Virus record (IMG/VR): IMGVR_UViG_3300038829_000127 | Coordinates: 4,975 to 68,974 of that record | Strand: one strand, 5' to 3' | Origin: a virus | Length of the DNA: 64,000 nt | Shown here: positions 1 to 64,000 of the stretch, piece after piece | How the letters are laid out: every line of letters starts with the position of its first letter | How positions within the stretch are numbered: the first letter of the stretch is position 1 | Notes under the pieces: model-generated | The model's input: only the letters and a program-made list of their open reading frames with translations | The model's database searches: none | Told to the model about the DNA's origin: nothing | Made by a program: the position numbers and the translations under genes

Positions 1-11
1 ACGAGGGGGAA

Positions 12-209
12 GTGATGTCTGACCGACCCATGATCTACCTCTGCAACGCCTGTGACTGGGGTGGGCTTGCGGAGGAGACAAGCCACCCGAAGCACGCGCC
101 CGGCTTCCTGCTCTGCCCCATGTGCCACGAGACGCTGGAGCCCTTCACGATGGAGGAGGCCGTGGGCATGATGCATGAGCACTGCACGGAGTTCCCCGGT
201 GGGGATTAA
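12..209 (+). CDS. small hypothetical protein, two CxxC motifs
   Basis: ORF track; CNAC and CPMC; GGGGGA SD-like sequence upstream. Confidence 0.6.
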   Translation: MMSDRPMIYLCNACDWGGLAEETSHPKHAPGFLLCPMCHETLEPFTMEEAVGMMHEHCTEFPGGD

Positions 210-519
210 ACTTGAGCGCCTGGCCAACCACAATCCCAACAACTCGAGCACCACGTACCTCTTCCACTGTCCCGGCTGCCAGGCCCCGCACCCCTTTGAG
301 GTACCGCGGTGGATCTGGAACAGCAGCCTGACCGAACCGACGTTCATGCCGTCCCTGCTGGTCAACCGGCACGACCCACAGACGCGATGCCATTTGTTCA
401 TGGCCCGGGGGCAGATTCAGTTTCTCACGGACTGTCACCACAGCCTGGCCGGGCAGACGGTCCCCTGCCCGGATTGGCAGTCGTCTCTTCAGGCTGACAA
501 GCCGGAAGAGACGACCTAG
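175..519 (+). CDS. DUF6527-like Cys/His-rich protein
   Basis: FHCPGC..H...WIWN.S...PTF.PSLL...RCH.F...G.IQFL.DC.H.LAGQTV pattern recalled for this family; true start may be downstream. Confidence 0.7.
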   Translation: MSTARSSPVGIKLERLANHNPNNSSTTYLFHCPGCQAPHPFEVPRWIWNSSLTEPTFMPSLLVNRHDPQTRCHLFMARGQIQFLTDCHHSLAGQTVPCPDWQSSLQADKPEETT

Positions 520-695
520 TGCCCCGGTACCGTGTGCCGGTCCACTTCCACGGGGAATGCGCCTTCATTACTGTGGAAGCCATAGACAGACATGATGCCC
601 TGGAGAAAAGCCGGGAGCTTATCAAGGATGATCCAGGCATATGGATAGCTGAAGGGCTGGCCGTCACAGATGAGCCGCAGAATGGAGCAAAATGA
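519..695 (+). CDS. 58-aa hypothetical protein (below ORF-track cutoff)
   Basis: GTG overlaps previous TAG; TGA overlaps next ATG (ATGA); MPRYRVPVHFHGECAF... Confidence 0.55.
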   Translation: MPRYRVPVHFHGECAFITVEAIDRHDALEKSRELIKDDPGIWIAEGLAVTDEPQNGAK

Positions 696-1012
696 AAATC
701 AGAATCGTAAGTGACGGCACCTGTCCGGGCACGAAGATCACGAACGCCGAGACAGGCGAGGAGGTCGAGGGTGTGACGGTCATTGATTGGCACCTCCGTG
801 GCCCGGACTGGAATGCCGAGTGCACCCTGAAATTCTTTGGCCCCGATGTACCGGTGGACCTGCAGGCCGAGGTGCCGGATGAGCCGTTGGGGGCCAAGCA
901 GGTGGAGTTCAAGGCGCGGTATCACCACGACATTGAGTGCATGACGCAAGAACAGTTGAAGGCAGAGATCATCCGCCTTCGCACCTACCCCCGTAAGCCC
1001 GAGCCGGTGTAG
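692..1012 (+). CDS. hypothetical protein
   Basis: ORF track; translationally coupled to upstream ORF; stop codon lies inside the tRNA. Confidence 0.65.
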   Translation: MKIRIVSDGTCPGTKITNAETGEEVEGVTVIDWHLRGPDWNAECTLKFFGPDVPVDLQAEVPDEPLGAKQVEFKARYHHDIECMTQEQLKAEIIRLRTYPRKPEPV

Positions 1013-1079
1013 CTCAGTTGGTAGCAGCGCCGCGCCTGTAACGCGGAGGTCGGGGGTTCGATCCCTCCCACCGGCTCCA
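1003..1079 (+). tRNA. tRNA-Thr (anticodon UGU) with encoded CCA
   Basis: acceptor GCCGGTG/CACCGGC, D arm GCTCAGTTGGTAGCAGC, anticodon stem CCGCG-CCTGTAA-CGCGG, T arm GGGGG-TTCGATC-CCTCC, TCCA end. Confidence 0.92.
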
Positions 1080-1113
1080 TGTGTTACCATCCTCGCCGGG
1101 TGAGTACGCGGCG

Positions 1114-1158
1114 ATCCGGGTGTCCGGCCACAATCGCCGGGCACCCGGATTTTTTTTT
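1114..1158 (+). terminator. intrinsic terminator after tRNA
   Basis: ATCCGGGTGTCCGGC/GCCGGGCACCCGGAT stem followed by a T run. Confidence 0.85.
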
Positions 1159-1190
1159 GTTGACTCCAGCACTGAGTGCTGGAGTCAACA
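1158..1190. promoter_or_regulatory. perfect 16-bp inverted repeat, candidate operator/promoter
   Basis: TGTTGACTCCAGCACT-G-AGTGCTGGAGTCAACA upstream of the terminase operon. Confidence 0.55.
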
Positions 1191-1206
1191 CGCCCATGGG
1201 GGTGTT

Positions 1207-1623
1207 ATGAAGCCAGACGAGATGATCGGCCCCAATTTGTGCCACGAGTGCGGCGAGGGATACGGTCTGCACCATGACCGTTGCTCTATGGCTGGTGAAG
1301 TAGCCAACAGGCGGTATGCTGAAAAGCTGCGCGAGATGGCTGCGGAGATCGGGCAGAAGTTTCTTGACTTAGATATCCATGGTATGACCAGAGCCCGGCT
1401 CAAGGAGGAAATCCTTCGCCTGAGAGCCGCCATCCGCAAGCACCGTGACGCCACCGGCCACGACCTCTGCTGGTATCAGCCTGAGTTGTGGAGCCTGCTG
1501 CCTGAACCCCCGCCCGTCCACGCTGGCGCGGCACCCTCCTGGGCAGAGTTCATTTCCAGATGTGCACAGTACAGGGCATCTCTGGAAGCCATCGAGCGGC
1601 TGAAGCGCGTGGGCATCAAGTAA
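1207..1623 (+). CDS. conserved hypothetical protein
   Basis: IRKHRDATGHDLCWYQPELW motif; ATG 1207 chosen after GGGGG; TAATG coupling to terL. Confidence 0.7.
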   Translation: MKPDEMIGPNLCHECGEGYGLHHDRCSMAGEVANRRYAEKLREMAAEIGQKFLDLDIHGMTRARLKEEILRLRAAIRKHRDATGHDLCWYQPELWSLLPEPPPVHAGAAPSWAEFISRCAQYRASLEAIERLKRVGIK

Positions 1624-3101
1624 TGTCCTCCGACGCAAAAGTGATATGGCGCCCGCAACCAGGCTCACAGGTAGCGTATCTAACCTGCCCTGTTTTTGAA
1701 GTCCTATTATCTGGAAATCGTGGCGGCGGAAAAACCGACTCATTGATAATGGACTTCGCCCAGCACGTCGGCCAGGGCTGGGGTGCCGAGTGGCGCGGTG
1801 TGATCTTCAGGCGCACATTCCCAGAGCTTTCGGACATCATAGTCAAGACCAAGAAATGGTTCCCGCAGATTTGGCCCGGGGCCACGTACAACCACACCGA
1901 TCACTACTGGCGCTGGCCCACTGGTGAAACCCTCTTGTTTCGCCAGTTCCTAAGAGATGACGATTACTGGAGTTTCCACGGCTCCGCCTACACGTTCATC
2001 GGTTGGGAGGAGCTTTGCACATGGCCCTCCCTGGGCGGCTACAAGCGGATGATGTCCCTCTGCCGCAGCACCGCCCCGGGCATTCCGTTGAAATACCGTG
2101 CCACGGCCAACCCGTATGGCCCGGGTCATAACGTGGTCAAGCACAGGTTCCATCTCACGGGTGTCCCGCGGGCTGGGGCCGGACCCATCATCACGGAATC
2201 GGTGGATGACGAGGGGATCCCAATAGTACCGCCGCGTAATCGGGTGGCCATCAACTGCACTCTGTCCGAGAACCGGATTCTGCTCGATTCCAACCCCAAC
2301 TATGTGAACCTGCTGCGGCAGGCCGCGAGGAACCCTAGCGAGTTGAAAGCCTGGGTGGATGGCAACTGGGACGTAGTTTCCGGGGGCATGTTTGACGACC
2401 GGTGGTTACCCGACTTCCATGTGGTGGACGATTTCACCCTTCCAGAATCATGGAAGCTGGATCGCAGCTTCGACTGGGGCGTGTCCAAGCCCTTCTCGGT
2501 GGGCTGGTGGGCGAAGGCAGACGGATCTGATTATCGGGGTGCCGATGGCCGCACCCGGTCCACTATCCCCGGTGACTTGTTCCGCTTCCAGGAGTGGTAC
2601 GGCTGGAACGGTCAGCCCAATGAGGGGTTACGAATGCTGGCCACAGAGGTGGCCAAGGGAATTGTGGAACGGGAGCGGAACTGGGGGCTGCGGCACCGGA
2701 TGACGATGGGGCCGGCAGACACACAGATATTCAACGTGGATACGGGTCGGAGCCTGGCCGACGACATGGCCCAGCCGGTCCAGCTTGAGGACGGCAGCCG
2801 CCATCCCGGGATCTTCTGGGCTCGGGCCGACAAGTCCCAGGGCTCGAGGAAGATCGGATGGGAGCAGGTCAGGGACCGGCTTCAGGCCAGCATCCCCACC
2901 CTGGGCCTGGGCCGGGATAAGCCCGGGCTGTTCGTCTTCCGCAACTGCCAGCAGTTTCTGCGGACGTTCCCGGTGATACCCCGGGACTTGAAGAACCCGG
3001 ACGATGTGGATACGAACGCGGAAGATCACATCGCTGATGAGGTGCGCTACAGGGTCCGGTACGCATCACAATATGTGGGGGAGGCTGAGACGGCCTGGTG
3101 A
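1623..3101 (+). CDS. terL: terminase large subunit
   Basis: Walker A GNRGGGKT, Walker B IGWEE, ATANP coupling motif, nuclease SFDWG and EDHIADE. Confidence 0.93.
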   Translation: MSSDAKVIWRPQPGSQVAYLTCPVFEVLLSGNRGGGKTDSLIMDFAQHVGQGWGAEWRGVIFRRTFPELSDIIVKTKKWFPQIWPGATYNHTDHYWRWPTGETLLFRQFLRDDDYWSFHGSAYTFIGWEELCTWPSLGGYKRMMSLCRSTAPGIPLKYRATANPYGPGHNVVKHRFHLTGVPRAGAGPIITESVDDEGIPIVPPRNRVAINCTLSENRILLDSNPNYVNLLRQAARNPSELKAWVDGNWDVVSGGMFDDRWLPDFHVVDDFTLPESWKLDRSFDWGVSKPFSVGWWAKADGSDYRGADGRTRSTIPGDLFRFQEWYGWNGQPNEGLRMLATEVAKGIVERERNWGLRHRMTMGPADTQIFNVDTGRSLADDMAQPVQLEDGSRHPGIFWARADKSQGSRKIGWEQVRDRLQASIPTLGLGRDKPGLFVFRNCQQFLRTFPVIPRDLKNPDDVDTNAEDHIADEVRYRVRYASQYVGEAETAW

Positions 3102-3107
3102 CTCTGC

Positions 3108-3136
3108 TTGACAATCCGCCTGAAAAGGTTACTAAT
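3108..3136 (+). promoter_or_regulatory. possible sigma70-like promoter for head genes
   Basis: TTGACA, 16-17 nt, TACTAAT; second TTGACA at 3151. Confidence 0.35.
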
Positions 3137-3150
3137 CAACCGATTGCAGG

Positions 3151-4716
3151 TTGACAAAACTGGGGGTGCTGATGGCTGCCGCAAGGAAGAAAGACCCCGA
3201 GAGCCCCACAGGCTCCGCCAACATCTCCACACAGCACCCGCAGTATTCACAGCAGGCGGATGCCTGGGAAACGCTGCGCGACTGCTACGGCGGTGAGCGG
3301 GCGGTCAAGGCCGCAGGAACCCGCTACCTGCCGCTTACTCCAGGGCAGATGAAGTTCGGGGCGCCGGGCACCAACAGCAAGGGCATGAAAGCCTACGAGG
3401 CGTACAAGGTCCGTGCGGTCTTCCCGGGCCTCGTGCGCAAGGCCGTTGAATCTAACCTGGGCATCATGCACAGGAAGCCGGCCATAATTGAGGCTCCGCC
3501 CGCACTGGACGGTTTCATCGACCACTGCACCCAAGAGGGCGAGGACATTCAGGCCCTCCTCCGCAAGATCAACGAGCAGCAAATCCTACCCGGCAGGGTA
3601 GGATTTCTCCTCGACCTCCCCGCCGACACCAGCACCAAGCCCACCCCCTACATTGCCGTCTACGAAGCCGAGACGATCATCAACTGGGACACGGACATCG
3701 GCCCCGATGGCAAGCGGCGCCTGACGCTGGTGGTCCTGGCTGAGATGCGGCATGTGCGCACCGACCGGTTCAGTTGGGAGATCAAGCCTTTCTACCGGGT
3801 GCTGGAGATCAACTCAGACGGCAATTACCAGCAGACGCTGTATGACAACCAGACACAGGTCAATACGCTGGTCCCGCTGGTGCGGGGCGAACCGCTCAAG
3901 GAAATTCCCTTCTGCATCGCCAACACCAAAGACAACGCCCCGGACGTGGACACATCTCCGATTGAGGGGCTGGCAGCACTCTCACTGGCCATTTACCGTG
4001 GTGAGGCCGACCTGCGCCAGTCCCTCTTCATGTCCGGGCAGGACACGCTGGTGATCGAGGGTGGGGAACCGAACAAGGAGTACGGCACCGGGGCAGGCAC
4101 CATCCTCACACCATCCACGGGCAACAAGGTCTACTACGTGGGTGTCTCCACGGGCGGCCTGCAGGAGCAGCGGCACAATATCGAGGGTGACAAGCAGATT
4201 GCCCTGACTGAAAGTGCGCAGCTCTTTGACACGACCAGCCGGCAGAAAGAGTCCGGGGATGCGCTCCGCATCCGGGCTGCCGCCTCCACGGCCACGCTGC
4301 AGCAGATTGCACTGACCGGGGGTGCTTGCGTAACCCGTCTTCTCCGTATGGCAGCTATCTGGATGGGTGTTTCAGAAGACGAGTCACGCAAAATCCTCTG
4401 CAAGCCCAACCTGGACTTCACGGCTGAATCCGTCTCCGGCAAGGATCTGACCGACATGATGACGGCCAAGATGCTCGGTGCCCCGTTCTCGATGCAGGAG
4501 ATCCATGAGTACGGGCGCCGCGGCGGGGTGACGGACAAGACGTTTGAGGAGAGCAGCGACATGATCGAGATGGAGCCGCCGCTGCCTGGCCCTAGCCGTC
4601 TTCCGCCCAGCCAGGATGCAGGGCAGCCGAGCGGCGGGCCGCCGAAGAAGGCCCGCCAGTCGCCTTCGATCAAGAACGGTAGTGGCTTGAAGCCCAACAG
4701 GCCCGAGATGCAGTAA
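3151..4716 (+). CDS. portal protein (DUF4055-like)
   Basis: position after terL; HPQY...WETLRDCYGGERAVKAAGTRYLP and AY..Y..RAVF motifs. Confidence 0.88.
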   Translation: MTKLGVLMAAARKKDPESPTGSANISTQHPQYSQQADAWETLRDCYGGERAVKAAGTRYLPLTPGQMKFGAPGTNSKGMKAYEAYKVRAVFPGLVRKAVESNLGIMHRKPAIIEAPPALDGFIDHCTQEGEDIQALLRKINEQQILPGRVGFLLDLPADTSTKPTPYIAVYEAETIINWDTDIGPDGKRRLTLVVLAEMRHVRTDRFSWEIKPFYRVLEINSDGNYQQTLYDNQTQVNTLVPLVRGEPLKEIPFCIANTKDNAPDVDTSPIEGLAALSLAIYRGEADLRQSLFMSGQDTLVIEGGEPNKEYGTGAGTILTPSTGNKVYYVGVSTGGLQEQRHNIEGDKQIALTESAQLFDTTSRQKESGDALRIRAAASTATLQQIALTGGACVTRLLRMAAIWMGVSEDESRKILCKPNLDFTAESVSGKDLTDMMTAKMLGAPFSMQEIHEYGRRGGVTDKTFEESSDMIEMEPPLPGPSRLPPSQDAGQPSGGPPKKARQSPSIKNGSGLKPNRPEMQ

Positions 4717-5690
4717 TGGTTCAGTCCAACAAAACCCCGAACCAGCTTCTGCATGACGCGGTAGTGCGTCACCAAGTTTTCTTGCTGCGTTCCGCAGGAG
4801 TGCTGCAAAGAAAAGTTGTTGAGGCACTACAAGAGTCCGAAGCCAGGATCAAGCTCGCCATCGTCGAGCACCCACGTAGAAATCGCCTTGAGCTGATGGC
4901 CCTTTTGGCGGCAGTCACCACCCTGCGCCGACAGGCATGGCGCAAGGTGTCAAGGGAATGGTTGGCTTCTCTGGCGGAGTTAACCGCCAGGGAACCCATG
5001 TTCCTGACCGACACCCTCAACGAAGTCGCCCCGATCGTTATACAGATAACTCCGCTCAAGAATACGGATACTATCGTTACTCAGACCGCCGTCATGGGCA
5101 AGACAGCCCAGGAGTGGTTTGACGACGCCGAGGCGTCTGATATCGACCGGATCGAGACGAGTATCCGCTGGAGTGACGAGAAGGAAGACAGCGACCGTGT
5201 CCTGTTAGCCTTGCTCTTTGGCATGGGCGGGTTGGCTACGCAGACCGAGCGTGGTTTGAGCACCATTACCGCCACGGCCCTGATGGGTCTGACCTCCGCG
5301 GTGGCCATGGATTTCTTCGCGCTCAATACGCAGTTGGCTATGCGCTGGCTATTCGTAGCGGTGCTGGATAATCGGACGACACCACTGTGCCGTTCCCTGT
5401 CAGGCAAGACGTACTTGATTGGGAAAGGTCCTATTCCCCCACTTCACTGGTACTGCCGTTCCAGGGCGGTGCCTTTCGTGAACCTGAAGAACTGGGGCGG
5501 GGTGCCTCGGTCACCCAGCTATGCTGAATGGTTGGGGGGCCAGTCGGTCCAGTTCCAGGACGAGATCCTGGGCCCCACTCGTGGCAGGCTATTCCGATCG
5601 GGCGGAGTCACACTGGCCCGGTTCGTGGACTACAACACCGGGAAACAGTTCACGCTGGAAGAGTTGGCGAAGAGAGAGGGCCAGAGTTAG
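4716..5690 (+). CDS. head morphogenesis protein (SPP1 gp7/Mu gpF-like)
   Basis: AVLDNRTTPLCRSLSG...PPLHWYCRS motif. Confidence 0.88.
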   Translation: MVQSNKTPNQLLHDAVVRHQVFLLRSAGVLQRKVVEALQESEARIKLAIVEHPRRNRLELMALLAAVTTLRRQAWRKVSREWLASLAELTAREPMFLTDTLNEVAPIVIQITPLKNTDTIVTQTAVMGKTAQEWFDDAEASDIDRIETSIRWSDEKEDSDRVLLALLFGMGGLATQTERGLSTITATALMGLTSAVAMDFFALNTQLAMRWLFVAVLDNRTTPLCRSLSGKTYLIGKGPIPPLHWYCRSRAVPFVNLKNWGGVPRSPSYAEWLGGQSVQFQDEILGPTRGRLFRSGGVTLARFVDYNTGKQFTLEELAKREGQS

Positions 5691-5762
5691 GGCGCGCCAT
5701 GCGGCACGCATTAGCTTTGCCCACACAGTGCCGCCCCATGCGGGGTGTGCAGGAGAACAATA

Positions 5763-6578
5763 GTGGCAATCAAGCTGAGGTATGAAACTGAGGAAGAGGT
5801 TCCGGCCGGCTTCACCGAACTCTACGAAGAGAAGGAAGGTGCCTGGCTCCTGACCGGAGTCGAAGGTCTGAAGTCGGAAGACGACGTGAAGCGGCTGAAG
5901 GGTGCTTTGGACAAAGAGAAGTCCGACCACAAGCTGACCAAGGGGAAGCTGCACGCCTGGGGCGATCTGAAGCCCGAGGAGGTGCTGCCCAAACTGGACC
6001 AGTTTGATGAGATGGCTCTGGCGGCTGATGGGAAGATGGATGACACCAAGATTGACGCGCTGGTGGAGTCCCGGTTGAAGTCCAAACTGGCCCCGATCGA
6101 GCGGGAGCGGGACACCTGGAAAACGAAGACGGCCGAACTCGAAGCCACCGTGGGCAGCTTTCAGTCCCGCGAGCGGGACCGAAAGATTGAAGAGGCCGTC
6201 CGCAAAGCGGCCAAGGGGAAGTTGAACGAGAATGCCATCGAAGACGCCATGCTCTACGGCGCCCGGGTTCTCGAGGTGAACGAGGAAGGCAAGGTGGTAA
6301 CTCGTGACGGGGTGGGGGTTACCCCGGGCCTGGAGCCGGTGGACTGGTTGACGGACATCCTGCCCAACAAGCCGCACTGGGGGCTGCAGTCGGCGGGTGG
6401 CGGGGCAGCCGGGGCCAAGGGTGGAGGCTCCTTCAACGGGGACAACCCGTGGGCAGCCGACAACTGGAACATGACCCGGCAGGGCGAATTTCTCGAGAAG
6501 TACGGCGAGGAAAAGGCGGTCCTGGCGGCGAAGCAGGCAGGCACCACGCTGGGTGGGGCGAAGCCCGAAAAGAAATAG
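5763..6578 (+). CDS. capsid scaffolding protein
   Basis: charged coiled-coil protein before MCP; GGGA.G...NPW...WNMT.Q C-terminus. Confidence 0.8.
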   Translation: MAIKLRYETEEEVPAGFTELYEEKEGAWLLTGVEGLKSEDDVKRLKGALDKEKSDHKLTKGKLHAWGDLKPEEVLPKLDQFDEMALAADGKMDDTKIDALVESRLKSKLAPIERERDTWKTKTAELEATVGSFQSRERDRKIEEAVRKAAKGKLNENAIEDAMLYGARVLEVNEEGKVVTRDGVGVTPGLEPVDWLTDILPNKPHWGLQSAGGGAAGAKGGGSFNGDNPWAADNWNMTRQGEFLEKYGEEKAVLAAKQAGTTLGGAKPEKK

Positions 6579-6696
6579 GTACAAAGTCAACTGAAAAAAG
6601 CGTAGGCTGTTCATCGTGAGCCGGGCCATGGGGTTCTGACTCGTGACTTTCTCCTCGGAGGTGGTCCGGGGGGAGTAACCCTTTTGGGAGGATCCC

Positions 6697-7725
6697 ATGG
6701 CATCGGGCATTGTCAAGATCGCTGATATCATCAAGCCGTCGATCTTCGATCCGTACACCCGTCTTCTGACGGAGAAGAAATCTCGCCTGATCAAGTCAGG
6801 TGCGGTGGCGCGCTCGTCCTTTCTGGATCAGTTCCTTGCCGGAGGCGGCAAGACGACCAACCTGCCGAGCTGGAAGCCGCTGGACGACGATACGGCGAAC
6901 GTCTCTACGGACGATGAAACGATCGCCTCCACGCCGAACAAGATCGGCACGGTGAGTCAGATCGCTGTGCGCTGCAACCGGAATCAGAGTTGGGCGGCCA
7001 TGGATCTGACCGAGGCGCTGGCGGGTGATGACCCCCTGGCCGCGATTTCGGACCAGGTGGCCTCGTACTGGGACCGGCACTACCAGGCCACGCTGCTGGC
7101 GGAGATGACCGGTATCTTCGCCAACAACGCCACGGCCACCGATTCGTACCACGTTCAGAACGACATGTCCGTGGACATCTCGGGCTCCGCCTACGCCCTG
7201 GGCGTGACGACCTTCTCCGCCGAAGCCATGATCGACACCCAGACTCTGCTGGGTGACTCGAGCGAAGACTTCTCGATGATCATGGTTCACTCGATCGTCT
7301 ATGCCCGCATGAAGAAGAACAACCTGATCGACTTCATCCCCGATTCCCGCGGTGAGGTCGGCTTCGGAACCTTCCTCGGTCGCTCGATCATCATCGACGA
7401 TGGTATGCCGAACCCGTCTACCGGCATCTACCACTCCTACCTCTTCGGCGCCGGCGCGGTCCTGCTGGGCACCGCTCCTCCCAAGACTCCCTCCGCTGTC
7501 GAGCGCAGCGAGTCCAAGGGTACCGGTGGCGGCATGGAGACGCTGTTCAGCCGCATCCAGTTCGCCATGCACCCGCGTGGCTTCAAGTTCAACGACACCA
7601 GTGCTGACGGTGGTCCGTCGAACGCGGCTACCAGCACCAACTTCGGTGTCGCCGCTTCCTGGACGCGCAGTTTCCCCGAGCGCAAGATGGTCAAGATCGC
7701 CCGGCTCATCACCCGCGAGGCGTAA
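6697..7725 (+). CDS. major capsid protein
   Basis: 342 aa after scaffold, strong GGAGG SD, highly biased codons; KIADII.P.IF.PY start and RKMVKIARLITRE end. Confidence 0.88.
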   Translation: MASGIVKIADIIKPSIFDPYTRLLTEKKSRLIKSGAVARSSFLDQFLAGGGKTTNLPSWKPLDDDTANVSTDDETIASTPNKIGTVSQIAVRCNRNQSWAAMDLTEALAGDDPLAAISDQVASYWDRHYQATLLAEMTGIFANNATATDSYHVQNDMSVDISGSAYALGVTTFSAEAMIDTQTLLGDSSEDFSMIMVHSIVYARMKKNNLIDFIPDSRGEVGFGTFLGRSIIIDDGMPNPSTGIYHSYLFGAGAVLLGTAPPKTPSAVERSESKGTGGGMETLFSRIQFAMHPRGFKFNDTSADGGPSNAATSTNFGVAASWTRSFPERKMVKIARLITREA

Positions 7726-7726
7726 G

Positions 7727-8578
7727 ATGGCTGAGACGCCTACCTCTCGTCTGCGTCATGTGCGGCACTCGAGGCTCGCTCGATTGTCGCGCATGCGCAG
7801 GCTCAAGGGGTTTCTAACCCGTATGGTGACCAAGTTCACTGGCACGGGGGAGCAGTTTGCTGTGTCCTCTGTGGCGAAGGGGCTGGGGCTGAAGGCGGCT
7901 CGGGACTTAACCGTCACAACGGATCCGTCCGAAGGGGATACCGTCACAATCGACGGCAGGGTCTACACGTTCTGGACCAGTCTGACCGGTCATGCGGCGG
8001 ATGATGGGGCTGTGCTGATCGACACGGGTGCGTCGGCGGATAGTCTTTTGGCCGCTCTGACGCTGGACCCGGGGGGTTCGGGCACGCTCTACAGTGCAGG
8101 AACAACGGCCCATTCGACGGTGGATGCGACGGTCACAACGAACGTCATCACCATTCGTGCCAAGGCGTATGGGCGTGTGGGCAACAGCATCGCCATCGCC
8201 AAGAGTGGCACGAATCTGGCCTGGCAGGGTGGTGCCGAAACCCTTCTGGGGGGTGAAGATCCAGGCGTGATCTTCTCCGTGATCCCTGAGACGTTCGTCA
8301 CCGGTCTGGGCCCGTTTTCCCTGACTGGCACGGATGCGTCCTACGGCCTGGATCTGGATCTTCTCTACTACCTCCGGGTTGTGGACGCAGACAACATCAT
8401 GTTTGCCCTGTCTGCGGCTCAGGCCAGGGATGGGGATTGTCTGACGTACCCTGCCGAGGCGACCGGGGACTTCATCATCCAGCTTGGCGCAACGACAAAC
8501 GTAGCGATCTACGAGACGATGCGCAGAGGAATCGCCGCGGAACGTCTCGGGGTGGCCACCGATATCGACGCTCTCTAG
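7727..8578 (+). CDS. putative virion structural/decoration protein
   Basis: follows MCP; Thr/Gly-rich beta domain (GDTVTIDGRVYTF); Arg-rich N-terminus. Confidence 0.6.
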   Translation: MAETPTSRLRHVRHSRLARLSRMRRLKGFLTRMVTKFTGTGEQFAVSSVAKGLGLKAARDLTVTTDPSEGDTVTIDGRVYTFWTSLTGHAADDGAVLIDTGASADSLLAALTLDPGGSGTLYSAGTTAHSTVDATVTTNVITIRAKAYGRVGNSIAIAKSGTNLAWQGGAETLLGGEDPGVIFSVIPETFVTGLGPFSLTGTDASYGLDLDLLYYLRVVDADNIMFALSAAQARDGDCLTYPAEATGDFIIQLGATTNVAIYETMRRGIAAERLGVATDIDAL

Positions 8579-8590
8579 CAGGAGGACCAA

Positions 8591-9169
8591 GTGACCCCGA
8601 AGTCTTTGAAGGATGTACTTGAGGAACTGGACCAGAAGGACGATTCCAACTGGACGGCTGAAGGACTGCCGACCCTCGATGCGGTGTCCAAGAAAGTTGG
8701 CCGCACCGTGACGCGGAAGGAACTCAACGAAATCTCGCCCGGATTCGTCCGCAAGATGGATGCGAAGGGGGAGAAGTTCGAGCGTAAGGTGGCCGCGGCG
8801 CCGGCTGCCGTGAACGCCACTCCCGTTGATGAGCCCGTGCCGCCGACTCATCAGGATTCAGGGGAGACGGATCGGGATGCCGAAGCGGGTTCCACGGAGC
8901 AGATCATCGCGGGGCATGATGCAGGCATTGCTGAGGCGCAGAAGCTGGTGGACGACGCCAATGCGACCCTGGCTGAGCGAGTGGCGGCCCGGGACCGTGC
9001 CGTTCTGGCCAACGAGACGGCTCTCGCGGGGAAGCCAAAGCATGTGCAGCAGATGGAGAGCACTCTGGCGTTCATCGAGGCGGGTAAGCGTGACCGTGGT
9101 GCGACTTCGGCCAGGCTGGCTCCGGTGGACGAGGCCATGGCTCGTGTGGGTTCACGACCGACGCGCTAG
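8591..9169 (+). CDS. hypothetical protein of head operon
   Basis: GGAGG SD; LD..DD.NWT.EGLP.LDAV...VTRK motif. Confidence 0.7.
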   Translation: MTPKSLKDVLEELDQKDDSNWTAEGLPTLDAVSKKVGRTVTRKELNEISPGFVRKMDAKGEKFERKVAAAPAAVNATPVDEPVPPTHQDSGETDRDAEAGSTEQIIAGHDAGIAEAQKLVDDANATLAERVAARDRAVLANETALAGKPKHVQQMESTLAFIEAGKRDRGATSARLAPVDEAMARVGSRPTR

Positions 9170-9183
9170 GGCAGGAGAGATAA

Positions 9184-9696
9184 ATGGCGATCACGGTAGA
9201 GGATGGCACCGGGCTGGCTAACGCCAACACCTATGCGACATGGGCAGAACTGGGGACGTATTTCACGGCGCGTGGAATCGTCACTACCGGTAAAACCCAG
9301 TCTCAGTGGGAGGGCTATCTGGTCCAGGCCACCGACTACATAGACCGCCACTGGCAGTTTCAGGGCATACGGCTTACGGCAACACAGGCCCTGTTGTGGC
9401 CCAGGAGTTACATCTACGACGATCGGGGTACGGCAATCACCGGGCTCCCGCTCCCGGTCAAAAATGCGGCGATCGAGTACGCCTACCAGCTGTCGCTGGG
9501 GAACACGCTGTTTTTGAATCCGACCGTGGATGCGTCCGGGGCACGGGTCATTTCTGAGCGCAAGGTGGTGGGCCCGATTGAGAAGTCCGTGACGTTCGCT
9601 TCGTCGGGCTCACTCTCCACCTACCGGGAGTTCCCGGCTGGTGACAGTCTTCTCTGGCCTTTCTCGATTGGCGGGGCCTCTGCGGTTCGCGCATGA
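9184..9696 (+). CDS. head-tail adaptor (DnaT-like domain family)
   Basis: MAITVEDGTGLANANTY...L..ATDYID...G......QAL.WPR. Confidence 0.85.
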   Translation: MAITVEDGTGLANANTYATWAELGTYFTARGIVTTGKTQSQWEGYLVQATDYIDRHWQFQGIRLTATQALLWPRSYIYDDRGTAITGLPLPVKNAAIEYAYQLSLGNTLFLNPTVDASGARVISERKVVGPIEKSVTFASSGSLSTYREFPAGDSLLWPFSIGGASAVRA

Positions 9697-10109
9697 GCAC
9701 GCTCGCAGAGGACTACCCCGAACTCCGCGACATGGCCGTGGAGTTGATCAACGAAGCCGGTCGTGATGTCACGATCGAGCGTATGGCGAAGACGCCGGCA
9801 GATGCCGCCAAGCCCTGGAGGGCGACGACGGAGGCACTACTGTACGGCGCCGGGTCCACAGCGTGGACCTGCAAAGGTGTCTTTATTGAACTGGCCTCGG
9901 CGCAGAAGCTGGGGATAATGACCATCACGCAGAACATGACCAAGCGTAGCAGCCGCTGCCTGCTTGTGGCGGCAGGGGCTGGTTGCCCGGATCTGACATT
10001 GTTTGAGGAAGTCGTGGACGGTGTGGTCCACAATCGAATTTTGAGCGTGCAGGCATTGAAGCCCGGTTTAGTGCCCCTCCTTTATTTTCTTGAGGTCGAT
10101 GGACCGTGA
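9693..10109 (+). CDS. head-tail joining/closure protein
   Basis: position and size; overlapping start/stop codons. Confidence 0.65.
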   Translation: MSTLAEDYPELRDMAVELINEAGRDVTIERMAKTPADAAKPWRATTEALLYGAGSTAWTCKGVFIELASAQKLGIMTITQNMTKRSSRCLLVAAGAGCPDLTLFEEVVDGVVHNRILSVQALKPGLVPLLYFLEVDGP

Positions 10110-10546
10110 GCAGTCTCACTGTGGATCAGGCGATAGATGAGATTTACGGGCTGCTCTTTACCGCGTGGCGGGCATCTTTCCCTACAGCCGTCATACTGTT
10201 CCCCGATGTGGATGGCGAGCCTCCAGCGAGCGGTGTTTGGTCCCGCGTGGTGGTGCAGCACACGAATGGTGGCCAGGCGGCGCTTGCAGGTGGTCTGGGC
10301 CTCCAGATGTGGGACCGCAGCGGGGTCGTCGGTGTTCAGGTCTTCTCGGATGCGGGCCGCGGGATGACGGGCCCGTCCGGGCATGGAGTTCTCTGGGCTG
10401 CATCCGTGATGCGGGATGCACTCGAGGGCGCCGCAACGACAGGCAATGTGTGGTTCACAAATGTTAAACTGGTCGAGGTGGGACGGGACGGCAACTGGCA
10501 GCAGGTAAACGTCACGGCGAGTTTTGAGTATCAGCAGCTCAAGTAG
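10106..10546 (+). CDS. tail terminator (DUF4128-like)
   Basis: W.RV.V.H..G.QA.L...R.G.V.VQVF...G.G pattern; precedes tail tube gene. Confidence 0.75.
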   Translation: MSSLTVDQAIDEIYGLLFTAWRASFPTAVILFPDVDGEPPASGVWSRVVVQHTNGGQAALAGGLGLQMWDRSGVVGVQVFSDAGRGMTGPSGHGVLWAASVMRDALEGAATTGNVWFTNVKLVEVGRDGNWQQVNVTASFEYQQLK

Positions 10547-10560
10547 AGGGAGAGGGACTG

Positions 10561-12126
10561 ATGGCAACTCCGAACAAGATTTCGAGCAACGTAACCGGGC
10601 TCAGCTACGCCGAAGAGAAGGGCGGCATCGGTGTTCTTGGCTCGAGTACGTGGTACGGATTGGAGCCAAACTCCTACTCGGATTTTGGCGGTAAGCTGAC
10701 GCTGCTCTCTCGCAACCCGATCACGGCTGGACGGCAGCGCAAGAAGGGCGTGATCACGGATCTGGAAGCCTCTGGCGGGTTCAACACTGATTTGACTCAG
10801 GACAACCTGCAGGACCTTCTTCAGGGCTTCTTCTTCGCGGACCTGCGGAAAGCCTACGAGTCTACCTGCACGGCGGTGGATGATACCCCCACGACGTTTG
10901 CGGTGCCATCACTGACTGGCGTGGTGGTTGGGGACATGATCAAGACGACCGGTTTTACGAACGCTGCCAACAACAGTGCCAATTTCGCCAACAAGGTGTT
11001 CTACGTCTCGGCTGTTGGCACGGGGCTCATCACCACAAATGACTCAGTGACTCTCGTTGCTGAAACGCCTCCGGTGACGGCGAAGGTTGAGGTCGTGGGG
11101 CACAAGTTCGGTGCGGGCGTGCTGGATGTGGTTATCGACGGGGCAGGCTGGCCGACGCTCACGTCCTCGGCCGCGGACTTCGTAACCCTGGGGTTCAAGG
11201 TAGGCCAGTGGATCTACGTCGGCGGAGACTCGGCGCAGGTTTCGTTCCTGGATTCGGCCAACAACGGGTTCAAGCGTATCAAAGCCGTGGCGGCCGGGGT
11301 TCTGACGCTGGACAAGTCTGATTCCCCCATGACCGGAGAACTCTCTACCTCCGAGACGATCGTGATATGGTACGGACGCATGCTCAACAACCGTACCGGC
11401 ACGAGCATCGTCAGGCGCTCGTACCAGCTCGAGCGGAACATGGGCTCCTCGGACACGGCGGACGCCACGAAGCTGCAGTATGAGTACATTGTTGGTGCGG
11501 TGCCCAACAAGTTTGCCATGGCGATTGCCCCCAGCACGAAGATCACCTGCGACCTCGACTTTGTAGCGAAGGACTTCGAGCAGTACGAGGGCGTCACGGC
11601 AAACGCCGCCATGAAGGCTGGTACCAGCTATCGTTCCGTTACCACTCAGGCCGACGCCTTCAACACCAGTTCTGATTTCAGCCGAATCCACCTCGCGCTC
11701 ATTACGTCTGGCACAGAGGCTCCCGCATCACTGTACGCATTCGTGACCGATTTGAGCATCAGCATCGACAATGGCATCACGCCTGACAAGGCGGTCGGTG
11801 TGCTGGGCGCGTTTGACATGTCTGAGGGTGACTTCGTGGTCACCGGTAGCATGACGGCCTACTTCTCGGACATGGCTGCCGTGGCGGCTGTGCGCAACAA
11901 TTCCAATGTGACCTTGGATTTTGCGGTGGCCAAGAACAACGCCGGCATCGTGGTGGATATCCCGCTGCTGGCGCTGGGTGATGGACGGCTGAACGTGGAG
12001 AAGGACAAGGCGGTTACCATACCGCTCTCCTTCGAGGCTGCCACGGCTTCCGCCATCGACGCAGCGACCGATTACACCCTGTGCATGTGTTTCTTCAATT
12101 TTCTGCCCAGCGCGGCAGAAGCCTAG
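10561..12126 (+). CDS. major tail tube protein
   Basis: LEPNSYSDFGG...SRNPITAGRQRKKG.ITDLEASGGF; 521 aa with inserted beta-rich region. Confidence 0.85.
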   Translation: MATPNKISSNVTGLSYAEEKGGIGVLGSSTWYGLEPNSYSDFGGKLTLLSRNPITAGRQRKKGVITDLEASGGFNTDLTQDNLQDLLQGFFFADLRKAYESTCTAVDDTPTTFAVPSLTGVVVGDMIKTTGFTNAANNSANFANKVFYVSAVGTGLITTNDSVTLVAETPPVTAKVEVVGHKFGAGVLDVVIDGAGWPTLTSSAADFVTLGFKVGQWIYVGGDSAQVSFLDSANNGFKRIKAVAAGVLTLDKSDSPMTGELSTSETIVIWYGRMLNNRTGTSIVRRSYQLERNMGSSDTADATKLQYEYIVGAVPNKFAMAIAPSTKITCDLDFVAKDFEQYEGVTANAAMKAGTSYRSVTTQADAFNTSSDFSRIHLALITSGTEAPASLYAFVTDLSISIDNGITPDKAVGVLGAFDMSEGDFVVTGSMTAYFSDMAAVAAVRNNSNVTLDFAVAKNNAGIVVDIPLLALGDGRLNVEKDKAVTIPLSFEAATASAIDAATDYTLCMCFFNFLPSAAEA

Positions 12127-12161
12127 TCAAACGCCCCATGGAGGGCAGAGGGAGTACCCGG

Positions 12162-12608
12162 ATGTCCGGTAGCATGTACGACCAGTACAAAACCGACGAG
12201 GCTTTCGAACAGAACGGTGTCCACACGCAGTTTGGCAACGCTCGTATCCGGCTGGCCCGGGCGGGTGGATCCAACAAGCGTTTTGCGAAGGTCTTTGAGC
12301 GCGAGACGCGCCCCATGCGACGGGCGCTCGAGAACGGTGCCGCGGATAACGACCAGTCACGGGCGGCCATGCAGCGGATCTACGCTGAGGCGGTGGTTCT
12401 GGGCTGGGAGACGAACATGGGCAATGGCACCGAGGACTGGCAGCCGGGGATCGAGGGCCCGGATGGCGAGTTGCTGCCGTTCACACGGGAGAACGTCATT
12501 GCCACGTTCCAGGCGCTCCCTGACCTCTTCACCGACGTGATCCAGGAAGCCAGCCGGATCAACAACTACCGGGCGCAGTTGATGGAGGACGACCAAAAAA
12601 ACTCGTAG
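12162..12608 (+). CDS. tail assembly chaperone (gpG-like)
   Basis: MYDQYKTD..E..GV...G..RIRLARAGG.N; between tube and TMP genes. Confidence 0.85.
   Translation: MSGSMYDQYKTDEAFEQNGVHTQFGNARIRLARAGGSNKRFAKVFERETRPMRRALENGAADNDQSRAAMQRIYAEAVVLGWETNMGNGTEDWQPGIEGPDGELLPFTRENVIATFQALPDLFTDVIQEASRINNYRAQLMEDDQKNS
12596..12602 (+). other. programmed -1 frameshift slippery site A AAA AAC
   Basis: a -1 slip reads CTC GTA GCG GTC CTG CTC TAC GCG ATG, in frame with ORF 12626-12934. Confidence 0.8.
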
Positions 12609-12625
12609 CGGTCCTGCTCTACGCG

Positions 12626-12934
12626 ATGGAGTACGGACCAGACGAGCAGAAGATCGTCCTGCAGTGCCTGCGTGAGCACATGCCGTTCCCTGATTTTATC
12701 AAGAATGCACCAGAGTTGGGGGTTGGCCTTCAACTCTTCTTCACGGCGTTTACGGATCTCTCCACGACCCGCAACATGGGCATGGACGAGGGCCCGATCT
12801 CCTGGGCAGCGATCCAGGAGTACATACGCTGGGCTCAGCTTGATGATGATCAAGCTGAGGCCCTGCACTTTCATGTCAGAGGGATGGACGTTGCGTACCT
12901 GAAGTTCCGGGGGAGGAAGCATGAAGGACATTAG
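12626..12934 (+). CDS. tail assembly chaperone C-terminal part (gpGT-like)
   Basis: APEL..GL......F.DLST.R..GM..GPI.W; reached through the frameshift. Confidence 0.8.
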   Translation: MEYGPDEQKIVLQCLREHMPFPDFIKNAPELGVGLQLFFTAFTDLSTTRNMGMDEGPISWAAIQEYIRWAQLDDDQAEALHFHVRGMDVAYLKFRGRKHEGH

Positions 12935-13355
12935 CGCACTCCCCGGGGACATTCTGGCCACATCGCTTCAGATGGAGCGGGGTGCGCGTCGGATCCTGCG
13001 TGATGTGTCGCGCTCCATTCATTTAGCGGCTGTTTATTCAACCCCGGTGGACACGGGCCGTGCCCGCAGTAACTGGCAAGTGTCCACCGGGGCCCCCATA
13101 AACCACAGCATTTTTCCCTATCACCCCGGGAAATATCTGTGGATTACCGAGACGGCCAACGCCGAAGCGGCGATCTCCCAGGGCCGGCAGGCGACGGAAG
13201 ACCTCCAGAAAGCCAACGAGGTCTTCATTGTCAATAACGTACTGTACGTCTGGGACCTGAATCACGGCTCGTCCACGCAGAGTGCCGGGCTGTTTGTTGA
13301 GCGTGCCTTGAACGATGGCCACATGACTGCTGCGAAGATGCGGGTGTTTGAATGA
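12921..13355 (+). CDS. HK97 gp10-like neck/tail completion protein
   Basis: TPVDTGRARSNWQVS...NNV.Y...LN.GSS.Q. Confidence 0.85.
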   Translation: MKDISALPGDILATSLQMERGARRILRDVSRSIHLAAVYSTPVDTGRARSNWQVSTGAPINHSIFPYHPGKYLWITETANAEAAISQGRQATEDLQKANEVFIVNNVLYVWDLNHGSSTQSAGLFVERALNDGHMTAAKMRVFE

Positions 13356-16300
13356 GCCCCCAGGAAACCTACCGGATCGTTGTCGTCGTTGACACGGATG
13401 CGGCCAAGAAGAAGTTTTCTGAGCTGGCGCAATCGGCCAATCAGTTGGCCAATCCCTCGGTGCAACTCAAGAAAGCAGGCGTGAGCGCGGGCGGGGCTGG
13501 AGGCGGGCTGCCGTCTGCCCTGAACTCGGATCGTATTCGGTACATCAAGGCAGAAACTAATGCCTATGCTACTGAATACGGTAACCAAAAGCAGCTACGG
13601 ATCAAGGCCAACAAGGACGCCGAGTATTTTCAAAATCTCAACTTCAGCGGTGAGCGGCAGGCGCAGTACAGGTCTATCCGCAATGCTGAAGACATGAACA
13701 TGAAGAACCTCAACGGTGAGCGTCAGTTTCAGCGACAGAGTATCCGCAATGCGGAACAGTATCGCATGAAGAACCTCACCGGTGAGCGTCAGTTTCAGCT
13801 ACAAAGTATCCGCAATGCCGAAGCCATGAACATGAAGAACCTCAACGGTGAGCGGCAGGCGCAACTCAGGTCCATAGCTGCCGCCAGGCAGGCATCTCGC
13901 CAGAGGTCAATGGCCGTGGTGCACCAGGGCCAGTTTCTAAAAGGCAAGGGAGAGGATACCAGCCTGACTGATGTGGGCTCTCAGGCGTACTTCCTGAAGC
14001 GTGCCCTGGCCACCCTGGGCGTTTTTGTGGTATCCCAGCAGTTGATCGAGATGGCTGATGCCGCTAAAGCCTCGCAGAACCGCCTGCGCAACCTGACCAG
14101 CAGTGCCGAGGAACTGGCCACGGTTACAGCCAGACTGCGCGGCATTTCACAGGAAACCCGCACCAGCTTCGAGGGAACCTCGGAAATCTACTCGAGAATG
14201 GCTTTTGCCACGCAGGGCCTTGGCTACTCTCAGGCCCAGTTGCTGGGCGTCACAAGGAGTCTGAACCAGGCCGTCCTTGTCTCCGGCGCCCGTAGTCAAG
14301 AAGCGACCTCGGCGCTCATCCAGTTCAGCCAGGCGCTGGGCTCCAACAAGCTGGGCGGCGATGAGTTCCGCTCGGTATCCGAGCAGTTGCCCTACGTGAT
14401 GAAGATCATCGCGGACAGCCTGGGTGTGCCCATCGGGCGTCTGAAGGCGCTGGCACAGGAAGGCAAGCTGACCACCAAGGTGCTGATTGACGCTTTCGTG
14501 AACGCCTCCGACAAGATTGATGCCGCGGCCAAGAACGTGCAGCCCACGATTGAGCAGGCGTTCACCACGTTCAAAAACGGTGTGCTGTTCTTCGTGGCCG
14601 ATATGGATTCGGCTACGGGGGCCAGTGCCGGTTTTTCCAAGGCAATCATGGATCTGGCCAAGCACATCGACACCCTGGGGCGTGTGTTTGCCACGCTGCT
14701 GTTGACCGGGGCTGTTGGTCTGGCCTTCAGCCAATTGAGCCGATTGTTCGTTTTCCTGGCCGGTCAGCTTGCATTACTGGTTAACCTGATGCGCGGTGTG
14801 ACAGCCGGAGCCATCGGGATGCGTGTGGTGATGACCGCCTTCGGTGGGCCCATTGCGGCCTTGTTGCTGATAGCGGCCAGTGCGCTGGCGGTTTTCAGTG
14901 ACAAGATCATCGTGAGCAAGAAAAACGGCACGACACTGCGGGACACGGTGGTTGCTTTTGCAGGTGTGGCCAAGGACAGCTTTGCCGAGGCGGCACGCAG
15001 CGTGGGTGACTACGTTAAGAGTTTGCAGACGGCAAAAACTGAAGGCGACGTGCTGGCTTACGAAATGGGCAAGCAGTCCTCATCCAGTGGGCCAACAAGC
15101 GGCATCATGGGTCGTCTGCACAAAGGCATTTCTCCCGGGCTACCTCCTGGCACGGAGGGGCCGTTGCTGCCCGGTCAGACTAGGACGGGATTCAGTGACC
15201 TTGAGCAGTATGTCATTAAACTTGCTGCAACCTTCGATCTGGTTGGCAAGGCAGTGATCGGTGTGGTCAGCATTGTGTCCACAGCCTTCGCCGCCATTGC
15301 TACCGGGCTGAGTGCGCTGATTTCAGAGATGCTGGTGATTCTACAAAAGGGTGTGTTTCAACTGGCGCATATCGCCGGTGAAAAGGGCGCGGCAGTTTTT
15401 GACCCCATGCTGAACGCCATTAACGACGCCATTTTGGCCACGGACAAGGCGGCGGATAATGGTGCGGCTAACATCGAGCAGTTGTGGAAGAGTCTTGGCG
15501 AGGGTTTCAATAAGCAGGGTCCGCTCGAGAAGGCCACGGCAACAGCAATAGACAATTCTCACCTTTTGGCCATGGCAAGGCGTAACGCGGCGCTCAAGGA
15601 AACTGACTTGACCACGCATGGCGCCGCGAATCCCGTGGTTACCCCCACCGACGACAAACTCAGCAAGTGGGACAAGTACATCGAGAAGCTGCAGGACGCG
15701 CTGGCGCTTCTGCGCCTTGTGGGCAGCGAGCGGGACAAGGCCATCTTGAGGGAAGAGTTTGAAGCCCGCCGTGTGCTGGGCCTCAAGAACACGGATGTTC
15801 CGAACGCTACACAGCAGGGTCAGCTCAACGAGGCTCGTGATCTGGCCGCGCAGACCTTCGATGCGACATCTTTGCTCCAGATCAAGGAGCAGATGCTGAA
15901 GGTGTCTCAGGAAAATTCGCAGTTGCTGATTCTGGATAATAGCCAGCGCGAGATTGCAAAGGCTCTGGACGACCTGGCTCTGCAAGCCAAGCGGGATCTG
16001 CTGGAGCCTGAGAAGGAATACGCCACGTTGCAGTTACGGAATAACCAGTACCTGCAACGCCGTCTCACGCTCTACGAGGAGCTAATCAAGCCGCTTGAGG
16101 ATCTGAAGCAGCGCGAGCAGGATCTGGGGCAGATGTTCAAAGATAAGGTGCTCAATGCTCAACAGTATGCAATGGCGATTCGTGATGTGCGTGCAGACAT
16201 TACGGCGCTGGATAATACTGTCGGGTTCAGGCTTACAGCCTCTACCGAAAAAGCACGCAGCCGGTTCGCCAAACTTGGGGAGGATTTTACTAAGGGTGGG

Positions 16301-16906
16301 GGGTTTGTCGCTGATTTTGGAAGTGCCGCCATCGCAGTGTTTCGTGCGCTGGGCGATATTATTGGGAGCGTGTCCATCAAGTTGTCAGGCGGCATTGCCA
16401 ATGGTTTAGCAGTGATGAGGCAAAGGGCAAATGAACTGGGGCGTACAGTCTCAAATATCCTTGTCAGTGCCTTCGACGGAGTAACCGACGCCATCGTGAA
16501 GTTTGCAGATACCGGTAAGATTGGCATCCGTGACCTGATGGACCTGATTCATCAGCTCTCACTTGAGCTTATCAGGCTGGCCGCCAACCAGCTCTGGGCG
16601 CAGTTGCTTGGAGCGGGGGCCCAGACTCTGCTGCCTGGTGGCGGTGGCGGTGGCACGGGCGGCACCAGCCTCCCGATCGGTGGTGGCACGCTGGATACTC
16701 AGGGCACCCGCCGCCAGCCGGCGCTTAGATCGCAGTCCAGCCAGCAGGCCCCGGTCGTCGTGCCGCCGCCCGTGGTCAATGTCTACAACATCCTGGACCC
16801 AAAGGACATCCCGGCTGCGCTCGAGTCTCCTGCGGGCCGCAGGGCGATTCTGAATGTGATATCGAGGAATCCAGGCGTGCTGGGCCGATTGGCCGGGGCC
16901 AGCTAG
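13352..16906 (+). CDS. tape measure protein
   Basis: 1184 aa helical; tape-measure domain (ALIQFSQALGS..L.GDEFRSV.EQ). Confidence 0.92.
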   Translation: MSPQETYRIVVVVDTDAAKKKFSELAQSANQLANPSVQLKKAGVSAGGAGGGLPSALNSDRIRYIKAETNAYATEYGNQKQLRIKANKDAEYFQNLNFSGERQAQYRSIRNAEDMNMKNLNGERQFQRQSIRNAEQYRMKNLTGERQFQLQSIRNAEAMNMKNLNGERQAQLRSIAAARQASRQRSMAVVHQGQFLKGKGEDTSLTDVGSQAYFLKRALATLGVFVVSQQLIEMADAAKASQNRLRNLTSSAEELATVTARLRGISQETRTSFEGTSEIYSRMAFATQGLGYSQAQLLGVTRSLNQAVLVSGARSQEATSALIQFSQALGSNKLGGDEFRSVSEQLPYVMKIIADSLGVPIGRLKALAQEGKLTTKVLIDAFVNASDKIDAAAKNVQPTIEQAFTTFKNGVLFFVADMDSATGASAGFSKAIMDLAKHIDTLGRVFATLLLTGAVGLAFSQLSRLFVFLAGQLALLVNLMRGVTAGAIGMRVVMTAFGGPIAALLLIAASALAVFSDKIIVSKKNGTTLRDTVVAFAGVAKDSFAEAARSVGDYVKSLQTAKTEGDVLAYEMGKQSSSSGPTSGIMGRLHKGISPGLPPGTEGPLLPGQTRTGFSDLEQYVIKLAATFDLVGKAVIGVVSIVSTAFAAIATGLSALISEMLVILQKGVFQLAHIAGEKGAAVFDPMLNAINDAILATDKAADNGAANIEQLWKSLGEGFNKQGPLEKATATAIDNSHLLAMARRNAALKETDLTTHGAANPVVTPTDDKLSKWDKYIEKLQDALALLRLVGSERDKAILREEFEARRVLGLKNTDVPNATQQGQLNEARDLAAQTFDATSLLQIKEQMLKVSQENSQLLILDNSQREIAKALDDLALQAKRDLLEPEKEYATLQLRNNQYLQRRLTLYEELIKPLEDLKQREQDLGQMFKDKVLNAQQYAMAIRDVRADITALDNTVGFRLTASTEKARSRFAKLGEDFTKGGGFVADFGSAAIAVFRALGDIIGSVSIKLSGGIANGLAVMRQRANELGRTVSNILVSAFDGVTDAIVKFADTGKIGIRDLMDLIHQLSLELIRLAANQLWAQLLGAGAQTLLPGGGGGGTGGTSLPIGGGTLDTQGTRRQPALRSQSSQQAPVVVPPPVVNVYNILDPKDIPAALESPAGRRAILNVISRNPGVLGRLAGAS
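13630..13876 (+). repeat. about 4 copies of a 66-nt (22-aa) repeat in TMP
   Basis: MKNL(N/T)GERQ(F/A)Q..SIRNAE repeats. Confidence 0.8.
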
Positions 16907-18093
16907 TGCCTGTCCTGATTTTCTCCCCTGAGACGGCGGGGCTGGTGGAGACGCTGGAGTTTAAGTCGGAGGTATTCACCGACACGAATGGCGGTGAACA
17001 GCGCAGCCGCATCCGCACGGCTCCCAGAAGCCTTGTAGAACTGACTGTTTCAATGGAGGATGGGGATCGCGCCCTGCTGAACTCGCTGCTCTACTCCGCC
17101 CATACGTCGGCCCTGCAGTCTCCGTCGTGGTGGGAAGCTGCCAATCTGTCGGAAAATCTTGCGGCGGGCACACGCAATGTGTCGTGTGCCCCCGCCTACC
17201 GTGATTTTCAGGTCGGTGGCTACGGCCTGCTCTGGTCCAGCCCTACGGTCTACGAAGTCTTCCAGGTAGGTGCACTGGCCTCCAACCACATTCAGATGCC
17301 CCCGGGTGGACCGGCGTTGCAGAGCACATGGCTTCAGAGGGATACATGGGCCGTGCCGCTCAAGTCCATACTGCTGGGCAGTGAGCAAGGGCAGACGCAC
17401 TATTTGATGGGGTTGACTGAGGGAAAGCTGAAGTACACCGTTCTGGATAACACGGATTTACGCGGGGCGGCTCCGTCAGCATTCCCAACCTACCTGGGCA
17501 AGCCGCTCTTTAATCGGGTGAACTCGGCCGAGCGCACGATGAGCATGGGCTGGGTGAGCAGCCCGGAGGTCTTCGATCCGGGCAATCTGCTGACCCAAAC
17601 GGTTACGTGGACCCGGCCCAAAATCACACAGGCGCTGCGCATCGTGTGCAAAACCCAGCAGGCAATTTACGAAACGCGAGTGTTCTTTCATCTGCTGGGG
17701 GGTCGGCAGAAGTCGTTTTGGCTGGGCACTGGCAAGAATGACATGCCACCGTTGGCGGGCATTGGTTTGCTACAGGGCTATCTGTCCACGGCGAATCAAG
17801 GCTTCGTGGCGAATTATGGAGCCGCCCCCGTTGCTCCTCGAGGGCATCTCCAGTTGGTCAGGACAGATGGCGCCAGATCGCAGCATGCTATTCCAAGTGC
17901 TGCAGTCATCTCCTCCAGCCGCGAGGACATTGGCATCTCCCCGGGCAGCCCGATGGATCTCTCAGACATCACGCGCATTGCTCGTGTGGAGTTTTTGACC
18001 CTGTGCCGTTTGCGTGAGGACACAGTAAAGATCACGCATTTGGGCAGAGGCCAGGCGGTATTTGAGGCTGACGTGGTGGGGGTGTCCGCATGA
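16906..18093 (+). CDS. distal tail/tail hub-like protein
   Basis: first gene after TMP; ETLEF.SEV.....GGEQR..IR.APR. Confidence 0.7.
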   Translation: MPVLIFSPETAGLVETLEFKSEVFTDTNGGEQRSRIRTAPRSLVELTVSMEDGDRALLNSLLYSAHTSALQSPSWWEAANLSENLAAGTRNVSCAPAYRDFQVGGYGLLWSSPTVYEVFQVGALASNHIQMPPGGPALQSTWLQRDTWAVPLKSILLGSEQGQTHYLMGLTEGKLKYTVLDNTDLRGAAPSAFPTYLGKPLFNRVNSAERTMSMGWVSSPEVFDPGNLLTQTVTWTRPKITQALRIVCKTQQAIYETRVFFHLLGGRQKSFWLGTGKNDMPPLAGIGLLQGYLSTANQGFVANYGAAPVAPRGHLQLVRTDGARSQHAIPSAAVISSSREDIGISPGSPMDLSDITRIARVEFLTLCRLREDTVKITHLGRGQAVFEADVVGVSA

Positions 18094-18917
18094 GTCCTGT
18101 GCTTGATGATGTTGAGATCGGCGTAGAGGATGCCGAGCCACTGGACTTTTACCGGGTCACGATCGGTAACCGTCTTTTCTTGATGACAAATGCGAAAGAT
18201 GCCACTACCTTTCAGGGGCAGGTGTTCCAGCCCACGGCCATCGAGCGCACCTCTGCCAAAGTGTCCAGCGAGGAATCTGACGCGGCGGTAGAGTTTACGA
18301 TTCCGCAGGACCACGCCCTGGCGCAACTCTTCTATGGCATTCTGCCCGGTCAGAAGGGCCTTGTGGACATCCGCAGAACGCACAAGAGCATCGTCACAGG
18401 AACGAGCTACGAGTTTGCTTTCCGGGGGTATCTCTCCAATGTGCGGTACGAGGGAAACTCCAGGGCGACTTTCCGTTGCGACCAGCCCACGGCATTCTTG
18501 AACCGGAACGGCCCGCGCTTCATGTACACCAGCCTTTGCAACAATGTCCTGTATGATGCGCGGTGTACGCTGAACCCGGAACTGTTCAAACTGAGCGGCA
18601 CAGTGACGGCGCTGCCGCAGGAAGACACCATCACCGTGCCCGGAGCCAGCTCCATGGGCGCGGATTACTTTGATGGCGGGTACGTCTACTACCTGTCTCC
18701 GGGTGGGGATGATTACCGCGTGATCCTGAAACAGACTGGAAATGACATTCGGATTTTGATCCCGTTCATGGACAATGTGCTGGGCCAGTCGGTATCCCTC
18801 TATGCTGGCTGCAGGCACACGGTGGCCATCTGTGATTCGAAGTTTGCCAACAAGGCAAACTTCGGTGGATTCCCCTTTGTGCCCTTCAAGAATCCCTTCC
18901 AGACGAGGATCCTCTAG
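18090..18917 (+). CDS. baseplate hub protein (DUF2163/BR0599-like)
   Basis: CNNVLYDARC and AGCRHT...C..KFAN..NFGGFPFVP motifs. Confidence 0.9.
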   Translation: MSPVLDDVEIGVEDAEPLDFYRVTIGNRLFLMTNAKDATTFQGQVFQPTAIERTSAKVSSEESDAAVEFTIPQDHALAQLFYGILPGQKGLVDIRRTHKSIVTGTSYEFAFRGYLSNVRYEGNSRATFRCDQPTAFLNRNGPRFMYTSLCNNVLYDARCTLNPELFKLSGTVTALPQEDTITVPGASSMGADYFDGGYVYYLSPGGDDYRVILKQTGNDIRILIPFMDNVLGQSVSLYAGCRHTVAICDSKFANKANFGGFPFVPFKNPFQTRIL

Positions 18918-21562
18918 TGGCTATCTGGGCAGCTTTGGGCATGCTGGTTTTGAACATTATCATATCCAGGCTTACGGCACGCCCGCCAAAGCTCGAGCAC
19001 GAGAAACCCAAGGGCCTGGGTGATTTCAACATCACGACGGCTACTGAGGGCCGGCCTGTCCCGGTGATCTTCGGACGGGTGCGTCTGAATGGCCCCAATG
19101 TTCTATGGTACGGGGATCTCGCGTTCTCTCCCTACACATGGCGGAGTGTCACCCAGGGGTATCACTACAATCTGGGCCTTCAGTGGGGCCTTTGCCGTGG
19201 GCCCGTGAATGCCCTGCTGAACATCTGGGTCGGGGACAAGCTGGCGTGGACTGGAACACATGTCACCGGGGATCCAGACATTGACATCCTGGACCTGAAT
19301 TTCTTTGGTGGAGACTCACAGGGCTCCAACCAGCGTGGGGGATTGAGTGGGCTGGTTGGGTTGGCTTTTGGCACTACGTCGCAGGCCATAGACAGCTATC
19401 TGAACACGAAGCAGGATCCGGCAATTCCGTACCACGGCACCTGCTATGCGGTTGCCAGAAACCATTCCTTGAATGGCGGCTTCTACATTGGCAACGATAC
19501 CAGTTTGGATGAGTGGAACTTTGAGGTGGAGCGGTACCCCAACACACTGGCTGTGTCGGGCGGTAAAGAGCGCATCGGCAACGGGGCTAACCCGATGTGC
19601 GTGCTGTACGAGTTGTTGAACAGCACTGAGTACGGTATTGGTGAGCCCAGGACTAGCATAGACGTGGCCACTCTGACGGCTTTGGCTGACATCTTGTACT
19701 CCGAGAACAACAGCTTCCGCTACATCTGGGATTCAGAAACAACCATTGGCTCTCTCATCAAGGAGCTTGAGCACCAGGTGGATGGGATGCTGTTCTTCGA
19801 CCATGCCACAGGAAAGCATACCTTCAAGCTATTTCGTCAGGACTACAGCATACCTGCCATCCCTGTCATAGACGAGAGCATGATCACCTCTCTCGAGGAT
19901 AAGACTGAAGCCTCATGGGAAGAAACATTCAACGCGGTGCGTGTCGAGTATTCTGAGCCGTTCAAGGACTACCAGCAGTCTTTTGCTTTGGCGCAGGACG
20001 GGGCCAACCAGGCGATTGTGGGTCGGACGAATGTGACAACAATCGCCTACCCGGGGTGTAAGTCAGCCACGTTGGCCAACGTGCTTGCGTGGCGAGATCT
20101 ACGGCAGGAGTCCTACCCGCTGGCGAAATTCAGGTTTATTGGTAACCGAAAGCTGTATGGTCTGCAGTTCGGTGATGTGGTTCAGATTGATTACAGAAAT
20201 TTCAGCATGAGGGCTCGAGTCTTTGCCGTGGATTACGGCGATATCAACGATGGCAAAGTTGGTTTCACGGTGTTGCGTGAGACGTTTCACAACGAGCCGG
20301 GAACCTTTGCCCCGCCTGACCTGACACGTTGGGGCGAAAGCAACACGATACCCATCCCCTTTAACGCTGCGGACCAGGTTGCGCTAGAGGCGCCGTTCGC
20401 CATTATAGACAGGCATGACACGCGGTTTACGTGGCCACAGTTAATGACCATGGCGCGTCGGCAGGCAACGTCAAACCTGTATGCCTCTTTCTACAGAGCG
20501 TACACTCGGCAGGGGCTTACTTCGGGTGGGGAAGAGGCCACGTACTCATCGATAGAGGATGTGGTATCTGGGCCGGAGGGCTTTGGCTTCGCCATAGTGA
20601 TGACGCTGCGTAGCTCATTGCTCGGGCTAACCAGTGCTTTTCCGGCTGATGGGACTGTGGACATACAGCTTGATCCACTGGCTGATGACGGCTATGGCTA
20701 TGCGGCTGATTTGGATATTGTTATTCCGGATGAGCTGATAAACACACAGGGCATCGGTATTGTGGTCATTGAGCCCAATACAGCAAACGAAGAGTGGGTT
20801 ATTTGCCGTGAGGTGTACAAGTGGTCGGCGGTGTACCCAATTTCCTATGGCATCCGTAACTGTTACCGGGGTGCTTTGGATTCTGCCGTCAAGCCGCATG
20901 CAGCGGGATCAAGGGTATGGTTCACATTTGTGGGCGCGCAGCCTATGAATGGGGTTGGATTGTTGCTGGATCCTTCTTTGCGTACCTATGAAACCAGATA
21001 TTACAAGCTGAAGTTGCAACCGGCCAATCCGTCAATTGCGGCGCCTATTGCGGACTGTGGCGAAATACCCGAGGTTGTCGTCAGCTCGTTTCGGTATGTT
21101 AAGCCAACCCTGCCCAGAGAGTTGTATATCAACGATGTGAGGTACCCGGCCACTGTGGATTCGAACTTCAACACAGGGGGCGGAGTAGCTGGGTTCAAGT
21201 TTAAGTTTTTGAGAACACAGTGGAGGAACAGCAGGGCACTGGCTCATGTTCGTGGTTTTGACGCTGACGGAATCACTCCGTTCACGGACCCTACTTTGGA
21301 TACCCTGTACTACTCGTATCATTTCTACAACATGGCCACAGGATCGCCTGTCAGTCTTTTCACTGCAAATGGCTCATCAGGCGTTGGCAACGATGTGGTT
21401 GTTATTCTACGCAGCATAGTGGTGTCGTATACTGGCGGGACGATGCCAGCACGTTTGCGAGTAGAGATTCAGGCGCGGCACACTCCCTCAGAGTACCCAA
21501 CGGGGGGCTACAGCAACATCGCGTCCCGTGATATTCTGACCTTTGATTTCGACGTGACGTAG
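18917..21562 (+). CDS. tail tip/central tail fibre protein (GTA-like)
   Basis: TATEGRPVPVIFG.V...GPNVLWYGD; ANP.CVLYELL; GALDS....H.AG.RVW. Confidence 0.85.
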   Translation: MAIWAALGMLVLNIIISRLTARPPKLEHEKPKGLGDFNITTATEGRPVPVIFGRVRLNGPNVLWYGDLAFSPYTWRSVTQGYHYNLGLQWGLCRGPVNALLNIWVGDKLAWTGTHVTGDPDIDILDLNFFGGDSQGSNQRGGLSGLVGLAFGTTSQAIDSYLNTKQDPAIPYHGTCYAVARNHSLNGGFYIGNDTSLDEWNFEVERYPNTLAVSGGKERIGNGANPMCVLYELLNSTEYGIGEPRTSIDVATLTALADILYSENNSFRYIWDSETTIGSLIKELEHQVDGMLFFDHATGKHTFKLFRQDYSIPAIPVIDESMITSLEDKTEASWEETFNAVRVEYSEPFKDYQQSFALAQDGANQAIVGRTNVTTIAYPGCKSATLANVLAWRDLRQESYPLAKFRFIGNRKLYGLQFGDVVQIDYRNFSMRARVFAVDYGDINDGKVGFTVLRETFHNEPGTFAPPDLTRWGESNTIPIPFNAADQVALEAPFAIIDRHDTRFTWPQLMTMARRQATSNLYASFYRAYTRQGLTSGGEEATYSSIEDVVSGPEGFGFAIVMTLRSSLLGLTSAFPADGTVDIQLDPLADDGYGYAADLDIVIPDELINTQGIGIVVIEPNTANEEWVICREVYKWSAVYPISYGIRNCYRGALDSAVKPHAAGSRVWFTFVGAQPMNGVGLLLDPSLRTYETRYYKLKLQPANPSIAAPIADCGEIPEVVVSSFRYVKPTLPRELYINDVRYPATVDSNFNTGGGVAGFKFKFLRTQWRNSRALAHVRGFDADGITPFTDPTLDTLYYSYHFYNMATGSPVSLFTANGSSGVGNDVVVILRSIVVSYTGGTMPARLRVEIQARHTPSEYPTGGYSNIASRDILTFDFDVT

Positions 21563-21589
21563 CAAGTACCTGCCAACAGGGGGAGAACA

Positions 21590-22513
21590 ATGAGGAAACT
21601 GCTTGTGGCCCTTGGGATGCTGCTGATCCCCATGGCCGCTAATGCTGGTCCGGAGGTCGTGTACTCCGGCATAGACACGATGCGGTTCCAAAACGGTCGC
21701 TACCCGACTAGCGACTACGCCGGCATCACAGACGCCTACATCAAGGCGAACGACGACAGCATGAATTTCGGGGGGTCGCCGTGGCTGCGGGCAGCGGGGC
21801 TGTCCGCCACAGCCGGTGCTGTCTCTACGGTTGTAGCCGTTGATGTGTCTGCGTTTCCCAACAACGGACTGGTCTATCGCGCCAGATTCAAGGTGTACCA
21901 GCGATCGTTGGTGACAAGCGCGAATGACCCGCAGTTGACCCTGTACCGTTTGTACAGGCCCTTTACCGAAGGGAGCGGTGATTCAACGACATCCACAACT
22001 AGCGTAACGTGGGTGACTCGCATGTCTGGCTCAAGCTGGGTGTCAGCGGGGGCCACCAGCCGGGCGTCACAAAGCATAGGCGGGTCGTGGCAAAGCGCCA
22101 GTGCAATTGCAGACACTGCATGGTACACCACGAACTATGTTGGTGCGGACTCGCTGGACACAGGCTCAACGACTGACACACCTACCGATCCAGTTGTCAC
22201 TCGAAGCACCAAGGCTGGATCAGTGGGGGGTGACCAGGTTGCCAAGCAGACCGGCATGGTTACATTCGACGTGACAACCCTGGTGCGACAGGCGATGAAC
22301 CAGTCGATGGTCACAAATAGTGACCAGATTGTTCGATTTGTGATCGTGGCAGACGAGGGCGAGTTTGGGTTGACGGGGGATCTGTACTGGCGATCGTCCG
22401 AGTGGGTAGATCCGAGCTATCGGCCTGCGCTGGAGGTGGAGTTCCTGGATCCTGCTGCCACATCAAGCACCATGGCCGGGCGCCGTGTGCTGGGGCCGTA
22501 CATTGTCAATTAA
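21590..22513 (+). CDS. signal-peptide protein with DNRLRE-like beta domain
   Basis: MRKLLVALGMLLIPMAANA signal; DAYI.....NFG...L, FDVT.LV, SSE...YRP.LEVE motifs. Confidence 0.7.
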   Translation: MRKLLVALGMLLIPMAANAGPEVVYSGIDTMRFQNGRYPTSDYAGITDAYIKANDDSMNFGGSPWLRAAGLSATAGAVSTVVAVDVSAFPNNGLVYRARFKVYQRSLVTSANDPQLTLYRLYRPFTEGSGDSTTSTTSVTWVTRMSGSSWVSAGATSRASQSIGGSWQSASAIADTAWYTTNYVGADSLDTGSTTDTPTDPVVTRSTKAGSVGGDQVAKQTGMVTFDVTTLVRQAMNQSMVTNSDQIVRFVIVADEGEFGLTGDLYWRSSEWVDPSYRPALEVEFLDPAATSSTMAGRRVLGPYIVN

Positions 22514-23708
22514 GCGCCGCGTCCAGTCGGTCTTTTTGGCCGTAGCATTGTGCCTGATTCCGTTGTGTGCCCACGCGGTTGACGGGATCCACTACCCGTG
22601 GAAGTTTGGCGTTCTTTCTGACACCCACGCCGCGTGGGGGTTCGGGCTGTGCGGGGGTGTGTCGAACACGTTGCCGCTTCGTGCCTGTGTGGACACACTC
22701 AACAGCATGGGTGTTGACTTCTGCATTCTCAACGGGGACTGGGGCGGAGGACAGGTCTGGCTACTCCACCAGAAGCAGATTGACAGCTTGTATGCAGCCC
22801 TCATTACGAGAGCGCAGTTCCCCATCTGGCCTGTCCTGGGCAACCACGAAGCCCATAAGGACGACACGCTTGCTGTGGTTAACCCCTACGCGCAGGCCAT
22901 TGCGCGTTTCCCCGGTTACTTCCAGGGTAAGAACTACTACTACAAGGACTGGAAGAATCTCCGATTCATCGCGTTGAACACTAACGTGAACTATGATGTT
23001 CACGATCCAGGTGATTACCTGGTCAACAATCCGTTTGGCTATTCAGCCATCGGTGGTGTTCCAGCACTAGACTACGATGGTCTTCATTCGGCAACTGGAA
23101 CGCAGCGTGTCTGGCTGGCCAACACGCTGGCTACCCGCAACAAAAACCACTGGCTGCTGGTTGGCGGACACAGGGGGGTTTACGGATCCAGCGCCAACAA
23201 CCCGTATCGCTACAACTACAATGCCGGGAGGGCTGGCAGGTACGTGAAACAGATGGAGGACTCGCTGCTCACCGGAGAACGTGGTGCAATGATTTTCGGT
23301 GATGAGCATCTTCCGCACTGGCTGACCTACGCCATCAGGGATTCCGCGTTGGCCGGTCCTACGGAAAAGGGTTTCTTCCATTTCACCGTAGCCTCCGGGT
23401 CCGGTGCCCGAGAGGGCGATTCCACGGAAGTCTTCGGTGGTGCCGGGCTGCAGTCGTTCGTCTACTACGACACGGCGACGGTCAGCAATCAGGGGCGCAC
23501 TCGTGGTGGGTGGCTCGAGAACATGACACTGGCGGACGATCTGGGCCTGCCCTGTCAGTTCACGTTTGCTGTCGGAACTGTTACGGGGGACCACATGTTT
23601 CTCGAGTTTTTCCGCACCTGGACAGAGGCGGATTCAGGTGCGGTAGGCTATAATGGAGCCGGACATCACAGCCTGATCACCTGGGCTACACTTTCACGGG
23701 ATAATTAG
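22485..23708 (+). CDS. metallophosphoesterase (calcineurin-like/purple acid phosphatase fold), probably exported
   Basis: DTH, NGD, GNHE, GH and GDEH motifs; hydrophobic N-terminus ending AHA; start uncertain. Confidence 0.78.
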   Translation: MCWGRTLSIKRRVQSVFLAVALCLIPLCAHAVDGIHYPWKFGVLSDTHAAWGFGLCGGVSNTLPLRACVDTLNSMGVDFCILNGDWGGGQVWLLHQKQIDSLYAALITRAQFPIWPVLGNHEAHKDDTLAVVNPYAQAIARFPGYFQGKNYYYKDWKNLRFIALNTNVNYDVHDPGDYLVNNPFGYSAIGGVPALDYDGLHSATGTQRVWLANTLATRNKNHWLLVGGHRGVYGSSANNPYRYNYNAGRAGRYVKQMEDSLLTGERGAMIFGDEHLPHWLTYAIRDSALAGPTEKGFFHFTVASGSGAREGDSTEVFGGAGLQSFVYYDTATVSNQGRTRGGWLENMTLADDLGLPCQFTFAVGTVTGDHMFLEFFRTWTEADSGAVGYNGAGHHSLITWATLSRDN

Positions 23709-23716
23709 GGGGAGCC

Positions 23717-24181
23717 ATGAATAAACTGATCGGTCTTGTCCTCTGCCTGCTGGTTCTTCCTGTGGGGGTGGCGGCCTACGATCTCACGACGGCCCCAATC
23801 GACAAGACCAACCGCCCTTTCCACCGGGATATCAAGTGGACAGCCACCGGTGGTCTGGACACGTTGGAGACAGGTGCCACATTCAACAGCATTGTGGGCT
23901 GGCTTACCGCAGGCTCGACCGCAACATTCGAGGCCAGGCTGATCCCGTATGCTGTCAACGACCTCATACAGTTGGGCACGGCCCCGCCCGACTCGTTGCA
24001 GTCACAAACGAACTACGGTGGCACTCTGAACGAAACGTCTTTCCACACCTACAGCGTGATCGACGTTCTCAACTTCGGGCACACGGCTCAAATGTGGGAG
24101 GGTGTGATCCTCCAGGCGGAGGCCGGCACCATCATCAACATTTCATTTGACAGGATGCTGCCCAATGCGCCGATTCGCTAG
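23717..24181 (+). CDS. signal-peptide hypothetical protein
   Basis: GGGGGAG SD; MNKLIGLVLCLLVLPVGVAA. Confidence 0.7.
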   Translation: MNKLIGLVLCLLVLPVGVAAYDLTTAPIDKTNRPFHRDIKWTATGGLDTLETGATFNSIVGWLTAGSTATFEARLIPYAVNDLIQLGTAPPDSLQSQTNYGGTLNETSFHTYSVIDVLNFGHTAQMWEGVILQAEAGTIINISFDRMLPNAPIR

Positions 24182-27100
24182 CCTCGCGTTCTTCGTCATA
24201 CTTCTCGTCTGCGCCTCGGCGTTCGGGCCGCAGCACCGGCGTGGCCGCGGTGGCGGGCACCCACATAACACAGATACTACGGCTCCGGCCACGTCCACGC
24301 TGTCCTACGTCAGTACGACCATGACCAGCATCACGCTGACGTGGACCGCCCCGGGCGACAACGCCAACACGGGCCGGGCTGCCCGGTACGACGTGCGTTA
24401 CGTGGCAGGCAGCTCTCTGGGCGCATGGGCCTCGGCCACACGAGCCACAGGGGAGCCCTACCCGTCGCACGCTGGCACCACAGAAGTGTTCACCGTCACG
24501 AGGCTGGCGCCCGGTACCACGTACACGTTCGCCATGAAAACGGCGGACGAGGTGCCAAATACCAGCGGCCAGTCCAACTCGGTGACCCACGCCACAGCAT
24601 CGGTGCCGGATAACATCCCACCGGTGGCTATCGCAGACCTGGCCGTGGGCAATCCCACACAGACCACCATGCAACTCACATGGACCGCGCCCGGTGATGA
24701 CGGTAGCACGGGCACGGCCACAGCCTACGAGGTCCGCTACTCGACCGCACCCATAACTCTGGGCAATTTCCCGGTGTCCACGCTCGTTGCACAGACGATG
24801 ACACCGCAGGTGGCGGCCAGCGCGGAAACGCTGGCTGTTTCTGGCCTGACTGCCAGCACCCTCTACTATTTTGCGGTGAAGACAAGCGATGATCTGGGCA
24901 ACATGTCTGGCCTGTCCAACGTGGTTTCGGATACGACAGCGGCAGTGCCGCAGATCGTGGACCAGACGGCCCCCGCTGCAGTTGAAAACCTGTCTGTCGC
25001 GGTCAACGGGAGCACCGGGGTGCTTCTCGCATGGGTCACGACCGGTGACGATGGCAACACCGGCCTGGCTACGAGTTACGACTTGCGGCGCAGCACAGCC
25101 AACATCACATCGGGCAATTTTGCCGTAGCCACGCAGATCACGGGGGAGCCGGCGCCCAGCATTGCCGGCACGACTGACTCATATTACGTCACGGGGCTTT
25201 CCACCGGCACGGTCTACTATTTTGCCATAAAGGTCATTGACGATGTGGGTAACACGTCTGCGATCTCCAACATCGCCACGGTCACCACACAAAGCTCAGC
25301 GGATGTCACCGCACCGACCGCCGTCAGTGACCTTGCCCTGGGCACGCTCACGGCCAACAGCATCACGGCCACATGGACCGCCCCGGGGGATGACGCTGAA
25401 TCCGGCACGGCTGTCAGTTACAATTTGCGGTACTCAACAGCCGCCATAACCAGTGGCAATTTTTCAAGCGCCACAAGCGTCTCGCTTATGCCCGCGCCCG
25501 ACACGGCTGGCACAGTCCAGACCAAGCGTGTGCCCAACCTGGCTCCCAGTACGCTGTACTACTTTGCCCTGAAGACCACGGATGAGGCATCCAACACGTC
25601 GGCCATATCGAACGTGCCCTCTGCGTCCACCACTGCCGTTGCTGATGTTGCGGCCCCGGATCCGGTGTCCACGCTCAGTATTGCGTCACTTACACCGACC
25701 AGTGTTACGCTCGCATGGACGGCAACCGGGGATGATGCCAGCACAGGAACAGCCTCGACATACGATCTGCGCTATTCGACGAGCCTGATCACAGCGTTCA
25801 ACTTTGCTGCGGCCACCGCTGCAACCGGAGAGTCCTTCCCGTTAGCGGCTGGCAGTGCAGAAAGCTACACAGTCACGGGCCTCTCAACTGGCGTGCTGTA
25901 CTACTTCGCGCTCGTCGTCTACGACGAGGCCGCGAACAGTTCCGGGCTTTCAAACGTGCCATCTGCAACTACCTCGCAGCCTGTGGACGTGGTAGCCCCT
26001 GCGGTTGTGGCCAACCTCTATGTTCAGTCGGTTACCAGCACAAGTGCAGTACTGACATGGACCGCTCCCGGCGATGATGGCGCAGTAGGTCTTGCCTCCA
26101 CCTACGACATACGTTCTGGCGCATCGTCTGCCACAGTTAGCGGTTGGACGGCTGCTTTCAGGGCTGCGGGAGAACCCACACCCTTTGCGGCAGGCGCAAC
26201 GCAGACGTTTACGTTCAGCGACCTGAGTCCTTCCAGCACATTTTACGTGGGCCTGAAGTCGCAGGATGAAGTTCCCAATACATCGGGGCTGTCCAACATC
26301 ATTCTCGTAGAGACGTTGCCAGAGAATGTCGCTCCGGCTGCCATCACGGATCTGGTTGCAACAGCCAGCACCAGCAACTCGATCACGCTCTCCTGGACGG
26401 AGGTCGGCAACGATAGCCTGACAGGTACTGCGTCAAGCCATACGATTCTCTACGCGCAGGCCCCGACGCCTGTCACGGGCATGGTGCCTGTAGTGGCGAA
26501 CGGTGGCACATGGTCCCCGTCGAACTCGCCCTATACCGTAGGCAACTTCACGCAGGCGGTTGGGTCCGGTGCAAATGCCTACAACCCCGCTGCCGCGGCA
26601 GCCAAGTTGCTCGGGCAGGCGCACCCGATGCTGCACACGATTGCCGGTGGGTCGTGGCCCGTTACCGCGGGCTATGCAGAGTGCCTGTCCGCCATCCTGG
26701 GTGCGTGCTACCAGCACCATGCTGTCAATGAAGCGTGGACAATTGCAACTCTCGCCACGGACGGGGCAATCCCCCTGGGCGGATTTGGCGCGCCCCTTTC
26801 CCCCGGGACAATTGTTGGCAACCTGGCTTCTCGAGGTTTCGAGGGGGCAACGGTGTACGTCAATCTGAGTACATCGTCCAACACGAATAACCCCCCGTTT
26901 GGCCTGCTGCCACCCTCTGGTTTCTACGTGTCGTGGAACGGTTCTCCCATGAGCAATGCCTACGGGAGATTCCCCAAGTACGGTGGAATCTTCTGGGGCA
27001 ACCTGACCGCTAGCACGATCGACATCATCAAGGACTGGTCGGACATCGCACTCAGCGAGTCAAATGCGAACGGTCCCACCGATGGGGACACTCAGATTGC

Positions 27101-30071
27101 AACGGCGCCGCGTGACCGTATCGACGCGATCCGGCGTGCTGCTCCGTGGCCCATCCAGATTTCAACGCAACTGAACGGGTTCAGTATTTTTGTCAGCGAT
27201 TCCACGCCCAGGGTTCCGTCCGCCTACTATCCGATGCAGGTGCGGATGTTCCACAAGGCGAACGCGCTTTCTGCGTGGGTAATGAACAGTGCAGGCACGG
27301 CTCCGCTTGAGTTCCATCTGGGGGCGCAGACAACCAACGATCCATGGGCGCGGTACTTCAACATTACGAACGCGGCATTCCGCACATGGCTGGCGGCCGA
27401 TGTGGATTCGGTGCTGGAGGCGGATGGGCTGGACTACCTGTTCATGGACCAACTCGAGTCCTCGCTGGCCTCGGAGCGCGTTATCGCACCGAGTACCAAC
27501 TGGCCCACCGACGCGGCCTGGGAAGCTGCCTGGCAGGACTTCTTTGCCCGGCTGCAGACAGGAACGTCCGCTCCCACAACGGTCGCTGGGCCGGTGCCTG
27601 TGGCAGCCGGCCAGGCTGTGGCCCACGGTGTGGGTGGCCTGACCGCGCACAAGCGGTACTTCTTCGCCGTGACAACCTCGGACGAGGCACCCAATCTTTC
27701 CGGGCTGTCCAACCTGGCATCAGACACGACGACGGCGGCCACGGTAGATGTGACGGCTCCTTCAGCCATTTCGACGCTGGCCGTATCCAGCCCGACGATT
27801 ACCGGGATGCGGTTGATCTGGACGGCTACAGGTGATGACGCGGGCACCGGGACAGCTTCGTCCTACGACATTCGGTATTCGACGGCTGTCATCAACTCGG
27901 GAAACTTCGACGCTGCCCCTGCGGTCACGCAGAGCCTCGCCCCCCGGGCATCTGGAGCCGCGGACACCTGCCTGTTCACGCAGGGTTCTCCCAACACGCT
28001 GTACTACTTCGCCATCAAGGCGATGGATGAGGTCTTCAATGCGTCGGCCATCTCCAACGTGGTTTCGGACACAACCAGCACAGACACGACTCCGCCCAGC
28101 GCGGTGGGTGATCTGGCAGCGGCGGGCATCACGAGCAGCACGATCCAGGTAACGTGGCACACGCCGGCCGATGATTGGGCGGTGCAAAACTTCGACCTGC
28201 GGTACTCGACGACGGCCATCACATCGGGCAATTTCGCCTCGGCCACGCAGGTAACCGGCGAGCCTTCACCGGGTGTCACGAACACGGCGCAGACGATGAA
28301 CGTGGCAGGACTGACGAACGGGCAAACGTACTACTTTGCCGTCAAGTCCGTGGACCAGTATGCAAATACGTCGGCTATCTCAAACGTAGTCTCGAGCTTC
28401 ACTGCGGTGCAGCTTACAGGTAACATGGTTGGCGACGGGCCCTACTACATGACGCAGCCGGGCACGACATATGTTCTTCAGGGCAACGTCATCACATCCG
28501 GTACGGCTATCGTCTTCGCGGCGCAGAACGTGACGTTGGATTTGAATGGCTACACTGTCACCTATGGGACTGGATCAGCGTCGTATCGCTACGGAGTGCC
28601 CGCCCCGCCACCGTATGCGCACACCAACCCACGCTGGTCCAGTTCCGACATCACCGTGTGGAACTCATGCACAGGGGCCATTCTCAAGAACGGCTCCATC
28701 GTGCAGGGCGGCACCGGGCTCTACAACTGGTGCTTCCGCACAACGGACCAGAACAACATCACTCTGGATGGAGTCACGATGTCCTGCGTCGGCAACGACT
28801 CGGGCATGATCTACTTCGAGGGTGGCGGCACGCAAACGGTCAGGAACTGTGTGCTGAATGACAACACCGGAACAACTTCAATCTCCAACCGGCACCAGGG
28901 CCGTGCGGCTATCGACTTCGAATCACAGAACGGCTCAACTCCGTTGCTGATCTACGGGAATACGATCACAGGTGCCCGGCAGTGGGGTATCCGCATCAGC
29001 CGCCCGGGTGGGGCCGTCGCTGGCCAGGTTTATAGCAACACGATCGGGCTGAGCACGATCGTCACGAACGGTTATGGCATCGCCCTGCAGGGACCGAATC
29101 TCAAGGCGCACGACAACGTGATCGTCGCCGCGAACGGTCGTGGCATTCTTCTCTCCAGCGAGGGAGCCAACATCTCAGACGGTTGCGAGGTGTACAACAA
29201 CACCGTGACCGTGCAGGAGCTGCCGAACCACGTTGAGTATGATTATCTGGTGGTCCATGGCATCAAGTTGGACTACCCGATCAACGCGGACATCCACGAC
29301 AATACGGTGACGGCGATTGCGAGCGTGCCCGAGGCAAACAACGTCGGGGCGGCTGCCGCGTTGAGTATCAGCCTGCACTCGAACTCAGGCTGTTCGGTCC
29401 ACGACAACACGTTCGTGGCGCAGCACGCTGGCGGGGCAGCCTACGACCCGGACAACGACCGGCACTACGCCACCTGTATCAACATCGTGCAGCAGTACGC
29501 CAGTTCGGATAGCACGGGGCTTTCAATCACGAATAACACCTGCAGCACGCAGGACCAGTTCATTTCTGTTACGGAGACGGCACCCTACACGACCCCACAG
29601 GATCTCGGGATGACGATCTCGGGCAACACATGGACCCGGGCCACGCCGCCGCAGACGACCTCGCAGAAGGAACTGTTCGTCTTCGGGTCGTCCGTGGCTA
29701 ACCTGGACATCCTGGACCCCCTGGGTGCGGACAACTTCCGCACCTACCGGGCCACCTGGCCCTACGGCACAAACTCATGGGCCACGAAGTTCACCGGGCT
29801 GGTACGAACGGTAGGCTCAGGTGGCTCAGTCACATCAGGTGTGACCGTGGAGGCCCGCAATGCAGCCGGGACGCTGGTTGCGACCGTTGTTTCCGGAGCC
29901 ACAGGAGCCGTGTTCGTTCTGCCTGAGTTTACCGGCGCAACGGCTGGTGGATCGGGTACAATCACCGAGAAGAACCCATACACATTTACGGTGTTGTTCG
30001 GCAGCGGAAACCAAACTGGCGTCAAGACGGTAGACGCGAAGGACTGGATACTTACCGTGACAGAACCATAG
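24165..30071 (+). CDS. giant modular protein: signal peptide, 9 Fn3-like repeats, inserted glycoside-hydrolase-like domain, C-terminal right-handed beta helix
   Basis: repeated LTWTAPGDD.G.A..YD.RYS...YYFA.K..DE..N.S.SN units; N/I/V-rich beta-helix coils after about 28400. Confidence 0.85.
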   Translation: MRRFASLAFFVILLVCASAFGPQHRRGRGGGHPHNTDTTAPATSTLSYVSTTMTSITLTWTAPGDNANTGRAARYDVRYVAGSSLGAWASATRATGEPYPSHAGTTEVFTVTRLAPGTTYTFAMKTADEVPNTSGQSNSVTHATASVPDNIPPVAIADLAVGNPTQTTMQLTWTAPGDDGSTGTATAYEVRYSTAPITLGNFPVSTLVAQTMTPQVAASAETLAVSGLTASTLYYFAVKTSDDLGNMSGLSNVVSDTTAAVPQIVDQTAPAAVENLSVAVNGSTGVLLAWVTTGDDGNTGLATSYDLRRSTANITSGNFAVATQITGEPAPSIAGTTDSYYVTGLSTGTVYYFAIKVIDDVGNTSAISNIATVTTQSSADVTAPTAVSDLALGTLTANSITATWTAPGDDAESGTAVSYNLRYSTAAITSGNFSSATSVSLMPAPDTAGTVQTKRVPNLAPSTLYYFALKTTDEASNTSAISNVPSASTTAVADVAAPDPVSTLSIASLTPTSVTLAWTATGDDASTGTASTYDLRYSTSLITAFNFAAATAATGESFPLAAGSAESYTVTGLSTGVLYYFALVVYDEAANSSGLSNVPSATTSQPVDVVAPAVVANLYVQSVTSTSAVLTWTAPGDDGAVGLASTYDIRSGASSATVSGWTAAFRAAGEPTPFAAGATQTFTFSDLSPSSTFYVGLKSQDEVPNTSGLSNIILVETLPENVAPAAITDLVATASTSNSITLSWTEVGNDSLTGTASSHTILYAQAPTPVTGMVPVVANGGTWSPSNSPYTVGNFTQAVGSGANAYNPAAAAAKLLGQAHPMLHTIAGGSWPVTAGYAECLSAILGACYQHHAVNEAWTIATLATDGAIPLGGFGAPLSPGTIVGNLASRGFEGATVYVNLSTSSNTNNPPFGLLPPSGFYVSWNGSPMSNAYGRFPKYGGIFWGNLTASTIDIIKDWSDIALSESNANGPTDGDTQIATAPRDRIDAIRRAAPWPIQISTQLNGFSIFVSDSTPRVPSAYYPMQVRMFHKANALSAWVMNSAGTAPLEFHLGAQTTNDPWARYFNITNAAFRTWLAADVDSVLEADGLDYLFMDQLESSLASERVIAPSTNWPTDAAWEAAWQDFFARLQTGTSAPTTVAGPVPVAAGQAVAHGVGGLTAHKRYFFAVTTSDEAPNLSGLSNLASDTTTAATVDVTAPSAISTLAVSSPTITGMRLIWTATGDDAGTGTASSYDIRYSTAVINSGNFDAAPAVTQSLAPRASGAADTCLFTQGSPNTLYYFAIKAMDEVFNASAISNVVSDTTSTDTTPPSAVGDLAAAGITSSTIQVTWHTPADDWAVQNFDLRYSTTAITSGNFASATQVTGEPSPGVTNTAQTMNVAGLTNGQTYYFAVKSVDQYANTSAISNVVSSFTAVQLTGNMVGDGPYYMTQPGTTYVLQGNVITSGTAIVFAAQNVTLDLNGYTVTYGTGSASYRYGVPAPPPYAHTNPRWSSSDITVWNSCTGAILKNGSIVQGGTGLYNWCFRTTDQNNITLDGVTMSCVGNDSGMIYFEGGGTQTVRNCVLNDNTGTTSISNRHQGRAAIDFESQNGSTPLLIYGNTITGARQWGIRISRPGGAVAGQVYSNTIGLSTIVTNGYGIALQGPNLKAHDNVIVAANGRGILLSSEGANISDGCEVYNNTVTVQELPNHVEYDYLVVHGIKLDYPINADIHDNTVTAIASVPEANNVGAAAALSISLHSNSGCSVHDNTFVAQHAGGAAYDPDNDRHYATCINIVQQYASSDSTGLSITNNTCSTQDQFISVTETAPYTTPQDLGMTISGNTWTRATPPQTTSQKELFVFGSSVANLDILDPLGADNFRTYRATWPYGTNSWATKFTGLVRTVGSGGSVTSGVTVEARNAAGTLVATVVSGATGAVFVLPEFTGATAGGSGTITEKNPYTFTVLFGSGNQTGVKTVDAKDWILTVTEP

Positions 30072-30119
30072 GCTGTTGGAAGTTGTGCAATCGCTATACG
30101 CGAAGACCCAGGAGCCTGT

Positions 30120-30737
30120 GTGTTGATAAGTGTGGAAGCGGTGGTACTGGCGGCGGCGGTGCTCACGGCAGTTGTGGCGGTCTTCACGAACATGCGGAAG
30201 ATTTGGGATGGAGGCGTAATGACACTTCGCTGGGTTACAGACCGGATTGGACTTCCGTCCAAGGTACTGCGGCTACTGGAATCCCAGGGTGGTGCTATCA
30301 GGGAAATCCAGGCGGAGCTGAAGCCCAACGGGGGCACCTCGTTGCGGGATGCTGTGAACGAGATCCGCCACATGGCTTCCGTGGCGGATGTTCGTTCGCA
30401 TCTGTCCCGTGAAGTCTGCCCTTACGCCATGTACGAATGCGCCCCGGACGGAAAGTGCATCTGGGTCAACGAAGCTCTCTGCCAGCTTTTCGGCCTGGAC
30501 GCGGAGGATGCTCTGGGCTACGGGTGGCTACAAAGTGTGTCCGACGCTGAACGCTCCACGACGATGTTCTTGTGGCAGGAGGCCGTTGTGAAGGACATCC
30601 CGTGGTCTACCGTCTTCACGATCGTCAACCAGCGTACCGGGGCTCAGGTAAGGTGCCGCACGCGGGCCACATCCTACAAGATGGGGGGCGTCATCATTCT
30701 GTACTCAGGCACGGTGATACCGGAGAAGCAGCCGTGA
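30120..30737 (+). CDS. N-terminal TM helix + coiled coil + PAS domain protein
   Basis: ELKPNGGTSLRDAV; AMYECAPDGKCIWVNEALCQLFG...ALGYGWLQSV...ER is a PAS signature. Confidence 0.78.
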   Translation: MLISVEAVVLAAAVLTAVVAVFTNMRKIWDGGVMTLRWVTDRIGLPSKVLRLLESQGGAIREIQAELKPNGGTSLRDAVNEIRHMASVADVRSHLSREVCPYAMYECAPDGKCIWVNEALCQLFGLDAEDALGYGWLQSVSDAERSTTMFLWQEAVVKDIPWSTVFTIVNQRTGAQVRCRTRATSYKMGGVIILYSGTVIPEKQP

Positions 30738-30841
30738 TGGTGTTCATCTACTGGTTGTTCTGGCAAGTTCGCCCGACGTTCCCTTACGAAGAGGACCCGA
30801 TTGGGCCTCCCGGGGTGGCGTCTGTTTGAGAGGATTCATGC

Positions 30842-31147
30842 ATGGCAAAGAAATCTCTTGGAGCGATCAAGTCCCTCTTTTACCACTACCTCTGGGGGGA
30901 GGGATGGTTGCCCGCGGGCACGACGGCAAAGAACTGGGGTCAGGTCCGGGTCCCCGAACTCGGACTTGACCAGCCTCCGCTGACTCACGCACCTGATCTC
31001 CAGAAAGACCGGATGGGGCTGGACCTTGTAGCCCTTGTCTGGGCGCTCGGGGCGGCCATCCCGTCGCCCACAGCCCTCCTGGGCAACGACACGCTGACAC
31101 TCGCGGAAGTCGCTAAGGGCATCTATGAGTCACAGGAGGCGGTGTGA
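30842..31147 (+). CDS. hypothetical protein
   Basis: ORF track; GAGGA SD. Confidence 0.55.
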   Translation: MAKKSLGAIKSLFYHYLWGEGWLPAGTTAKNWGQVRVPELGLDQPPLTHAPDLQKDRMGLDLVALVWALGAAIPSPTALLGNDTLTLAEVAKGIYESQEAV

Positions 31148-32076
31148 TGCGGCGGTTGATGCTGTTTCTGGTGGTAGAGCTGGGGATGGTCGTCGCCCCG
31201 CTGGCTACCGCCAACGGTGCGACGACGAACCTGACGTACAACCTCGGCTTTCGGCAAGCGGCGACGGACACGCTTATGCCTGCGGTTGAGTTCTCACTGC
31301 GCTATGAACTCCAGCGCACGTCCACCGATCCCCGCTGGCACCACTTCAACTGGGCCCTCTTCACACAAGGCTACCAGACGTTCAACTCGCACATCACGGA
31401 CGTAGACCACATGGAAGTCGGCCTGGCGATGGCCGGCAGGTACTACCGGACAGCCCTGACCCCGCTGGCCCCGGAACTGCAGGACTACTACACCGACCTG
31501 CTCGAGCGATCCGAGGCGGGCGGTGGCCCGGGGATCACTGAGGCCCAGGAAGCGGAACTCGGGGGTCTGGTGGCCCGGGTCAGGGGGCACCGTGCCCATA
31601 TCGGGTATACCGCCTATAGCCGATTTGTTACCGACCAGCAAGTAGACAATAGGCTGCTCAATTTCGGGCTGGGGGCTCAGGCAGAGGTGCCATGGCTCGG
31701 GGGGTGGTTGGACACCCCATTCAGGGTGACCCGCAGTACAGGCCCCTTCGTTTCGCAGCCTCTACGGGCCTCCCTGTCAGCCGAGTATGTCCAGGGGATG
31801 GGGAACCGGGAAGACGCCTACCCCCGGGCCTTCCTGGAGTGCCTGTGGTCCACCCGGGCTTTCGACCGGATGTACCCACGGATCCGCTGGCAGGCGGAAT
31901 ACTCGACGGAGAATCCGGTGAGTATTACTAGCTTCAATCACTTCCTGGACGCCGGGATTGCCCTGCCCGTCTCCCCGGGCACGTCCGTGGTTTTCAAGTA
32001 CTTGTACGGTCGTACCGCGCCAAACTACGAGCTGGTGAATGCCGCTGTGCTCGGGTTTGATGTGGTTGGCTGGTAG
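31147..32076 (+). CDS. signal-peptide, outer-membrane beta-barrel-like protein
   Basis: signal ending ATA; alternating amphipathic beta strands; terminal aromatic residue (GFDVVGW). Confidence 0.5.
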   Translation: MRRLMLFLVVELGMVVAPLATANGATTNLTYNLGFRQAATDTLMPAVEFSLRYELQRTSTDPRWHHFNWALFTQGYQTFNSHITDVDHMEVGLAMAGRYYRTALTPLAPELQDYYTDLLERSEAGGGPGITEAQEAELGGLVARVRGHRAHIGYTAYSRFVTDQQVDNRLLNFGLGAQAEVPWLGGWLDTPFRVTRSTGPFVSQPLRASLSAEYVQGMGNREDAYPRAFLECLWSTRAFDRMYPRIRWQAEYSTENPVSITSFNHFLDAGIALPVSPGTSVVFKYLYGRTAPNYELVNAAVLGFDVVGW

Positions 32077-32084
32077 GGGGCTTC

Positions 32085-32354
32085 ATGGATCCAACCACCG
32101 GCGCACTCCAAACACTGGGCACGGCCGGTCTAGTCATCACTGCCGTGGCCATTTTGAACAACTATCTGTCACTGACCAGGGGTGGCAAGCTGTTGTCTGG
32201 GGCCATCACGGCGGTGGGCATCACCCTGATCTGGTCCTACGCCAATCAGCCCATCAACTGGCCCTCGGTGCCGCTTGTCGCTCTGACCTCGTGGCTTTCC
32301 GCCATGGGCGGTGCTTCAGGTGGAAAGACGGTCAAAGAGATCTCAAAATCGTGA
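32085..32354 (+). CDS. putative holin
   Basis: 89 aa, three hydrophobic segments, basic C-terminus. Confidence 0.55.
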   Translation: MDPTTGALQTLGTAGLVITAVAILNNYLSLTRGGKLLSGAITAVGITLIWSYANQPINWPSVPLVALTSWLSAMGGASGGKTVKEISKS

Positions 32355-32497
32355 TCCCTGCCCTGCTCTTACTCGGGATGTTCGTGGCCCTGGCCGCTGT
32401 TGCTTACTGGTTCTCTCGGGACAAGACCGCGGGGAAGGCAGAACTGAAGCAGGTGTCCACCCGGTCCAAGCAGTCGGATCCAGGTGGGCCCAAATGA
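32351..32497 (+). CDS. small single-TM protein
   Basis: GTG overlaps holin stop; hydrophobic N-terminus, basic tail. Confidence 0.45.
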   Translation: MIPALLLLGMFVALAAVAYWFSRDKTAGKAELKQVSTRSKQSDPGGPK

Positions 32498-32570
32498 ATG
32501 CTGGCGGCACGGGGACAGCCTCGCCCTGCGGCCAAACTTGAATTGCGAGGCTACCGCAAAGGAGTAGCAC

Positions 32571-32912
32571 ATGCCCGGAACTGTTCTTGTAGAGATCCCG
32601 TTTGATCAGGAAGCCGGTTTCGTCGTCAACACCGTCACCGCAGACGGTGAACCTGGTGAGGATTCGAACGTCAACACGTTCGAGCTGGACAACACCGCGT
32701 ACTACCAGACGGCCCCGGACGGCACGGAGGAGCCCCCGGTCGAAGTCTGGGTCGGCTGCACCGTGGCGGACGCCCAGGCCATCCTGACCGCTACGGTCAC
32801 GCAGCCTGATGGCACGAAGCTGGTGGACTCGTTGCAGTTGCACAGCAAGCCCGCCCAGACCGTGGGCGCTGTGCTCAGTCAGGTGATCTTCCGCAAGAAG
32901 CCCACGCCGTAA
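32571..32912 (+). CDS. hypothetical acidic beta-rich protein
   Basis: AAGGAG SD; biased codons. Confidence 0.7.
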   Translation: MPGTVLVEIPFDQEAGFVVNTVTADGEPGEDSNVNTFELDNTAYYQTAPDGTEEPPVEVWVGCTVADAQAILTATVTQPDGTKLVDSLQLHSKPAQTVGAVLSQVIFRKKPTP

Positions 32913-32976
32913 AGCAATGTAGTGACTGCCCGGCTCCCCGGAGGGGCCGGGCAGGCACCACAAAGGAGATCCACAC

Positions 32977-33660
32977 ATGTCCCTGGGCACTTTCGTCAAC
33001 ACAGACATTACCACTGCGATAGATGCCGCTGGTGTAGAGGATCTGATCCTCACGCTGGTATCACAGCAGTTTGGCATAGACATCATGGCGGTATTCGACA
33101 AGTTTGACACCGCCCTGATCGCCTTTGGTGAGGCTGCTAGAACAGATATCCTTACAGACCGCGTGACGTTCTCGGCAGGCAGCAAGGCGGTCATAGACCG
33201 TGTGCGCAATGCGAGCCCCACGGACTGGACTCCTTACGCCCCCTTCATCCGCAACGCGCAGGCGTTGCTGGATGGTCTAATTGCCACTGTGGATGGGGCC
33301 TCAGCGGGTGTTTTCGCGCCCCTGACTGCGGTCACACAAACGGCTCCGGACTCAACCACTCTGGGGACCAACATCGTCTCCCAGTCGAATCAGGTCACCA
33401 CAGGCAACCTGGTGATTCTGCGTCAGGCGTTTGCTGACGCGCTGGAAGCCTTTGATCCATTGTGCGTCCCGGCCCGGGCCGCTGATCTGTGGACCTTCGG
33501 CACCGTCCCCAAGGCTGTGATGACCTGCATGTCCAGTGCCACGCCAACCGTAGGGTACCCGACAGCGATCTTCCAGCGCCGGTACGACGCGCTCCTGGCC
33601 GCCTTCAATGCGGGTGTGTTGCCGGGGGTGGCGGTGACGCCCGACGTAGCGGTGATCTAG
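32977..33660 (+). CDS. hypothetical protein, last + strand gene
   Basis: AAGGAG SD; converges on the - strand block at 33663. Confidence 0.7.
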   Translation: MSLGTFVNTDITTAIDAAGVEDLILTLVSQQFGIDIMAVFDKFDTALIAFGEAARTDILTDRVTFSAGSKAVIDRVRNASPTDWTPYAPFIRNAQALLDGLIATVDGASAGVFAPLTAVTQTAPDSTTLGTNIVSQSNQVTTGNLVILRQAFADALEAFDPLCVPARAADLWTFGTVPKAVMTCMSSATPTVGYPTAIFQRRYDALLAAFNAGVLPGVAVTPDVAVI

Positions 33661-33662
33661 GG

Positions 33663-33902
33663 CTACTTCGTCGGCACTGACAGCGCGATCCTCACCACCG
33701 TCCCGTCCTTCCGTTTGACCAGCAGCCGCCCACCGGGCCCGGCTTCGGCCAGGATCTGGGCCATGGTGTGGATGCAGAAGCGAACGGTTTCCGCGTGGGT
33801 CTTGGCAGCTATACCCACCTCAACCTCCTGCAGCGTGGCCAGGGTGCGTGGCGTCATATCCAGATGGAGACGGCTCCAGTTGTGGCTCATATCGCCGGCC
33901 AT
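33663..33902 (-). CDS. possible ribbon-helix-helix DNA-binding protein
   Basis: RLHLDMTPRTLATL...AETVR pattern. Confidence 0.4.
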   Translation of the reverse strand: MAGDMSHNWSRLHLDMTPRTLATLQEVEVGIAAKTHAETVRFCIHTMAQILAEAGPGGRLLVKRKDGTVVRIALSVPTK

Positions 33903-34294
33903 GTCCGGATCGGGATGCCCGCCTGGGCGGCCAGCTTCATCGTGGCCAACGTTCCGCCACCCTCCCGGCCATCCCAGCAGGCAATCACCAGATCCGCCCC
34001 CATGTCCACCATGCGCTTGTTCCGCATGATCGGCGCCCGCTTGGGGCCGTACTGTGCGTATTCCTCATCGGTGACAGGATTACGCTCGGGCTGAGGGACC
34101 AGGTTGTATCCGTAGGCCCAACCATCCACCTGACGGTCGAAGCCGATGGCGCAACCGTGGACCCACAGGGCACCCTTGAACTCTCTGGCAAGGGCTGTGA
34201 ATAGCTCAGGATCCACTCGACGATTCCGGTGACCAGTAAAGAGGATTCTCAATGTCTCGCCTCCCGCTTTCGCGTCGGGCGAGACATTCGCCAC
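33887..34294 (-). CDS. SLOG family protein (DUF2493/YspA-like)
   Basis: ILFTGHR, VHGCAIGFD, RNKRMVD, WDG...GGT..T; likely start near 34252. Confidence 0.8.
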   Translation of the reverse strand: MANVSPDAKAGGETLRILFTGHRNRRVDPELFTALAREFKGALWVHGCAIGFDRQVDGWAYGYNLVPQPERNPVTDEEYAQYGPKRAPIMRNKRMVDMGADLVIACWDGREGGGTLATMKLAAQAGIPIRTWPAI

Positions 34295-34360
34295 ATCGCC
34301 CGCACAAACCCCTCAACCAGCGCCCCGGCTCCGATGGCTATACAGGCACCGGCTATGATG

Positions 34361-34546
34361 TCAGTCATCGTCGTCCTCAAACTCTTCTTCCTGCAAGACC
34401 TCCTCACAGTCGAAGCACAGGGTTCCCCGCCCGGCGTTGCAACAGTTGTCCGACGATATCACCCCGCACTCCCGACATTCAAACAGCGCAGACTTTTCTG
34501 GATCGTACATCTCCCCACACTTTGGGCATGCTTCCTTAGTTGCCAC
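34361..34546 (-). CDS. small Cys-rich acidic protein
   Basis: CPKC, CREC, CC, CFDC; GTG overlaps lysozyme end. Confidence 0.55.
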   Translation of the reverse strand: MATKEACPKCGEMYDPEKSALFECRECGVISSDNCCNAGRGTLCFDCEEVLQEEEFEDDDD

Positions 34547-35171
34547 TGTCGCCTCCCCACAGGGCCCGAAGCTCCGCCTCGGTCCCGTTGAACTTGTTCC
34601 GGTCGCACCGCCCGATGCCCGGCACCTGATGGGGCTGGGGGCCCATGCTGCCGTCCGTGTACTGCCAGAGCGTGAAGGTGGCAAAGCCCACGGGCACCTC
34701 GGGCATCCGCTGGCTGTACCTGGCGATCCAGAGCGGCGACAGGAACAGGTTGGAATCCGGGCGGCGCCTGAGCTGGTCCTTCAGGAACGATTGCCCGGAG
34801 TAAAGCCAGGGCCGTCGCCCAGTGTTGGCAACAACATGGGCCATGAACTCCTCAGCCTCTGACACGGACATCGTGCCCTCCCGTGGGTTGGGCTCGAAGT
34901 CCAGCACCATCAAATCCCCCGGATCCGCCGTCTCCAGAAAGTGATCGGCCTGCTCCCGTGGGTTGCCCTTCACGCCGAAGTGGTAGGCCCCGTAGAGGAG
35001 CCCGGCAGCAACAGCCCGGTGCCTTCGATCCCGGTACTTGGCATCTACAAACGAGGTGCCCTCGGTGGCCTTGTGGATCACACCCATGATGCCGCTGTCG
35101 AAGGCGTCCTTGAAGCTGGTGGTGGTGTTGTGGTGGCTGATGTCGATGACGACGTTCAGGAGTGGGGTCAT
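34536..35171 (-). CDS. GH25 lysozyme (endolysin)
   Basis: IDISHHN, HKATEG, GAYHF, LDFE, LWIARY, WQYTD. Confidence 0.93.
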   Translation of the reverse strand: MTPLLNVVIDISHHNTTTSFKDAFDSGIMGVIHKATEGTSFVDAKYRDRRHRAVAAGLLYGAYHFGVKGNPREQADHFLETADPGDLMVLDFEPNPREGTMSVSEAEEFMAHVVANTGRRPWLYSGQSFLKDQLRRRPDSNLFLSPLWIARYSQRMPEVPVGFATFTLWQYTDGSMGPQPHQVPGIGRCDRNKFNGTEAELRALWGGDSGN

Positions 35172-35863
35172 TTGGAAGTCTCCTCGAAAAGTTGCATCGT
35201 TCGCGGGAACTTGTCGCGCAGCAAACCGGACAGCGCCTGGGCGTAGACCCGGATCTCGTACTGAGCGTGAGGATCCAGCCGCAGGGTGAGGAATCCAAGC
35301 CAGTTCCGCAAATTTGCGCTGGCCCTCATCCGTGAATAGCGCCCTACGGGGATAACAAGACGGGCCAGTTCCTTGGGCACGCCGGCTTTCAGACCCTCCT
35401 GGTAGAGAGTTTCCGCGTCAAGGTAGTGTTGGCACAGACCCTCCAGCCATCGGGCCGCCGCATCACCTGTGAGTTGGGCAGCGTCTGGCACTGTACCCGC
35501 CTGCTTGTTTGATCCAGACGCATTCTGCATCAAGCGATCCATCGAGGGCAGGTAGTTCCTGTCGGGCATCGGAGTGTAGCGCGCTGAAAGCTCATTGTAG
35601 CTTTGCGTTCTGTGCCTGTGCCATTCTCGAAACACGATGAGCGGGGCTTGAACCTCAAACGTGGCACCCGCCATCTCAAACGGCGTGGCGTGCTTGTGCT
35701 CCCACAAATAGCACAGCAACTTCTCGTCTCCAGGCGTATCCTTGGTGCCCCAACCCTGAAAGCCTTTGTTGGTGCTCATGCGGGCGCTTTCCACGATCCG
35801 CTCGTCAGAACCCCACGATTCAATCAGCTCGATGTAGCCGTTGTCCAGAAGGTCGATCCTCAT
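35168..35863 (-). CDS. thyX: flavin-dependent thymidylate synthase
   Basis: HATPFE; RHRTQSYNELSARY (RHRx7SxR); AQYEIR. Confidence 0.95.
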   Translation of the reverse strand: MRIDLLDNGYIELIESWGSDERIVESARMSTNKGFQGWGTKDTPGDEKLLCYLWEHKHATPFEMAGATFEVQAPLIVFREWHRHRTQSYNELSARYTPMPDRNYLPSMDRLMQNASGSNKQAGTVPDAAQLTGDAAARWLEGLCQHYLDAETLYQEGLKAGVPKELARLVIPVGRYSRMRASANLRNWLGFLTLRLDPHAQYEIRVYAQALSGLLRDKFPRTMQLFEETSK

Positions 35864-36108
35864 ATGTCCAGCTCCGCGTTGCATTCTTCCTCGTGCTCAA
35901 TCAGCTTGTCCAGGTAGTGGGCACATTTTTTCAGATCCTCCACGCCACCCTTGTCATCGCACCGGGCAATGTAACGAATCACATTGCCGCGGAGGAACCC
36001 CTTGAACTGCTCAGGGCTCATCCAGGCTTTCATGGCGTCCCAGGGCTGAATGGCCTTGTCCTTGTAGTGCGAGCCGCCAACCTGACGGTCGTCTGCTGTG
36101 GCTTCCAT
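35860..36108 (-). CDS. DUF3310 (SaV-like) protein
   Basis: QVGGSHY...IQPWD...GFLRGNVIRY..R...KGG.EDL.K. Confidence 0.88.
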   Translation of the reverse strand: MEATADDRQVGGSHYKDKAIQPWDAMKAWMSPEQFKGFLRGNVIRYIARCDDKGGVEDLKKCAHYLDKLIEHEEECNAELDI

Positions 36109-36365
36109 CAGTACAACGGCACTCTGAAAAGAGAAGCCCGCTTCGTCAGCATCCGACACAGGAGCGCGTCGATGGTGCCACCGGGCAGATTGGACTCGAG
36201 GAGGTCGGCTATCACCTCGGCGTCGGCCTGGTAGAGTTCAGCATACTTTTTCCGCCAATCAGGGGAATGGTCCTCTTTGGGCATGGGGGTGTTGATGTGC
36301 AACTCGGCCATCTTGCGGGGATCACTGCCCATTGGGTCTGCGGCGTGGACGGTGATGCTGGTCAT
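36108..36365 (-). CDS. hypothetical protein
   Basis: ORF track; coupled start/stop codons. Confidence 0.6.
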   Translation of the reverse strand: MTSITVHAADPMGSDPRKMAELHINTPMPKEDHSPDWRKKYAELYQADAEVIADLLESNLPGGTIDALLCRMLTKRASLFRVPLY

Positions 36366-38821
36366 AGTGCCTCCGTTTCTAAGGGCTGTTGAGTGTCTGC
36401 CGCAATCTCGATTGCGTCAGACGGCCAAGTCATCTTTCCGAACTTCTTCTCCCACCCTCTGCGGGCCTCGGCCAGACTGCCGACATTCCACATATTGATG
36501 TAGTCCGTGCTGGCCCCATTCCCATTGCCGTTCTCCCCGGGCCAGGCGTGGGCGTCCTTCGACTTGTAGCTCTTGATATGCGGCAACGCCGATGACAAAA
36601 ACCGGCCCAGGGCTGTTGCATTGCCTCTCCGCGAATGGTGCCACCGCTCCGTGTACTTCACGTAGTCGTCCACCAACTCATCCTTCACGATCTGGGCGTC
36701 CCACTGGCTTGAGGTACGATACACCCGTCCGTTGACCAGTTTCTCGTACCACCAGTTGCCTTCAGCATCCAGACTCTGCAGCTTCTGGTCCTGCAGGGCT
36801 TCAGTAAACGGCACCTCGCGCACGTTGAACTTGGAGAGGTCCATCTCGAGAAGCATCTTGAGAAGGGCGGGACGGCCGCCTTTTTCGAGCTGCTTTTCAA
36901 TACGCTCGAAATAGGCGCCCTTCTGCTTGGCGTCGTGGTCCGGTATTGCAAACACCACAAACCGCCGCTCATCCTCGCCTGCAGGCACGATGTGCTCGGC
37001 ATTCGAAGCCAGCAGCATGTGCACGCAGTTGCCCGCCTGGTGCGTCACCCGCCCCTTGGGCTCCACGGACATCTGCCGTTCCGTGATCAGGGCCTTCATC
37101 ACCGAGACGTGCCGGGTGTCCCTGGGCGCGTAGGCTTCGTCGGCAAACACGAATACCGCCGTCTCCATGTGCTCGTTGAACTTGCCTACCAACTGCTCGG
37201 GCTGTGACAGGTGGATGAAGTGGCTCCCGAACAGCCGGCCGAACCCCTGGGCGGCCACGCCCTTGCCAACACCCTGACCGCCCTTGAAGACCAGCGCGGT
37301 GTGCCCGGGGGAGCCGGGGAACTGGACGCAGTTGGCCATCCACTTCAAGAGGTAGTCGTACAGCACGTCGTTGTTGTCGCAGATGTTGGCGCGGAGATGC
37401 TGCAGGTACAGGCTGCAATCCCCATCCTTGGGTTCGACTGTGAATCCTCGCCACAGGTTGTAGGCGCCCGGAATCTCTTTGCCTGGGGCGAACACCATGT
37501 AGTCGTAGTAACGGCGGAGAGTGTGGTTGAGCCACCACTTGCCCAGGGGCATGGTCTTCCCGTTGCCTACATCCACTTTCTGGTTGCAGTAGCGGTTTGC
37601 AAAGTCTTCAAAGGATGAGGTGGTCATGTAGGTGCGATCGAGGAGTGGATCAAAGATTTCCTCGATCACCCGGCACCTCCCGTCGATGCTCCCAATCACA
37701 CAGAACTGATCGTTCAGCCGCCGCAGCGCAGGCTCCTCAATCTCATCCCCAGCCCGGGCGATCTGGCGCAGGGCGTACCGCTCCGCGGTGCTGCGCTTCT
37801 CGAGGACCGATTCACTGATGCCGAAAGTGGGGTCGGTGATGATCGCGTAGATCGTGGCCTTGGGCACACGGCGGCGCAGGAGCTGGCAGCAGACGTGAAA
37901 GAGCCAGGCGCTACGGCTGTTGTCGCCCACAGATTCACCGGGGACGCTTCCCTGGGCGATAGCGATCTTGATGTTGTCCGGTACGCCCCACTCGTCCAAT
38001 TCATCCACCGTGACGATGGCTGCGGCCTTCGTAAGCGGTACTTGATCATCTTTGCCGATGGTGCCTGTCGTGCCTGAAGGCGGGCACGACACCTTCTTGA
38101 AGTCCTCGATGGGGTAGACCAGCTCGGGGCTGAAAGACACGAGCTGGGCTAAAGCCCTTGTTCTCCCTTTCTTGATCTTCTTTGCATCGGGGATGTTAAT
38201 GGTACCGGGGATGCGCATGATCCGATCAATGTTGTGACAGTGATCGGCGCCGAAGGCCAGTTCCAGGAACTGATTGTAGCCCTTAGCCTCTTCAGCAGCG
38301 GCCAGATCCCCGTTGATGGGGATGGGCAGGCTGAGCTTCCAGAAGCCCTGATAGCCGCCACCCGAGAAGACGACCACAGTGGGCGGTGGAACGTGCTCAG
38401 GCAGACTGGTGGTGAGAAGGGCGAGCGCACGAGCCTGTTCTTCCAGAACATTCTCGCCCGCTCTGGGGTCGATATCGACGTGAAGCCACGCGACCTCGCG
38501 CACGTCCTGGCGTTCAGCCTTCTTCTCTACCTTGTGCAGCAACGGGTTGACGTGGAAGTACAGATTCATCTTCCCGTTGTGCTTCCCAATGAAGTCCCGG
38601 GCGCCGTCCAGCGTCTCGAAAGTACCGCCGAGAATCTTCTTCTTATCAGGCTGAATGGCTGTCAGGGCCCACGGCCCCTCGGGTGCCCACTGGGCTAGAA
38701 AATCGCAGGCCGCGCCAGTGTCGCCTTCCAGTAGCGGATCAGTTTCTTGCACGACACTGGCTCCATTTTCCCGGTCATCCGAGACAGTCTCTTTTCCCCT
38801 CTCTCCATCATCACGACCCAT
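36362..38821 (-). CDS. primase-helicase (RepB/AEP-like primase + D5/DUF5906 SF3 ATPase)
   Basis: LHVDID, FSGGGYQGFW, RIMRIPGTIN; Walker A GGQGVGKG, Walker B FADE; start uncertain. Confidence 0.88.
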   Translation of the reverse strand: MGRDDGERGKETVSDDRENGASVVQETDPLLEGDTGAACDFLAQWAPEGPWALTAIQPDKKKILGGTFETLDGARDFIGKHNGKMNLYFHVNPLLHKVEKKAERQDVREVAWLHVDIDPRAGENVLEEQARALALLTTSLPEHVPPPTVVVFSGGGYQGFWKLSLPIPINGDLAAAEEAKGYNQFLELAFGADHCHNIDRIMRIPGTINIPDAKKIKKGRTRALAQLVSFSPELVYPIEDFKKVSCPPSGTTGTIGKDDQVPLTKAAAIVTVDELDEWGVPDNIKIAIAQGSVPGESVGDNSRSAWLFHVCCQLLRRRVPKATIYAIITDPTFGISESVLEKRSTAERYALRQIARAGDEIEEPALRRLNDQFCVIGSIDGRCRVIEEIFDPLLDRTYMTTSSFEDFANRYCNQKVDVGNGKTMPLGKWWLNHTLRRYYDYMVFAPGKEIPGAYNLWRGFTVEPKDGDCSLYLQHLRANICDNNDVLYDYLLKWMANCVQFPGSPGHTALVFKGGQGVGKGVAAQGFGRLFGSHFIHLSQPEQLVGKFNEHMETAVFVFADEAYAPRDTRHVSVMKALITERQMSVEPKGRVTHQAGNCVHMLLASNAEHIVPAGEDERRFVVFAIPDHDAKQKGAYFERIEKQLEKGGRPALLKMLLEMDLSKFNVREVPFTEALQDQKLQSLDAEGNWWYEKLVNGRVYRTSSQWDAQIVKDELVDDYVKYTERWHHSRRGNATALGRFLSSALPHIKSYKSKDAHAWPGENGNGNGASTDYINMWNVGSLAEARRGWEKKFGKMTWPSDAIEIAADTQQPLETEAL

Positions 38822-39126
38822 TGCCGTGTGACCCCGATCTCCCGGGCCAGCCGGGATTGTGTCCAGTGTGCCCGTCTACGGGCGAGAATGCAGTATTCTC
38901 GCTCGGAGACGGTACATCCGCCGCCTTTCACCACGACCCTGCCGTGGTGTGGCGTATCAGGATAATCCCCGTACTCAAACCGTTGGAGCTTGCTGCGTTG
39001 CACTTTCAGCTTCCCGGCCATCCGGGGCTGCTTCCAGCCCAGCCGCAATCGTTTCAGGAAGAGGCGTTCTGCCCAGGAGATTTTGAAAGACAGCTTCTCA
39101 GGGATGCGTCGTTCAGTGGCCGCCAT
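38695..39126 (-). CDS. double XRE-type HTH protein
   Basis: two HTH-like units (WKQPRMAGKL; WTQSRLAREIGVTRQWV..MERG). Confidence 0.7.
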   Translation of the reverse strand: MAATERRIPEKLSFKISWAERLFLKRLRLGWKQPRMAGKLKVQRSKLQRFEYGDYPDTPHHGRVVVKGGGCTVSEREYCILARRRAHWTQSRLAREIGVTRQWVVMMERGEKRLSRMTGKMEPVSCKKLIRYWKATLARPAIF

Positions 39127-39473
39127 GTCATCGTCGCCTCTCGGTACAGAACTGCTTTCGTGGACCGGCCCACGAACTCGGCTGCTTGTTCACCGTTGAA
39201 CAGGAGCCAGTCCTTGGCCACTTGCAACAGCAGGTAGGCACGACCGCCCATCCGCCAGCGGCGGCGGAGCGTGGTGCGCTGCTGCTGGGTGAAGTGGGGA
39301 ATTAGGACGGGGCTGGTCGGCTTCACCGGCCATGCACGTACCCACTTGTTTTCGAGTAAGCCGTCAATGTAGCTCATATCAGGGAAGCCCGGGTGTGCGG
39401 TGTTCTCGACCCGTAAGGGGTCGAAGGGCTTGAGTGCCTTGCTCACTCGGGTGGACATGGTGGACTCGCTCAC
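39054..39473 (-). CDS. PD-(D/E)XK nuclease / Holliday junction resolvase-like
   Basis: RVEN...PGFPD......ENK...F...Q......GG. Confidence 0.7.
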   Translation of the reverse strand: MSESTMSTRVSKALKPFDPLRVENTAHPGFPDMSYIDGLLENKWVRAWPVKPTSPVLIPHFTQQQRTTLRRRWRMGGRAYLLLQVAKDWLLFNGEQAAEFVGRSTKAVLYREATMTWRPLNDASLRSCLSKSPGQNASS

Positions 39474-39778
39474 AGTTGTCTCCGGGGCGCGTCTAGCGAA
39501 TCGGAGACAACATCCATATTGCAACGCTTCCACCACCACACGCTATGCCGTCCCGCTTCGATTTCAGGCACATGCGCCACGAGCCAATCGCCACGTTCCT
39601 TGCTGATCGTAGCGATGCGCCGAAAGCCATTGGCTCTGAAAAGTTTCCCATCTGCATCCGCCACCAGGTACCTGTCACGGAACCTGCCATGGTAAAAACC
39701 GACCGCGAATTGGTCCCCAGGATCCCCGTCCCTGTACTTTGTGGCCAGCACGTAGTCTCCGGGCTCGAGCGGTTTCAT
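39470..39778 (-). CDS. conserved hypothetical protein
   Basis: GDYVLATKY.DGDPGD...VGF motif. Confidence 0.65.
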   Translation of the reverse strand: MKPLEPGDYVLATKYRDGDPGDQFAVGFYHGRFRDRYLVADADGKLFRANGFRRIATISKERGDWLVAHVPEIEAGRHSVWWWKRCNMDVVSDSLDAPRRQL

Positions 39779-40155
39779 ATTTGTTCCTCTGTGAAGTCTT
39801 CGGCGGTTAGCCCGGCCACATCCCGATTGGCCGACTGCTCCACCGGAGTGGCCCAGCGCAGGTTCCATACTACGTTGTTCTGGCGGCAGCGGTCGATGTG
39901 ATCGACGGTGCAGCCCTCAAACGGAGGCTCCCCTAAGAAGGCCAGTGCGACTGCCCGATGGACGTAGAACTTACGTCGACGACTGTTTCCCACCCGGTAG
40001 TAGAAGGCCATGTACCCCTTGGGCTGCTCCTGGGGGATCAGGGGCACCTGTCTGGTCCTGTGTCGCACTTCCCCGTCGTCACTTACTTCGTAATTGATGA
40101 TGCCCGGGATGGGGCGCCAACCGGCCAGGAGGGCGTATTGAGTGGTCACTTGCAC
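39775..40155 (-). CDS. NUMOD4-like/HNH homing endonuclease
   Basis: WRPIPG..NYEVSD.G.VR; YVHRAVA.AF; VDHIDR.R.NN...NLRW. Confidence 0.9.
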   Translation of the reverse strand: MQVTTQYALLAGWRPIPGIINYEVSDDGEVRHRTRQVPLIPQEQPKGYMAFYYRVGNSRRRKFYVHRAVALAFLGEPPFEGCTVDHIDRCRQNNVVWNLRWATPVEQSANRDVAGLTAEDFTEEQI

Positions 40156-40358
40156 TTGGCCTTCCTCGCGCCCCTCTCGTGGAAGGCCAACGTCATGTGC
40201 AGAACCGTATTTCCAACACCGATTTGACCCGAGGCCCGGATCGCACAGCCACCAGTGCTAATGTCCATTTTCTCCCAGCGACGGAGCCAGGCTCGATCAG
40301 CATCGTTCTCAGGGATCAGCGTCAGGCTGTCGCCATAGCTTCCGACCTCGGCTCTCAC
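40146..40358 (-). CDS. hypothetical protein
   Basis: ORF track; overlap coupling. Confidence 0.5.
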   Translation of the reverse strand: MRAEVGSYGDSLTLIPENDADRAWLRRWEKMDISTGGCAIRASGQIGVGNTVLHMTLAFHERGARKAKCK

Positions 40359-40807
40359 TTGCCCACCAGCGCCTTCCCGAGAGCCGTGATTCGACAGCGA
40401 GTATGCAGCCCATCTTCAGTCTGCCCCACTTCAACCAGCAAGCCCAGCCGTCGCAACCGTACTGTGCAGGAGTACCGTACATTGTCGTGGTACTCGCCGC
40501 TGTTGCCTTCCAGATGATCCGCGCTGGACAACAGGCTCAGGATGGATAGCTCATCCTCGTTCAAGCCCAGGTCGCGGACCAGGCGTTCCCGCTGGGCTAT
40601 CAGTTCTATGGCGGCCAGATGCGGATTGGCTTCCTTCCAAGGCGGGAGTTCCAGCATGGGGGTTGCTGGCCTGTGGCTCGGATCGTTGAACTCGACTTTG
40701 CCAACCTGGCATGGTGCGTTGTGCATGGGACGGGTGTCCTCACAGTAATGCGCATCGCCCACGGTGAAGTTTCCGCCGCACTTCAGGCAGGTTGCTTCGG
40801 TGCTCAC
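40355..40807 (-). CDS. hypothetical protein, possible C-terminal winged helix
   Basis: ORF track; GTGA coupling. Confidence 0.55.
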   Translation of the reverse strand: MSTEATCLKCGGNFTVGDAHYCEDTRPMHNAPCQVGKVEFNDPSHRPATPMLELPPWKEANPHLAAIELIAQRERLVRDLGLNEDELSILSLLSSADHLEGNSGEYHDNVRYSCTVRLRRLGLLVEVGQTEDGLHTRCRITALGKALVGK

Positions 40808-41040
40808 TTTACCTTCTCCTTGGCTGCCAGGCACTCATCCACGATGCGCTCAATGTACGCCACAAAACTGTGGTCGAAAGCAAGAGCATCGGGTGCCGCT
40901 GCCCGTAGACCTACCTGCGTTAATAGCTGACGTTGGGCGCGAAGCATGGTTATGGCGCATCGAATTGCATCGGTGGGTGGGTTGGCCGACAAGAAAGCGA
41001 CATGATGCTCTAGTGCGTCTGCGACCTCTTCCGGGCTCAT
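40804..41040 (-). CDS. hypothetical protein
   Basis: ORF track; ATGA coupling. Confidence 0.55.
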   Translation of the reverse strand: MSPEEVADALEHHVAFLSANPPTDAIRCAITMLRAQRQLLTQVGLRAAAPDALAFDHSFVAYIERIVDECLAAKEKVK

Positions 41041-41567
41041 GGCTGCGGCTCCATCCACGTAGCTACTTCGCCCACCAGCCACCGCTGTTCAGGCGTCAGG
41101 TGCTTCCCCTTGCTCTCCAGGTTCATCTGCACTGATTCGGTCCATGTCCACGGAGAATCGTCGTAGCCCTTCCGGGCGCCCCACCAGTCGCAGACCATTT
41201 CGATGATGTCCAAGAATGACATGCCGGTGATACCAAGATCGTAGGCCACGACCTCGGAGCCCACGAGGTTCATGCCGTGGTGCTCCGCATGGTGCGTATT
41301 CCGCGAGTAGTGCAGGTCGATCGTGGCCCGCTCCTGCTGCATGGACTCTTTGTACTCCGGGCTCCCGAACTTGTTCACCCGGGCAATCGCGTTGATCCGG
41401 GCGAAGCCGGCAAACTCATCGTCCAGCATCTTGCTGGCGTCGTGCTCGAGGGACCGGCGCTCCAGTTCGTGGATGACGCGGAGCAGGGCCAGGCGCACGT
41501 AGTCGCGGTGGCGGCTGTAGGAGCGGAGGAGGCCGAAGGCGTCGTTGGGTGTGTAGTCGTCGGTCAT
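41037..41567 (-). CDS. DUF5662-like HD-type protein
   Basis: HRDYV, HDASK, HYSRNTHHAEH, DIIEMVCDW. Confidence 0.75.
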   Translation of the reverse strand: MTDDYTPNDAFGLLRSYSRHRDYVRLALLRVIHELERRSLEHDASKMLDDEFAGFARINAIARVNKFGSPEYKESMQQERATIDLHYSRNTHHAEHHGMNLVGSEVVAYDLGITGMSFLDIIEMVCDWWGARKGYDDSPWTWTESVQMNLESKGKHLTPEQRWLVGEVATWMEPQP

Positions 41568-43555
41568 TTCGCTTCCCCCCATGAGGGACCGGTTTCCACA
41601 TCCACCCGGAACGGGAGTTCAGCTTTCATGCAGCCTGCCATGATCTCGGCGGCTTTGTGGGCAATCTCTACAGTTTCCACGGAAGAATCCACCTCGTCAT
41701 GGACCTGCAGTTGTAGCGGGAACTCGTCCCGCATCTCCCGGTCTAAGTCCACCATGGCCTGCTTCACCTGATCGGCGCCGGATCCCTGGATGAGCCGGTT
41801 GAGGGCCTTGTAGGTCCACTCGAAGTTTCCGTCTGCCCCCTGTGGGAAATGCAGTTTACGCCCGCCCGCGGTGGTGATGTAGCCTCTTTCCTGGGCCTTG
41901 TCCGATGCTTTGTAGGCCAGGGCCCGGACGTAGGGCACCCGGGCGTTGAACTGATCCAGAATGGCCTGCCCTTCCTCGCCGGCCGCCTCCCACACCTTCT
42001 TACGGGTAAATTTCAGGGATGCCTTCTTGGCCTCGGCCTCGGTGGCGAAGAACTCCACCCGGTAACCAGGGGTACCCCGGGCTCCGGTGCCCAGCGCCCA
42101 GCGGGTCGGCAGCTTCAGGGTGTGGCAGACCTTGGCCCCACCCTCCCCGTAGCAGATGCCCAGGTAGAGCCCCTTGGCCAGCTTGCGCTTCAGCCCGGTC
42201 AAATCGGCCATGAACTGGTGGTCATCCAGGGTCGGATCTGTGCGGTATTTCTCGATCACCTCTCGAGCCTTAGGCAAATTGAGCAGACCGGCGAAATGCG
42301 TCGTCCAACGGGGCTCTTGAGCCTTAAAATCGCAACTGGCCCATACCTTCCCATTGTCGGGGCGGTAGATCGACCTCCAGCGGGCTGCAAAATCGTCGCG
42401 TGACGGCTGCTGTTGAAGATTTGGGAAGGCGCAACTCATTCTGCCGTAACGAACTCCATGGATCCCCTTGCCCACTCCCTCGTTCTCCCGGGCAATCTGG
42501 CGAAACGACGGGTGGATGCGGCCATTGATCATGTGTTTCCGTACCGACTCCACGAACGTCGTCCGCAGCTTGTTTAGCTTCCGGGCTCGCATGATGGCCT
42601 CGGCCACCGGATGCCCGGAGGCGGCCTCATCCGGGGAGGTGCGGTAGGACTTCAGGAACTCCTGATCCACAGATACATTGTCCTCGGCCGTGAAGTTGGG
42701 CTCGATCCCAACGGCGCGGAGGGCGCGGGCCAGTTCATCGGCTTTCCAGATAGACTCAACTCCCAGCCGTACTCCGGTCAGGGCGTGAAGCTCATCCAAC
42801 TTCCCCAGTTCTTCCTTCCGCGCCCAAACCTCAATCTCATCCAGTCTCTGGGTGTCAACGGCCACGCCTCTGCGCTGCATTCTCACGAGGACCGGGATCA
42901 ACTTCGACTCGAGCGCGTAAATCTTCTCCAGCCCCTGATCCTCAATAGCCGACTCCTGCCTCCGCAAAAGCGCCAGCGGGAGTCGGACATCTTGTTCGGC
43001 GTAGGCCCCCACATAAGTAGCTGGCATCTGCCACAGCCCACCCTTGGGGTTGACCCGGAACTCTCGTGCCGCGGCCAGCAGGAGCGTTTCGTCCTTGCCT
43101 GGCAGGCCGTGGCGCTTGGCGACGGCATCCAGGGCGTATGACTCCTGCAGCTCGTCCAGCAGGACTTCGGTGACGAGTACATCGCGGAACATGCGCGGGG
43201 CGAAGTCGATGCCCTCGTTGAGCAGGAACTCCAGGTCGTACTGCAGGTTGGCACCGACGAGATCTCCGCGAAAGGCGCCAGCCTGTTCGCGGAGATATCG
43301 TAGGACCCCATCTTCATCCATGTTCCCCCCGCCCAGGTGTCGAATGGGCAGGTAGTGCGCCGGGCCGTCCTCGATGGCGAAGGATACCCCGACGAGATAG
43401 GCCCCTCGTCGGGGGCCGGGGCCCAGGGTCTTGAGCGTGGGATCTCTCGTCTCAACGTCAATGGCCACCCTCCGTGCGTTGGCCCATGAGGGCAGGGACG
43501 TGATGGACGGTGGGGCCCAGGTGGAGTCAGGGGCGAGCAAGGAAAACTGCATCAC
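41564..43555 (-). CDS. polA: family A DNA polymerase with 3'-5' exonuclease
   Basis: ExoI DVET, ExoII NLQYD, ExoIII YAEQD; motif A DFKAQEPR, motif B RKLAKGLYLGICYG, motif C VHDE. Confidence 0.95.
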   Translation of the reverse strand: MMQFSLLAPDSTWAPPSITSLPSWANARRVAIDVETRDPTLKTLGPGPRRGAYLVGVSFAIEDGPAHYLPIRHLGGGNMDEDGVLRYLREQAGAFRGDLVGANLQYDLEFLLNEGIDFAPRMFRDVLVTEVLLDELQESYALDAVAKRHGLPGKDETLLLAAAREFRVNPKGGLWQMPATYVGAYAEQDVRLPLALLRRQESAIEDQGLEKIYALESKLIPVLVRMQRRGVAVDTQRLDEIEVWARKEELGKLDELHALTGVRLGVESIWKADELARALRAVGIEPNFTAEDNVSVDQEFLKSYRTSPDEAASGHPVAEAIMRARKLNKLRTTFVESVRKHMINGRIHPSFRQIARENEGVGKGIHGVRYGRMSCAFPNLQQQPSRDDFAARWRSIYRPDNGKVWASCDFKAQEPRWTTHFAGLLNLPKAREVIEKYRTDPTLDDHQFMADLTGLKRKLAKGLYLGICYGEGGAKVCHTLKLPTRWALGTGARGTPGYRVEFFATEAEAKKASLKFTRKKVWEAAGEEGQAILDQFNARVPYVRALAYKASDKAQERGYITTAGGRKLHFPQGADGNFEWTYKALNRLIQGSGADQVKQAMVDLDREMRDEFPLQLQVHDEVDSSVETVEIAHKAAEIMAGCMKAELPFRVDVETGPSWGEAK

Positions 43556-43845
43556 TTCTCCGACAATCGTTGCAAGGTTTTAGCCAGCTCGCCACAAGCC
43601 TTCCTGGCCATGTTGATCGCCGCCGCCGTCTCATCCCCAGGGGCAATGACAGCCTGTATTGCCGCGTCCTCATCCCCCGCGCCGTAGTCACCGGACCAGA
43701 CCCATTCGAGGTCGTGGAGGGCTGTTTCCACCTTCCGCAGATGGGCGGCGAAGGCTTTGTGCAGGGGGCGGTCACCGCGGTGCGCGATTTCTGCTGCGGC
43801 ATCGCCTACTTTGAAGCAGAGGTAGTCCATGCTGCCGCCGCTCAC
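43552..43845 (-). CDS. conserved hypothetical protein
   Basis: MSGGSMDYL...LHDLEWV.SGD motif. Confidence 0.65.
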   Translation of the reverse strand: MSGGSMDYLCFKVGDAAAEIAHRGDRPLHKAFAAHLRKVETALHDLEWVWSGDYGAGDEDAAIQAVIAPGDETAAAINMARKACGELAKTLQRLSEK

Positions 43846-44744
43846 TGTGCCTCCATGTGGTTAGTCTCAGAAACTGACAACTCGGTGGCCCGAGTTATCA
43901 GTGGCCGAAACCACCGTGCCGGGGTCAACCGCCGATCCCCGCGGGCCCACTTGGCCGCGTACATCGTGTAGTCATGGTAAAGGGCGAGGGCGCGTTCAGC
44001 GTCCTCGGCCTTTACAAAGGACATCTCCCTGCGGTCAGCCTCAACCATCAGCGAGTGCAATGCGGGAATGAATCTCCGCTGCATGGTGATGCCGTTGTGT
44101 GGGCTAAAGCCCAGCACCTCGGCAATCGGCACAGAGACATTCGCCCAGGTCATCCGGTCGATTGCCGTTTCCCCGACCACATCCAGCGCCATCTCGTAGC
44201 CCAACGGACAACAGCGTGCCCGATGTATCCCTGTGGCCATGCGCTTCTGCACGGCAGCATGGGCTGTCTCGACATAGCTCGTGTTCAGCACGTCCGGTTC
44301 ATTGTCGAAGATCCAGCAAGCAGCCAGCAGGCCGTCTATTGGGGCGGCATGCTCAGATACCCGGGTGCTGGCCGTTGGGCTGAACAGGCGGTTGGCCTTC
44401 CCACACATACGGAGCACCCGGGCCACGTACCTTGCCCACTTGTCGAAGTGGTACGGCTCAAGCAGCACGGGGCGCAGGTGGGTTAGGAGGCTGAGACGGT
44501 TCACCAGGCGGCAGAGGGTCACCGCACGGGCCATGTGTCGTCTCCCCCGAAGAGGGGAGACGACTTGCTCTCGGATCCACTTCGTTGTGGGATCCAGTTC
44601 CCTGCGGGTGTTCGGGAAGTGGAGGTGGTTGAGCACCGGATCCTTCGACCAGGGCCACTCCTGCCCGGCTATTCGCCGGTCACGAATGGCCTGACGCTCG
44701 GCAACGAGCCAGAACAATTTGTCCAGGTCAATCCCGATAGCCAT
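43842..44744 (-). CDS. diverged 5-hmdU DNA kinase (aGPT-Pplase1) family protein
   Basis: FWLVAERQAI..RR.AG..WPWS.DPVL...HF.NTRRELD.TT.W N-terminus; GYEMALD and WAN C-terminal remnants. Confidence 0.75.
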   Translation of the reverse strand: MAIGIDLDKLFWLVAERQAIRDRRIAGQEWPWSKDPVLNHLHFPNTRRELDPTTKWIREQVVSPLRGRRHMARAVTLCRLVNRLSLLTHLRPVLLEPYHFDKWARYVARVLRMCGKANRLFSPTASTRVSEHAAPIDGLLAACWIFDNEPDVLNTSYVETAHAAVQKRMATGIHRARCCPLGYEMALDVVGETAIDRMTWANVSVPIAEVLGFSPHNGITMQRRFIPALHSLMVEADRREMSFVKAEDAERALALYHDYTMYAAKWARGDRRLTPARWFRPLITRATELSVSETNHMEAQ

Positions 44745-44922
44745 CAGGTTCTCCGTTAATCGCTTCTCTGACAGCCTCCCGAATCTGGTACTCGGTTATC
44801 TCACTGGCTGGCTGTCCGCACCTGGGGCAATGCGGCTCAGTTTCGGCCATGCGGGAGTCCAACTCCTCGGGCCAGCCTACCCAGTCGCATTCGTCGCAGG
44901 TGTACATGTAGTGGCTGGCCAC
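44728..44922 (-). CDS. small zinc-ribbon protein
   Basis: CDEC and CPRC. Confidence 0.55.
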   Translation of the reverse strand: MASHYMYTCDECDWVGWPEELDSRMAETEPHCPRCGQPASEITEYQIREAVREAINGEPDGYRD

Positions 44923-45116
44923 TAGAACCCCAGCTCCGCCAGCACCTCTTCCACCATCGTCACCTGCTTCTCCGAAAGCGAGAAGCCCCTCACCGTCACG
45001 AGGCGGTAGATGTCCTCCAGCAACGTGTACTGCCGCTCGACCACGTTCGTTTCTTCGTTCTCCTCGTAGTCCTCGATCGCGGCGTGGACTCGGGCCATCA
45101 GGGCGTCGTGGTTCAT
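44922..45116 (-). CDS. hypothetical protein
   Basis: GGAGG SD before ATG 45116. Confidence 0.55.
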   Translation of the reverse strand: MNHDALMARVHAAIEDYEENEETNVVERQYTLLEDIYRLVTVRGFSLSEKQVTMVEEVLAELGF

Positions 45117-45325
45117 TGGAGCCTCCGTTGAGCCTCGTATTGTTCCTTGCTGATCGGTTCGATTTGCAACGTCACCCGATCCACATCCCACCGAAACTTG
45201 TGGGCAGCCCACGCCTCGGCCCGGGAGCGGATCGAAGTGTCGCTTGCGCCCCAATCCACTGTTTCAGCCTGAGCAACACCACCAAGCCGCGCCGTAATCT
45301 TCACGTAGGGCATACCTTCCCCCAC
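45113..45325 (-). CDS. hypothetical protein
   Basis: ORF track. Confidence 0.5.
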   Translation of the reverse strand: MGEGMPYVKITARLGGVAQAETVDWGASDTSIRSRAEAWAAHKFRWDVDRVTLQIEPISKEQYEAQRRLQ

Positions 45326-46059
45326 TCCTGCATGTACGTTTCATGCAGGAACGCATTGATGGCGGCAAGATCCGGCTCATCACGCAGGTTGCTTGTTCCC
45401 ATGGCCCGCTGCAGCGCCTGCTCCTGAGCCTCGATCATCTGCACCACGCGATCAAAGGTGATCTCACCTCGGCGTACCTGCATGAGCACTTCACGTTCAG
45501 CCGGCCGCATGGGCAGGCTCATCCGCCCTTCACCCACGATCTCAAGCCCCTGGTAGCCCAGACGGAGCGCGTGCATGGCGTACTTAGTATCGTAGCCATA
45601 CTGCTCGACCAGCTCGGGCCGCTTCACGCGCTTCTGCCCACGAACGCCCAGCAGCCGTTGCTTCTGGGCCAGCAGATAGCCCAGGAAGGCGTTGCCCGCT
45701 TTCTTTGAAACGATGGCCTTTCGCATCTGACGGAGTGCGTTTCCCCGGGCTGTCAGCACTGAGCAGTCCTGTGGCGGGACAAACAGCGGCATGAGGATTG
45801 TAGGATTGCCACCAGCCGCCAACCGCATCCATTTGCGCAGACCGTAGATCGTCAGGTCCAGATCCCCCGGGCCAGAGCGCACTCCCTCGGGCTGTGTCCG
45901 CTCCACGATGTGCTCACGGTACTGGAGCCCGGTCACAGCTTCTTTGGGCTCGATCATAATGCCCATTTCGTCCCGGTCGTCGGTGCCTTCAAGGGCCAGA
46001 CCGTGTACGGTGGAACCCACCGTGCAGCGGATGATCAGTTTGGCATCATCAGACTTCAT
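45301..46059 (-). CDS. Pol-beta superfamily nucleotidyltransferase (RlaP/YcgL-like)
   Basis: GSTVHGL....DDRDEMG (GS..DxD); GNPTIL..LF; YDTKYAMHALRL. Confidence 0.85.
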   Translation of the reverse strand: MKSDDAKLIIRCTVGSTVHGLALEGTDDRDEMGIMIEPKEAVTGLQYREHIVERTQPEGVRSGPGDLDLTIYGLRKWMRLAAGGNPTILMPLFVPPQDCSVLTARGNALRQMRKAIVSKKAGNAFLGYLLAQKQRLLGVRGQKRVKRPELVEQYGYDTKYAMHALRLGYQGLEIVGEGRMSLPMRPAEREVLMQVRRGEITFDRVVQMIEAQEQALQRAMGTSNLRDEPDLAAINAFLHETYMQEWGKVCPT

Positions 46060-46075
46060 TTACCGCTCTCCATTT

Positions 46076-47317
46076 CTATACGCCTCGGCGTACAACAGTG
46101 ACTCTTTCAACCGCTCTGGTAATCCCCGTATACAACCACCGCCGCGCATCGGCCCGGAAGCAAGCGGACTCGTCGAAGAGGACTACGGAATTGAACTGAC
46201 TTCCTTGTGCCTTATGGCAGGTGAGCGCGTATCCGTAGTCGAACTCCTCTGCGTCCTTGCGCTCGAACCACGGCAGGTCCAGTTCTCTGCCCTGGAAGTG
46301 GTGTGCGTGGGCGGTCACATTCAAGGTGGCCCCGTCCTCTCCGATCACATCCATCTCCACCCGATCGTCGTCTACACTGCCCACACGGTCCACCGTCCAC
46401 AGGCCGCCGTTCAGAAGGCCCAGTTCGTGGTTGTTCCGGAGGCAGACAACTTTATCCCCGCGTACAGGATAGATGTGCTCCACCTGTGGCATTGTGGCAT
46501 GAATGTCGTAGGATTTCCCCAGCAACTGCCGCATCCTTCGATTGCTTGCTCGCCGCGTGGCGTTTCGCCCCACGATGACCTGATCGCAAGCCAGCACTTC
46601 CTCCGGGCTGATGTCGTCCGTCACACAGGACTCGCCCGAGAACCAGCCGGTGTGGATGGACTCGCCCATGCGCACTCGTGTTGCGAGTGCGAGCACAGGA
46701 GAGTCCAGGGCATGGCGGTGGATCTCCGTCAGCATCACATCTGGCTTGGCATCGGTGAAGTAGCCACCGCCGTAGACCGGGGGGAGCTGGAACGGGTCAC
46801 CCAGCACAAGGACTTTTTTACCGAAGGACAGCACATCCCGCCCCAGCGGCTCATTGACCTGGCTCGCTTCGTCCAGCCCGATCAGGGCGGCGTTGGCCGC
46901 ATCGCTGCACGGGTTCAGCTTGAATGATGGCTGGCCCAGGCGTTTACGCTCCTCCGCGATCTCATCCTTCAGCCGGGCTACCTTGTGCCCGGTGCCGATG
47001 GCCGGGGAGCCTTCAATGTTGAAGAGTTGCCCCTCGAGTTCCAACAGCCGCAGCCGGGATTTCTCCTGCGACGTGTAGATCATAGAGTGAATCGTGCTGG
47101 CCCCCGTACAGCCCTTCTGGCGCAAGACGAGGGCCGCCTTGCCCGTGAACGCGCCGAACAGCACCAGGCCATCCACACCTTCGGCCAGATGCCGCATAAG
47201 GGTCGTCTTCCCAGTGCCCGCAAAGCCGAACAACCGAAACACCTGCGGCCCCGACTTATCCGCGATCCACGCCGCCACGGCTTTTAGCGCGGCTTCTTGC
47301 TGCGGGCTCCAGTTCAC
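46076..47317 (-). CDS. RecD/Dda-like SF1B DNA helicase
   Basis: GFAGTGKTT, DEASQV, GDPFQLPPV, YALTCHKAQGSQF, YTGITRA. Confidence 0.92.
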   Translation of the reverse strand: MNWSPQQEAALKAVAAWIADKSGPQVFRLFGFAGTGKTTLMRHLAEGVDGLVLFGAFTGKAALVLRQKGCTGASTIHSMIYTSQEKSRLRLLELEGQLFNIEGSPAIGTGHKVARLKDEIAEERKRLGQPSFKLNPCSDAANAALIGLDEASQVNEPLGRDVLSFGKKVLVLGDPFQLPPVYGGGYFTDAKPDVMLTEIHRHALDSPVLALATRVRMGESIHTGWFSGESCVTDDISPEEVLACDQVIVGRNATRRASNRRMRQLLGKSYDIHATMPQVEHIYPVRGDKVVCLRNNHELGLLNGGLWTVDRVGSVDDDRVEMDVIGEDGATLNVTAHAHHFQGRELDLPWFERKDAEEFDYGYALTCHKAQGSQFNSVVLFDESACFRADARRWLYTGITRAVERVTVVRRGV

Positions 47318-47550
47318 TCCCCATCCTCCACAGTAAGCACTCCAAACGCCACAGCCACCGCAATGATCTCCTCGCGCAACGTACCCTCGGCCACGAAGTG
47401 CCCCTCATCTGTGTTCACATCCACATCGCCATCGGACATGAACAAGATGCCATGCACGGCAATGCGTCGGCCCTTGTGGTTGGCCACCGTTGTCTCTATG
47501 CACTCTTGGAGATCCTTGGGCCAGGGGCGGTTGAGGTAGAAGCCGGTCAT
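47314..47550 (-). CDS. hypothetical protein
   Basis: ORF track; ATGA coupling. Confidence 0.55.
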   Translation of the reverse strand: MTGFYLNRPWPKDLQECIETTVANHKGRRIAVHGILFMSDGDVDVNTDEGHFVAEGTLREEIIAVAVAFGVLTVEDGE

Positions 47551-47753
47551 CGGCCCATCACCGCTTTTGCCAACAAGAAAAGGAACACCAGCGGAAATGC
47601 GACCAGCGCCAGCGCAACCCCACCCCAGAACGGCGACAGCACCCACCACCAGGACCAGTTGATGACGTGGGCCAGTTTCAGGCCGATGAAGAGGAGGCCG
47701 AGGAGGCTTAGGAAGCCTACTCCGTTGCTGGTTTGCCCGCTTTTGGTGGACAT
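47547..47753 (-). CDS. small membrane protein
   Basis: LFIGLKL.HVI.WSWWWVLSPFW, a motif common in phage membrane proteins. Confidence 0.75.
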   Translation of the reverse strand: MSTKSGQTSNGVGFLSLLGLLFIGLKLAHVINWSWWWVLSPFWGGVALALVAFPLVFLFLLAKAVMGR

Positions 47754-47775
47754 TAGAACTCCGTTCCTAAACCGA

Positions 47776-48262
47776 ACCCACCGCAGGATCCCAACCCCGC
47801 CCTGGAGCCTTGGCTGAGTCCTGCGTGTGGGTCAGTAGTGTCCGCTGCGACCGCAGGGAGTAGTGGACACTACCCCTTTCAGTCGCCCAAGTAGAGCAGA
47901 ACACCCCTCCCCCACCCCCGTACCGGCTGCGTCGTGTCCCGGTACGGGGGCACGGTAGGGTCGGGGTGTTCATTGTTTCAACCGGCCCAGCGGGGACGGT
48001 TGAAACAATCCTTGTCAAACGCTCCAGAGCCACCGAAGGCGGGCCGCGCTACCCCGGGCAGGGGGCATCACCCGTTATGCTTTGTGGCCCTGGAGCCTGT
48101 TGTCTCCGCAGGCCCAAAGGGACGGCGGAGACAACACAAGAACGAATGTTGGCCCGCGGCGATTCATGCCCACCGGATGGAATCGAACCATCTAGGGGAG
48201 CTACCCCAACCGCATCCACCGGCCGGCGAATAGGCACAAAGTTCGTCCGCCGCGGGCCAAAC
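47776..48262 (-). ncRNA. non-coding island of seven consecutive hairpins (candidate structured RNA or DNA cruciform array)
   Basis: stems at 47776-47832, 47835-47873, 47899-47971, 47972-48009, 48021-48096, 48098-48136, 48148-48262; no credible ORF. Confidence 0.6.
48148..48262 (-). ncRNA. tRNA-like cloverleaf enclosed in a 13-bp stem
   Basis: T arm GATGG-TTCGATT-CCATC, GGGG-TAGCT-CCCC arm, CCG-GTGGATG-CGG arm, closing TTGGCCCGCGGCG/CGCCGCGGGCCAA. Confidence 0.55.
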
Positions 48263-48270
48263 GTCTGACT

Positions 48271-49185
48271 TTAGAAAGGCGCCTCTTCCTCGGGCAGATC
48301 ACCCGACGCACCACCCGCCCCACCCGAGTCACCCTGCCCCGCCCCCGACAGATCCACCTTCACCAGCCCGCCCTTGATCTGGGCGATGAAATCCTTGGCC
48401 TGGGCCAGCAGCCCAGCTTCGGTGGCCGGAGAAATCAGCGAGGCCGCCCAGTTCTCCTTGAACGGCTGGATCAGCCAATTCTTAGAGATCTGGCCAACCT
48501 TGTTCTTGTGGTCGGTGGTCTTCAGCCGGGCCCGGTTGGCGAAGATCGGGGGACGGCCCTTCAGCAGCTCCATGGACGTGTTCCACTGGCGCCACGGGCC
48601 GATGCCTGTACTCTTGAAGGCAATCATGGCGGGACCAGCGATCTCGTTGCCCTCGTCGTTCAGGATGAAGGCGTAGAGGTACACGGTTTCCACCACTTCG
48701 ACTTCGACTTCGCCCTTGGCGTTCTTGACCAGGGGGAGGGCGCCTTTGGGCCGTCCACCGACCGCTTCCAGCAGCCGCAGGACGACTGGGTTATCACTCT
48801 CCATCGGCGGGTGATCCTCGGGGAACCCGCCGCCCTTGGCCCGGGGGATCCAGGGCACCCAGAGACGGTGCTTCATCACCGGCTGGATCACCACGCCCTT
48901 GTCGGCGGGCCACAGTTCGCCCGTGACCGTGTTGTAGAGCATCCCGATCTCGGCGCCCGGAACCTTCGTCTCACCCTTCACCTGCGGGGACAGATCCTGC
49001 AGGATGGTGAGGAACGGGATCATCTTGTCCCGGGTGTCGTTCGACTCGAAACCGGCGCCGCTGTCCTCGCCATAATCGTTGACCGCCGCAAGAGCGGTCG
49101 TGTTCGTTGTGGCCGGCAACTGCTCCTGTGCCACCTCTTCAGTCACAGGCTTCGCGCCCGGTGCGACTCGTGCCCTGCTCGCCAT
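48271..49185 (-). CDS. probable single-stranded DNA-binding protein
   Basis: GFE...D..IPFL.ILQ.LSPQV; Gly/acidic tail ending EEEAPF. Confidence 0.7.
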   Translation of the reverse strand: MASRARVAPGAKPVTEEVAQEQLPATTNTTALAAVNDYGEDSGAGFESNDTRDKMIPFLTILQDLSPQVKGETKVPGAEIGMLYNTVTGELWPADKGVVIQPVMKHRLWVPWIPRAKGGGFPEDHPPMESDNPVVLRLLEAVGGRPKGALPLVKNAKGEVEVEVVETVYLYAFILNDEGNEIAGPAMIAFKSTGIGPWRQWNTSMELLKGRPPIFANRARLKTTDHKNKVGQISKNWLIQPFKENWAASLISPATEAGLLAQAKDFIAQIKGGLVKVDLSGAGQGDSGGAGGASGDLPEEEAPF

Positions 49186-49249
49186 TGTCCATTCCTCCGT
49201 CGTTGTTATTTGCCGCGGGCTGTTTAACGTCCCCCGGGGCTGTGGACGG

Positions 49250-49286
49250 TGTTGACTCCGGCGCCTGAAAGGTGGCGGAGTCAACA
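49250..49286. promoter_or_regulatory. inverted repeat with the same arms as 1158-1190
   Basis: TGTTGACTCC-N17-GGAGTCAACA upstream of the SSB gene. Confidence 0.5.
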
Positions 49287-49308
49287 AATAGCGCAGGGTG
49301 CCAGTGCG

Positions 49309-49524
49309 TTACGCTGGCGGCTCAGGTGCGACCTGATCGGTTCCTCTCCCGCAACCCTGCAAGATATAACTGTACCCTCTCGGATACATGACTTTCTGCA
49401 GTCGGTAGATGACATCCCCAGCAGCAGACGCCACTAGCTCCAACTCGGCTATTTCCAGATACCGGAAGGCTTCTTCGTCCGTATCCACCGTGATCGTCCC
49501 GTCAACCTTTACGTGGATGGCCAT
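49309..49524 (-). CDS. hypothetical protein
   Basis: ORF track. Confidence 0.45.
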   Translation of the reverse strand: MAIHVKVDGTITVDTDEEAFRYLEIAELELVASAAGDVIYRLQKVMYPRGYSYILQGCGRGTDQVAPEPPA

Positions 49525-49672
49525 TTGGCCCTGTAAGCCCGGAACACGGGCGGTACTACCCGATCGTGTTTCCGGTGCCAGAGGTAGCATCTCAGATCAC
49601 GCCAGGCAAGGATGCCCGCGTTGACGAGAGATATGCACAGGGCAGCACTGCCCAAGATCAGGGGCAGCAGTG

Positions 49673-49906
49673 TCATTCGTCCTCCGCCGTCCGCTCCCGC
49701 CAGTAAGCCATCACGGTCAGCAGAAAGGTATCCTGGTAGCGTGATAACCGCTTGCAGGTTTCATCGGCACAAGCCCTCAGTGCCTGATGGCCCAGCACAA
49801 CGGTGACGACAGCCAGTGGTATCCAGAACCACGTATGCCCCTGGATCTCCATGCCCACCAGGACAGCCCCAAAATACTGCAGGGACACCCATTGCCAGGC
49901 TTTCAT
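49673..49906 (-). CDS. small membrane protein
   Basis: two hydrophobic segments; ATGA coupling. Confidence 0.5.
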   Translation of the reverse strand: MKAWQWVSLQYFGAVLVGMEIQGHTWFWIPLAVVTVVLGHQALRACADETCKRLSRYQDTFLLTVMAYWRERTAEDE

Positions 49907-50023
49907 GCTTGGCCTCTCCGCCTCCGGAGCATGGGCTCCAGCCAGAAGTACCACGTTGCATTGCCACCGAGGGCGCCCAGAAAGGCGCATATTGCGTAGG
50001 ACCAGGCGGTGTGCTCAGACACG

Positions 50024-50593
50024 CTAGTCCTTCCTCTTCACTTCCGCGTACCTCTGCCTGAAAGCCCCGAACAGATCCAGCGGCACATCCACCCCGTCCT
50101 TGAGCGCCCCCTTGATGAACGCCGAGAGGGTCATGGGCTCTACGAAATCGCGCCGCTTGCAATCGACGGGGCGCACCCGCTGGGCCAGATCGCGCTGGAA
50201 CTTCTTGGCCCAGGCGTCATCTTCCTTGCCGAACAGGATCTTAAACTCGTGCTTGATGATCCGAGAATTGCCCGTCTGGTCCAGCCACGCAAAAGCCTTG
50301 GGCTTGGCGGCTTCGGGGATGCTGGCCCGGATCTTCTCCTCCACTGTGACCCTGAAGCCATCGGCGGTGACGATGGAGTCCTGCCGGGCCTCGGCCATGG
50401 CGGTTGGGATCAGTACCTCCCTGTACTGCCGCAGGCGCTCCTGCGCCTTTGACAGTTCCTCTTCAGCCTTGGCCAGATCCAACTCGGCCTCCCGCTGCTC
50501 CTGGGCAAGTCGGCTGATCTTCTGCAAGAGGTCGGTGTCAGTGGCGGGCTCGGCGTATTCAGAATAGTCGGCGGTGCCGGGGGCGGTGGTCAT
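50024..50593 (-). CDS. conserved phage protein (coiled coil + AFAWL...G...IIK domain)
   Basis: LIPTAM.E; ASI....AFAWL; VEP.TL.AFIK; typical neighbour of SSB/helicase genes. Confidence 0.75.
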   Translation of the reverse strand: MTTAPGTADYSEYAEPATDTDLLQKISRLAQEQREAELDLAKAEEELSKAQERLRQYREVLIPTAMAEARQDSIVTADGFRVTVEEKIRASIPEAAKPKAFAWLDQTGNSRIIKHEFKILFGKEDDAWAKKFQRDLAQRVRPVDCKRRDFVEPMTLSAFIKGALKDGVDVPLDLFGAFRQRYAEVKRKD

Positions 50594-50811
50594 TTGGCCT
50601 CCAAAGCTGCCAGCAAGCGGTTTGTGAGTATCACTGTGGCCGCCACTACTTGATCATCATTTTCGAAAATAGATACATTCCCGGTGCCGATGATGGCCTT
50701 CAAAACTTCAAGGGCCATATGCTCCCGAATCGTAACACCGCACTCAGCAACTGTTCGCTCGCCTGGGATCCAGTTGACCGGCCGCAGTGGGCAATCGCCA
50801 CGACTAGTCAC
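50590..50811 (-). CDS. hypothetical protein
   Basis: GGAGG SD; G.TIRE..A motif. Confidence 0.5.
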   Translation of the reverse strand: MTSRGDCPLRPVNWIPGERTVAECGVTIREHMALEVLKAIIGTGNVSIFENDDQVVAATVILTNRLLAALEAK

Positions 50812-50993
50812 GCCACCACCTCCGTGATGGACAGCCGCACCAGGCGGCAATCGGAATGGCAGTCCTTTCGGTAGGCTTCTATGTCCTTCTTGCTGATCAC
50901 AGCCCCGTCGTCCGCTACTCCGAAGTCAATGATCTTGCCTCGGGGTGTCACGATGCCCCATGTCTGAACGGGCTTTGCCTTCTTCATGGTCAT
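50808..50993 (-). CDS. hypothetical protein
   Basis: GGAGG SD. Confidence 0.55.
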   Translation of the reverse strand: MTMKKAKPVQTWGIVTPRGKIIDFGVADDGAVISKKDIEAYRKDCHSDCRLVRLSITEVVA

Positions 50994-51358
50994 TGCGGTA
51001 CGTCCTCCGTTTCCAGTGCATCTGAGAAAATATCTACCGTGACCGGCGCGTACTCCGCATCACGCCCGTTCCAGTTTAGAAACGTCACGGTGCCTGCTGC
51101 ATCGGCGGCAAAGGCTGCGGCCACCCCGCAGAGAATCATGTTGCCCAGGAGGAGCAGGTAGTCGTCGGCGGTGAAGTCCCGCATCTTCTCGGCCAGCTCG
51201 TCGTAGACGGATTGGTCGAAGGGCTTGGCATTTGGCGTGAGGAGAATTACCGTCTCCCCGAACCGCTTTGCGGCCCGGAGGCTGGCTACGGGCTTTAGTT
51301 TCCCGGTGGCCCTGTCGAGCTTGTGCGGGAGCTGGACTACGAAGACGCGGCTAGCCAT
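50990..51358 (-). CDS. conserved hypothetical protein
   Basis: SRVFVVQ...A..FGE..LL...F..DDYLLL.G. Confidence 0.7.
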   Translation of the reverse strand: MASRVFVVQLPHKLDRATGKLKPVASLRAAKRFGETVILLTPNAKPFDQSVYDELAEKMRDFTADDYLLLLGNMILCGVAAAFAADAAGTVTFLNWNGRDAEYAPVTVDIFSDALETEDVPQ

Positions 51359-51638
51359 CGTACTGCTCCACTCTGGGTACGGCGCCCTGTGACTTCAGCC
51401 ATGGGATCAGCTTCTCATCAAAGCACTTTCCACAGATATCCACGGTTGTCGTTTCTATGCTGCTGTATTCCGGGTAACAATCGCCGTATCTCCGCTCGAT
51501 GGTCGTTTCATCTTGTTCAAAGCGTTCCTTTGACCAGCCCAGGCAACCTTCCCGCGCCCCGCATAGGTCGCACTTATGGCCGACAACTTCCTCGCGATCA
51601 CTGGCCGGGATAACCCGGGTTTCTTTGATCTCGCTCAT
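51351..51638 (-). CDS. zinc-finger hypothetical protein
   Basis: CDLC and ICGKC. Confidence 0.65.
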   Translation of the reverse strand: MSEIKETRVIPASDREEVVGHKCDLCGAREGCLGWSKERFEQDETTIERRYGDCYPEYSSIETTTVDICGKCFDEKLIPWLKSQGAVPRVEQYDG

Positions 51639-51639
51639 G

Positions 51640-53130
51640 CTATATCCATTCCTTCAGTGTATCCCCCGTAATCGCGGCGGATACATCGCGCTTGTCTCTC
51701 AGATCCTGCACAATTCCCTCGTCCACCGTATCCCTCCCGATCAAATCGACGTAGTTGCAATGGTGCTTCTGTCCGGGCTCCTTGATGCGCTCGGCGGCCT
51801 GGCTGCGCTGAACGGCTTTCTGTGTGTGGCTGAAGAAGACCAGGTTGCGTGCCGTGGCCAGGTTGTTGCCCTCGGAACCCTTGGCGTAGGTCGTGACGAA
51901 GTAGCGGGCCTCGCCAGCCCGGAAGGCGGCGATGTTGGCAGCACCCTCTTCGGCGGTCATCTTGCCGCCGATGAAGGACACAGCCGCCTTGCCCAGCAAG
52001 GCCATCACCCGGGCGATGTCCAGGCGGTACTGGCAGAAGATCACCACCTGCTCGCCGGCCATGTCTTCCAGCGTCTCAAGCAGCAGGGCCAGCCGCGGGT
52101 CTGTTCTGTCCGGTTCAATGGTCGAGCGCGGCTCCCCCGAGTCATCGGGGATATAGCCCGAAGCAATCTGCTGCAGCCGCCCGTGGCGAACGATCGAGAG
52201 GGCAGCCGAGATGAAAACCCCGGACTCAATCTCGATCTCGTACTCGGTCTTCAACTGGTTGTAGAGCCGCGCCTGCTTGGGCGTCATCTCAAAGAACCGG
52301 GTCTGGTACAGGGCTGGCGGCAGATGCAGCACCTCGTCCTGCGTCACCCGGTGGCTGATCGTGGCCAGGAGCTGCTTCAGCTCGGGGATGTTCCGGTAGT
52401 CGTGGAACACCGGGTAGTTGGGCACGTAGCCCATGGTCTGGATGCACTGCTCCTGCGTCAGAAAGATCCCGAAGTGTGTCTTGAAGGCGGAGAAGCTGTG
52501 CATGTGGTGCCGCTTCCAAAAGCCTGGATCCAGAAACTTGATCTGGGAGTAGACATCGAACGGGCCCTCGGAAACCGGCGTGCCGGTCAGGATGCGGCGG
52601 TAGGGGGCGTACTTGCCGCTGGCTATGATGGAGATGGTGCGCTTGGCTCCGGGTGTCTTGATGTGGTGGGCTTCGTCCACCGCATAAAGACACGTTCTCT
52701 TTTTGAGGAACGCCCAGGCATCGGCCTTTCCCTGGCCCGACATGAAGGACTGAAAAGACATCGCCATGACCGAGAAACCGGCGTGGTTGACCAGCTCTTT
52801 GATCAGTGGGCGATACCGCTTGTTGCCCGACTGGGCCGTGCTGTACGCGAGAGTGCGGGCCGGGATGGAAAGCCACTTGGGGATCTGCTCGAGGATCCAG
52901 GTGTGCTGGACCCCAGGTGGGGTAACCAAGAGTAGGGCGTCGATACTGCCGCGCTGGTAAAGATGCGCGGCAGTATCGAGCACTACTCTTGACTTCCCGC
53001 ACCGCTGCTCCCAGAAGATGCCGTAGGCTTCTTTGTCCCGGGTCGCTTCGAAGCCGGCGCGTTGGTGGTCGAAGGGCGCGGGGGCACCTTGCTTGTACTG
53101 GTAGTCGGCTGCGATGGGGAGGGTGGTCAC
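51640..53130 (-). CDS. SNF2-family helicase
   Basis: EQRCGKS, DEAH, LTGTP, QIASG, GSEGNNL, RSQAAER. Confidence 0.9.
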   Translation of the reverse strand: MTTLPIAADYQYKQGAPAPFDHQRAGFEATRDKEAYGIFWEQRCGKSRVVLDTAAHLYQRGSIDALLLVTPPGVQHTWILEQIPKWLSIPARTLAYSTAQSGNKRYRPLIKELVNHAGFSVMAMSFQSFMSGQGKADAWAFLKKRTCLYAVDEAHHIKTPGAKRTISIIASGKYAPYRRILTGTPVSEGPFDVYSQIKFLDPGFWKRHHMHSFSAFKTHFGIFLTQEQCIQTMGYVPNYPVFHDYRNIPELKQLLATISHRVTQDEVLHLPPALYQTRFFEMTPKQARLYNQLKTEYEIEIESGVFISAALSIVRHGRLQQIASGYIPDDSGEPRSTIEPDRTDPRLALLLETLEDMAGEQVVIFCQYRLDIARVMALLGKAAVSFIGGKMTAEEGAANIAAFRAGEARYFVTTYAKGSEGNNLATARNLVFFSHTQKAVQRSQAAERIKEPGQKHHCNYVDLIGRDTVDEGIVQDLRDKRDVSAAITGDTLKEWI

Positions 53131-53133
53131 GGC

Positions 53134-54360
53134 TCAGTCCTTGTACGGATCTTCCACATCGTCACCCGCCATCGCAACTCCGATCGGCGTCAACGTATGC
53201 AGAACCTTGATGGTGTCACCGTGGGCCTCGAGCACTTCCGGCAGCCGCTTGTAGCAGTGCGGCGACTCATCCACACCGGCTCCGCGCAGCTCCACATTCA
53301 TGGGCCGGATCCAGTTGTCCATCATCTCACGGGTCACGGCGCCACCGGTCTGCGACACAACGACTCGGCGGCCCTCGGCATTGCGCCCGAACTTCCGCTT
53401 CCCGGCCGCCTTGGTGCGGCTCATTACCCGACCGGCCCCGTGAACCGTAGAGTAGAAGGCTGTCTGGGAGTCGATGGACTCCACGCCCTCAATGATGACG
53501 GACACGTCGCCCATGGATCCGCCCACGAACCCACGCTGCCCGGGAAAGGCAGGTGTGGCGCCCTTGCGGACGACCCAGACCATCTCCCCCAGATGCTCCT
53601 CCAGCCAGGCGAAGTTGTGGTGGTTGTGCACCCGATCCAAGACGGGAGCCCCGATCAGGCTGGCCACGCGGTCGCATACCCAATCACGACCGGCGTAGGC
53701 GTACTGACCGGCCAGGTCCATGCAAGTCAGGTAGTTCTGGCCCAGTTCACTGTTCACAGGCAAGAGCACCGGGTCCACGTCGATACCATCCTTGCCGCCA
53801 CCCGCCTCGATAAAGTAGGTAGCGATCTTGTGGCCCAGGCCACGGCTGCCGAAGTGGACGCCGCACCAGACACGTTCCTGCTCGTCCACGAACAGGTCCA
53901 CGTAATGGTTGCCGGAGCCAATGGTCCCGAGCTGGTTCTGCGCCATGCGCTTCAACGGGGCCGCAGCCCGCAGCTTCCAGGCCGGATGACCGTCAGCCTC
54001 AAAGAGCGGGTGCTCAACCGACTCGTTGTTGTTCAGGCCGACACCGAACGAAAGCGTCTTCCAGATATCGTCCATGATCGTCTTGATATTGGCCCGGACC
54101 TCGGCAGCCGAAACATCCAGCAGCACCGCACAATTGCCACAGGCGATGTCGAAGCCAACGCCGTTCGGGCTGATCTTGTCCTTGTAGACCAGCACGCCAC
54201 CCACCGGGGCGGCGTACCCCTGATGGTTGTCGGCCATCAGGGCACAAGCATCCGCCGTCTCGAAGCAGTGGAGGATCTGGCGTTCGGCACCTTCGTCGGG
54301 CACACCGAAGACCGGGATGCTGTCTATTCCGTCCTTCTGGAGCCAGGTGAGGCGGCTCAT
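53134..54360 (-). CDS. rtcB: RtcB RNA ligase
   Basis: MADNHQGY, GFDIACG, GSGNHY, HFGSRG, HNHHN, RKGAT, HGAGRVMSR, DESPHCYK. Confidence 0.96.
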   Translation of the reverse strand: MSRLTWLQKDGIDSIPVFGVPDEGAERQILHCFETADACALMADNHQGYAAPVGGVLVYKDKISPNGVGFDIACGNCAVLLDVSAAEVRANIKTIMDDIWKTLSFGVGLNNNESVEHPLFEADGHPAWKLRAAAPLKRMAQNQLGTIGSGNHYVDLFVDEQERVWCGVHFGSRGLGHKIATYFIEAGGGKDGIDVDPVLLPVNSELGQNYLTCMDLAGQYAYAGRDWVCDRVASLIGAPVLDRVHNHHNFAWLEEHLGEMVWVVRKGATPAFPGQRGFVGGSMGDVSVIIEGVESIDSQTAFYSTVHGAGRVMSRTKAAGKRKFGRNAEGRRVVVSQTGGAVTREMMDNWIRPMNVELRGAGVDESPHCYKRLPEVLEAHGDTIKVLHTLTPIGVAMAGDDVEDPYKD

Positions 54361-55757
54361 CGAGCCGCCTCACTCTCATTCTCTTCCAGCGCAATCCACT
54401 CCACCAACCGCTCCGACCAGCCTGAGATGCGCGACCAACCGTTGCTCAGTTCCAGCGCGGGCTTGTAGCCGGCGACGTTGACGATATAGCCCTTGGCCTG
54501 CCGCACCTTGATGCCCGAGTCGGCCGCCTGTTCGTCAGTGACCACAATCGTCCGAGCGGGCTCGGGCAGGGTTTCTGCCATCTTGGCCAGCGCCTGCCCC
54601 AGATAGGTGCCGCCGTTCGGCTGCGAGTTCCACAGCGCCTCGATCAGCGGCAGCCCACGGTAGGCCGGAGCCTCCACCAGCTTCGTGGAGAACGTGAAGA
54701 TCCGGCAGTCCTCGCAGATTTCCCGCAGGAGGATGGCCAGGGCACCAGCCGCCTGGTAGCGGCGGAGCGTGCTCTTGGCCGACAGCGCATCGGACATGGA
54801 GCCCGACACGTCCACCAGCAGGTACGTCATGCCCGGGAGCCTGGGCGCCTCCTCGACGGCCAACAGCATGGCCTGCGAGAGAGCATCGACCATGGACGGG
54901 GCGGCCAGCGCGGCGGAGACGAATCGGAAGGGGAGGGCTTTGGACTTCCGGGCACCGGCCAACAGGGCAGCGTTGATCAGCGCCCGATCCACACCCGCCC
55001 CCTCCATGTTCCGCAGATTCATCAGAAGGGCCATGTACCCGAGCTTGTTTTCCGTGAGCAGCCGGGTGAAGGCTTCCTTCTTGTCAGCGCCGCCCGACAG
55101 GGCCACTTCCCATGTGTCCGGGGTGGCCAGGGTGCCGTTGACGATCTTCTCGTAAAGCAGTTCCCGCTCGGTCGGCTCGTACGGCCGGACAGGGCTTTTC
55201 TTCCGATCGGCCCGCACCCAATCAAAGTTGGCCGGCTTGGCATGGCACACGAAGAGAGCGTCACGCAGCTTGACCGCACCGTCCCGGTTCCACTTGGCCA
55301 ACTCGTGCTCACTGAACTTGGCGAATGCCAAGCTCAGGCCCTTCTTCACCTGGGCAGACACCGGGCACTTGCCGTCCTTCCAGTAGATGGACAGGAACTC
55401 GGCCAGTTCATCGGCACGCTGGATCGTCTCGCGCAAAGTGCGGGAGACGATGCCCGGGTCAGCGGTGCGGCCCGGATGCCGGGCCAGTTGCCGCACCAGG
55501 AACAGCGAGACGTGCCGCAGTTTCATGGCAGTGCGTGTGCTCACAGCCAACTCCGCCAACTGCTGCGGAGTTACCTGCAAGCACAGTTCCTCGATCCGCG
55601 CTGCGATCTCGGAGCCCGATTCGTAGAACGTGTTCTCGAACAGCATGCAGGTGGACACGGCCCGGGTCAGTTCCTGGAGGGGCGTCTGGTGCCGATCGGC
55701 CCGGCCCCCTTCATGGGTGACAACGGGCGGGAGCTTGGTGCAGGTGTTGGTCTTCAT
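54357..55757 (-). CDS. rsr: Ro60 autoantigen homologue (TROVE + vWA)
   Basis: FENTFYES, RADELAEFL, LAKW, LRDAL...H.KP, ALLMNLRNM, LPFRF, VDVSGSM, GGT, VTDEQ; ATGA overlap with rtcB. Confidence 0.95.
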   Translation of the reverse strand: MKTNTCTKLPPVVTHEGGRADRHQTPLQELTRAVSTCMLFENTFYESGSEIAARIEELCLQVTPQQLAELAVSTRTAMKLRHVSLFLVRQLARHPGRTADPGIVSRTLRETIQRADELAEFLSIYWKDGKCPVSAQVKKGLSLAFAKFSEHELAKWNRDGAVKLRDALFVCHAKPANFDWVRADRKKSPVRPYEPTERELLYEKIVNGTLATPDTWEVALSGGADKKEAFTRLLTENKLGYMALLMNLRNMEGAGVDRALINAALLAGARKSKALPFRFVSAALAAPSMVDALSQAMLLAVEEAPRLPGMTYLLVDVSGSMSDALSAKSTLRRYQAAGALAILLREICEDCRIFTFSTKLVEAPAYRGLPLIEALWNSQPNGGTYLGQALAKMAETLPEPARTIVVTDEQAADSGIKVRQAKGYIVNVAGYKPALELSNGWSRISGWSERLVEWIALEENESEAAR

Positions 55758-55776
55758 GGGGTTCTCCGTTTCTAGG

Positions 55777-55814
55777 TTCACTCATTCGACTGCACCAGCA
55801 GGCGAATGAGTGAA
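55777..55814 (-). promoter_or_regulatory. leader hairpin before the rsr ribosome-binding site
   Basis: TTCACTCATTCG-CCTGCTGGTGCAGT-CGAATGAGTGAA. Confidence 0.6.
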
Positions 55815-55847
55815 AGCCCTTGTTGGCCTGCAGTGAAAAACAGCACC

Positions 55848-55903
55848 CGGATCAGTCAACCACAGGGGTCATCTGCTAGAGGAAGTACCTGTAGTCTACG
55901 CCA
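55848..55903 (-). ncRNA. Y-RNA-like unit E (minimal)
   Basis: TGGCGTAGAC-TACAGG-TACTTC...CCTGTG-GTTGACTGATCCG. Confidence 0.75.
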
Positions 55904-55920
55904 GGGCGCAAAACAGTGAG

Positions 55921-55975
55921 CGGATCAAACAGCTACGGGAGCACTTACGATGAGAAGTACCCGCAGCCTACGCCA
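55921..55975 (-). ncRNA. Y-RNA-like unit D (minimal)
   Basis: TGGCGTAGGC-TGCGGG-TACTTC...CCCGTA-GCTGTTTGATCCG. Confidence 0.75.
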
Positions 55976-55993
55976 GCCCACAAAGAGCGTACT

Positions 55994-56115
55994 CGGATCA
56001 GACGGTAAGGGAACAGACCGCCGCCTCTGCCAGTTGGGCTACCCTGCCGTCTATTGGCAGGAGCTGGACTCGAACCAGCACATGAACGGTTCCGAAGTAA
56101 CCCTAGCCTACGCCA
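55994..56115 (-). ncRNA. yrlA: YrlA-type Y RNA (permuted tRNA mimic), unit C
   Basis: shared scaffold plus T arm GCTGG-TTCGAGT-CCAGC, closed acceptor hairpin TCCTGCC-AATAGAC-GGCAGGG, D arm TAGCCCAACTGGCAGAGGC, in T-AS-D order; next to rsr. Confidence 0.85.
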
Positions 56116-56133
56116 GAGTACAAAGAGAACGGC

Positions 56134-56191
56134 CGGATCAAACAACCACGGGATATTTTCTACCCAAGAGAAGTACCCGTAGTCTACGCCA
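56134..56191 (-). ncRNA. Y-RNA-like unit B (minimal)
   Basis: TGGCGTAGAC-TACGGG-TACTTC...CCCGTG-GTTGTTTGATCCG. Confidence 0.75.
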
Positions 56192-56213
56192 GGCCGTAAA
56201 ACAAGAGCGGAAT

Positions 56214-56308
56214 CGGATCAGACGGCTGAGGAGCAGTCCGGATTGACCCGGACACCCAACCGGCTTGCGCCAGTGAGTCTTAACCGAAGTAGCCCCAACC
56301 TGGCGCCA
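56214..56308 (-). ncRNA. Y-RNA-like unit A with two-hairpin cargo
   Basis: TGGCGCCAGG-TTGGGG-CTACTTC...CCTCAG-CCGTCTGATCCG; internal GCAA-capped hairpin and GTCCGG/CCGGAC hairpin. Confidence 0.7.
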
Positions 56309-56378
56309 GATTCCAAGGGATCACGGAGAAGGGTGGTCGTTCAGTTCCTCTCCGTTTCTAGTTTCTTCAACGAGGGGA

Positions 56379-56407
56379 AGTATACCACCCCGCTCGGGGC
56401 GGGTCAA
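56379..56407 (-). promoter_or_regulatory. sigma70-type promoter for the Y RNA-rsr-rtcB operon
   Basis: TTGACC-17 nt-TATACT on the - strand. Confidence 0.8.
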
Positions 56408-56682
56408 CCTTTTTCGTGCACAACCAGCCCTTCTGTCTGCAGCCAGTTCGCACACCGATGTGCCCAGAAGGAATCGTTCCGCGCCTTGAGCAGCGCCTTC
56501 CCCTCCCGGGCATTCAGCACCGGCTCAACCTGCATCCACGTTTTCCCTGACTGCAGAAACCGTGTGACCAGGACGAACCCCTCTGGCTGCCGGATCATCC
56601 ACTGCTCGCACTGGACGTTATCGCCGGCCGTCCAGTCGAAGGGGAGCTGGCTGTAGATCCAGTCTTCGACGTTAGTAGGCAT
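56404..56682 (-). CDS. hypothetical protein
   Basis: ORF track; GGGGAG SD. Confidence 0.6.
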   Translation of the reverse strand: MPTNVEDWIYSQLPFDWTAGDNVQCEQWMIRQPEGFVLVTRFLQSGKTWMQVEPVLNAREGKALLKARNDSFWAHRCANWLQTEGLVVHEKG

Positions 56683-56945
56683 CAGTTCATCTCCCCTTCC
56701 TCAATCACCTGCACCTTCTCCCCGGCCACAGCATCCGCCACACCCTGCACCATGGCGCTGAGAAAAGCCCTCAGAGCATCCTTGCCCGCGGCCCTCACGA
56801 ACTGGGCCTTGATCCGGCCGATCTCGTAGGGCTCGGTGCCCTGCTGCTTGCTGTCCAGGCGCAGGACGATGTAGCCGTCTTCCTCACGGCTGGTGATCAA
56901 GAAGAGGGCCTGGGGTGGGTTGGTGGGACGGAGTTTGTTGCTCAC
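56682..56945 (-). CDS. hypothetical protein
   Basis: GGAGG SD; GTGA coupling. Confidence 0.6.
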   Translation of the reverse strand: MSNKLRPTNPPQALFLITSREEDGYIVLRLDSKQQGTEPYEIGRIKAQFVRAAGKDALRAFLSAMVQGVADAVAGEKVQVIEEGEMN

Positions 56946-57163
56946 TCTTCCTCCGCATACTCATCCGGATCCTCACCCACATACTCCGCATGCCCCCGCC
57001 CGCACTTCGGGCAGGTCCACGTCTCCGTGCTGTTCCACACCTCGATCGCTACCAGCCCGACGAAGCCGCAATCCTCATCTGAGCAGGCCCGGTTCTCTTC
57101 CATTTCGCGCTCCGCTCCGGCGATTTCGTACTCGGCGCCGGTTACTCCTGCGGGGTAGCTCAT
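56942..57163 (-). CDS. small acidic zinc-ribbon protein
   Basis: CSDEDC and CPKC. Confidence 0.65.
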   Translation of the reverse strand: MSYPAGVTGAEYEIAGAEREMEENRACSDEDCGFVGLVAIEVWNSTETWTCPKCGRGHAEYVGEDPDEYAEEE

Positions 57164-58296
57164 CCTTTCAGCACCTCCACGATAAGCTGCCGCAGGGTCA
57201 CATCGTTACCTGCAGCGGCAGAGTCCTTATCGGCTGTCATGGTAATCGCCAGCGTGCCGGTGGTGTCAACGGTGGGCAACCCTCCCGCCAGACTACCGCT
57301 CTGTGTGTCCAGGCTGCCACTTGCACCAATGGCTAGAACAAGCAGATCAGCCTGAATCGTAATCCATGCCGACTCGCCGGCAGAATCGGTTGTGCCGGCC
57401 AGCACACAAACCTGTCCACCGCACTTGAGGGCCAGCATACAGTTCACTCCGTCCATGGCATATGTGATATGTGCCGTGACCCGGATCACGTCGCCCACGG
57501 CAAGGCTGTTTGCCGGGATCGTGTAGGATGACGAAAACGTCGTTTCATCTACCGTGTTGCCCACCGTGTTGCCACCAGGGACGCTCGTGTTGCTGTAGGC
57601 TTTTGGGCGAGTGACCCACCCATCCAGCTTTGCGCTGGCATCCGCAACAGGTATCTTGCTGGCCGTTGGTGTAGCCGTGGCGTTGGCCGGGTCCTGCACG
57701 ACCTTGGAGCTGCCGTCCAAACTGGCGTAGCCCGAGGCGGCGGCCTTGTTCGCCGTCTTCTCGAGCGCGGCATCGTTCGTCAGGTCTGTTGAGGCTAGCA
57801 CCCCGGTCAGTGGCGTCTGCGGATCGGCCAGGAGCCCGGACAGACCGGCCACGCTGATCTCATCCACGGAACCGTTCTGGTGGGTAACTGCGTGGGCCGT
57901 AGGCGCACGGGAATCTATAAACCTGGCGTCGTCCCCCTCTGCCACCGTTCGGGCCGTTACCCCAAACTGCACCAGAAACCGTGCCGGGTCGATCCCGGTC
58001 GTAGTTGCTCCGTCCAGAATGGCAAAATCGAAGACGGCTCCGTCCGTGTTACAGGCGGCCAGGTTGACGTTGGTCAGATCGGCATGGGTCAGGTTGGCGT
58101 TTGAGAAATCCGTGTTGCCCGTGCTGGCGTCCGTCAGGTCCGCGCCAGTCAGGTCCGCGCCACGGAACGATGTGTTGGTCAGGGTGGTGCCGGCAAGAAT
58201 GGCCCCGGACAGGTCGGCCCCGGTGTAGTTGTTAAATGACAAATCGGCCGCCGTGAAGTCTAGCCCGGACAGGTTTTCATCCACATGCTCTGACAT
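57160..58296 (-). CDS. pentapeptide-repeat domain fused to tail-fibre-like sequence
   Basis: about 18 A(D/N)Lxx repeats, then D.R.PTAHA..H..G..D and EKTANK.AA.GYASLDGS.KV motifs. Confidence 0.75.
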   Translation of the reverse strand: MSEHVDENLSGLDFTAADLSFNNYTGADLSGAILAGTTLTNTSFRGADLTGADLTDASTGNTDFSNANLTHADLTNVNLAACNTDGAVFDFAILDGATTTGIDPARFLVQFGVTARTVAEGDDARFIDSRAPTAHAVTHQNGSVDEISVAGLSGLLADPQTPLTGVLASTDLTNDAALEKTANKAAASGYASLDGSSKVVQDPANATATPTASKIPVADASAKLDGWVTRPKAYSNTSVPGGNTVGNTVDETTFSSSYTIPANSLAVGDVIRVTAHITYAMDGVNCMLALKCGGQVCVLAGTTDSAGESAWITIQADLLVLAIGASGSLDTQSGSLAGGLPTVDTTGTLAITMTADKDSAAAGNDVTLRQLIVEVLKG

Positions 58297-58456
58297 CTAC
58301 GGGTTCCTCTCCCACGGGTGTTTCCCTTCGTCCTGGATGAACTTCCAGAGCGACCACTGTATCAGGAACATACGGAACCAGGTCATCATAAAGCACCTCC
58401 TGTTGGATGTGTACTGGCTGCCGCCCCGCAGAACGGGCACGGCTTCAGGTCGTTGC

Positions 58457-58666
58457 TCATTCGATCCCCTCCTCGCGGGCGATGATGTCCGAGTCCCATC
58501 CGTTTTTGTGGCGCATCCCGTGTGTCCGCTCGCGGTAGCGTTCGAGATTCGCTACGCGGTCGTAGAGCGCGTAGAGGGTGGCGACGATCAGCGGATGCAG
58601 CGTGATCCAGCCTTCAAGGTGCTGTAGTTCCTCCCTCGTCAGCGGCTTCGGCGCGGTCATATCCAC
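58457..58666 (-). CDS. hypothetical protein
   Basis: ORF track. Confidence 0.5.
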   Translation of the reverse strand: MDMTAPKPLTREELQHLEGWITLHPLIVATLYALYDRVANLERYRERTHGMRHKNGWDSDIIAREEGIE

Positions 58667-58851
58667 TCCGCGAGATAGCGCACCAGTGCGCGAGCATCAC
58701 GCTCCAGGGTTTTAGCATCGTCGGTGTGGGGCTTCAGGTAGCCTCCGGCCATGGCGCGCAGTTTGCTGGCGAACTTATCCAGATTGTCAGCTTGACGGTG
58801 CAGGGTGGCCTGCTCGTCTTTTCGCGTTTCTGAATCGCACAGGTTACACAC
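58657..58851 (-). CDS. hypothetical protein
   Basis: ORF track. Confidence 0.55.
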   Translation of the reverse strand: MCNLCDSETRKDEQATLHRQADNLDKFASKLRAMAGGYLKPHTDDAKTLERDARALVRYLAEWI

Positions 58852-60328
58852 CGGCCCCTCCCGTGCGGGCGCGGATGGCGGCCATCTCTGATTCTATTGA
58901 CCAGTGGCCATTGGCAAGAGCTTCGATTGAGTCGTTAAGACAGAACAGCGCAGCGTCGGCAGCCTGTAGATCATTGAAGTTGCCTCCGTAGCGAACCTTA
59001 GACAGAATTGCCGCCTGCCATCCAACGTGATAGGCAAGCGCTCTGCCGCTGTCCTGCGCCTTCTTCTCCGCCGTCTCGTAGAACTCCCGCAGACTGTGTA
59101 TCTCATGGTTCATTTTCTCGATGAGTGAGTCACGCTGCGCCACTCGACCCTCCGCCGTCTCGACGCGGGCGAGGGCGGCTTTCTCGCGCATAAACGCATC
59201 GCTGTGCAAGCTGGCCAGCTTTGCCTTTTCATCAAGCAGCCGTTCCGCCCTCTCCTTCTCCGCAGCGAGGGCGGAGCGGGCTTCGTCGCGCAGGCCCTTC
59301 TCACGTTTGTACGAATCCAACCAGTGAGCAACCATGTTGGTTTGGTACTTGTACCCACGCTCGAACCCGTTCCTCTCCTCCCGCAGAGTGCGGAGGCGGG
59401 CGAGCAAGCGGTCAATGATGTTTCGCGGACCAGCGGCTGCGACAAGACCAGCGGCTGCCAGCACGAAATATTCCGCATCTTGAATCAACTTCTCGTCCTC
59501 GTCCGCAGCGGGCGGGGGCTGATCCTTACGCGCCTGCACCAGCGACCCCCCTAGCGCCTCGACTATCTCCGCTTCGGTGCAGAAGACGTGATCCACCATC
59601 TTCACCATCAGCTCGGGCTCGCCCTCAGCCAAGAGGATCACCGTTTCCTTGCCCGCGCCCACGGCCCAGCCGAGTTCCAGGTGGGCGCTGCGGCCACATG
59701 GCTGCACCATGACGAACGTGTCGGCCCACTTCATGGCGTCGAAGTCGGACGCGAATCCGGCCACGGCAATGCGATGAGACAGGGCCGCCCGGTACTGGAC
59801 GGGCGTCCAGTTCTGCCAGTCCGCATCAATGTCGGACCAGCGGAAGCCGGTATTGCCCGGGGCCGGATTGCGGAAGTCGTAGACATCGTGGCCTTCCGCG
59901 CGAAGCATCTGCACCACGGCGGGCTGGCGTTCGTTTCGCCACGACGAGGCCACGTAGATTCTTCGGCTCGTAGCGGTTGGCAAGGTCACTCCACCATTCG
60001 CGGCGATGAGTCGCGTACCGCTAGCGGGCGCTTCCGGCTGGGCGGCGCGGAGGGCCAGCGCCAGCGCGGCCGCGATTGCAAGCCCGACGTTCCCGTGCGT
60101 GGGCCACGTATCGGGGTCGTATTTGAGCAGTTCCGCACAGGCGCGGCGGAGTTCTTCTTTCTCTTGCCGAAGCCGACCGGCAGTATTCTGGTCTTTCTGC
60201 CACCCATCACCGTATTCCTTGAGGCGAGCGGCTAGTGCGGCGGTGTGATGCTCGCACGATTGGCACAACGACCCCTCCTCGCTTAGTGGGACATCATCTC
60301 TGCCGCAGCACTGGCATACGGGGTTCAT
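58844..60328 (-). CDS. multidomain protein with a central nucleoside 2-deoxyribosyltransferase-like domain and coiled coils
   Basis: IYVASSWRN, GHDVYDF, DFDAM.WAD..V...PCGRSAHLELGWA.G. Confidence 0.8.
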   Translation of the reverse strand: MNPVCQCCGRDDVPLSEEGSLCQSCEHHTAALAARLKEYGDGWQKDQNTAGRLRQEKEELRRACAELLKYDPDTWPTHGNVGLAIAAALALALRAAQPEAPASGTRLIAANGGVTLPTATSRRIYVASSWRNERQPAVVQMLRAEGHDVYDFRNPAPGNTGFRWSDIDADWQNWTPVQYRAALSHRIAVAGFASDFDAMKWADTFVMVQPCGRSAHLELGWAVGAGKETVILLAEGEPELMVKMVDHVFCTEAEIVEALGGSLVQARKDQPPPAADEDEKLIQDAEYFVLAAAGLVAAAGPRNIIDRLLARLRTLREERNGFERGYKYQTNMVAHWLDSYKREKGLRDEARSALAAEKERAERLLDEKAKLASLHSDAFMREKAALARVETAEGRVAQRDSLIEKMNHEIHSLREFYETAEKKAQDSGRALAYHVGWQAAILSKVRYGGNFNDLQAADAALFCLNDSIEALANGHWSIESEMAAIRARTGGAGV

Positions 60329-60711
60329 CGCGCTGCCTCCCTTTCCGATAGCATAGCAATCAGATCCTCGTTCTCAGCCCTCAGCCGCGCCGCTTCCGGA
60401 TTGGCGGCCCAGACGATATTGCGCGCGTCCTCTGCCTTCCACTCGAAGCCTTCACGTCGCCAGAACGTGCCGTCCCTCGCGTGATACAGCAGGTCGCCGG
60501 GTTCATCGCAGACGGTGGCGACGAAGGCCCGCAGCCGCGCCGCAGCGGTGGACTCGCGGCGGAGGAGACGGCGGAGTTCGTTGCCTGCATTAAGCGCGGC
60601 AATCGTCTGTTGGGCCGTGTAGCCCGAGGGGCTCGTCATGTAGTGCGGGCCGTCGAAGCGCCAGCGTTCCAGCGCAGCCGCAACGTCGGGCGGGAGGATG
60701 GGGTTAGTCAT
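60325..60711 (-). CDS. hypothetical protein
   Basis: GGGAGG SD; ATGA coupling. Confidence 0.55.
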   Translation of the reverse strand: MTNPILPPDVAAALERWRFDGPHYMTSPSGYTAQQTIAALNAGNELRRLLRRESTAAARLRAFVATVCDEPGDLLYHARDGTFWRREGFEWKAEDARNIVWAANPEAARLRAENEDLIAMLSEREAAR

Positions 60712-60881
60712 CGTTTCTGCTCCTGCTGCGATTCGCGGATTGCATCGCGGACGATGGCCTTGCGGTACTGGTAGTCGGCCCAGTAGCCGGCTACTACCAA
60801 ACCGATCAAGATGGATGCGGCCACGAAGATAAACAGCGTCTTCGCCATCATATTGCCTGTGCGCTTGCTTACGTCCGTCAT
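60708..60881 (-). CDS. small single-TM protein
   Basis: TLFIFVAASILIGLVVAGYW. Confidence 0.55.
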   Translation of the reverse strand: MTDVSKRTGNMMAKTLFIFVAASILIGLVVAGYWADYQYRKAIVRDAIRESQQEQKR

Positions 60882-61114
60882 CTCCCCTCCTCCGGCCACT
60901 CGGCGGTGGCCCACTTCAGGAACGTATTAATCACGTCACCGTCGAAGTCCTCGCGCATGTGCATATCCCTGAGCGCCCGCACCGGGGCGGGCATGGGGGC
61001 GCGGGTACGCGACTCGATCACTTCGGCGGCAAGGCTACGCATCACGGAATTATTCCATCCGGGGTTCTTCAGGCATTCCGCAACCTGCTCATCGGTCAGC
61101 CGGTACTCGCTCAC
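60878..61114 (-). CDS. hypothetical protein
   Basis: ORF track; coupling. Confidence 0.55.
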   Translation of the reverse strand: MSEYRLTDEQVAECLKNPGWNNSVMRSLAAEVIESRTRAPMPAPVRALRDMHMREDFDGDVINTFLKWATAEWPEEGR

Positions 61115-61392
61115 GCTCCCTCCGTCGTCGCGGGGTGAGACGCGGCGCGGGTGGAGAGGTATTCAGTAACAATAAGCTCGGCTACGTTTTGAACAACTCG
61201 CGATTCTTTGTCTACATCCACGGCAAAGTAGGCCAGCGATCTCTTGGCCACCTCCACCAGTGCCTCGCGTCCCGCCCCCGCCTCCGGGCACGGGCGGCGC
61301 AGGGCGGCGATGGCGAGCTTGACGGCTTCCCGCAAGCACGGATCGGCTACCGCTGTTACCTCAAGCGTGATAGCCGCTTCCTCGTTCGTCAT
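61111..61392 (-). CDS. hypothetical protein
   Basis: ORF track; coupling. Confidence 0.55.
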   Translation of the reverse strand: MTNEEAAITLEVTAVADPCLREAVKLAIAALRRPCPEAGAGREALVEVAKRSLAYFAVDVDKESRVVQNVAELIVTEYLSTRAASHPATTEGA

Positions 61393-62420
61393 CGTGTCGC
61401 CCCCTTCTCATTGCCAGCGCGGAACGGGGCGAGGGCGAGAAGCATCTCCTCAAGTTTGACGTTTTGCGCGGCCATCGCGGCGTCCCTCGCGGCGTCCCTC
61501 GCGGCGTCCCACGCGGCGGCCCTCGCGGCGGCCATCGCGGCGGCCATCGCGGCGGCCATCGCGGCGTCCCTCGCAGCGTCCATCGCGGCGGCCATCGCGG
61601 CGGCCCTCGCGGCGGCCCTCGCAGCGTCCATCGCGGCGTCCCTCGCGGCGGCCCACGCGGCGGCCCACGCGGCGGCCATCGCAGCGTCCATCGCGGCGTC
61701 CCTCGCGGCGGCCCACGCGGCGGCCCTCGCGGCGGCCCGTATTGACTCGTCCCCGGTCTCCAGGTATTGCCTGACCACGGGCGGCGCGCCCCACTTGTCG
61801 ATGACGGACATCGCGCACCAGCGGGCTAACGCTCGCAGCGTGTCGGTGGCGTCGGCCTGCCAGAGACACTTGCGCTCACGGCAAACCAGCTTGTCAGTGT
61901 GCGTGCCGGGATCGCCGATGTCGCTGCACTCGACCCGCTGAATGATCGGTCCGGGCGCGTATTGCAGCGCGTCGATGGCTCGCACGCTGGCGTGAAATCC
62001 CAAATCGCAGATGACGAGATCGCCCTTGTGTTTTAGCGTGCGGCCGGGGATCACCTTCCGTTTGTCATCGTTCGTCAACCTGCCCATCGCTGGCAGCCAG
62101 TGCCATGCGAGGACGGTGTCGGTGCTACGGGATTCGCTCATAGCGGTCTCCTGTTGGGGTTTGCGGAACGGGGCGATGGCTTCGCGGAGGGCCTTAGCCC
62201 GTGCGCTGTGCCGCATCATCTGGCTATGAAAATTCTCCTGTTCCTGCGGGTAGTACGGCTCACTGGCCCACGCCTCCGCCGCCCGCGCTACCGCGAGGAG
62301 ATGGGGGAGGGCGTTGAGTGCGTCGAATGCAATCGCGCTGCGCCGGTTGTATGTCACACCGTTCGTTGTCGCCTCCCGGTGCAGCCGCTCCAGGTCGTCG
62401 AGGTTGATGCGGTCGGTCAT
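61389..62420 (-). CDS. Ala-rich repeat protein (DUF7666-like domain) with an in-frame upstream domain; internal start at 62141
   Basis: C..GFHAS...IDALQYAPG, DKLV...R, LRALARWCA..V..KW.AP.VVRQYLETGDES, then Ala repeats. Confidence 0.7.
   Translation of the reverse strand: MTDRINLDDLERLHREATTNGVTYNRRSAIAFDALNALPHLLAVARAAEAWASEPYYPQEQENFHSQMMRHSARAKALREAIAPFRKPQQETAMSESRSTDTVLAWHWLPAMGRLTNDDKRKVIPGRTLKHKGDLVICDLGFHASVRAIDALQYAPGPIIQRVECSDIGDPGTHTDKLVCRERKCLWQADATDTLRALARWCAMSVIDKWGAPPVVRQYLETGDESIRAAARAAAWAAARDAAMDAAMAAAWAAAWAAARDAAMDAARAAARAAAMAAAMDAARDAAMAAAMAAAMAAARAAAWDAARDAARDAAMAAQNVKLEEMLLALAPFRAGNEKGATR
61473..61736 (-). repeat. 22 tandem 12-nt units encoding (A/D)AA(R/M/W)
   Basis: counted from the translation. 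Confidence 0.9.
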
Positions 62421-62758
62421 GGTCTGCCTCCCCGAACGGTGAACCCAATGATAAACCTGCCGGGCACAGGTGGCTGAATGTCCCGGTCGCATCTGGCGAA
62501 ACACGCAACACTCGTGACAGGGAAATCGGGCCGTGAGAATCGCGGCGCCACCAGTACTGAGTGGTGGTACGAGAAATTGCCAACAAGCAAACCGGACGTT
62601 GGCTCGGGAAGATCCACCTGTATCACTTTGCCGCAGCAGGCTATCTCTGCAACCAGCGAATCAGAAATGGCCAGCACGAGCCGGTCATCGTCCCACACCT
62701 CGATCGCCGGGCTGGGCTTGCAGCCGACCAGCATGATGCACAGCACTAACCACATCAT
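62417..62758 (-). CDS. putative lipoprotein
   Basis: short hydrophobic N-terminus with lipobox-like LVGC. Confidence 0.55.
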   Translation of the reverse strand: MMWLVLCIMLVGCKPSPAIEVWDDDRLVLAISDSLVAEIACCGKVIQVDLPEPTSGLLVGNFSYHHSVLVAPRFSRPDFPVTSVACFARCDRDIQPPVPGRFIIGFTVRGGRP

Positions 62759-63153
62759 ACTTTAGCCGCCGCGATCTCCTGGTTGAGGCGATACGCCTCC
62801 ATTATCCCGGGGTGTGCCAGCACGTCCACGGCCCGCACGAACTCCATGCGATAGCCGTCAGGGTAGTGTGCCCGGAACGTCTCGTGCCGATCCGGGCGCG
62901 AACCTTCCAGGACACCCAGGTCATGCGGCATGTACGCCTCGGAGCTACAGATGTGGCTGCCCAGGCCGTGGCCGTCCTCGGCCAGCAATTCGGCGCTGTA
63001 CCAGCTATCCGACCCACCGTTGTTGAACCCGTAGATAACGGGCAAATCCTGTACGGGCTTGCCGTGCGGGTTGAAGACGGCCCAGCCCTTGCCCTCGTGC
63101 TCGTAGACGTGCTGCGCTTCGTAGAGCGCAGCGGCTGCTTTGGTTGTCATCAT
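62755..63153 (-). CDS. conserved hypothetical protein
   Basis: LPVIYGFNNGG....AEDG..LG.H.CS.E.YM..DLG motif. Confidence 0.7.
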   Translation of the reverse strand: MMTTKAAAALYEAQHVYEHEGKGWAVFNPHGKPVQDLPVIYGFNNGGSDSWYSAELLAEDGHGLGSHICSSEAYMPHDLGVLEGSRPDRHETFRAHYPDGYRMEFVRAVDVLAHPGIMEAYRLNQEIAAAKV

Positions 63154-63998
63154 TCCGCCTTTTCCCACTTGTCCCTGTACGTGGGCCCAGAGGAAGCATA
63201 CTTGACTGGCAGTGGCATCTTAATAACCCCGCTGGCCATGACTGGCTTCACTCGTTGAATGGCCTCCGACCAATCCTCGAGATCCACCTTCCGTGGAATC
63301 TGGTGGATGGGCTTTCCGTCCAGCTCGTAGCCCACACAAACCGGGCGGCTGGGCGCATCGAAATGAGTCACGGCTAGCACGTCAACACCGCCACACGCCT
63401 GAATCGCGTAGTTCAGAAGCATCAGGTCCAGCGGGCCCTGGCGGAAGGCGCCCTGGCTGCCGTCTGGGCCGTTGTGGGGTTCGGCTACGGTCGATCCCCC
63501 TTCCGTGGGGAAGGGGCCTCGACCGTGCCGGGTATGGTACGTCCGTGTGACACCGATCGTCTCCACCGTGCCGGTCCATCCCCACTCTTTGAGCAGCGTC
63601 CGAGCATTGTGCGGCGTCGTCGTGCTCCAGGTCGTGTGCGGGTGGAACCCGTGGAACTCGTCCAGCAGAACTCCCTGGGCTCCCTCGAAGACCAGATCGC
63701 CGGTCGGACAGCCCTCGGGCACAACGGCAAGCTGCTGGGCAATCTCATGCAGTTCCATGGCCACGGCAACCTCGTGCGGCCAGTCGGAGCAGTCAACCTC
63801 GTGCGGCCAGTCGGAGCAGTCAAACTCCTTCTCGTAGTAATCACGGATCCTGGTCAGCCGGTTCCGCAGGCTGTGGATGTCGTACAACTCGCCCATGCGC
63901 AGGTCGATGCCCTCGATAGTAGACAGCATCTGCGTTTCACCGATGCCCATGCCGCAGGTACCATGAGCCGCAGCCCCCCGCCGCCTCTCCCTGAGTAC
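63150..63998 (-). CDS. divergent adenylosuccinate synthetase (PurA-fold) homologue, N-terminus cut by the window edge
   Basis: HGTCGMGIGET, FEGAQGVLLD, TRTYHTRHG.GPFPTE, FRQGPLD, VTHFD, SSGP; frame stays open to the window edge. Confidence 0.88.
   Translation of the reverse strand, partial: VLRERRRGAAAHGTCGMGIGETQMLSTIEGIDLRMGELYDIHSLRNRLTRIRDYYEKEFDCSDWPHEVDCSDWPHEVAVAMELHEIAQQLAVVPEGCPTGDLVFEGAQGVLLDEFHGFHPHTTWSTTTPHNARTLLKEWGWTGTVETIGVTRTYHTRHGRGPFPTEGGSTVAEPHNGPDGSQGAFRQGPLDLMLLNYAIQACGGVDVLAVTHFDAPSRPVCVGYELDGKPIHQIPRKVDLEDWSEAIQRVKPVMASGVIKMPLPVKYASSGPTYRDKWEKAE
63767..63820 (-). repeat. exact 27-bp tandem duplication (DCSDWPHEV x2)
   Basis: CAACCTCGTGCGGCCAGTCGGAGCAGT twice. Confidence 0.95.
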
Positions 63999-64000
63999 GT

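Follow-up and report, generated by a model that had tools for sequence, protein, structure and literature searches.

Gene neighbourhood of the gap

The DNA studied here belongs to an IMG/VR virus record of 70.3 kb that was judged complete (IMGVR_UViG_3300038829_000127). The window, i.e. the whole stretch of 64,000 nucleotides that was analysed, is a 64-kb part of this phage genome. Two DNA runs contain the stretch; they represent one groundwater metagenome sample and cover it at about 4x depth, without variants or joints. A wastewater RNA run that we checked matched only conserved coding parts of other organisms.

The region of interest is a gap in a long row of genes that are all located on the minus strand, which is the gene-sense strand of the gap. 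Read on this strand, the gene order is SNF2 helicase, Pam3 gp33-like gene, gp34-like gene, gap, 68-aa membrane protein and Dda-like helicase, followed by an RlaP-type nucleotidyltransferase, a 5-hmdU kinase homologue and DNA polymerase A. The Pam3_gp34-like gene (48271-49185, minus strand; Pfam PF23977, E 2.7e-41) encodes a product of 304 aa, and its stop codon borders the gap. It is the gene that the initial annotation took for an SSB gene, and some relatives carry an SSB-like annotation for it as well. On the other side of the gap, the gene of the 68-aa membrane protein (47547-47753, minus strand; phrog_1374) opens the helicase block. Its ATG and the ribosome-binding site AGGAACGGAG occupy positions 47751-47768 on the minus strand, and the Dda-like helicase (46076-47317, minus strand) is found downstream of it.

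Upstream of the gap, the same strand carries the gene for Ro60 (54357-55781), an array of Y RNAs and RtcB. A unit of the Y-RNA array gave a weak YrlA match (25.2 bits, Rfam RF02553), which served as a control for the tests on the tRNA-like element described below. The only sigma-70-type promoter on the minus strand within 38-57.5 kb was found at 56407. Its location upstream of the gap fits one long transcript; no promoter-like sites were found in 46000-50000. A real tRNA-Thr gene is present at 1003-1079, between a stop codon and a terminator, and was the sole ARAGORN call at default settings. No integrase or resolvase was found in the genome. Links to retrons, IS200-like elements and a phage RNase III could be ruled out, since neither an RT nor Y1_Tnp nor RNase III is encoded.

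A non-coding and strongly folded region

The gap between the gp34-like stop codon (48271) and the next ATG (47753) comprises 517 nt (47754-48270) and has a GC content of 0.64. The initial annotation, made from the sequence alone, had described a non-coding island with seven strong stems, one of them part of a tRNA-like cloverleaf, and this description proved accurate. All seven stems were recovered at the stated positions. No ORF with a coding signature runs across the region: the ORFs inside the gap have a GC3 of 0.52-0.64, compared with 0.72-0.84 in the real neighbouring genes, and gave no Pfam match. On the minus strand the gap folds with -291 kcal/mol, while shuffled sequences reach -227 +/- 6 (z = -10.6); the corresponding value for the plus strand is -258 kcal/mol (z = -7.8). 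The individual elements have minus-strand z-scores between -2.9 and -6.7, each of them significant. With -0.52 to -0.55 kcal/mol per nt, the gap shows the lowest energy among the genome's non-coding gaps, which were crudely delimited (others -0.21 to -0.48). The window contains 27 perfect inverted repeats of at least 10 bp, compared with 2-9 in shuffles of the whole window, and four of the 27 are inside the 517-nt gap.

On the sense strand, the elements follow each other from 5' to 3' in the order T, H2, M, H1, B, CUGCUCUACUU, S6, S7, AGGAACGGAG and ATG. An Rfam search at gathering thresholds gave nothing in the gap region. At E <= 10 it returned only miRNA-like hairpin noise, a tRNA-Sec match of 24.5 bits and a CRISPR-DR15 match of about 19 bits. 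At the DNA level, a comparison with 50,697 cultured phages gave no match to the gap, and within the genome the gap matches only itself; 11-13-mers common to the gap and the rest of the genome are at chance level, with the exception of H2. A scan for consensus terminators found no site inside the gap. The claim that the stems lack U tails is only roughly true, as there are weak U/C-rich tracts behind the closing stem of T and behind B.

The fold of the minus strand has 15 more G-U pairs than that of the plus strand and is more stable by 33 kcal/mol. Shuffled sequences display a similar excess (+10.9 +/- 4.2 pairs, -22.5 +/- 7.1 kcal/mol), so that the observed values are only about 1-1.5 SD beyond the expectation from base composition. 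We therefore set this strand bias aside as main evidence for an RNA, since it is largely explained by composition.

Hairpin B is the conserved part of the junction

The element B (47899-47971, minus strand) is a 73-nt hairpin with helices of 9, 4 and 13 bp, followed by CUGCUCUACUU. Its stem is G+C-rich, and its tail is a mixed U/C tract with 5 U in 11 nt, i.e. a weak U tract. The nearest relative that we found is an ENA metagenome contig (L004), whose gp34 is 85% identical and whose gap is only 146 nt long. B is the sole element common to the two gaps, as seen by alignment, nhmmer and BLAST alike, and the spacer hairpin of L004 is its direct homologue. Between the two copies, the inner stem shows one compensatory change and four changes on one side only, which give G-U pairs on the sense strand. 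The L004 copy folds with -42.5 kcal/mol (z -4.0) in the sense direction and with -30.5 kcal/mol (z -2.1) in the antisense direction. The G-U changes retain pairing on the sense strand only, suggesting an RNA structure that is read in the direction of the genes. Judged by this pattern of base changes, B is an RNA element of the gene-sense strand. It is likely to be the ancestral terminator or 3' stabiliser of the junction, a putative role that relies on the comparison with other phages described next.

About 105 more distant gp34 loci were collected. Most of about 90 loci have a gap of 45-110 nt after gp34; across the relatives the gap reaches up to 214 nt and contains one to three hairpins, often with a terminator-like one at its end. 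A strong hairpin is present within 130 nt of the gp34 stop codon (median dG -27 kcal/mol in 73 non-redundant loci), and many of these hairpins have CTTTTC-type tails. The cultured phages with a gp34 homologue are the Mesyanzhinovviridae-type siphoviruses M6, PaMx11, Ab18 and Bhz59 and the cyanophage Pam3, with gp34 proteins that are 29-39% identical. Their gaps contain one to several hairpins, the last one terminator-like and followed by the RBS of the next gene; in M6 and Bhz59, textbook terminators are found at the homologous position. These short gaps with a hairpin or terminator suggest that the ancestral role of the junction was that of a terminator or attenuator spacer, and by the same comparison the gap of our phage appears as a five-fold enlargement of such a spacer. 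It has the junction, the strand, the location directly upstream of the next RBS and the strong hairpins with a final pyrimidine- or U-rich tail in common with the gp34-Dda spacers of Mesyanzhinovviridae-type phages and Pam3. It differs from them in its size and number of hairpins (517 nt and seven, compared with 45-214 nt and one to several), in its tRNA-like cloverleaf, in the members of a private palindrome family and in the U tract of B, which is weaker than that of M6.

These comparisons do not support the proposal that the region is a self-contained conserved cassette. L004 lacks five or six of the seven hairpins, T included, and retains one, while it still has RtcB; the more distant relatives have a short spacer with a hairpin or terminator. 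G-U and compensatory changes on the sense strand can be seen for B, and five of the seven hairpins lack conservation in related phages. From their distribution, T, H1, H2, M, S6 and S7 appear to be specific to the lineage of this phage. The absence of five of the seven hairpins from the nearest relative also means that these five may be dispensable. Pattern scans of IMG/VR for further relatives with B or with the palindrome family returned none, except for one unrelated site.

Paralogous palindromes and irregular hairpins

H2 (48098-48136, minus strand) is a perfect hairpin of 12 bp (z -6.7) and H1 (47972-48009, minus strand) one of 13 bp (z -5.7); both have a CCC/GGG cap. The initial annotation regarded the stems as unrelated to each other, which does not apply to these two. 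They are paralogues: their alignment reaches a z-score of 7.3 against shuffles, and they differ by four fully compensated stem pairs with the cap kept, which suggests that the hairpin shape has been maintained. Together with the closing stem of T, they are perfect Watson-Crick helices without G-U pairs and fold equally well on both strands.

The base of the H2 stem, GTYGNYTC/GARNCRAC, is found in seven perfect hairpins of this genome (0.005 expected), most of them at gene junctions and with unrelated loops. The loci of relatives, 500 kb in total with 11 kb from L004 among them, contained no member, and the one match in IMG/VR is unrelated. The spacing between the half-sites varies from 12 to 21 nt, which favours a hairpin over a dimeric binding site in double-stranded DNA. 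All pairs of the family are Watson-Crick, so that RNA and DNA are not distinguished for the family. In that they are short stem-loops which recur at the gene junctions of a single genome, these palindromes resemble bacterial REP elements and the promoter-early stem-loops (PeSLs) of T4-type phages. The PeSLs serve as terminators and are markers of hyperplastic regions (Arbiol et al. 2010, PMC2839356). Unlike either, the family has seven copies only, has no more than 8 bp of stem base in common, differs in its loops and is absent from the relatives examined. It also has no promoter half (by eye, no -10 at the right spacing), and the genome has no RAYT/Y1 transposase.

H1 alone also resembles the solitary CRISPR repeats that act as RNA anti-CRISPRs (Camara-Wilpert et al. 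2023, PMC10651486), as it is a solitary intergenic phage hairpin of 32-38 nt with the ends GTTTCAAC...GTTGAAAC. Its paralogue H2, in contrast, does not have repeat-like ends. The Rfam score of H1 for CRISPR-DR15 is 19.2 bits, with a gathering threshold of 36. In 185,579 genomes, the ends of H1 occur at at least 120 sites, all single, with no arrays among the matches listed. A CRISPR-repeat mimic is therefore not supported.

The remaining hairpins are less regular. M (48021-48096, minus strand) is a long irregular hairpin of 76 nt whose basal helix has 13 bp with one G-U pair (z -3.4 on the minus and -2.8 on the plus strand). A MAFFT alignment was suggestive of a tandem duplication of a unit made of a palindrome and a long hairpin. 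This was rejected, because M and B align no better than shuffles (z -0.5), and only H1 and H2 are paralogous. S6 (47835-47886, minus strand) can adopt two mutually exclusive folds; alone among the elements, it is more stable on the plus strand (-27.7, z -4.3) than on the minus strand (-24.1, z -2.9). S7 (47771-47836, minus strand), a hairpin of 66 nt just upstream of the RBS, has the opposite preference (-41.8, z -5.6 on the minus strand; -27.7, z -2.6 on the plus strand).

The tRNA-like element T

T (48149-48260, minus strand) directly follows the gp34-like stop codon. It consists of a cloverleaf of about 57-60 nt (48172-48228) on a 21-bp rod, in which a helix of 8 bp and a perfect helix of 13 bp are separated by the bulge ACGAAC. 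The cloverleaf has an acceptor-like stem of 5 bp, a D-like arm of 4 bp with the loop GUGGAUG, a further arm of 4 bp with a 5-nt loop, and a T-arm. The acceptor-like stem runs on into the rod, and there is neither an NCCA/CCA end nor an anticodon loop. The closing stem is G+C-rich and followed by a mixed U/C (U-rich) tract.

The T-arm is the most tRNA-like part. With the sequence GAUGG-UUCGAUU-CCAUC (48176-48192, minus strand), it has the 5-bp stem and the 7-nt loop of the form UUCRANN that are characteristic of this arm. The corresponding motif GGTTCRAWYCC is found twice in the 64 kb (0.32 expected), once in tRNA-Thr and once in T on the sense strand. When the T-arm is forced, T folds with -60.3 kcal/mol, compared with -61.3 for the MFE structure. 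The best tRNA-family score in Rfam is that for tRNA-Sec (24.5 bits, E 0.028), which has a gathering score of 47. ARAGORN did not call T at default settings; only at the relaxed setting -ps80 did it propose a Ser(GGA)-like model, which is of poor quality and contains two G.G mismatches. The middle arm, with its 4 bp and 5-nt loop, differs from an anticodon arm of 5 bp with a 7-nt loop. On the basis of this predicted fold, T is best described as a tRNA mimic and not as a decoding tRNA. An attP site or tRNA 3'-fragment could be ruled out, as neither IMG/VR nor 185,579 genomes contain the exact 22-mer of T-arm and 3' strand and the phage has no integrase or resolvase.

A comparable element could be observed in one very distant relative (L106), whose gp34 is 29% identical. 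Here, a cloverleaf of about 60 nt begins 13 nt past the gp34 stop codon and is followed by UUUUGUUU. It has the architecture of the T core, and its D-like arm is identical at 11 of 13 nt. Features common to both are the T-arm, a D-like arm of the form CCG-NNGGAUG-CGG and a stunted third arm. In the model-fitted alignment of the two, 97% of the cells are paired and four pairs are compensatory, while slid controls have 36-51% paired cells and 0-1 compensatory pairs. A model of the T core scores 14.9 bits on L106, with an E-value of 0.68 in a search of 616 kb and of 0.0055 in 5 kb around the two loci. That T and L106 share one cloverleaf is thus suggestive only, as it relies on two sequences and on a match that is convincing only with a positional prior.

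Beyond this pair, three models of T (R1, R2 and R3) found no members other than L106 after gp34 in 81 relatives or in four full related genomes. Likewise, there were none in the loci of Ro60-encoding phages (11 loci with R1 and R2, 8 with R3). The next-best matches of the two-sequence model were T-arm RNAs located beside Ro60 genes. In another relative (L028), a T-arm alone is found inside the hairpin after gp34; the T-arm hairpins of L028 and L106 gave no tRNA-family match in Rfam at E <= 1. True tRNA genes also occur near the junction in relatives, namely a tRNA-Arg just upstream of gp34 (L025) and a tRNA-Met downstream of it (L063 and L072).

Comparison of T with Y RNAs

Y RNAs are known to mimic tRNA (PMC4201824). 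The YrlA type is defined by a permuted tRNA-like domain made of T arm, closed acceptor-like stem-loop and D arm, from which the anticodon-equivalent stem leads to the Ro60 site (Chen et al. 2014, PMC4201824). T is similar to these RNAs in that it combines a T-arm with a D-like arm and has neither a CCA nor an anticodon loop for decoding, and in that its ends are closed by a long stem. It is also encoded on the same strand as the Ro60 gene of the same genome. A motif for contact with Rsr, GNCGAAN0-1G, has been proposed near the 5' end of YrlA (PMC4201824), and the bulge in the 5' strand of the T rod, also near the 5' end, has a similar sequence (G-ACGAAC-U). GNCGAA is present and the closing G is absent; we estimate the chance of such an occurrence in 112 nt at about 0.1.

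There are also clear differences. The arms of T are in the natural tRNA order (D-like arm, middle arm, T-arm) and not permuted, and the acceptor-like stem continues into the rod. The YrlA/Y RNA models of Rfam (RF02553) did not match T at E <= 10. T is located 6.1 kb downstream of the Ro60 gene, whereas nearly all best YrlA matches are within 4 kb of rsr (PMC4201824). Finally, as judged by eye, T does not contain the docking sequences that the five Y RNAs of the phage have in common (GGCGUAG ... UGAUCCG).

Possible functions of the gap

We favour the reading that the gap is an intercistronic spacer which has expanded around an ancestral terminator hairpin and provides RNA-level punctuation of a leftward polycistronic transcript; as a model, it has in our estimate an even chance of being correct. 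Because the G-U bias is mostly a matter of composition, the RNA reading rests on three observations: hairpin B, the strand preference of S7 (z -5.6 vs -2.6) and the orientation of the T-arm. B and S7, at least, are supported as structures that behave as sense-strand RNA. From these features we infer transcription of the gap, termination and every cleavage step in the following scheme. As part of a long leftward transcription unit, the gap would act as RNA on the minus strand. B would form the core of the gap, as the counterpart of the relatives' terminator-like hairpin between the gp34-like gene and the Dda-helicase block, and it probably attenuates transcription and blocks 3'-to-5' exonucleases. 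The lineage would have added further structures around it: T after the stop codon, H1 and H2 as palindromic copies, M, and S6 and S7 before the next RBS. T could be a target of RNase P or other enzymes that process tRNA, and the long stems could serve as sites for double-strand-specific RNases and as barriers to exonucleases, while S7 may protect the 5' end of the downstream message.

Processing of polycistronic RNAs by RNase P or RNase III is known from mitochondrial tRNA punctuation, from the early RNase III sites of T7 and from the stable RNAs of the T4 tRNA cluster. The arrangement of the gap is similar: elements that are tRNA-shaped or long and double-stranded, and that have no U tail, are placed between cistrons, where cleavage would separate the upstream from the downstream message. 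Unlike the tRNAs of punctuation systems, T has an acceptor-like stem of 5 bp that continues into the rod and offers no free NCCA, and cleavage is a prediction here. Several observations also speak against punctuation. H1, H2 and the closing stem of T would suit a role at the DNA level equally well, S6 folds better on the plus strand, the U tract of B is weak, and the gap contains no consensus terminator. Moreover, if termination at B were efficient, the essential replication genes downstream would need a promoter, and none was recognised. Should the RNA reading be true, the phage would illustrate how an operon boundary can expand: one terminator hairpin would have become a processing hub with many hairpins, through duplications and the acquisition of tRNA-like and palindromic modules.

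In a second reading, which we consider unlikely, stable small RNAs would be excised from the transcript: T as an anticodon-less tRNA mimic, and perhaps also M, H1 and H2. This reading is compatible with punctuation. A released T could partner the RNA-care genes of the phage (Ro60/Y RNA/RtcB, plus RlaP), or it could soak up tRNA-recognising host enzymes or defence nucleases. Its canonical T-arm, its D-like arm with GG in the loop, its closed ends and the lack of an anticodon loop and CCA follow the general logic of the tRNA-mimicking Y RNAs (PMC4201824). The bulge GACGAAC close to the Rsr-contact motif points in the same direction, as do the Ro60 gene, Y-RNA array and RtcB about 6 kb upstream on the same strand. 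Further indications are the mini-cloverleaf of L106 in the same place, with its near-identical D-like arm and four compensatory pairs, and the T-arm RNAs beside Ro60 genes as next-best matches. However, T gave no YrlA or Y RNA match, its arms are not permuted, it lacks the docking sequences of the five Y RNAs, and it is farther from rsr than nearly all best YrlA matches. It is also absent from the nearest relative, which keeps RtcB. Its models found nothing in the four full related genomes or the eleven Ro60-phage loci, and the match to L106 has an E-value of 0.68 in the full search. Taken further, T might stand for a kind of phage tRNA mimic that has not been described so far, namely a mini-cloverleaf of about 60 nt that lacks an anticodon, has its arms in natural order and is located immediately 3' of the gp34-like gene. 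Such a class would have persisted in two phages with gp34 proteins of 29% identity and would be released as a partner of Ro60/RtcB/RlaP or as a decoy for tRNA-recognising host enzymes or defence nucleases. We put this forward as a tentative model with a rather small chance of being right. If the RNA reading holds, the mini-cloverleaf is the part worth following. The phage already invests in the care of RNA, with Ro60, RtcB, an RlaP-type nucleotidyltransferase and five Y RNAs, and another tRNA mimic of a different build in the same genome would extend the range of tRNA mimicry known from conflicts between phages and hosts.

A third explanation regards the elements other than B as evolutionary debris with little function: T as a decayed tRNA gene and H1 and H2 as copies of a self-propagating or easily generated palindrome, in a tolerant spot beside B. 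The absence of five of the seven hairpins from the nearest relative would fit this, as would the true tRNA genes near the junction in L025, L063 and L072. The stem base of H2 recurs with unrelated loops in this genome only, and the long stems are perfect Watson-Crick helices without wobble, as expected for young inverted duplications. Free decay is, however, difficult to reconcile with T, which keeps an intact T-arm, a fully paired 13-bp closing stem and compensated helices common to a very distant phage. H1 and H2 have four fully compensated pairs and the same cap, and a transposase by which palindromes might spread is lacking (Y1_Tnp, RT and integrase are all absent). We consider debris an improbable explanation; if it were correct, the finding would be an ordinary one, an unusually large terminator spacer.

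The palindromes might also act as DNA, either as a cruciform or hairpin replication origin, as a priming site or as binding sites for phage proteins. The initial annotation had suggested a cruciform origin, and the location would suit it, as the gap is flanked by a gene that carries an SSB-like annotation in some relatives and by the helicase and polymerase genes. Perfect palindromes of 12-13 bp that fold equally on both strands are present in H1, H2, the inner stem of B and the stem that closes T, and only Watson-Crick covariation is seen across the seven GTYGNYTC copies. An origin should be conserved, however, and the nearest relative does without most of the hairpins, while B, the conserved one, keeps its pairing on the sense strand only. 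There are no iterons (short two-copy direct repeats only) and no AT-rich unwinding tract, and the cumulative GC skew passes straight through the site without an extremum. The variable half-site spacing is ill suited to a dimeric double-strand binder. Because of the low conservation, the lack of iterons or an AT-rich tract and the unchanged skew, a replication origin is disfavoured, and we consider a role as DNA very unlikely.

If the RNA reading holds, the seven palindromes of the private family would also matter as a small and clean case in which to study the origin and spread of such elements in a virus without a transposase. In the predicted fold of the whole region, the ribosome-binding site AGGAACGGAG is paired with positions 48137-48146.

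Elements following gp34 homologues in related phages

Two relatives that encode a homologue of the Pam3_gp34-like gene carry arm-bearing structures that can be compared with T, the tRNA-like cloverleaf directly after the gp34 stop codon. In L106 (metagenome contig Ga0209456_10081980), where the homologue is 29% identical to gp34 of the window, a mini-cloverleaf (L106:1360-1419) begins 13 nt past the stop codon. Its arm layout is the same as that of T, the D-like arms are nearly identical, and UUUUGUUU comes after it. When compared with shuffled sequences, the folding energy of this mini-cloverleaf was no better (z 0.2). The post-gp34 hairpin of L028 (IMGVR_UViG_3300004088_000006, L028:3389-3451) has a perfect closing stem of 12 bp, or 13 bp if a terminal G-U pair is counted, which encloses a T-arm of 6 bp with the loop UUCAAAU. 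In its sister phages, L020 and L076, the same leader sequence accompanies a plain hairpin.

A family of palindromic hairpins

Seven perfect hairpins of the phage genome have the stem base GTYGNYTC/GARNCRAC in common (0.005 copies expected by chance), while their loops are unrelated. Six are located in the window, at 480-515, 1159-1189, 39475-39511, 44537-44564, 48099-48135 (H2, in the structured gap bordering gp34) and 49251-49285; the remaining one lies just left of it, at genome positions 4235-4270. Most of them are found at gene junctions. A search for such hairpins in the relatives found none there; the family is private to this phage.

The status of the 49251-49285 copy depends on the start of the gp34-like gene. 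The longest ORF begins with TTG at 49287, but the recorded product has 304 aa, which places the start at the ATG at 49185 (window 49185-49287). The palindrome is therefore intergenic and not coding.

In the region 1003-1190, the end of an ORF and the real tRNA-Thr overlap. Next after this tRNA comes a textbook terminator that has nine consecutive Ts, and beyond the terminator lies one of the palindrome family's hairpins. The phage is thus capable of canonical U-tailed terminators elsewhere.

Hairpins and tRNA genes near Ro60

Further perfect hairpins were observed in the Ro60/RtcB operon. One of 12 bp sits at the Ro60/RtcB junction (54347-54373, minus strand) with the RtcB start codon within its 3-nt loop region, and may represent an instance of translational coupling or masking. 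Another of 12 bp (55777-55814) spans the listed GTG start of Ro60 (55781), and a short way downstream of it lies a GGAG-type ribosome-binding site. The SNF2 helicase ORF of the same operon contains one of 15 bp (52940-52979).

In four other Ro60 phages (L238, L244, L245 and L247), the Ro60 genes lie amid tRNA arrays, with 5–11 tRNAs within 10 kb, and several T-arm motifs that received no tRNA call are found immediately upstream of Ro60. A permuted tmRNA gene (8374-8785) adjoins Ro60 in L244.

Follow-up and report, generated by a model that had tools for sequence, protein, structure and literature searches.

A tRNA-like element with an intact elbow and no usable anticodon arm in the 3' spacer of a phage gp34-like gene

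What is the role of a tRNA-like element that carries neither a usable anticodon arm nor a CCA end in a phage genome that also encodes Ro60, RtcB and RlaP? The element (115 nt) is located at 48148-48262 on the minus strand of the window, the 64,000-nt stretch of DNA analysed here, which is part of a 70,303-bp virus contig. The sequence is present in groundwater metagenome runs. Contigs from the same study are identical across the element; they are not independent occurrences, and the lack of differences among them rules out an assembly slip. The element starts no more than 10 nt past the stop codon of the upstream gene, a Pam3 gp34-like, SSB-cluster gene of 304 aa (48271-49185, minus strand; PF23977, phrog_2402), and thus lies in its 3' spacer. 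This non-coding spacer of 517 nt runs from the gp34-like stop codon towards the genes for a RecD-like helicase and RlaP (45301-46059). RtcB (53134-54360, minus strand), Ro60 of the TROVE-vWA type (54357-55781, minus strand) and a Y-RNA array are found 5-8 kb upstream of the element on the same strand. The array, upstream of Ro60, contains a YrlA-like permuted tRNA mimic (55991-56104, minus strand) that scored 25.2 bits, below the gathering score of 69, and is not part of the element.

The anatomy of the element was analyzed from 5' to 3' on the minus strand. The terminal helix consists of 13 Watson-Crick pairs and one G-U pair (48247-48260 with 48149-48162) with pair probabilities of 0.65-1.0, and its 13 bp at 48149-48161/48248-48260 are a perfect inverted repeat that closes the element. 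Next come a 6-nt bulge in the 5' strand (48241-48246; GACGAA is read at 48247-48242), an 8-bp helix that lengthens the acceptor (48233-48240 with 48163-48170), a 4-nt bulge between this helix and the acceptor (48229-48232), and an acceptor-like helix in a 7-bp register with three G-U pairs (48224-48230 with 48169-48175). The remaining arms are a D arm of the short-connector type (48209-48223), a 4-bp G-C hairpin with a 5-nt loop in the position of the anticodon arm (48195-48207), and a canonical T arm of 5 bp with a 7-nt loop (48176-48192; G53, T54, T55, C56, A58 and C61), so that the arm order is acceptor, D, hairpin, T. The D arm has a CCG/CGG stem plus a G-U pair, and its loop (48213-48219, GTGGATG) contains G18-G19-A20. 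Spacing and sequence of the 4-bp hairpin also fit a class II variable arm. Every invariant nucleotide of the elbow is retained, whereas pairs of the acceptor have drifted to G-U, and the pairing of the 27-nt 3' strand is continuous. The head is mounted via the acceptor helix on a bulged rod of 14 + 8 bp, and the acceptor and T stems together form a branch of 12 bp. The original prediction had placed these arms and the closing stem on this strand, and all of them are present as it described. It had also drawn a 5-bp T stem together with a CCGG/CCGG acceptor-like helix. The T arm and the acceptor-like helix stand, but the two drawings cannot both hold, since both need C 48176. The branch should therefore be read as 7/5, with a connector of 1 nt, or as 8/4, without a connector, and the two registers differ by at most 1 kcal/mol. 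A complementarity of 7 pairs between the 6-nt bulge and the 3' flank, noticed by eye, was dismissed as sterically unlikely.

The claim that the element cannot decode was borne out. The segment between the D and T arms is only 17 nt long, compared with 24-26 nt in all 25 decoding-type relatives described below. Its 4-bp stem and 5-nt loop depart from the 5-bp stem and 7-nt loop of a canonical tRNA, and no 7-nt loop with U33 and a purine at position 37 is found. The acceptor 3' end (N73 and the next three positions) reads CATG, no CCA is encoded, and the trailer is paired in the predicted rod, which seals the acceptor. The T-arm bases and G18-G19 of the D loop, on the other hand, are those of a canonical tRNA. 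ARAGORN at default settings made no call on the element, where a pseudogene or no call had been expected. No Rfam family matched the element at its gathering score, RF00005 included. The best weak match was tRNA-Sec (24.5 bits against a gathering score of 47), in an alignment that deletes the D and anticodon arms.

The structure is well beyond chance. The minimum free energy (MFE) of the element gave z = -4.1, and 0 of 200 shuffles were as good. Three strict T arms were found in the window (those of tRNA-Thr, the YrlA-like unit and the element), while 0.37 were expected. A tRNA-like descriptor, consisting of a 7-bp acceptor, a D stem with a GG loop and a 5-bp T arm, matched only tRNA-Thr and the element in the window and was found in 1 of 600 order-3 Markov windows, a figure that is optimistic because the descriptor was composed after the element had been seen. 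With the middle hairpin added, it was found in 0 of 600. When ViennaRNA was constrained to form the D arm, the hairpin and the T arm, the best fold, the cloverleaf, came out 1.0 kcal/mol higher in energy than the MFE. From the 5' end it shows a terminal helix of 14 bp and a helix of 8 bp, each followed by a bulge in the 5' strand (6 and 4 nt, respectively), and then a 5-bp acceptor, beyond which stand the D arm, the 4-bp hairpin and the T arm. The MFE fold itself is a rod in which the D loop is paired to the 3' strand of the T stem, and the T-arm pairs have an ensemble probability of about 4%. When the 63-nt core was folded in isolation, the cloverleaf was 6.7 kcal/mol above the MFE. The reduction of this gap to 1.0 kcal/mol within the rod suggests that the rod favours the tRNA-like register. 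It should be noted that the folding energy model leaves out tertiary contacts between the D loop and the T loop. Since the decoding-type relatives also showed cloverleaf-MFE gaps of 0-9.3 kcal/mol (mostly below 4), the predicted rod does not refute the cloverleaf. We concluded that the tRNA-like shape of 48148-48262 is real.

The 7-bp acceptor and the 5-bp T stem have the geometry of an RNase P substrate. The enzyme cuts at a distance of 12 bp from the elbow, a position that in the element, between 48231 and 48230, would fall inside the unpaired 4-nt bulge. It is thus conceivable that the element is an RNase P punctuation signal, like the precursors of mascRNA or tmRNA, in which a cut in the 4-nt bulge splits the gp34 message from the helicase genes; a mini-tRNA of 62-63 nt could be released and then receive a CCA end. 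The 3' spacer position, the run of genes on the same strand and the lack of a called intrinsic terminator in the island fit this scheme, as does the cleavage of Mycobacterium smegmatis YrlA by RNase P, which was attributed to its 7-bp acceptor (PMC4201824). The element, however, has no RCCA, both leader and trailer are paired, and the freed core would refold given its 6.7 kcal/mol penalty. We regard this scheme as fairly improbable. The mascRNA/menRNA units and phage P1 C4 RNA (PMC4919922) are comparable as small tRNA-like units in a longer transcript with a possible RNase P signal, but the acceptor ends of the element are locked in the predicted rod, and no antisense partner of it was found.

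The tRNA frame was then searched for with patterns built from the features common to the element and one other phage gene (L142). Twenty-five viral genes were recovered, from which a model (R1) and an alignment (A2) were built. All have a CCG/CGG D stem after a 7-bp acceptor, with a connector of 0 nt in 22 genes and 1 nt in three, and a middle segment of 24-26 nt; GGA is present within the D loop in 22, and CCA is encoded in 18. Their anticodon loops are mostly those of arginine (ACG, TCT, CCT, CCG and TCG), with one Trp and one Val. The anticodon stems covary (87% paired, two-sided changes in 5 of 5 pairs), although these stems had not been selected for. A20 of the D loop is an arginine identity element. 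The members checked lie within phage tRNA arrays, yet fall under the Rfam tRNA cut-off. Examples are L447:12501-12570(-), L385:11004-11073(+), L233:2331-2473(+), L407:2243-2391(+) and L376:422-706(-), among others, and several of the at least 25 genes found often occur in one array. The parent class, whose connector resembles that of tRNA-Pyl, is unannotated in phages, and tRNA finders miss most of its genes. The same layout, with an acceptor-D connector of 0-1 nt and a small D loop, is known from tRNA-Pyl and type I mitochondrial tRNA-Ser(UCN) (PMC7609411), and in the latter the T loop is retained as well, along with G18 and G19. The anticodon stem of those tRNAs is elongated. They decode, as the 25 phage genes with this layout would, whereas the arm of the element is shortened and its ends are sealed. 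Some Pseudomonas-type prophage elements (L216, L220 and others) matched the pattern and were set aside as another family.

The element fits this frame in its 7-bp acceptor, 0-1-nt connector, CCG/CGG D stem with GGA and T arm, a fit that is partly circular. R1 ranked the element top in the genome (36.9 bits, E about 3e-7; the true tRNA-Thr scored 34.7), a score that is also partly circular because the training genes were found with patterns derived from the element. Moreover, ordinary tRNAs score about 28-42 bits and true members about 45-81, so that 36.9 bits lies in the ordinary range.

The frame bears on another reading, in which the GTGGATG loop is an anticodon loop and the 4-bp hairpin is a variable arm, so that the element is a D-armless tRNA-Ser(GGA) or the 3' half of a class II tRNA of the attP type. 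ARAGORN does call Ser(GGA) at a lowered threshold, in the alignment to the Rfam tRNA-Sec model, at the weak score given above, the hairpin takes the place of a variable arm, and 3' halves of class II tRNAs look similar. The loop, however, would carry G32, U37 and G38, the score is far under the gathering value, and no tyrosine (PF00589) or serine (PF07508) recombinase domain was found in the genome. In addition, the same CCG-GTGGA-CGG arm precedes a separate, intact anticodon arm in the 25 genes and is therefore a D arm. This argument, which is not circular, settles the D-arm assignment in favour of the original prediction. The loop bases, the D-arm homology and the missing recombinase domain largely refute both the Ser(GGA) and the attP readings, which we find barely credible. 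A 12-bp branch that can be drawn as 8/4 and the weak tRNA-Sec score also recall allo-tRNAs, (8/4) tRNAs and tRNA-Sec (PMC5389517; RF01852), of which inactive allo-tRNA-like genes are reported to occur near toxin-antitoxin loci (PMC5389517). The element differs from these in having no anticodon arm plus long variable arm and no CCA.

Three further genes with this frame have no anticodon arm. L390, in a tRNA array, has a 20-nt middle with a GAAA-capped hairpin and a CCA; L378 (5545-5686, plus strand) has a 21-nt middle, and L142 (6805-6872, plus strand) a 23-nt middle. The 17-nt middle of the element is the shortest among them, and its flanking helix of 13 bp compares with at most 8 bp in other frame members. 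The L142 gene is preceded by a terminator-like hairpin after gp34 and followed directly by the start codon of a NUMOD4-HNH gene; about 100 nt downstream, within the HNH coding sequence, lies a complement to its middle arm (0 of 40 shuffles). In L378, a perfect complement of 13 nt to the middle hairpin is found about 70-90 nt upstream (0 of 40 shuffles).

A conserved chromosomal tRNA-like gene with the same frame and a TCGCA loop was also observed in Solirubrobacterales-type genomes, often immediately after a PHP/PolX-like gene (L257:155-226(-), L258:2924-2994(-), L346:2395-2465(+) and more than 30 other genomes). Those checked gave no Rfam match. Downstream are a -10-like hexamer, a small RNA and a terminator-like hairpin; the ends of the small RNA are complementary to the middle arm of the tRNA-like gene, in most cases perfectly over 9-17 nt. 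The locus looks like a tRNA-like/antisense pair.

If such complements near the arm in L142, L378 and the Solirubrobacterales genes reflect pairing, the element could likewise be a tRNA-framed antisense RNA in the manner of P1 C4 or P4 CI, whose arm in the anticodon position pairs with a target RNA. For the element itself, however, no partner beats shuffled sequences, either within 500 nt (15 of 40 and 7 of 40) or across 36-57 kb of the same strand. Its loop has only 5 nt, and the Rfam C4 RNA gave no match on it. An antisense role is thus very improbable.

Relatives of the locus were surveyed next. Searches for the 115-nt unit gave no homologue at the sequence level, so that covariation is not available for the rod or the small hairpin. 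Pattern matches to the small hairpin with the T arm were ordinary tRNA-Leu and tRNA-Sec genes and their 3' remnants, not homologues. A search for related loci with the single gp34 protein found nothing. The closest relative, L010, has a gp34 that is 85% identical and a spacer of 146 nt whose only counterpart to the region is that of the hairpin at 47899-47971. L010 has kept RtcB, RlaP and the Y array and does not have the element. Its Ro60 (5048-5599, plus strand) carries an in-frame deletion of residues about 45-324, nearly the whole TROVE ring. In a survey of gp34, 79 of 80 viral loci had no element-like gene. The exception is L142, whose gp34 shows 34% identity; about 55 nt beyond its stop codon is a tRNA-like gene that shares the D-arm motif and the acceptor 3' strand of the element. 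This one case in 80 suggests that a tRNA-like gene may be a shared habit of the gp34 3' spacer.

Unusual tRNA-related genes were seen in other contigs as well. L141, a gp34-carrying phage, has a tRNA with a greatly enlarged anticodon region (5769-5859, plus strand) just upstream of gp34, as well as a tmRNA gene at 1880-2188 on the minus strand. L244 (899-1004, minus strand) and L240 (near 3718, minus strand) encode an RNA of about 105 nt with tmRNA-like 5' and 3' ends and a CCA, and with no room for a tag frame. A CAGGCCAC-type motif is common to the L244 RNA, L142 and L240, and ARAGORN makes no call on the L244 RNA.

The rest of the spacer, at 47771-48136 on the minus strand, is a non-coding island of hairpins. 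BLASTN of the island against GenBank phages gave no match, and only the hairpin at 47899-47971 has a counterpart in L010 (10909-10979, plus strand), in which the stem is rewritten and the apical GACGCAG loop is conserved. Among viral contigs this loop gave chance matches only, with no stem extension and no further homologues. A similar three-arm layout had been proposed for the hairpin at 48021-48096. This was not supported: the hairpin has a 13-bp closing stem and no T loop, and its MFE and the near-optimal folds inspected are nested rods. Palindromic hairpins of 28-39 nt with similar ends (GTTG or GTCG ... CAAC or CGAC) are dispersed in the genome, at 480-515, 1158-1190, 44537-44564, 47972-48009, 48098-48136 and 49250-49286 of the window and once 740 nt before it. 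They could be operators, RNase III sites or repeat-like RNAs. A likeness of the short island hairpins to CRISPR repeats or attC, noticed by eye, was set aside: the only Rfam match had 19 bits against a gathering score of 36, and the attC orientation was wrong.

These observations bear on whether the element is simply a relic. A short-connector tRNA gene, probably for Arg, may have landed in a hairpin-rich spacer and lost its anticodon arm. The tRNA shape would then be irrelevant now, and the rod would be one more hairpin of the island that serves, at most, mRNA stability. The element was found once and is missing from its nearest relative, three acceptor pairs are G-U, the cloverleaf lies above the predicted minimum, and the genome does have dispersed strong intergenic hairpins. 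The missing homologue of the whole unit also leaves room for this explanation. The elbow invariants are intact, however, the replacement hairpin is perfectly paired, and flanks that are not of tRNA origin pair the entire 27-nt 3' strand, which is not what decay builds. In addition, the frame is common to other genes without an anticodon arm. We therefore consider a relic unlikely, while giving it more weight than any other alternative.

The presence of Ro60 raises the question of whether the element is a Y RNA. Both the element and YrlA (RF02553; PMC4201824; bioRxiv 10.1101/312249) are elbow mimics with D and T arms and with no anticodon loop or free CCA, carried on a stem formed by the two ends of the RNA itself, in a phage with Ro60 and RtcB. 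YrlA, however, is permuted, in the order T, closed acceptor, D, and is mounted via the anticodon stem, whereas the element follows the order of a tRNA and is mounted via the acceptor. The element also lacks the Y scaffold shared by the Y RNAs of this phage and 11 related phage Ro60 loci, and it is 6.1 kb from Ro60 on the same strand, while nearly all YrlA genes lie within 4 kb of Ro60 (PMC4201824). The related Ro60 loci (L530-L540) contain multiple permuted units of the YrlA type with the scaffold TGGCGTAG ... GTTACTTC, on which ARAGORN mostly makes no call.

Yrn1 of Deinococcus radiodurans (RF01053; PMC4201824) is also comparable. The element agrees with it in a non-permuted tRNA-like domain that has a short anticodon-like arm, a T arm and no variable arm, in its mounting on a terminal stem, and in a length inside 80-130 nt. 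A Y RNA of this type, bound by the phage Ro60, would also account for GNCGAA in a bulge of the 5' strand and for the shared strand, and L010, which has no element, has the deletion in Ro60, albeit as one case only. The bulge GACGAA agrees with the Rsr motif GNCGAAN0-1G in its first six letters and lacks the last G, and GNCGAA is common on the strand of the element (1.6 per kb). Neither RF01053 at E 10 nor any Y family matched at the locus. Unlike Yrn1, the element has a full D stem and is not adjacent to Ro60, and the phage scaffold is absent from it. No TROVE gene was found in five contigs with related anticodon-less genes, which are 19-54% complete. We judge a Yrn1-type Y RNA improbable. The element resembles YrlA and Yrn1 as an elbow mimic on a stem formed by its ends, but it differs from both in the features that define membership.

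The original prediction had gone further and proposed a strategy of tRNA decoys, in which the element acts together with YrlA, RtcB and RlaP. We found no support for this, given the absent Y scaffold, the 6.1 kb to Ro60, and a relative that keeps the genes without the element. A tie of the element to RtcB or RlaP is unsupported, as they share the genome and the strand and nothing more. Moreover, anticodon nucleases are unlikely to be titrated by an RNA that lacks the anticodon loop, unless they dock on the elbow. The decoy idea therefore survives only in a narrowed form.

The explanation that we prefer, tentatively and with somewhat less than even confidence, is that the element is a non-decoding mimic of the tRNA elbow, derived from the short-connector phage tRNA frame with its Arg-type D arm, which binds elbow-reading proteins of the host. 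Three features are seen in the sequence and its predicted fold: the short-connector frame, the loss of CCA and of an anticodon arm that could decode, and the sealing of the acceptor into a bulged rod of 14 + 8 + 5 bp. The element would be co-transcribed in the 3' spacer of the gp34-like gene, since no sigma-70 promoter was called in 47600-49700 and no terminator in the hairpin island. The rod may fix the register of the acceptor, and the D loop (G18, G19) could dock on the T loop (U55, C56). The unit of 113-115 nt might persist as a nuclease-resistant RNA, either free or inside the transcript, and would present to host readers of the elbow or T arm a tRNA elbow without a chargeable end or an anticodon, as a decoy or a tether. 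It would then be an accessory module that was gained or lost recently, not a fixed part of the Ro60-RtcB unit. The descriptor null, the R1 rank, the intact elbow, the effect of the rod, the anticodon-less genes that share the frame and the precedent of YrlA, an elbow mimic without CCA or anticodon loop (bioRxiv 10.1101/312249), all point in the direction of this elbow mimic. Against it stand the single occurrence, the absence from L010 and 79 of 80 gp34 loci, the circularity of the score and the rod predicted by ViennaRNA.

A broader hypothesis, which we consider quite unlikely, can be built on this elbow mimic. The short-connector frame might serve as a chassis in phages and some Thermoleophilia, in which the anticodon arm is swapped for a cargo, which could be a genuine anticodon arm for Arg, a sealed mini-hairpin or an arm for antisense pairing. 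The element would then be a purpose-built, unchargeable elbow decoy, or a second type of partner of Ro60, that diverts host proteins that sense or cut tRNA in the course of infection.

If the element is a relic, it is an annotation curiosity only. In our literature search, which was incomplete, no paper was found on a phage Arg short-connector class, and no Rfam family or paper was found for the element, its parent class or phage tRNA-mimic decoys. Mimics that keep the tRNA elbow and give up decoding are already known in YrlA and Yrn1. A natural 115-nt mimic that is mounted via the acceptor, in a phage with YrlA, Ro60, RtcB and RlaP, offers a small, testable substrate for the question of which proteins read the elbow while the phage infects its host. 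The unannotated class of phage tRNAs and the apparent tRNA-like/antisense pair of Solirubrobacterales may outweigh the single element in importance.

What the first reader, a model, noticed from the sequence alone, without database searches (positions are those of the whole stretch)
53134..56407. Phage-encoded RNA repair operon: promoter - Y-RNA array - Ro60 - RtcB
Seen: a near-consensus promoter (TTGACC-17-TATACT) points into about 600 nt of non-coding repeats, then rsr and rtcB, which overlap by ATGA. Established: Salmonella has rsr, yrlB, yrlA and rtcB in one RtcR/sigma54 locus, and Ro60 with YrlA occurs in some phages. Inference: this phage carries the whole module under its own sigma70-type control, with many more Y RNAs than usual. 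It could counter host anticodon nucleases or RNA-cleaving abortive infection by decoying the nuclease and re-ligating cut tRNAs. No RtcA or RtcR is visible in the window.
Basis: partly seen in the sequence, partly recalled or inferred. Interest (0 to 1): 0.9.

Follow-up and report, generated by a model that had tools for sequence, protein, structure and literature searches.

The report
Phage Y-RNA array, Ro60 and RtcB
A groundwater phage carries five small Y-type RNA genes in a row in front of genes for the RNA-binding ring protein Ro60 and the RNA-sealing enzyme RtcB; this is a real example of a known kind of RNA-care module, and similar unannotated RNA arrays sit next to Ro60 in many other phages.

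Summary
On the minus strand of a complete 70.3-kb groundwater phage lie, in order:
- the only strong sigma70-like site in the window (TTGACC-17-TATACT, with TG);
- about 620 nt of non-coding DNA made of five tandem Y-RNA-like units;
- a phage-type Ro60 gene (TROVE plus vWA/MIDAS);
- an RtcB gene with every catalytic residue kept, overlapping rsr by ATGA inside a 12-bp hairpin.

The five units share a covarying scaffold. A covariance model built only from them finds 2-9 copies beside Ro60, on its strand, in 19 other phage or MAG loci. It finds none in about 650 kb of Ro60-less phage DNA. One unit is a YrlA-type permuted tRNA mimic, one has only a T arm, and three are YrlB-like hairpins.

Five copies is normal for this phage clade, not exceptional. 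RtcA, RtcR and archease are absent. RtcB lies within 4 kb of Ro60 in only 2 of the 22 other Ro60 loci examined. No terminator follows rtcB, so transcription probably continues. The anti-nuclease role is untested, and the tRNA mimic has no anticodon loop.

It is a new variant of a known kind. The scan's earlier notes on this feature are all on this same window, not on other DNA.

The parts
56379..56407 (-). Sigma70-type promoter-like site: -35 TTGACC (56407-56402), 17-nt spacer, TG, -10 TATACT (56384-56379). The stop codon of the upstream 92-aa ORF lies inside the -35 element.
   Evidence: 10/12 matches, TG present; the only site scoring >=10/12 in 64 kb on both strands. for the ORF end.
56315..56372 (-). 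Predicted leader (inferred start near 56372), with a 9-bp hairpin built from an RBS-like copy of CTAGAAACGGAGA (56361-56349). It ends in ...CGUGAUCC. Together with the promoter it resembles a degenerate sixth unit.
   Evidence: repeats D6, D7 and I3. The transcription start is inferred, not measured.
56198..56314 (-). Y-like unit U1, long (117 nt). It has the scaffold, a GNRA hairpin and a T-arm-like hairpin, but no D arm. Its 5' motif is GGCGCCAG.
   Evidence: R1 66 bits; R2 51.5 bits; alignment and pair counts.
56122..56197 (-). Y-like unit U2, a short hairpin (YrlB-like). It has a 6-bp closing stem, a bulged GGCGUAG/UGAUCC helix, a 9-bp second stem, a loop that starts UACUUC and a U-rich tail.
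   Evidence: Fold -27.4 kcal/mol, z -2.65; R1 82.3 bits.
55982..56121 (-). Y-like unit U3, long (140 nt), YrlA type. The scaffold carries a permuted tRNA-like module: T arm, a stem closed by a 7-nt loop, then a D arm.
   Evidence: Rfam YrlA 25.2 bits, E 0.0064, at 56104-55991, below the gathering score of 69. R1 71.1 bits. ARAGORN calls no tRNA here.
55910..55981 (-). Y-like unit U4, a short hairpin.
   Evidence: Fold -28.5 kcal/mol, z -3.29, 0/200 shuffles as stable. R1 73.6 bits. R2 60.4 bits with filters off.
55836..55909 (-). Y-like unit U5, a short hairpin followed by UGUUUUU.
   Evidence: R1 81 bits.
55777..55814 (-). 17-bp hairpin in the rsr 5' UTR with no U tract after it. It is a candidate 5' protective or processing structure for the mRNA left after the Y RNAs are cut off.
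   Evidence: Inverted repeat I1. Fold -30 kcal/mol, z -3.4. The function is inferred.
54357..55775 (-). rsr (phage-type Ro60): RBS CTAGAAACGGAGA at 55775-55763, ATG at 55757, 466 aa, stop at 54359-54357. It has a TROVE/HEAT ring and a vWA domain with the MIDAS motif DVSGSMS.
   Evidence: Pfam TROVE 34.2 bits. PHROG 850, E 3e-33. The only PDB match is full-length, to Thermus phage phiLo Ro60 (9KOP/9L5Y), E 3e-22.
54349..54373 (-). 12-bp perfect hairpin whose apex holds the rsr stop and the rtcB start (ATGA). The rtcB Shine-Dalgarno-like GAGG lies in the stem.
   Evidence: Sequence. Fold -27.9 kcal/mol, z -5.6, 0/200 shuffles as stable. Obligate translational coupling is inferred from this.
53134..54360 (-). 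rtcB, 408 aa (3'-phosphate/5'-OH RNA ligase).
   Evidence: Pfam RtcB 218 bits. PHROG 1075. Alignment to P. horikoshii RtcB keeps Asp95, Cys98, His203, His234, His329 and His404.
45301..46059 (-). RlaP-family nucleotidyltransferase (RNA-ligase-associated Pol-beta NTase). It is on the same strand, 7 kb downstream, and is a possible further RNA-repair component.
   Evidence: PF10127, 102.7-103.6 bits. The link to this module is inferred only.

Best explanation
This is a phage-encoded Ro60/Y-RNA ribonucleoprotein module joined to an RtcB RNA ligase.

Shown:
- Five tandem RNA genes share one covarying scaffold. Each has a 6-bp closing stem, a bulged helix (5' UGGCGUAG with 3' UGAUCC), a roughly 9-bp second stem and an invariant UACUUC.
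- The distal part varies. It is a full YrlA-type tRNA mimic in U3, a T arm only in U1, and a small pyrimidine-rich loop in U2, U4 and U5.
- The same RNA family sits beside Ro60 in many phages.
- The Ro60 has the ring and vWA/MIDAS architecture.
- The RtcB has all catalytic residues.

Inferred:
- The sigma70-type promoter drives one precursor covering the Y array, rsr, rtcB and probably the helicase gene beyond.
- Host endonucleases cut in the 6-11-nt U-rich linkers, and Ro60 binds and stabilises each Y RNA through the bulged helix.
- The different distal modules tether Ro60 to different host partners, such as PNPase or enzymes that recognise the tRNA elbow.
- rtcB is translated only by ribosomes finishing rsr, because its start lies in a 12-bp hairpin. 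Ligase and ring protein are therefore made together.
- RtcB reseals 2',3'-cyclic-phosphate/5'-OH breaks in tRNA or rRNA made by host defence or stress nucleases during infection.
- Because RtcR/sigma54 sensing is absent, expression is pre-emptive rather than damage-induced.
For: Anatomy.

Structure within the array: 95.8% of cells paired, 9 compensatory pairs, 0/500 shuffles reaching the observed values.

Across 81 units from 20 loci: 90.9% paired against 61.6% in shuffles and 37-48% when partners are slid; 449 cells changed on both sides against 142 in shuffles.

Specificity: a model built from the window alone (R1) hits only Ro60 loci, on the Ro60 strand. R2 gives 77 hits in 865 kb, none in the 78 Ro60-less RtcB loci.

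Long units in relatives score 30-52 bits against Rfam YrlA, and U3 scores 25 bits. The canonical GGCGAA motif appears in 11 of the 81 units.

Proteins.

RtcB lies next to Ro60 plus Y RNAs in two other phages, in different gene orders and inside tRNA gene arrays (L022, L028).

Precedents: M. smegmatis YrlA and YrlB are processed from one precursor upstream of rsr (PMC4201824). Salmonella has an rsr-yrlBA-rtcBA operon induced by cut tRNAs (PMC7790460). phiLo Ro60 binds phage Y-like RNAs and host PNPase (PMC12135203).
Against: There is no expression, processing or binding data. Only DNA runs from groundwater hold this sequence.

No unit reaches Rfam's YrlA gathering score. The published GNCGAA motif reads GGCGUA here, and an A-to-U change at that position weakened phiLo Ro60 binding about 4-fold in vitro (PMC12135203).

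Most Ro60/Y-array phages lack an adjacent RtcB, and 6 of 10 have none at all. Ro60/Y function therefore does not require RtcB, and the two may act independently.

The U-rich tails could act as partial terminators rather than processing sites.

An upstream gene abuts the promoter, so read-through transcription cannot be excluded. The promoter call is a consensus match only.
Confidence: 0.7

Rival explanations
1. PNPase capture. The Ro60/Y RNPs mainly bind and restrain, or retarget, the host 3'-5' exoribonuclease PNPase (a RYPER-like complex), to protect phage RNAs or disturb host RNA turnover and CRISPR RNA maturation. RtcB is a functionally separate passenger that happens to be fused to the operon.
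For: The closest solved relative, phiLo Ro60, forms ternary complexes with its Y-like RNAs and host PNPase and slows PNPase in vitro (PMC12135203; homology). Most phages with this Ro60/Y array have no adjacent RtcB, and many have none at all.
Against: The ATGA overlap inside a 12-bp hairpin ties rtcB translation to rsr. Ro60+Y+RtcB adjacency recurs in three different arrangements and in bacterial operons (PMC7790460). The two roles are not mutually exclusive.
Confidence: 0.25
2. Nuclease decoy. The tRNA-like Y RNAs, made in excess, act as competitive inhibitors of host tRNA-cleaving defence nucleases, while RtcB reseals the tRNAs that are still cut.
For: U3 is a tRNA mimic with T and D arms. 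36 of 40 long units in the family carry a T-loop-like motif. Two related modules lie inside tRNA gene arrays. The idea was proposed for Salmonella YrlA, which is not cut by the anticodon nuclease (PMC7790460).
Against: Only 1-2 of the 5 units are tRNA-like. Three are plain hairpins with the same conserved scaffold, which a decoy role does not explain. U3 has no anticodon loop, which is the element read by PrrC-, RloC- and colicin-type nucleases. There are no data.
Confidence: 0.15
3. The repeats are not Y RNAs. They could be a stack of leaky terminators or attenuators, selfish REP-like repeats, or decayed tRNA genes.
For: Each unit is a long hairpin followed by a U-rich run. No unit passes Rfam's YrlA threshold. 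One terminator-like site was flagged inside U2.
Against: Terminator-like sites are no more frequent than chance. The conserved single-stranded and bulged motifs (UGGCG, UACUUC, UCC) and the covarying stems are kept across phages whose Ro60s are only 26-51% identical, always next to Ro60 on its strand and nowhere else in 865 kb. ARAGORN finds no tRNA in the array.
Confidence: 0.03

Closest known systems
Salmonella Typhimurium rsr-yrlBA-rtcBA RNA repair operon (Chen 2013; Hughes 2020, PMC7790460)
   Same: Ro60, one tRNA-like Y RNA (YrlA type), hairpin Y RNAs (YrlB type) and RtcB lie on one strand in one transcription unit.
   Different: The gene order differs: here the Y RNAs come first, whereas in Salmonella they lie between rsr and rtcB. 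There are five Y RNAs instead of two. RtcA is absent, and so are RtcR and sigma54 control. A sigma70-type promoter is present. rsr and rtcB are translationally coupled. The element is in a phage genome.
Thermus phage phiLo Ro60 with Yrl1/Yrl2 (PMC12135203; PDB 9KOP, 9L5Y)
   Same: It is the only solved protein found by sequence (E 3e-22, full length, MIDAS motif kept). It is a phage Ro60 with Y-like RNAs beside the gene, and its binding to RNA and to host PNPase was shown in vitro.
   Different: The proteins are only 26% identical. phiLo has no RtcB. The published Yrls were picked by CGAA motifs upstream of the gene. The elements that match this window's RNA family lie on the other side of the phiLo gene.
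YrlA family (Rfam RF02553; Chen et al. 2014, PMC4201824: 254 bacteria and 22 phages, including CcrColossus according to PMC12135203)
   Same: U3 has the YrlA layout (Ro-binding stem, then T arm, a closed stem and a D arm) and lies within 4 kb of rsr on the same strand.
   Different: U3 scores 25 bits against a gathering score of 69. The 5' motif is GGCGUAG rather than GNCGAA(N)G. An invariant UACUUC follows the second stem and is not in the Rfam consensus. The other four units are not YrlA-like.
Mycobacterium smegmatis YrlA/YrlB (PMC4201824)
   Same: [quoted passage not shown] One is tRNA-like, and one is a hairpin with a possible T arm.
   Different: There are two RNAs, not five. Processing there involves RNase P at a 7-bp acceptor-like stem, which U3 does not obviously have. 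It is a cellular locus, not a phage one.
Deinococcus radiodurans Rsr/Yrn1/PNPase (RYPER) machine
   Same: It provides the working model: the Y RNA stem binds Ro60 and the distal part tethers a partner enzyme.
   Different: No sequence similarity to Yrn1 was detected. The partner here is unknown.

Membership tests
Ro60 / Rsr (TROVE) | TROVE/HEAT-repeat ring domain | tested here: met
   Pfam TROVE 34.2 bits against a cut-off of 23, covering only residues 218-294. PHROG 850 over residues 11-459, E 3e-33. Full-length alignment to phiLo Ro60, E 3e-22. No 3-D model was made.
Ro60 / Rsr (TROVE) | C-terminal vWA domain with MIDAS DxSxS | tested here: met
   DVSGSMS aligns with DVSGSMY of phiLo Ro60. 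The Pfam vWA hits are just under their cut-offs.
Ro60 / Rsr (TROVE) | Binds Y RNAs | not testable with these tools
   Needs a pull-down or EMSA.
RtcB RNA ligase | RtcB domain above the curated threshold | tested here: met
   PF01139, 218 bits against a cut-off of 27.
RtcB RNA ligase | Metal ligands and the GMP-accepting histidine (P. horikoshii D95, C98, H203, H234, H329, H404) | tested here: met
   All six align with identical residues in the alignment to 4DWR/1UC2.
RtcB RNA ligase | GTP- and Mn-dependent 3'-P/5'-OH sealing activity | not testable with these tools
   Needs an enzyme assay.
YrlA (Rfam RF02553) | Reaches the family's gathering score (69 bits) | tested here: not met
   U3 scores 25.2 bits, E 0.0064, and the other units score nothing. 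Long units in relatives score 30-52 bits.
YrlA (Rfam RF02553) | T arm, closed stem and D arm (a permuted tRNA-like domain) | tested here: met
   Met for U3 only: the cmscan alignment covers model positions 1-114 with high posteriors over the T and D arms. U1 has only a T-arm-like hairpin. U2, U4 and U5 have none.
YrlA (Rfam RF02553) | GNCGAA(N)G motif near the 5' end (Chen 2014) | tested here: inconclusive
   The motif reads GGCGUAG in U2-U5 (one substitution) and GGCGCCAG in U1. In the wider family, GG(C/U)GAA occurs in 11 of 81 units and GG(C/U)GUA in 35 of 81.
YrlA (Rfam RF02553) | Within 4 kb of rsr on the same strand | tested here: met
   The units lie 80-560 nt upstream of rsr on the same strand.
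Y RNA (general definition) | 5' and 3' ends pair into a long stem with a conserved bulged helix; size about 70-140 nt | tested here: met
   Folds and covariation. The units are 72-140 nt.
Y RNA (general definition) | Stably bound by Ro60 in vivo | not testable with these tools
   No RNA data exist for this phage.
rsr-Y-rtcBA operon under RtcR/sigma54 | RtcA cyclase next to RtcB | tested here: not met
   No PF01137 match in the whole 70.3-kb record.
rsr-Y-rtcBA operon under RtcR/sigma54 | RtcR activator | tested here: not met
   No PF06956 match. A sigma70-type site is present instead.
rsr-Y-rtcBA operon under RtcR/sigma54 | rsr, Y RNA genes and rtcB contiguous on one strand | tested here: met

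The most novel reading that the evidence does not exclude
Phage Ro60 genes generally come with a tandem library of Y-RNA adaptors, 2-9 per genome. All share one Ro60-docking scaffold marked by an invariant UACUUC, and each carries a different distal module (tRNA mimic, T arm only, or small loops). On this reading one ring protein is programmed to engage several host RNA enzymes or substrates at once, and here it is wired by obligate translational coupling to an RNA ligase. That would make Y-RNA arrays a widespread phage RNP toolkit that existing models miss: Rfam detects none of them at threshold, and some tRNA-like modules are annotated as tRNA genes.
Probability: 0.3. Interest if true: 0.7.

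Novelty: new variant of a known kind. Interest (0 to 1): 0.5.

Why it matters
Ro60 and Y RNAs are conserved from bacteria to humans, yet what bacterial and phage Y RNAs do is still largely open.

This locus is a compact, promoter-defined and probably clonable case. A single 3.3-kb piece encodes five distinct Y RNAs, Ro60 and RtcB, which makes the Ro60-ligase link directly testable.

The comparative result may be more useful than the locus itself. A covariance model for a phage Y-RNA family finds 81 units in 20 loci. Tandem arrays are the norm in this Ro60 clade, a UACUUC element is nearly invariant, and these RNAs go unannotated, or are called tRNAs, in cultured phages such as CcrColossus, Brevundimonas phage Gurke and Xanthomonas phage Tabio, where experiments are possible.

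It also suggests that the natural RNA partners of the structurally solved phiLo Ro60 deserve a second look.

Tried and rejected
- Rfam at gathering thresholds found no YrlA in the window or in 11 related loci.
- An exact-pattern scan of viral contigs for the window's 5' motif plus UACUUC found nothing, so no near-identical phage is available.
- No RNA sequencing run holds the locus.
- A Ro60-RtcB complex prediction gave 'no answer' (score 0.00). It is not evidence either way.
- Mapping the RNA-contact residues mutated in phiLo Ro60 onto this protein was abandoned, because chain and residue numbering could not be reconciled from the text.
- A sixth unit overlapping the promoter and leader is suggested by local similarity. 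Neither model calls it, so it is left as a note.
- Sigma70-like sites upstream of the arrays in relatives were checked. Convincing ones occur in only 2 of 17 loci (L010 at 12/12, L008 at 10/12). A dedicated promoter is therefore not a general feature, and several arrays lie inside tRNA clusters.
- The Chen 2014 supplementary tables and two Wolin reviews are not held. I could not check how many copies were already listed for CcrColossus.
- A bacterial genome scan with Ro60 gave only two MAG contigs, one of them with 4 units. No host could be assigned. The terminase resembles those of siphoviruses of Pseudomonas and alphaproteobacteria, at no more than 57% identity.

Full report
**What the DNA is.** The window is bases 4975-68974 of a 70,303-bp IMG/VR virus record that CheckV rates 100% complete. 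The sequence occurs only in DNA runs of one groundwater metagenome study. The left arm, on the + strand, holds terminase and structural genes. The right arm, on the - strand, is a tightly packed block of nucleic-acid metabolism genes. The large terminase is at most 57% identical to those of siphoviruses of Pseudomonas and alphaproteobacteria. GC content is 60%.

**Checking the observation.**
- TTGACC-17-TATACT lies at 56407-56379 with an extended -10 TG. It is the only site scoring 10/12 or better on either strand of the whole window. Shuffles give about 2.5 such sites per window, so the number is unremarkable. The placement, within about 65 nt of the first RNA unit and on the right strand, is what is informative.
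- The next 620 nt or so have no credible ORF.
- rsr starts at ATG 55757, behind a GGAGA ribosome-binding site, and ends at 54357.
- rtcB runs from 54360 to 53134. The two genes overlap by ATGA.
- RtcA, RtcR and archease are absent from the whole record.

**The array.** Read on the minus strand, the non-coding stretch resolves into five abutting units: U1 56314-56198, U2 56197-56122, U3 56121-55982, U4 55981-55910 and U5 55909-55836.

Each unit has the following parts:
- a 6-bp closing stem whose sequence differs in every unit but always pairs;
- a conserved bulged helix, 5' UGGCGUAG opposite 3' UGAUCC;
- a second stem of about 9 bp;
- an invariant UACUUC;
- a variable distal part;
- a 6-11-nt U-rich tail.

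On the five-unit alignment, 95.8% of pair cells are standard pairs, nine pairs show changes on both sides, no shuffle out of 500 reaches the observed values, and sliding the partners drops pairing to 34-52%.

[quoted passage not shown] This is the YrlB/Yrn2 type described by Chen et al. (PMC4201824). U3 carries a T arm, a stem closed by a 7-nt loop and a D arm, which is the YrlA layout. It is the only Rfam hit: YrlA at 25.2 bits, E 0.0064, against a gathering score of 69. U1 has a GNRA hairpin and a T-arm-like hairpin but no D arm. ARAGORN calls no tRNA here.

**Is the RNA family real beyond this window?** A covariance model built only from the five units (R1) was run over 11 viral contigs that encode Ro60 relatives at 43-47% identity. 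It found 24 further matches at E < 0.005 in 10 of them. All are on the Ro60 strand and almost all lie just upstream of the gene. It found nothing else in the window.

As a negative control I used 80 viral contigs chosen for RtcB, plus two GenBank phages, 671 kb in all. R1 hit only the three loci that also encode Ro60.

A second model built from 29 units (R2) gave 77 hits at E < 0.01 in 865 kb. Again every hit was in a Ro60 locus and on the Ro60 strand. With filters off it recovers all five window units.

The final set of 81 units from 20 loci shows 90.9% pairing against 61.6% in shuffles, and 449 cells changed on both sides against 142. This alignment is fitted to the model, so the slid-partner control, at 37-48% pairing, is the fairer comparison. 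About half the units are short and half are long. 36 of 40 long units carry a T-loop-like motif, against 3 of 41 short ones. UACUUC is exact in 64 of 81 units and within one or two changes in 78 of 81. In relatives the long units coincide with sub-threshold Rfam YrlA hits of 30-52 bits, with E down to 7e-9.

**Copy number.** The window has 5 units. Counts elsewhere, where a range gives the R2 count first and then the count with weaker R1 hits or a copy seen by eye added:

| Locus | Units |
|---|---|
| L010 | 8-9 |
| Caulobacter phage CcrColossus | 8 |
| L012 | 7 |
| Brevundimonas phage Gurke | 6 |
| L003, L004, L009 | 5 each |
| Xanthomonas phage Tabio, L028, L103 | 4 each |
| Other loci | 2-3 |
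| Thermus phage phiLo | 1-2 |

Five units is therefore typical for this clade, not exceptional.

**The proteins.**
- Ro60: Pfam TROVE is above its cut-off, the vWA hits are weak, and PHROG 850 covers the whole length. The only PDB match by sequence is the Thermus phage phiLo Ro60 (9KOP/9L5Y), aligned end to end at E 3e-22 with the MIDAS DxSxS motif kept. Homologues occur in 95 GenBank phage records. A scan of 185,579 species genomes found only two, both MAG contigs. That scan reaches close relatives only.
- RtcB: 218 bits to Pfam. All six metal or GMP residues of P. horikoshii RtcB are conserved.

**How tightly are Ro60 and RtcB linked?** In the window the link is as tight as possible. The ATGA sits at the apex of a perfect 12-bp hairpin (-27.9 kcal/mol, z -5.6) that also buries the GAGG upstream of the rtcB start. 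This predicts that rtcB is translated only by ribosomes that have just finished rsr. That is an inference.

Across phages the link is loose.
- None of the 11 Ro60 contigs has RtcB within 4 kb. The ORFs tested downstream of Ro60 in seven of them are instead band-7 proteins, an HD and poly(A)-polymerase/CCA-enzyme-like protein, a DNA ligase and a DNA polymerase A.
- Only 2 of the 80 RtcB contigs carry Ro60. L022 has three Y units, then Ro60, then RtcB. L028 has RtcB, four Y units, then Ro60. Both lie inside large tRNA gene arrays.
- At whole-record level, 4 of 10 other Ro60/Y-array phages encode RtcB, tens of kilobases from Ro60, and 6 do not.

The conserved core is therefore the Y array plus Ro60. 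RtcB is a recurrent accessory that has been joined to it independently. The recurrent neighbourhood of tRNA genes and tmRNA supports a role in tRNA or translation-RNA upkeep.

**Transcription unit.** No terminator-like site follows rtcB. The SNF2-family helicase gene starts 3 nt after its stop. The upstream 92-aa ORF ends inside the -35 hexamer. The module is best seen as an internally promoted segment of a longer leftward unit. Among relatives, convincing sigma70-like sites in front of the array occur in L010 (a perfect 12/12) and L008, but not generally.

**Mechanism.** See the best explanation. The steps that are shown are the RNA scaffold and its conservation, its association with Ro60, the protein identities and the intact catalytic and MIDAS motifs. 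The inferred steps are co-transcription, cleavage in the U-rich linkers, Ro60 docking on the bulged helix, distal modules acting as tethers, coupled translation, and RtcB resealing of breaks made by nucleases.

The precedents are these:
- single-precursor processing of YrlA and YrlB upstream of rsr in M. smegmatis (PMC4201824);
- the Salmonella rsr-yrlBA-rtcBA operon, induced by tRNA halves (PMC7790460);
- phiLo Ro60 binding phage Y-like RNAs and host PNPase (PMC12135203);
- the view of TROVE proteins with a tRNA-like partner as an RNA-repair platform in jumbo phages (PMC7824862).

The decoy idea is not new, since it appears in PMC7790460. It fits only U3, and partly U1.

**Comparison and novelty.** Already described are phage Ro60 with adjacent Y-like RNAs (2014, 2025), phage RtcB, and bacterial rsr-Y-rtcB operons. 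What I did not find in the searchable literature (key reviews and supplements are not held) is the following:
- tandem arrays of up to 8-9 units as the normal state in a phage Ro60 clade;
- the UACUUC signature;
- the regular mix of tRNA-like and hairpin units;
- a phage module with rsr and rtcB translationally coupled behind a sigma70-type promoter, without RtcA or RtcR.

I class it as a new variant of a known kind, with interest 0.5.

Noticed in passing
L096 (Thermus phage phiLo, MH673673.1) 3981-4051 and about 4169-4250: Two elements of this window's Y-RNA type, both containing GGGUACUUC, lie just 3' of the phiLo Ro60 gene. They overlap the annotated hypothetical CDS phiLo_25. The 2025 structural paper chose its Yrl1 and Yrl2 by CGAA motifs 'upstream', so the natural partners may be other or additional RNAs.
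   Followed up: partly
L097 (CcrColossus, NC_019406.1) 1628-1695; L100 (Brevundimonas phage Gurke) 2266-2340: The annotated tRNA-Gln and tRNA-Ser lie inside Y-like units (R2 hits at 1624-1795 and 2268-2406) that also give sub-threshold YrlA hits. They are probably tRNA-like modules of Y RNAs rather than decoding tRNAs.
   Followed up: partly
window 54349-54373 (-): A perfect 12-bp hairpin (z -5.6) has the rsr stop and the rtcB start at its apex and the rtcB SD-like GAGG in its stem. This looks like an obligate translational-coupling device.
   Followed up: partly
window 56315-56415 (-): The promoter and leader resemble a degenerate sixth unit (GGUAUACUUC..., a 12-nt complementary pair, ...CGUGAUCC). 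The -35 and -10 elements sit roughly where the UGGCG and UACUUC motifs would be. The promoter may have evolved from a unit.
   Followed up: partly
window 56349-56361 and 55763-55775 (-): The RBS-containing 13-mer CTAGAAACGGAGA occurs exactly twice in the window, once at each end of the array. The upstream copy has no start codon after it and forms a hairpin. This may be a trace of how the array was inserted or expanded within the rsr leader.
   Followed up: no
window 45301-46059 (-): An RlaP-family (PF10127) nucleotidyltransferase, a family named for its linkage to RNA ligases, lies 7 kb downstream of rtcB, next to a RecD-like helicase.
   Followed up: partly
L022 and L028 (IMG/VR contigs); L009; L100: Ro60/Y modules sit inside or beside large tRNA gene arrays (about 30 tRNAs in L028) and next to phage tmRNA genes (L009 and Gurke).
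   Followed up: partly
L011 5419-6261; L013 6593-7441; crAss001 L099 6104 onward: SPFH/band-7 genes recur shortly downstream of phage Ro60. In L005 an HD and poly(A)-polymerase/CCA-enzyme-like gene is the neighbour.
   Followed up: no
It is not part of this RNA family.
   Followed up: partly
window 57160-58296 (-) and 58844-60328 (-): A 378-aa pentapeptide-repeat protein and a 494-aa protein with a nucleoside deoxyribosyltransferase-like domain lie just upstream of the module.
   Followed up: no
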